Program-made: the position numbers and the translations under genes
Notes under the pieces: generated by a model
The model's database searches: none
The model's input: the letters and a program-made list of their open reading frames with translations, nothing else
What the model was told of the DNA's origin: nothing
Part shown: piece after piece, positions 1-64,000 of the stretch
Layout: each line of letters opens with the position of its first letter
Position numbering within the stretch: position 1 is the first letter of the stretch
Assembly: GCA_951406725.2 (NCBI GenBank)
Contig: OX597839.1
Location: 19,468,001 to 19,532,000, forward strand
Direction of reading: 5' to 3'
Origin: Octopus vulgaris
Lineage: Eukaryota
DNA length: 64,000 bases

Positions 1-43744: not shown

Positions 43745-43961
43745 CTTTATTTAAAAGCAGCAGAAAATTCAACAAAACCTGTTACTCTGAGCTTCACGTT
43801 CCCGTTCGTCGGACAGTTTTTGCTGACGAACGGGAACGTGAAACTCAGAGTAACAGGTTTTGTTGAATTTTCTGCTGCTTTTAAATAAAGCATATTACTC
43901 TACACCTGGTATTTGAGTACTCTTTTTTCCACCTTGTTTCACATTTATGTGTTTACTCCGG
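43745..43961. mobile_element. 66-bp-arm palindrome plus tail with hammerhead motif; putative PLE pLTR insertion
   Basis: Arms 43745-43810 / 43825-43890; right arm reads CTGACGA-ACG ggaa CGT-GAAA-CTC a GAG-TA-acag; (TA)n on both sides. Confidence 0.75.
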
Positions 43962-43967
43962 TATATG

Positions 43968-44004
<37 letters not shown>

Positions 44005-44354
44005 CATTATAAGCATCACATCACACATACATACATATACGCATGCATACATACGCGCACTTATGTTTCTGTATATATAAATTCGCACATATATACATAC
44101 ATATATAGCTCTGTCTGCGTGGGTGTGTGTAGCTTGCTTACCAACCTCGTGGTCCTGGGTTCAGTCTCACTGCATAGCACTTTGGGCAAGTGTCTTCTAC
44201 TACAGCATCGGGCCGACCAAAGCCTCGTGAGTGGATTTGGCAGACGGAAACTGAAAGAAACTCGTCGTAGATATATATATATATATAAACATTGGCCAGA
44301 AAAAATTTGGTATTGCGTTGTTTGTGCATTGATATATATATACACACAAATATT

Positions 44355-44741
44355 TTATAATTATAAACATAATTATAATTAGGGTTCAGCTAATTGCTTC
44401 ACCACATACCGAATTTAGAAATAGGAGTTAAAATTCCATTTCTACTACTATAAGAATCTCCATGACGGTAACATACTTTTTTACGAAGGCAAAGAGAAAA
44501 ACAATGAATCAACACAACCAGGATTAACTATATACGCGTTTCGAGATTAAAGTGATTTAAATTTTACTTACTTCTCTCTTCAGTATAGTATTTCCAATTA
44601 TAAAATTTGAAAGTGCTAGGCTAAATATGCACACAATCGAGCGATATCATTATAGTAGCAGAAAAGGAATTTTAACTCCTATTTCTAAATTCGGTATGTG
44701 GTGAAGCAATTAGCTGAACCCTAATTATAATTATGTTTATA

Positions 44742-44748
<7 letters not shown>
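44355..44748. mobile_element. 99-bp inverted-repeat element with hammerhead in the spacer (copy 2 at 53002-53396)
   Basis: Arms 44355-44453 / 44650-44748; TA-rich flanks. Confidence 0.8.
44527..44589 (-). ncRNA. Minimal type I hammerhead ribozyme motif (copy 2 at 53174-53236)
   Basis: Minus strand ACTATA-CTGAAGA-GAGA...TCTC-GAAA-CGCG-TA-TATAGT; palindromic ACGCGT stem III is typical of PLE hammerheads. Confidence 0.88.
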
Positions 44749-44785
<37 letters not shown>

Positions 44786-45151
44786 GCAAACACAACACAA
44801 TACCAATTTTTTCTGGCCGATCTTCGGACATTTATTGTCCGAAGATCGGCAACCGTGTATTAGGGTAACATCGCACGAAACTTCAACTTACAAACAGCGC
44901 GTCACCCTTCTTCGTTCTAATGTCATTACTGTCTACGTATTCTCCTTTCTCCTTTTTATGATTGTATGTGGATGTATGCACACACACACACGTATATGGA
45001 TACATATATGTATATATGTGTGTATATAATATATATGCATATATATATATTATATATATATATGCATATATATATATACATATGTATATAAATATACATA
45101 TATGTGTGCATATATATATATATACATACATGTATATATATATATAAACAT

Positions 45152-45227
<76 letters not shown>

Positions 45228-45267
45228 ATTCATACATGTATATATAATATATATATATATATATATT

Positions 45268-45315
<48 letters not shown>

Positions 45316-45330
45316 GAATATGTATATATA

Positions 45331-46207
45331 GATGCACCAAAAAAAACTATACTGATTTAACAATACAGTAATGTGGGGTGATTATAAGCGAGAATGAAGC
45401 AACAAGAATGGATAGGTTTTTAGTACAATCGTTTCATACAAGGACAGGTTTTATTAAAAGTTGCAAAGATTACAGCATATAAACGTGTCCCGTACTCATC
45501 AGCTAAAATACATGTGAGTTCTCTAGACATCCTAGTGGTTGAGGCTATACTCATGAAGTAATGTAGATAATTAAGTAACATAAACAGATTTCAAAAGTTC
45601 ATTACAGCCTCTTGTAAATAGCAGTAATGTGATTAATGTGGCAAATACCTAATCATATAGCAAGAATTGATACCTACCTCATTGTGTTCAACCATTGATA
45701 AATTTATCGCCTGTGAATATGAAATTCCTTGGAAATTTACACCTACACCATTGGAAATTGTGCATCTATACAAAGGATTAATTCACCCTCTCTGTAATGC
45801 TAATAAGCAGGAATTGAAACCCACCTCGTTGTAATTAACAATGGATAAATTTGCCTTCTGTGAGTATGTAATCCCTCATCATATCTCTGGAAATTCATAT
45901 GTGCACTATGGATTGGGTCACCTTCTCTGTGATGCTATTAAGACTTTTTAAAATTCTGTGATAAGACTGTACATCATCTTTAAAGAACTTTAATGAACTT
46001 TTGAAATCTGTTTATGTTACTTAATTATCTACATTACTTCATGAGTATAGCCTCAACCACTAGGATGTCTAGAGAACTCACATGTATTTTAGCTGATGAG
46101 TACGGGACACGTTTATATGCTGTAATCTTTGCAACTTTTAATAAAACCTGTCCTTGTATGAAACGATTGTACTAAAAACCTATCCATTCTTGTTGCTTCA
46201 TTCTCGC
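45331..46207. mobile_element. 217-bp inverted-repeat element with a hammerhead in each arm (copy 2 at 53957-54896)
   Basis: Arms 45388-45604 / 45991-46207, 386-bp spacer, one-sided extension on the left; (TA)n flanks. Confidence 0.82.
46087..46177 (+). ncRNA. Type I hammerhead motif with long stem II (mirror at 45418-45508, minus; copy 2 at 54776-54866)
   Basis: TTTTAG-CTGATGA-GTACGGGACA...TGTCCTTGTAT-GAAA-CGATTG-TA-CTAAAA; GUA triplet ends at 46171. Confidence 0.85.
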
Positions 46208-46238
46208 GTATATATATATATATATATATTCATACATG

Positions 46239-46278
<40 letters not shown>

Positions 46279-46360
46279 TACATGTATATATAAATATATA
46301 TATATATATATATTCATACATGTATATATAAATATATATATATATATATATTCATACATG

Positions 46361-46394
<34 letters not shown>

Positions 46395-46477
46395 TAATAC
46401 ATGTATATATATATATATATATATTCATACATGTATATATATATATATATTCATACATGTATATATATATATATATT

Positions 46478-46520
<43 letters not shown>

Positions 46521-46521
<1 letters not shown>

Positions 46522-47231
46522 GTGAAATAGAAAGATGAATAATCTTGTAGTAGATTAATCAAAAGTTTAACCGATACCTTAGTAGCAAAAATCACAGCAG
46601 TAAAACAGCACGGTTGGAGGTACAACCATATGGTGTTGCAACCGTGCGTTGGTGCGGATAATTGAAATTAGAACATTATTGGTGAATTGAAATGGAGCTG
46701 AACGCAGATTGAACAGAAATCGTTTTATTTCATTCTACACGTGTTTCGAAAGGCACAATTACCAAAATCCGATGGAATAATGGGATACATATTGTGTCTT
46801 TCTCTTCAGGAAGAAAATAGGAAATCCGTTGAAAAAACAAAACAGAATAGAGGCGGAGCAAATACAAATCGAACTATGCTCCTAAGAGCCCATGGCGAAA
46901 CTGTTTATCAGTGTATGTTGAGAACGGTGGCTGAAGAATTCAACGGGACCCGTTGAATTCTTCAGCCACCGGTTCTCAACATACACTGATAAACAGTTTC
47001 GCCATGGGCTCTTAGGAGCATAGTTCGATTTGTTTTTGCTCCGCCTCTATTCTGTTTTTGTTTTTCCAACGGATTTCCTATTTTCTTCCTGAAGAGAAAG
47101 ACACAATATGGTCCCATTATTCCATCGGATTTTATGGTAATTTGTGCCTTTCGAAACACTGTGTAGAATGAAATAAAACGATTTCTGTTCAATCTGCGTT
47201 CAGCTCCATTTCTTCAATTCACCAATAATGT

Positions 47232-47232
<1 letters not shown>
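46521..47232. mobile_element. ~560-bp palindrome plus one-sided tail, with hammerheads (copy 2 at 55206-55916)
   Basis: Palindrome 46672-47232 centred on A46948 (acggg-A-cccgt); tail 46521-46671 with hairpin 46608-46647; (TA)n flanks. Confidence 0.82.
46733..46812 (-). ncRNA. Type I hammerhead motif with long stem II (mirror at 47086-47168, plus; intact copy at 55776-55855)
   Basis: TTC-CTGAAGA-GAAAGacacaa...ttgtgcCTTTC-GAAA-CACGTG-TA-GAA; palindromic ACACGTGT stem III. Confidence 0.85.
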
Positions 47233-47263
<31 letters not shown>

Positions 47264-48233
47264 TACATGTATATATATATATATATATTCATACATGTAT
47301 ATATATATATATATATTCATACATGTATATATATATATATTCATACATGTATATATATATATATATATTCATACATGTATATATATATATATTCATACAT
47401 GTATATATATATATATATATACATACATGTATATATATATATATTCATACATATATATATATATATATATATTCATACATGTATATATATATATATTCAT
47501 ACATGTATATATATATGTAGTCATACATGTATATATATGTAGTCATACATGTATATATATATATATTCATACATGTATATATATGTACAGTCATACATAT
47601 ATATATATATATATATATATACATACATATATATATGCATACATATATATATATACATACATGTATATATACATACATATATATGCATACATGTATATAT
47701 ATATATATATACATATATACATATATATATATATATATGTACATATGTGTATGTATGTATATATGCGTATATATATCTATATGTGTGTATGTACATATGT
47801 GTGTGTGTATATATATATATATATAAACGCATGAGATGAGTGTGTATGCGTGTATGCCCCCGGGTATCTGTGCTTGTTGCCTGCTGTTTTAAGTGCGATC
47901 AGATGACCTTTACGTTTTATTACGGGTGCATTCCATCCCAATGTACCAGCCCATGCATCTACCCCATCCCAGTGCCATATAACTCATCAACAACGAAATT
48001 TCCAAAATATACCCAACCCACCGCTTCCACTGTTCCGCCACGCCTCCACCCCACTGGGCTTGCCAATTCTCTTCCCCTCCTCTAGCCATCCGCTCACACT
48101 CATCAATCCTCACTAATTTAGTTCACACACACAAATACACACACGCATCCTACATACATACATACATACATACATACATACATACATACATACATACATA
48201 CATACAATATAGATAGATAGATAGATAGATAGG

Positions 48234-48267
<34 letters not shown>

Positions 48268-49098
48268 TAGATTAGATAGATAGATAGATAGATAGACAGA
48301 TAGATAGACAGATAGATGGATGGATGGATGGATAGGTAGATACATACATACATACATACACACATGCATACATACACACACATAGGTATATACACATTAA
48401 TACTCATATAGATGTAGGCATAAATCAGTACATACACTCACACACACACATACATACACGTTCACACACACATACACACATAGATATACCCTTAAATGAA
48501 CACATTAATGCCTACATATACACACGTGCACCCACACACATATTTACTGACATACACATAGACAAATTAGCACACTCAGACACACAGACAGATATACAAC
48601 AGTTTATATATAGTAGTGAATGTGTACACACATACATATAATCACAAATGCACATACACATGCACACGCACGCGGGTTGGGGCAAATATTGACATCAATG
48701 GGTACACACGCATACACGGATATACATAAACACCCACAGACGAATACAGACTACAATGGGTATACAGACGTACACATACACACGCAGTCAAAGACACACA
48801 CACAGAAATAATGACATGGATGAGTATGGACACACACATGCACACAAAGACACACACACATAAACGTACGCAAATATAGTCAATGATGTGTAAACACACG
48901 CACACACCCACAAGCACTCAAACGCACATAAATACTGACATGAACGGGTATACATAGATATACATACACATAGTCCTCCCCCTCACATATCCACCCCCTC
49001 AGACACATCATCATCAGTCCATCCCCCACTACACCCCATCCCACCCCACCGACATACAAACACGCAAATGCAAACATCAACAGATACACACACATAAA

Positions 49099-49334
49099 GG
49101 CGGTGAGCTGGCAGAAACGTTAGCACGCCGGGCGAAATGCTTAGCAGTATTTCGTCTGCCGCTACGTTCTGAGTTCAAATTCCGCCGAGGTTGACTTTGC
49201 CTTTCATCCTTTCGGGGTCGATAAATTAAGTACCAGTTACGCACTGGGGTCGATATAATCGACTTAATCCGTTTGTCTGTCCTTGTTTGTCCTTTCTGTG
49301 TTTAGCTAGCCCCTTGTGGGTGGTAAAGAAATAG
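49099..49334 (+). mobile_element. SINE family B, full-length monomer (copy 2 at 57843-58078)
   Basis: ggcggtgagctggcagaaacg head, B box gagttcaaattcc, core cctttcatcctttcggggtcgataaattaagtaccag. Confidence 0.9.
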
Positions 49335-49786
49335 ATCCACACACTCTCACACAAACACTCATAAACAGTAAGAAATAAATAAGTAGCGAGGGGGTTGGGT
49401 GAGGTGGAGCGTGGTGAGGGCAGTGGAATCGTTGCAGCATGGGATAGGATGCCGCGTGGTATTTGTTCCGCGTCACTGCGTTCCGAGCTCAAACTCCACC
49501 GTCATGAACTTGGCTTTTCACCCTCTAAGGGTCGATTAATTGTCAGTTCAGTCCTCGCAATTTTCCCATCGCTCTCTCGCTCTTCCTCTCTCTACAGATA
49601 CATACATATATACCTGTGCACATAAAATGAATCACAGGACATACTAAGTATGTCTACCTACTGGAAATGCCAGTCGTCTGTATTATTGATTCTGTTTTTA
49701 TCATTTTTAATTGTTACAACAGATACTAACAGAGTCAATAATATCTTCGCAAATATTTTCTCCTGAATTATTTGCTCCGTATTGTA

Positions 49787-49840
<54 letters not shown>

Positions 49841-49843
<3 letters not shown>

Positions 49844-50171
49844 CGCATGGCTCAGTGGTTAGAGCGTCGAGTTTACGATCGTGAGGTTGTGAGCTCGAAT
49901 CCCGGACCGGGCTGCGTGTTGTGTTCTCGAGCAAGGCACTTTATTTCACGTTGCTCCAGTTCACTCAGCTGTAGAAATGAGTTGCGACGTCACTGGTGCC
50001 AAGCTGTATCGACCTTTGTCTTTCCCTTGGATAACACTGGTGGCGTGGAGAGGGGAGGCTGGTATGCATGGGCGACTGCTAGCCTTCCATAAACAACCTT
50101 GCCCGGACTTGTGTCTAGGAGGGTAACTTTCTAGGTGCAATCCCATGGTCATTCATGACCGAAGGGGGTCT
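49841..50171 (+). mobile_element. tRNA-headed SINE family C, full length (copy 2 at 58579-58909)
   Basis: A box tggctcagtgg, B box gagctcgaatccc, followed by a CORE-like gagcaaggcacttt...cagctgtagaaatgag segment. Confidence 0.88.
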
Positions 50172-50220
50172 TTACCCTATATATATATATACAGTTCAGG
50201 AGTTGTACATAACTGTACAT

Positions 50221-50298
<78 letters not shown>

Positions 50299-50301
<3 letters not shown>

Positions 50302-50697
50302 GGCATAAGGGATGTGCTCAAGGGAAGGTTGGACAGGACCACCCGCGCCAATAGCACAGTTCTACCTGCAACGTTATATAGTAGTGAAACATGAGCAACA
50401 ACAAAGAGGGAAGAACAGAGATTGGAAACGGCTCAAGGAGCCATGGAGAGGTCAATGCGTGGGATCTCGCTGAGAGAGCACATCAGTAGCGAGGTCATCA
50501 GAGAGAATTCCGGCGTGAGGGATGTCATCGTAGAATATATACGCAGCAAGTTTAGGTAATCGGTGGACCCGCGCAGTCATCGAGTGGTACCCGCGCGACG
50601 AGCGGAAACGACCACTCGGAAGGCCTCTACAACGGTGGAGTTACGATTTCAGGAGGACGATTGGGATCATGTGGATGAGAAAGGCGCGATCGAGAGA
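50299..50697 (+). pseudogene. RTE-clade LINE ORF C-terminal fragment (copy 2 at 59047-59445)
   Basis: Translates ...TVLPATLYSSET*ATTKREEQRLETAQGAMERSMRGISLREHISSEVIRENSGVRDV... and EWYPRDERKRPLGRPLQRW, typical of the RTE post-RT region; stops and frameshifts present. Confidence 0.8.
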
Positions 50698-51069
50698 AGA
50701 GTCATGGAACGGATAGTCAGAGGGAAACCAATCGCATTCCTTGAAGAAAATAATTTGCAGAGTGATCCCCAGCATGGCTTTCGACCGGGTAGGAGCTGCT
50801 TGACCCAGCTTTTACAACATTAAGACTGGGAGTTGAGGCAGTTACTCAAGAACTCAAACGTGGACGTATCATACCTTGATTTTGCAAAAGCTTTTGATAA
50901 ATTCGATCATGGTATGATATGCCACAAATTGCGTGATCTCCGCATAACTGGAAAACTTGGAGAGTGGTTACATAACTTTCTGAAGGATAGAAGTCAGGCA
51001 GTAGTGGTCAATGGCCCTACCTCAATGAAAACACAAATAGTGAGCGGTGTTCCACAGGGCACTGTCTTG
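50698..51069 (+). pseudogene. CR1-group LINE reverse transcriptase fragment (copy 2 at 59446-59817)
   Basis: VMERIV...QHGFRPGRSCLTQLL...YLDFAKAFDKFDH...WLHNFLKDRSQ...SGVPQGTVL; one in-frame stop. Confidence 0.92.
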
Positions 51070-51421
51070 TGAGAATATTTAGTGGACAGAAACTGAAAGA
51101 AGCTCGTCATGTGTGTGTGTGTGCATGTATGTCTATATGGATGTATGTGTTTTTATGCATATATATATATAAATATCTGTATCTATATATATATATACGC
51201 ACGCTCAAACTTTCACAAGTATATACATGTGTGTGTGCGTGTGTTTGTCCGTCTGCATCACTTGACAACTGGGTATTGTGTTTTACGTTCTCGAAACTAG
51301 CGGTTCGGCAAAAAATACTGATAGAATATGTACAAAATGTTAATTACAATTTGTCAAGGCTGTGCCCTAGTATGGCCGCATTTTGATGATGAAACAAAGA
51401 AGAAATAAGAGTTAAACTACA

Positions 51422-51474
<53 letters not shown>

Positions 51475-52345
51475 CGCTGCTCTTTCAATTTCTTGACCCG
51501 GTATGTTGAGCTGTCTGGAAATTCCCCGTTGGAAAAGCCTGCCTTTGTGATATCGTCTGCTATTTCAGACATTCTAGCGGGGCGGATATCACTGTACATT
51601 TTTCTCAGTATTTTGAATTCCTGAATGTAAGTAGTGTTATGTAATCCGTTGTAATATCACGTAGCCCTGTCGCAGATACCCGACACTGAAGTAAGACAAT
51701 CGTTCGTGTCATGGCTTCCTTAGTTTCCTCATAAATCAACGCAGTAGATTGGCGTTTCCCAAGGTTTTAGACCTAAAGGAATGTAAATATTCTTTCCGAG
51801 GTGAAGCTGACGTTGCCAGACAATTGGTTGCTTTGAGACTTGTGTGTTGAGACTAAAGCAATTACAGCGTGGAAGACATATATTATAAGCCAGTTAAAAA
51901 CACACTAAGATTCTTAACTTCACTTAACCATTTATTATTCGGTGACAAAAGCATTCATCGCACCCAGTGTGACTTGGTCACTGACGCAGTTACATTGCTT
52001 ATATATATATATACTCTTTTACTTGCTTCAGTCATTTGGCTGTGGCCACGCTGGAGCACCGCCTTTAGTTGAGCAAATCGACCCCAGGACTTATTCTTTG
52101 TAAGGAATTCTCCCGTTTTGTTTCCAGTTGCAGTAGACGTTTGCCAAAAGGCCCGCAAACAGGTCTGGCGTTGTAATAAATAATAATATGTATATTTAAA
52201 TGATAAAGAAGAAAATCTCGAAGTACAAGGATGTGGATGGATATAGAGATAACCCGAATGTGGAACCTGGAGGCAACAAACAATCCCTGGGAGTTGAATT
52301 AAGTGGCTTCTAGCGGCGGAAGTCCGAACTACAATGGACTTATCC

Positions 52346-52445
52346 NNNNNNNNNNNNNNNNNNNNNNNNNNNNNNNNNNNNNNNNNNNNNNNNNNNNNNN
52401 NNNNNNNNNNNNNNNNNNNNNNNNNNNNNNNNNNNNNNNNNNNNN
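52346..52445. other. Assembly gap (100 N)
   Basis: Direct reading. Confidence 1.
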
Positions 52446-52551
52446 GTTGAATTTTCTGCCGCTTTTAAATAAAGCATATTACTCTACACCTGGTATTTGA
52501 GTACTCTTTTTTCCACCTTGTTTCACATTTATGTGTTTACTCCGGTATATG

Positions 52552-52605
<54 letters not shown>

Positions 52606-52932
52606 ATAATATACGTTCAAGTATCACACATACATACATATACGCATGCATACATACGCGCACTTATGTTTCTGTATATATAAATTCGCACATATATACA
52701 TACATATATAGCTCTGTCTGCGTGGGTGTGTGTAGCTTGCTTACCAACCTCGTGGTCCTGGGTTCAGTCTCAATGCATAGCACTTTGGGCAAGTGTCTTC
52801 TACTACAGCATCGGGCCGACCAAAGCCTCGTGAGTGGATTTGGCAGACGGAAACTGAAAGAAACTCGTCGTAGATATATATATATATATAAACATTGGCC
52901 AGAAAAAATTTGGTATTGCGTTGTTTGTGCAT

Positions 52933-52987
<55 letters not shown>

Positions 52988-53389
52988 TACACACACATAT
53001 TTTATAATTATAAACATAATTATAATTAGGGTTCAGCTAATTGCTTCACCACATACCGAATTTTAAAATAGGAGTTAAAATTCCATTTCTGCTACTATAA
53101 GAATCTCCATGACGGTAACATACTTTTTTACGAAGGCAAAGAGAAAAACAATGAATCAACACGACCAGGATTAACTATATACGCGTTTCGAGATTAAAGT
53201 GATTTAAATTTTACTTACTTCTCTCTTCAGTATGGTATTTCCAATTATAAAATTTGAAAGTGCTAGAGCTAAATATGCACACAATCGAGCGATATCATTA
53301 TAGTAGCAGAAAAGGAATTTTAACTCCTATTTCTAAATTCGGTATGTGGTGAAGCAATTAGCTGAACCCTAATTATAATTATGTTTATA

Positions 53390-53429
<40 letters not shown>

Positions 53430-53848
53430 GCAAACACAACACAATACCAATTTTTTTCTGGCCGATCTTCGGACATTTATTGTCCGAAGATCGGCAACCG
53501 TGTATTAGGGTAACATCGCACGAAACTTCAGCTTACAAACAGCGCGTCACCCTTCTTCGTTCTAATGTCATTACTGTCTACGTATTCTCCTTTCTCCTTT
53601 TTATGATTGTATGTGGATGTATGCACACACACACGTATATGGATACATATATGTATATATGTGTGTATATAATATATATGCATATATATATATTATATAT
53701 ATATATGCATATATATATATACATATGTATATAAATATACATATATGTGTGCATATATATATATATATACATACATGTATATATATATATAAACATACAT
53801 GTATGTATATATATATATATATATATATCATACATATATATATATATT

Positions 53849-53888
<40 letters not shown>

Positions 53889-54927
53889 TACATGTATATA
53901 TAAATATATATATATATATATATTCATACATGTATATATAAATATATATATATATACAAAAAGCAATAAAGATTCAAGTTAATTTAAATGAATTTACTTG
54001 AATATGGTACCTAACTTAGATGCACCAAAAAAAACTATACTGATTTAACAATACAGTAATGTGGGGTGATTATAAGCGAGAATGAAGCAACAAGAATGGA
54101 TAGGTTTTTAGTACAATCGTTTCATACAAGGACAGGTTTTATTAAAAGTTGCAAAGATTACAGCATATAAACGTGTCCCGTACTCATCAGCTAAAATACA
54201 TGTGAGTTCTCTAGACATCCTAGTGGTTGAGGCTATACTCATGAAGTAATGTAGATAATTAAGTAACATAAACAGATTTCAAAAGTTCATTACAGCCTCT
54301 TGTAAATAGCAGTAATGTGATTAATGTGGCAAATACCTAATCATATAGCAAGAATTGATACCTACCTCATTGTGTTCAACCATTGATAAATTTATCGCCT
54401 GTGAATATGAAATTCCTTGGAAATTTACACCTACACCATTGGAAATTGTGCATCTATACAAAGGATTAATTCACCCTCTCTGTAATGCTAATAAGCAGGA
54501 ATTGAAACCCACCTCGTTGTAATTAACAATGGATAAATTTGCCTTCTGTGAGTATGTAATCCCTCATCATATCTCTGGAAATTCATATGTGCACTATGGA
54601 TTGGGTCACCTTCTCTGTGATGCTATTAAGACTTTTTTAAAATTCTGTGATAAGACTGTACATCATCTTTAAAGAACTTTAATGAACTTTTGAAATCTGT
54701 TTATGTTACTTAATTATCTACATTACTTCATGAGTATAGCCTCAACCACTAGGATGTCTAGAGAACTCACATGTATTTTAGCTGATGAGTACGGGACACG
54801 TTTATATGCTGTAATCTTTGCAACTTTTAATAAAACCTGTCCTTGTATGAAACGATTGTACTAAAAACCTATCCATTCTTGTTGCTTCATTCTCGCGTAT
54901 ATATATATATATATATATTCATACATG

Positions 54928-54967
<40 letters not shown>

Positions 54968-55049
54968 TACATGTATATATAAATATATATATATATATAT
55001 ATTCATACATGTATATATAAATATATATATATATATATATTCATACATG

Positions 55050-55082
<33 letters not shown>

Positions 55083-55163
55083 TAATACATGTATATATAT
55101 ATATATATATATTCATACATGTATATATATATATATTCATACATGTATATATATATATATATT

Positions 55164-55209
<46 letters not shown>

Positions 55210-56029
55210 AAATAGAAAGATGAATAATCTTGTAGTAGATTAATCAAAAGTTTAACCGATACCTTAGTAGCAAAAATCACAGCAGTAAAACAGCACGGTT
55301 GGAGGTACAACCATATGGTGTTGCAACCGTGCGTTGGTGCGGATAATTGAAATTAGAACATTATTGGTGAATTGAAGAAATGGAGCTGAACGCAGATTGA
55401 ACAGAAATCGTTTTATTTCATTCTACACGTGTTTCGAAAGGCACAAATTACCAAAATCCGATGGAATAATGGGACCATATTGTGTCTTTCTCTTCAGGAA
55501 GAAAATAGGAAATCCGTTGGAAAAACAAAAACAGAACAGAGGCGGAGCAAAAACAAATCGAACTATGCTCCTAAGAGCCCATGGCGAAACTGTTTATCAG
55601 TGTATGTTGAGAACCGGTGGCTGAAGAATTCAACGGGACCCGTTGAATTCTTCAGCCACCGGTTCTCAACATACACTGATAAACAGTTTCGCCATGGGCT
55701 CTTAGGAGCATAGTTCGATTTGTTTTTGCTCCGCCTCTGTTCTGTTTTTGTTTTTCCAACGGATTTCCTATTTTCTTCCTGAAGAGAAAGACACAATATG
55801 GTCCCATTATTCCATCGGATTTTGGTAATTTGTGCCTTTCGAAACACGTGTAGAATGAAATAAAACGATTTCTGTTCAATCTTATTAGCTCCATTTCTTC
55901 AATTCACCAATAATGTATATATATATATACATGTATATATATATATACATACATGTATATATATATATATATATATGTGTACATGTATATATATATATAT
56001 ATATACATACATGTATATATATATATATT

Positions 56030-56074
<45 letters not shown>

Positions 56075-56130
56075 ATATATATATACATGTATATATATAT
56101 ATATATATACATGTATATATATATATATTC

Positions 56131-56176
<46 letters not shown>

Positions 56177-56883
56177 CATACATGTATATATATATGTAGT
56201 CATACATGTATATATATGTAGTCATACATGTATATATATATATATTCATACATGTATATATATGTACAGTCATACATATATATATATATATATATACATA
56301 CATGTATATAAATATACATATATATATATACATACATGTATATATACATACATATATATATGCATACATGTATATATATATATATATACATATATACATA
56401 TATATATATATATGTAGATATGTGTATGTATGTATATATGCGTATATATATCTATATGTGTGTATGTACATATGTGTGTGTGTATATATATATATATATA
56501 AACGCATGAGATGAGTGTGTATGCGTGTATGCCCCCGGGTATCTGTGCTTGTTGCCTGCTGTTTTAAGTGCGATCAGATGACCTTTACGTTTTATTACGG
56601 GTGCATTCCATCCCAATGTACCAGCCCATGCATCTACCCCATCCCAGTGCCATATAACTCATCAACAACGAAATTTCCAAAATATACCCAACCCACCGCT
56701 TCCACTGTTCCGCCACGCCTCCACCCCACTGGGCTTGCCAATTCTCTTCCCCTCCTCTAGCCATCCGCTCACACTCATCAATCCTCACTAATTTAGTTCA
56801 CACACACAAATACACACACGCATCCTACATACATACATACATACATACATACATACATACATACATACATACATACATACAAT

Positions 56884-56932
<49 letters not shown>

Positions 56933-56998
56933 CAGATAGATAGACAGATAGATAGGTAGATACATACATACATACATACATACATACATACATACAAT

Positions 56999-57043
<45 letters not shown>

Positions 57044-58530
57044 CAGATAGATAGACAGATAGATGGATGGATGGATAGGTAGATACATACATACATACAT
57101 ACACACATGCATACATACACACACATAGGTATATACACATTAATACTCATATAGATGTAGGCATAAATCAGTACATACACTCACACACACACATACATAC
57201 ACGTTCACACACACATACACACATAGATATACCCTTAAATGAACACATTAATGCCTACATATACACACGTGCACCCACACACATATTTACTGACATACAC
57301 ATAGACAAATTAGCACACTCAGACACACAGACAGATATACAACAGTTTATATATAGTAGTGAATGTGTACACACATACATATAATCACAAATGCACATAC
57401 ACATGCACACGCACGCGGGTTGGGGCAAATATTGACATCAATGGGTACACCCGCATACACGGATATACATAAACACCCACAGACGAATACAGACTACAAT
57501 GGGTATACAGACGTACACATACACACCCAGTCAAAGACACACACACAGAAATAATGACATGGATGGGTATGGACACACACATGCACACAAAGACACACAC
57601 ACATAAACGTACGCAAATATAGTCAATGATGTGTAAACACACGCACACACCCACAAGCACTCAAACGCACATAAATACTGACATGAACGGGTATACATAG
57701 ATATACATACACATAGTCCTCCCCCTCACATATCCACCCCCTCAGACACATCATCATCAGTCCATCCCCCACATACACCCCATTCCACCCCACCGACATA
57801 CAAACACGCAAATGCAAACATCAACAGATACACACACATAAAGGCGGCGAGCTGGCAGAAACGTTAGCACGCCGGGCGAAATGCTTAGCAGTATTTCGTC
57901 TGCCGCTACGTTCTGAGTTCAAATTCCGCCGAGGTTGACTTTGCCTTTCATCCTTTCGGGGTCGATAAATTAAGTACCAGTTACGCACTGGGGTCGATAT
58001 AATCGACTTAATCCGTTTGTCTGTCCTTGTTTGTCCTTTCTGTGTTTAGCTAGCCCCTTGTGGGTGGTAAAGAAATAGATCCACACACTCTCACACAAAC
58101 ACTCATAAACAGTAAGAAATAAATAAGTAGCGAGGGGGTTGGGTGAGGTGGAGCGTGGTGAGGGCAGTGGAATCGTTGCAGCATGGGATAGGATGCCGCG
58201 TGGTATTTGTTCCGCGTCACTGCGTTCCGAGCTCAAACTCCACCGTCATGAACTTGGCTTTTCACCCTCTAAGGGTCGATTAATTGTCAGTTCAGTCCTC
58301 GCAATTTTCCCATCGCTCTCTCGCTCTTCCTCTCTCTACAGATACATACATATATACCTGTGCACATAAAATGAATCACAGGACATACTAAGTATGTCTA
58401 CCTACTGGAAATGCCAGTCGTCTGTATTATTGATTCTGTTTTTATCATTTTTAATTGTTACAATAGATACTAACAGAGTCAATAATATCTTCGCAAATAT
58501 TTTCTCCTGAATTATTTGCTCCGTATTGTA

Positions 58531-58581
<51 letters not shown>

Positions 58582-58962
58582 CGCATGGCTCAGTGGTTAG
58601 AGCGTCGAGCTTACGATCGTGAGGTTGTGAGCTCGAATCCCGGACCGGGCTGCGTGTTGTGTTCTCGAGCAAGGCACTTTATTTCACGTTGCTCCAGTTC
58701 ACTCAGCTGTAGAAATGAGTTGCGACGTCACTGGTGCCAAGCTGTATCGACCTTTGTCTTTCCCTTGGATAACACTGGTGGCGTGGAGAGGGGAGGCTGG
58801 TATGCATGGGCGACTGCTAGCCTTCCATAAACAACCTTGCCCGGACTTGTGTCTAGGAGGGTAACATTCTAGGTGCAATCCCATGGTCATTCATGACCGA
58901 AGGGGGTCTTTACCCTATATATATATATATATATATACAGTTCAGGAGTTGTACATAACTGT

Positions 58963-59049
<87 letters not shown>

Positions 59050-60164
59050 GGCATAAGGGATGTGCTCAAGGGAAGGTTGGACAGGACCACCCGCGCCAAT
59101 AGCACAGTTCTACCTGCAACGTTATATAGTAGTGAAACATGAGCAACAACAAAGAGGGAAGAACAGAGATTGGAAACGGCTCAAGGAGCCATGGAGAGGT
59201 CAATGCGTGGGATCTCGCTGAGAGAGCACATCAGTAGCGAGGTCATCAGAGAGAATTCCGGCGTGAGGGATGTCATCGTAGAATATATACGCAGCAAGTT
59301 TAGGTAATCGGTGGACCCGCGCAGTCATCGAGTGGTACCCGCGCGACGAGCGGAAACGACCACTCGGAAGGCCTCTACAACGGTGGAGTTACGATTTCAG
59401 GAGGACGATTGGGATCATGTGGATGAGAAAGGCGCGATCGAGAGAAGAGTCATGGAACGGATAGTCAGAGGGAAACCAATCGCATTCCTTGAAGAAAATA
59501 ATTTGCAGAGTGATCCCCAGCATGGCTTTCGACCGGGTAGGAGCTGCTTGACCCAGCTTTTACAACATTAAGACTGGGAGTTGAGGCAGTTACTCAAGAA
59601 CTCTAACGTGGACGTAACATACCTTCATTTTGCAAAAGCTTTTGATAAATTCGATCATGGTATGATATGCCACAAATTGCGTGATCTCCGCATAACTGGA
59701 AAACTTGGAGAGTGGTTACATAACTTTCTGAAGGATAGAAGTCAGGCAGTAGTGGTCAATGGCCCTACCTCAATGAAAACACAAATAGTGAGCGGTGTTC
59801 CACAGGGCACTGTCTTGTGAGAATATTTAGTGGACAGAAACTGAAAGAAGCTCGTCATGTGTGTGTGTGCATGTATGTCTATATGGATGTATGTGTTTTT
59901 ATGCATATATATATAAATATCTGTATCTATATATATACGCACGCTCAAACTTTCACAAGTATATACATGTGTGTGTGCGTGTGTTTGTCCGTCTGCATCA
60001 CTTGACAACTGGGTATTGTGTTTTACGTTCTCGAAACTAGCGGTTCGGCAAAAAATACTGATAGAATATGGACAAAATGTTAATTACAATTTGTCAAGGC
60101 TGTGCCCTAGTATGGCCGCATTTTCATGATGAAACAAAGAAGAAATAAGAGTTAAACTACAACC

Positions 60165-60211
<47 letters not shown>

Positions 60212-60914
60212 TGCTCTTTCAATTTCTTGACCCGGTATGTTGAGCTGTCTGGAAATTCCCCGTTGGAAAAGCCTGCCTCTGTGATATCGTCTGCTATTTC
60301 AGACATTCTAGCGGGGCGGATATCACTGTACATTTTTCTCAGTATTTTGAATTCCTGAATGTAAGTAGTGTTATGTAATCCGTTGTAATATCACGTAGCC
60401 CTGTCGCAGATACCCGAAACTGAAGTAAGACAATCGTTCGTGTCATGGCTTCCTTAGTTTCCTCATAAATCAACGCAGTAGATTGGCGTTTCCCAAGGTT
60501 TTAGACCTAAAGGAATGTAAATATTCTTTTCTAAGTGAAGCTGACGTTGCCAGACAATTGGTTGCGTTGAGACTTGTGTGTTGAGACTAAAGCAATTACA
60601 GCGTGGAAGACATATATTATAGCCAGTTAAAACACACACTAAGTTTCTTAACTTCACTTAACCATTTATTATTCGGTGACAAAAGTATTCATCGCACCCA
60701 GTGTGACTTGGTCACTGACGCAGTTACATTGCTTATATATATATATACTCTTTTACTTGCTTCAGTCATTTGACTGTGGCCACGCTGGAGCACCGCCTTT
60801 AGTTGAGCAAATCGACCCCAGGACTTATTCTTTGTAAGGAATTCCCCCGTTTTGTTTCCAGTTGCAGTAGACTTTTGCCAAAAGACCCGCATACACACGT
60901 CTGGCATTGTAATA

Positions 60915-60951
<37 letters not shown>

Positions 60952-60967
60952 GGCAATGTATATTTAA

Positions 60968-61395
60968 ATGATAAAGAAAATCTCGAAGTACAAGGATGTG
61001 GATGGATATAGAGATAACCCGAATGTGGAACCTGGAGGCAACAAACAATCCCTAGGAGTTGAATTAAGTGGCTTCTAGCGGCGGAAGTCCGAACTACAAC
61101 GGACTTATCCCATAGAGAGCGCTTCCGGTTACTTCTGGCTACCCGCTCACATAGATGTCCTTTTAACCAGAATCGTCTTCACAGTTAGGCGCTTTAGGTT
61201 TGGTCAAAATAAAACACGTAACCAAGACCTCAGGCTTTACAAATATATGTAACAGACATACAAGAAAACAAAAAAGCGCTGCTAGACACCGCATATTCGC
61301 CAGACGTAGAGAAGTGAATATAACAATAGGAAAACCAACGACAGAACACATCGTTGGTCAACAGAGCTGCGCTCGGTAGTGCAGACTATGCAGGA

Positions 61396-61396
<1 letters not shown>
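60968..61396 (+). pseudogene. Decayed R4/Dong-like RLE endonuclease C-terminus, interrupted by a ~135-bp insert
   Basis: Frameshifted pieces KISKYKD, IEITRMWNLEA, TIP | insert | GALGLVK, VTKTSGFTNICN, KALLDTAY; 3' UTR acagagctgcgctcggtagtg shared with the 12460-12660 element; ends in (TAA)n. Confidence 0.7.
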
Positions 61397-61440
<44 letters not shown>

Positions 61441-61442
<2 letters not shown>

Positions 61443-61471
61443 AGTGAAAGCACGCTATAAAAATAAAACTA

Positions 61472-61476
<5 letters not shown>
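61441..61476 (+). mobile_element. Extremely 5'-truncated Dong-like 3' terminus in (TAA)n
   Basis: gaagtgaaagcacgctataaaaataaaactactgaa is the reverse complement of ~12461-12497. Confidence 0.85.
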
Positions 61477-61509
<33 letters not shown>

Positions 61510-62160
61510 CAATAATAATGACAATACACTCAAGTTCGAGAATATAAAACGAAGTCAGCAAGAACAGTGGAACAATCAAAAGTCTATTAATGGCTTTGCC
61601 TGAAGAAGGCAATGCTCTTTGACCTTAAAAAAACATAAGTTGACATTTTAATATTCGCTTACATATAAAAAAATAACAGAAAACGCTCTCTCTCTCTCCG
61701 TCTTTCTCTCTCTCTCTCTCTCGCCCACACTCAGCCAAACAGATATTTTTTTCTCCTCCCTTCTCAGCCTATATTTTATATGTGTGTCTTTCTCTCGAAG
61801 TATGTGTGTGTCTGTATGTGCGCATGTGCCTATGTACATATGTATGTATGTTTATTTATTTATATATGTGCGTGTGTTATATTAATCTGTCTCTCTCTGT
61901 AAAATACATAATAGAAGAGTGTGTGTGTGTGTGTGTGTGTGTGTATAAGTGGGCATTAATACATAAACATATATATAGGGATTGGGTAAAAGCGTGTTTG
62001 CCATTTATTATATAATCCTAAAATAACAGCATAAACCAATATACGAACAGATAACGTCTGTACTCGAGACCTTTTATGTGTATACCATTATTATTTAAAT
62101 ATGCATAAGACCAGTTTATATGCCGTAACAGGGAATATGCTACTCGACAATATAATAATT

Positions 62161-62391
62161 ATTTCTTTACTACCCACAAGGGGCTAAACACAGAGAGGAC
62201 AAACAAGGGCAGACAAACTGATCAAGTCGATTATATCAACCCCAGTGCGTAACTGGTATTTATTTAATCGACCCCAAAAGGATGAAATGCAAAGTCGACC
62301 TCGGCGGAATTTGAACTCACAACGTAACGGCAGACGAAGTACGGCTACGCATTTCACCTGGTGTGCTAACTATTCTGCCAGCTTGCCACCT
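62161..62391 (-). mobile_element. SINE family B monomer
   Basis: Reverse complement of 49099-49334. Confidence 0.87.
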
Positions 62392-62550
62392 TTATAATAA
62401 TGCTAGCTTAAAAGCTGCAGTCCGTGCGGACTTTGGGGCTATCTTCAAAAGAGGGTTGATTGCACCTGCGCTCCTAAACTAGGCTGAGCAATAATAAAAA
62501 AGCATTTATTGGTGCCCTGCCAATACGGTATTAAAAACGATAAACGTCGC

Positions 62551-62846
62551 CCTTTTCAAGCCTAGCCAGTCTCATGGGCCCGGTTTTCCGGTTTCTGTGG
62601 TGTATGTGTTCCCCCCAGCTGGACAGGACGCCAGTCCATCGCAGCGTTACTCATGAAACAAGAAGAGAGAATGAGAGAAAGTTGTGGCGAAAGAGTACAA
62701 CAGGGGTCGCCACCACCCACTGCCGGAGCTTCGTGGAGCTTTTAGGTGTTTTCGCTCAATAAACACTCACAACATCCGGTCTGGGAATCGAAACCGCGAT
62801 CCTCCGACCGCGAGTCCGCTGCCCTAACCACTGGGCCATTGCCTCT
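62551..62846 (-). mobile_element. SINE family D, tail type 1
   Basis: tRNA(Arg)-like head on minus strand; tail also seen at ~9281-9356. Confidence 0.83.
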
Positions 62847-63061
62847 CTTAATATGGTATGACCCTGCCAATACGGTAGTACCTTAAATTCAGTTTAAATG
62901 AAAAACTCGTAAATACACAAATTTTTTAGAGTTCTTTTAAAATCTGGATTTTCAACTGTTAGTATTTAACAAATCCTCATCCAGAACTGGGTGGGATGTT
63001 CAAGAACCAAACGAAGGTCCGATTTTCAATCCTGGGATCATCCTGATTCCAAAAAGGTATA

Positions 63062-63575
63062 CCGTAAATCCTCGAGTATAGTCCGCCCTTGAGTATTACG
63101 CAGGGGATTTTTAGGGGGCTATACTTCTGAAAAACCTAAACCTTGTGTATAATAAGCACCCCTTCTCTAACTTGAGTCAAGGAGATCTATATAACGTACT
63201 TGATTTCTAAAAAAGTATACGGTAACATCCTTTATTATCATTGTATATATAACATAATGCAAACATGTAGCTTTTTTGTACATTTTGTTTGCAGAAAATA
63301 AAATAATAGTAATAACCTTTAATAAATGTTGCTTATTGCAATTTATGGATGATTCTTTTATGACTTCATTGCTTTCAGGCTTAGCTTAAGGTATTTTCGT
63401 GCCCTACATCACAAAATGCGTCTGAATAAACATTGCCGGACAGCAAATAGAGACACGGACATTGCTTAGGATTTTTTTTTTCATTTTTAACCTCGTATAT
63501 AGTACGCACTAGGGATTTTGACGCTTAAATTTTTTTTGGGGTGGGGGAATGCGGATTATACTCGAGGATTTACGG
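63062..63575. mobile_element. Tc1/mariner-superfamily (pogo/Tc2-like) MITE
   Basis: 25-bp TIR ccgtaaatcctcgagtatagtccgc / gcggattatactcgaggatttacgg (1 mismatch), TA on both sides, internal subterminal TIR-like repeats. Confidence 0.88.
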
Positions 63576-63671
63576 TAATATGTTTATGCAGAGCAAATGT
63601 AGATTGACGAGCAGACAGACAGATAGAATTTTGCGTTTATCATAATAATAGATTATCGTTCCACTTACCTT

Positions 63672-63803
63672 TAACTGTGAAGACGATTCTGGTTAAAAGG
63701 ACATCTATGTGAGCGGGTATCCAGAAGTAACCGGAAACGCTCTCCATGGGATAAGTCCGTTGTAGTTCGGACTTCCGCCGCTAGAAGCCACTTAATTCAA
63801 CTC
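63672..63803. repeat. Unclassified repeat, inverted copy of 61056-61187
   Basis: taactgtgaagacgattctgg...ccacttaattcaactc is the reverse complement of the insert in the Dong-like relic, with few mismatches. Confidence 0.85.
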
Positions 63804-64000
63804 TCAGACATCAGTCTGCTGATCAGCGTCGTCTACTGAGGTTGTACTGCCACCTGGCGTGTCTTTGTTTCGCAGTGCTTCTCTCCTGCTCTCATTGATG
63901 TTTCGCGATGGCTAAAACGAAGGACCGGTTTGCTTCTGTGACATTCAGCTGGGTCCCCCCCCCCCCGGGGGAAAACAGCAACCGAAACAGTTGTCATGCT

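Follow-up and report, generated by a model that had tools for sequence, protein, structure and literature searches.

The window analysed here, 64,000 nt of Octopus vulgaris DNA, contains between positions 43745 and 47232 a dense cluster of palindromic elements in TA-rich tracts, which raises the question of what kind of mobile element is able to produce such a pile-up. The initial annotation had proposed a novel and diverse guild of ORF-less, hammerhead-bearing families related to Penelope-like elements (PLEs) and retrozymes. The cluster consists of four mutually unrelated elements, E1 to E4 (Table 1), with no cross-match better than E=0.2. The four element starts, the inverted arms, the TA-type flanks and the absence of mutual similarity were borne out, and the one-sided tails are present in E1, E3 and E4. 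Very probably, E1, E3 and E4 represent 5'-truncated, back-to-back 3' ends (pseudo-LTRs, pLTRs) of three Hydra-type Penelope-like families, and E2 a fragment of an ORF-less unit of 560 nt that such elements likely mobilise, with each of the four likely resulting from nicking of both strands of a TA target and two RNA copyings, with a proximal and a distal start, which were likely joined head to head. For E1, E3 and E4, this origin is indicated by the identity with parents encoding RT and GIY-YIG, two main 3' ends, the pairing of short with long ends and the TA flanks. A block from ~43.86 kb recurs at 52.4-60.7 kb (94-97% identity), with a 100-N gap (52346-52445) in between; since it is duplicated across this gap, its motifs do not count as an independent second set.

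Table 1. Features of the cluster and its flanks (positions within the window)
Feature	Position	Strand	Description
(TA)n target tract left of E1	43687..43744	.	sequence
E1 inverted arm	43745..43821	-	short family 3' end, +42 from predicted cleavage site
E1 inverted-arm hammerhead	43812-43783	-	U4C core CCGACGA, GAAG (A15.1G), predicted dead
E1 direct arm	43823..43961	+	~66-nt tail, long end +108; core CTGACGA
E2 main copy	44347..44650	-	part of 560-nt ORF-less head-to-tail unit
E2 hammerhead, intact type I	44583-44533	-	stem I 6 bp, II 4 bp, III ACGCGT
E2 inverted arm	44650..44746	+	3' part of unit, without hammerhead
E5	44785..44870	.	35-bp hairpin 44816-44850, CCGAAGA core
TA-type array left of E3	45000..45330	.	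sequence
E3 inverted arm	45331..45607	-	pLTR end and 52 nt tail (5' UTR of next unit); 99.6% to parent 5' pLTR and tail
E3 inverted-arm hammerhead	45502-45424	-	descriptor
E3 direct arm	45608..46210	+	last ~600 nt of 3' UTR/pLTR of 4713-bp-period Hydra PLE (parent L096); short 3' end +41
E3 direct-arm hammerhead	46093-46171	+	descriptor
TA-type array between E3 and E4	46211..46520	.	sequence
E4 inverted arm	46521..46947	-	~151-nt tail 46521-46671, long end about +222 to +227; 97% to parent L097
E4 inverted-arm hammerhead	46809-46736	-	descriptor
E4 direct arm	46948..47232	+	short 3' end +70; 98% to parent L097, 3624-bp-period PLE
E4 direct-arm hammerhead	47089-47165	+	descriptor
TA-type array right of E4	47233..47825	.	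sequence

A type I hammerhead descriptor requiring at least 3 bp in each of stems I, II and III detected five motifs in 43745-47232 (44583 -, 45502 -, 46093 +, 46809 -, 47089 +) and none in 500 dinucleotide shuffles of this region. A hammerhead with pairing stems had been ascribed to all elements, which holds for E2, E3 and E4 but not for E1, without an intact motif in the window, nor for E5, for which the descriptor gave no complete fold. Likewise, the palindromic nature of stem III has to be qualified, as ACTCaGAGT and ACGATTGT are only near-palindromes. The proposed Rfam scan revealed no hammerhead, neither among the 150 matches listed of 560 for the window, all miRNA-type, nor for E3 alone even at E<=10. 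MFE folds did not contain a full hammerhead (z about -0.7 to +0.8), and cleavage by the ribozymes is predicted to be weak, to occur in dimers or to be assisted by protein. The weaker fifth hammerhead element claimed at 44785 (E5) is unsupported, given its CCGAAGA core, incomplete fold and missing family: exact and word-based searches, which may miss old copies, detected none beyond this one and that in the local duplicate. Its left ~35 nt recur inverted at about 44292-44328, and a weak likeness to E1 (73% over 56 nt, E=0.017) suggests that it is possibly a decayed relative of this element.

The annotation had further named a core no better conserved than its flanks as a possible refutation. 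Across 43 rows of E2, the core was less diverged than loop II and flanks together (17/430 vs 197/2795, non-CpG, p=0.016) but only slightly less than the flanks alone (4.0% vs 5.3%), so that the difference is weak. This is a weak test anyway because the copies likely decay neutrally, and covariation between subfamilies is more informative. In stem I of E2, three of the six pairs were altered on both sides, with 18 such cells vs 6.6 in shuffles and at most 4 in slid controls, although related sequences can beat a shuffle without any structure. Inverted arms and TA flanks would also be expected from MITEs derived from a DNA transposon of the Tc1/mariner type, which duplicates its TA target, the hammerheads then being there by chance. 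Against this stand the shuffles, the covariation of stem I, the asymmetric ends and variable junctions, while fixed symmetric TIRs shared with a DDE element were not found. As the parents encode RT and GIY-YIG, this origin is refuted and its probability practically nil. The original proposal of TA-targeting families of the PLE/retrozyme type with type I hammerheads was right.

The suggested search for a parent with RT plus GIY-YIG endonuclease was successful for E3 (L096, 954 aa) and E4 (L097, 895 aa). Both encode a single ORF with a telomerase-like RT followed by a C-terminal GIY-YIG domain, and the window copies are 97-99% identical to the 3' ends of these young PLEs. L096 is arranged in the order TA, inverted pLTR, pLTR, 954-aa ORF, 3' UTR, pLTR, tail and TA, and L097 consists of head-to-tail 3624-bp units. 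The predicted parent structure (pLDDT 75) had TERT as top structural match (E=7e-9), and the GIY-YIG endonuclease motif pattern is present in E3 and E4. Pfam recognised neither parent protein individually and, among 30 relatives, reported GIY-YIG in three and RVT_1 in one; a PDB sequence search with a single parent protein gave no match and an alignment-based search one retron RT (E=0.009). The E3 parent is covered in part, together with both TA-abutting ends, by contigs of four sequencing runs with a guessed RNA status; these contigs are uninformative on transcription or cleavage.

Membership in the Hydra clade was assessed by the criteria of Craig et al. (2021; PMC8557442). RWK37, DKT124 and CxCX5C at 815 were found in E3, RWL37 (a variant of RWK) and DKT122 in E4. 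YRDD is present in the Hydra-type parents, CxxC and CxH flanking conserved E and N occur in E3 and E4, and the CCHH finger is absent, with a two-cysteine GIY-YIG core in 0/30 aligned proteins including E3 and E4. Moreover, L096 and L097 feature pLTRs from partial tandems, an inverted 5' copy and a tail. The E4 linker kept one of four cysteines and gained a 17-aa insertion at 7/7 covering loci, while all four cysteines were kept in the other 29 aligned proteins; over residues 1-481, E4 is 44% identical to E3. As the linker CxCX5C motif is not preserved, E4 was filed as Hydra-like rather than as a member. The motifs and a by-eye comparison with reference proteins point to E3 and E1 as Hydra-clade PLEs. 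In the literature searched, mostly at overview level, neither a U4C PLE family nor a linker-less Hydra element was described.

For E1, only the C-terminal half of the parent protein was recovered, leaving the RWK/DKT region uncovered, and no full-length parent was found among the fetched loci. In L169, the E1 hammerhead is located ~1.1 kb after a Hydra-type endonuclease and linked to it via sequence common to other copies; in L168, it follows such an endonuclease across an internal deletion. CxCX5C is present in L161 and L168, and CxxC and CxH occur in the E1 parent. Within the window, the core of the right (direct) arm is canonical, but the 5' side of stem I is missing there (0 bp); the left (inverted) arm does have stem I, together with CCGACGA and GAAG. 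The canonical CTGACGA of the direct arm is likely a product of CpG decay of CCGACGA. U4C occurs in 84 of the first 100 among the matches listed of 1526, with intact stems. A small subfamily (L094, L145) has canonical cores in its two arms, and further hammerhead families also show CCGA cores. The arms of E3 (25/25) and E4 (33/33) carry canonical hammerheads, overlapping loci being kept in both counts; in the right arm of E4, stem III contains an insertion of 1 nt, which is absent from the copy in the duplicate block.

Two main 3' ends were found per family, at about +42 and +108 for E1, +41 and +151/+162 for E3, and +68/+70 and +220 to +227 for E4. The proposed enrichment of (TA)n flanks was confirmed: (TA)4 occurred within 12 nt of the end in 22/22 cases for E3, 27/27 for E4, 59/70 for E1 and 12/26 for E2, the ends of which are smeared, vs a background of 3-12%. 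Palindromes joined one short and one long end at 35/37 two-arm loci (E1 23/25, the remaining two being long and long; E3 5/5; E4 7/7), where the loci are top-scoring matches and the end classes are thus biased toward query-covered regions. From 20 consecutive pattern matches of E1, all 11 opposite-strand pairs were short plus long. This pairing fits an initiation of reverse transcription at two sites. By analogy with the Poseidon element PAc (Frangieh et al., 2024; PMC11167929), the RT-endonuclease protein would nick both strands of the TA tract and the element RNA would be copied twice, from a proximal and a distal internal start site, whereupon the two short copies would likely be joined head to head. 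The hammerhead would be a passenger in the pLTR, setting neither insert end, and the pile-up would be explained by many families inserting into one TA-rich hot spot.

As offered in PMC8557442, a single cDNA could instead fold back, with the endonuclease resolving the hairpin at an internal TA-like site to give a short end and a one-sided tail. Truncation of both arms within ~10 nt of one point (L004, L006, L017, L018, L022, L026), E1 junctions that are in some cases centred on short palindromes, and TA-rich words of the element's own sequence next to the short ends of E3 and E2 would be in line with this. Nevertheless, simple fold-back is insufficient for L010, L019, L041, L042 and the window copy of E3 because each arm has sequence missing from the other, and loci with a tail on the shorter arm and none on the longer need two templated copies or later trimming. 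Additionally, the tail of PAc coincides in vitro with the stretch that separates two RT start sites (PMC11167929). Fold-back is accordingly regarded as rather unlikely.

Two-site copying likewise has to be weighed against the idea that the short palindromes form retrozyme-like, non-autonomous families in their own right, in which the whole unit is copied and selection favours ribozymes on both strands. An argument for such units is E2, with a circularly permuted, ORF-less unit of 560-nt period carrying one type I hammerhead, to which no in-register ORF was linked in 30/30 loci. Besides, the 5' ends of E1 cluster within ~25 nt of the core in 16/20 consecutive loci, as a short master might yield; junctions at stem I were considered for all families and proved true only of E1, not of E3 and E4. 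The junctions differ from copy to copy, however, from -7 to about -600 in E3, so that the palindrome is not the copied unit, and for E3 and E4 the near-identity of the arms with autonomous elements already contradicts this origin. Moreover, the E2 hammerhead is single and central and the 94-nt arms, which had been described as hammerhead-bearing, do not include it; hence it lies on one strand only. Both E1 cores in the window are defective. Ribozymes on both strands, as annotated for the whole cluster, thus remain for E3 and E4, where they are likely a by-product of inversion, and a self-standing origin is improbable. Cores of E2 are canonical in 17/18 pattern matches, which excludes U4C as a feature of this family. 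Only partial tandems of under two units and no autonomous partner linked to E2 were found in the fetched loci, and a Hydra-type ORF 1.5 kb from the E2 copy in L171 was rejected as parent as unrelated repeats lie between. E2 is likely a protein-less, retrozyme-like relative.

The cluster is therefore made up of new families of an already known element type and not of a new ORF-less guild. The latter was overstated, since three of the four elements are 5'-truncated ends of coding Hydra-type PLEs with a published architecture (PMC8557442, PMC4209133): the window copies are indeed ORF-less, but the families E1, E3 and E4 are protein-coding. The diversity of the guild was confirmed by at least eight further hammerhead types within 0.67 Mb of flanking sequence. 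New beyond the known architecture are the two 3' ends, the short and long pairing, the cysteine loss of E4 and U4C in E1. Tentatively, at least a dozen Hydra-type families with hammerheads may be in a burst of activity in this genome, which would amount to a natural experiment on the PLE mechanism. E4 would then target TA without the linker zinc finger proposed for targeting, strong cleavage would be dispensable or selected against because E1, its ribozyme weakened by U4C, spread to >1,500 arms and CCGA cores are found elsewhere too, and the near-fixed pairing would reflect one protein dimer priming two strands from two start sites in vivo. Candidates for testing this clade biochemically are provided by the Hydra-type ORFs, which are intact and nearly identical. 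The contrast of E3 and E4 addresses whether microsatellite targeting is driven by the cysteine finger of the linker, and that of E1 (U4C) with E3 and E4 whether the hammerhead matters. The short and long rule allows the two-start-site model, which had only been established for a Poseidon element, to be read out at genome scale. It is easy to mistake such ends for MITEs, and both Pfam and Rfam missed them here.

Among known systems, Naiad/Chlamys PLEs, known from Octopus, share (TA)n targets, inverted copies and tails; their N-terminal endonuclease and lack of canonical hammerheads differ from the C-terminal endonuclease and canonical motifs seen here, which rules out this identity. E2 resembles non-LTR retrozymes (Cervera and de la Pena, 2020, PMC7229834; bioRxiv 10.64898/2026.07.22.740005) in that its head-to-tail units lack an ORF, carry one type I hammerhead each and occur alongside PLEs, but differs in unit length (560 nt vs 150-450 bp quoted), partial tandems and PLE-like inverted arms and tails. 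With Poseidon PAc of Anolis, the families share two 3' ends that bound the tail, AT-rich targets and a cleavage site (here predicted) that is not an insertion end. PAc belongs to another clade; the start sites here are 66-157 nt apart, and the ORF starts downstream of the hammerhead and both ends instead of containing them. The closest resemblance is to the Hydra clade, whose published members include one from Octopus, Hydra-1_Obim, and for which type I hammerheads, inverted 5' copies and (TA)n targets are on record; Penelope-13_HM has an inverted 5' copy with hammerheads on both strands (PMC8557442 File S1/S2), and opposite-strand pairs 100-700 bp apart are also known (PMC4209133). As in Hydra-1_Obim, Hydra-2_Amil and Penelope-13_HM, a single ORF with RT before GIY-YIG, RWK, DKT, CxxC and CxH without CCHH, and CxCX5C in E3 and E1 are found, as are a pLTR type I hammerhead with near-palindromic stem III, (TA)n targets and an inverted 5'-truncated copy that places hammerheads on both strands. 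Stems I and III of E1 match Hydra-2_aMil (PMC8557442 File S2), and by eye the proteins are homologous to yet distinct from Hydra-1_Obim. Unlike the clade in general, E3 and E4 are 4.7 and 3.6 kb long (generally <3 kb) with low-complexity linkers and long 3' UTRs, the families are young and abundant with open ~980-aa frames, stem II regions span 34-60 nt in E2-E4, tails reach 66-157 nt (usually 30-40), E4 has lost three of four linker cysteines and E1 is mostly U4C.

The four main elements of the cluster (E1 to E4) were located where the initial annotation had placed them, and sequence comparison confirmed that they have no significant sequence in common. A type I hammerhead descriptor recognized five motifs in the cluster region compared with none in 500 dinucleotide shuffles; the assertion that every element carries a hammerhead nevertheless holds only in part. 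The E1 copy is defective, lacking the 5' strand of stem I in its right arm and featuring two core changes in its left, the single central E2 hammerhead lies outside the inverted arms, and E5 fails the descriptor. E5 is not supported as a hammerhead element, and genomic searches gave no copies of it besides a local duplicate. The region's block recurs beyond an N gap at 52.4-60.7 kb, perhaps as an uncollapsed haplotype, i.e., a false duplication of two haplotypes. Further features are compiled below.

Features of the cluster, its surroundings and related loci
Feature	Sequence	Position	Strand	Description
E1	window	43745-43961		palindromic element
E2	window	44347-44746		palindromic element, placed as though inserted into the middle of a pre-existing palindrome
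E3	window	45331-46210		palindromic element
E4	window	46521-47232		palindromic element
E5	window	44785-44870		weaker fifth
Inverted repeat	window	44292-44328, 44785-44820		~35 bp, found only here, brackets E2, TA tracts inside
Sixth palindrome	window	36213-36332	both	120 bp; intact type I hammerheads with a 6-bp stem I and a 4-bp stem III (8-nt loop), cores 36277 (+) and 36268 (-); related copies at L007, L149, L203
Tandem arrays	window	36413-36781, 37532-38383		184-185-bp dispersed repeat; type I hammerhead descriptor found none
Block repeat	window	43860-52345, 52446-60734		~8.5 kb, 94-97% identical, 100-N gap between
Fourth Hydra-type ORF	L171	4412-7001	-	frameshifted, 52-60% identical to E3; linker cysteines partly lost, as in E4
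Inverted pair of another PLE type	L098	5917-7863		adjoins E4 tandem array; GIY-YIG core with two cysteines, cysteine finger upstream; presumably Neptune-like

Arm queries against the 2.8-Gb genome gave 486-2158 first-look candidates each, 40 of which were scored each time. Arms could be extended to protein-coding parents, namely for E3 (locus L096) and E4 (L097), with window arms 97-99.6% identical to the corresponding parent segments. L096 has a period of 4713 bp and begins with TA and an inverted pseudo-LTR (pLTR); these are followed by a direct, hammerhead-bearing pLTR, an ORF of 954 aa, a 3' UTR of 1.5 kb, another pLTR that ends in a tail, and again TA. Stop-free frames of at least 947 aa surround 9 of 150 scored endonuclease matches. 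L097 consists of 3624-bp head-to-tail units with an 895-aa ORF. Pfam missed both parent proteins; the structure modeled from an alignment of 30 sequences (pLDDT 75) had telomerase RT as its first structural match. The E1 hammerhead lies downstream of a related endonuclease in two loci (L168, L169), and no full-length copy was recovered among the E1 loci. Besides, P0012, an annotated Octopus sinensis ankyrin protein, begins with ~200 residues that match the N-terminal part of a Hydra-type RT at 69% identity to E3, which probably reflects a gene-model chimera.

Insertion ends were analyzed in top-scoring matches, no random sample, excluding window copies and overlapping loci (three E3, five E4, two E2 and seven E1, one of these needlessly). 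Two main 3' ends occur in each of E1, E3, and E4, and E2 ends are smeared at about +170-200 and +300-315 from the predicted cleavage site, which itself coincides with no main end class. Short and long ends were combined in one palindrome at 5/5 E3, 7/7 E4, and 23/25 E1 loci of this top-scoring set, and likewise wherever 20 consecutive E1 pattern matches included an opposite-strand pair (11/11). The proposed (TA)n enrichment was upheld in this set, with TA after 22/22 E3, 27/27 E4, 59/70 E1, and 12/26 E2 ends (background 3-12%); pure TA runs constitute 22% of the cluster region and 11% of the window. In the consecutive E1 matches on C1 (L207-L226), homology ends within ~25 nt upstream of the core in 16/20, the pattern itself forcing 7 nt. 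This upstream stop, absent from E3 and E4, could reflect initiation of transcription, stalling of the RT or copying from a short master.

For a Poseidon element, Frangieh (2024; PMC11167929) demonstrated nicking and extension of both target strands, initiation of reverse transcription at two internal positions that delimit the tail, and hammerhead cleavage that requires the protein and is dispensable for insertion in vitro. By analogy, octopus inserts would arise from two truncated cDNAs, one per start site, joined head-to-head. We infer two cDNA copies as the origin of the palindromes because in L010, L019, L041, L042, and the window E3 either arm has sequence missing from the other, which speaks against fold-back of a cDNA with endonuclease resolution, a rival kept alive by symmetric junctions at six loci. 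Folding of monomers did not yield a full hammerhead, and every stem III motif self-pairs at -5.8 to -10.3 kcal/mol, which would be in line with dimer cleavage as outlined in PMC4209133 and PMC6765202.

E2 copies run upstream into sequence found downstream of their own hammerhead, from which a 560-nt unit follows, with an in-register ORF at 0/30 loci. Among 41 aligned hammerheads (40 of 43 rows plus the window copy; two extensively deleted rows and one second arm omitted), three stem I pairs changed on both sides. This gives 18 cells, whereas shuffles gave 6.6 and slid controls no more than 4; such counts are inflated by shared descent, though three different pairs are involved. E2 resembles non-LTR retrozymes as portrayed in PMC7229834 and bioRxiv 10.64898/2026.07.22.740005, with partial tandems of under two units at the loci retrieved.

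A pile of four families is unusual, since only 7 of 125 loci feature a second of the four within 3.2 kb and none three together. Flanks totaling 0.67 Mb contained at least eight other hammerhead types, compared with none in 0.29 Mb of shuffles. Unrelated type I types, at least seven besides that of the sixth palindrome, were noted in flanks at L015/L096, L038, L044, L050, L059, L066, L074, L088, and L191. Plausibly, many families, a common target and the choice of an outlier by scanning would let such a pile be expected a few times per genome. The cluster is real, non-random and largely explained, with new families of an already known element kind.

Searching for an E1 pattern whose core positions were left free yielded 1526 matches, sampling one subfamily; the first 100 listed comprised 84 CCGA (U4C), 9 CTGA, 5 CCAA, and 2 other cores. 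Since CCGA prevails there, C-to-T changes affect the adjoining CpG in 8 of the same 100 and the two arms of a single insertion often differ at the U4C site, it is likely that U4C was already present in the E1 source and that the window E1 owes its canonical core to CpG decay. In a minor subfamily (L094, L145), both arms have the canonical core. Other families showed CCGA in 3/13 matches, one of which shares its palindrome with a CTGA arm. According to PMC3088659, a natural U4C variant is less active in vitro and still supports viroid infectivity. Descriptors requiring CUGA would overlook such hammerheads.

At each of the seven loci covering the linker, E4 retains a single linker cysteine out of four and carries an insertion of 17 aa; the other 29 aligned proteins possess all four. 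Craig (2021; PMC8557442) connected the linker with TA targeting, and E4 is TA-flanked at 27/27 ends of the top-scoring set despite this loss. Alternatively, E4 could be mobilized in trans by another family. The significance lies in the loss of linker cysteines in E4, the variant core of E1 and the rule by which ends pair, rather than in the cluster itself. Craig (2021) defines the Hydra clade by a C-terminal endonuclease that lacks CCHH, by the motifs RWK, DKT, CxCX5C, and CxxC/CxH, by canonical hammerheads and by (TA)n targets. Hydra-1_Obim from Octopus bimaculoides is listed there, as is Penelope-13_HM, which has an inverted 5' copy and thereby hammerheads on either strand. Judged by motifs, E3 shows every one examined, E1 agrees within its recovered part apart from its core variant, and E4, deviating in the linker motif, is filed as Hydra-like.
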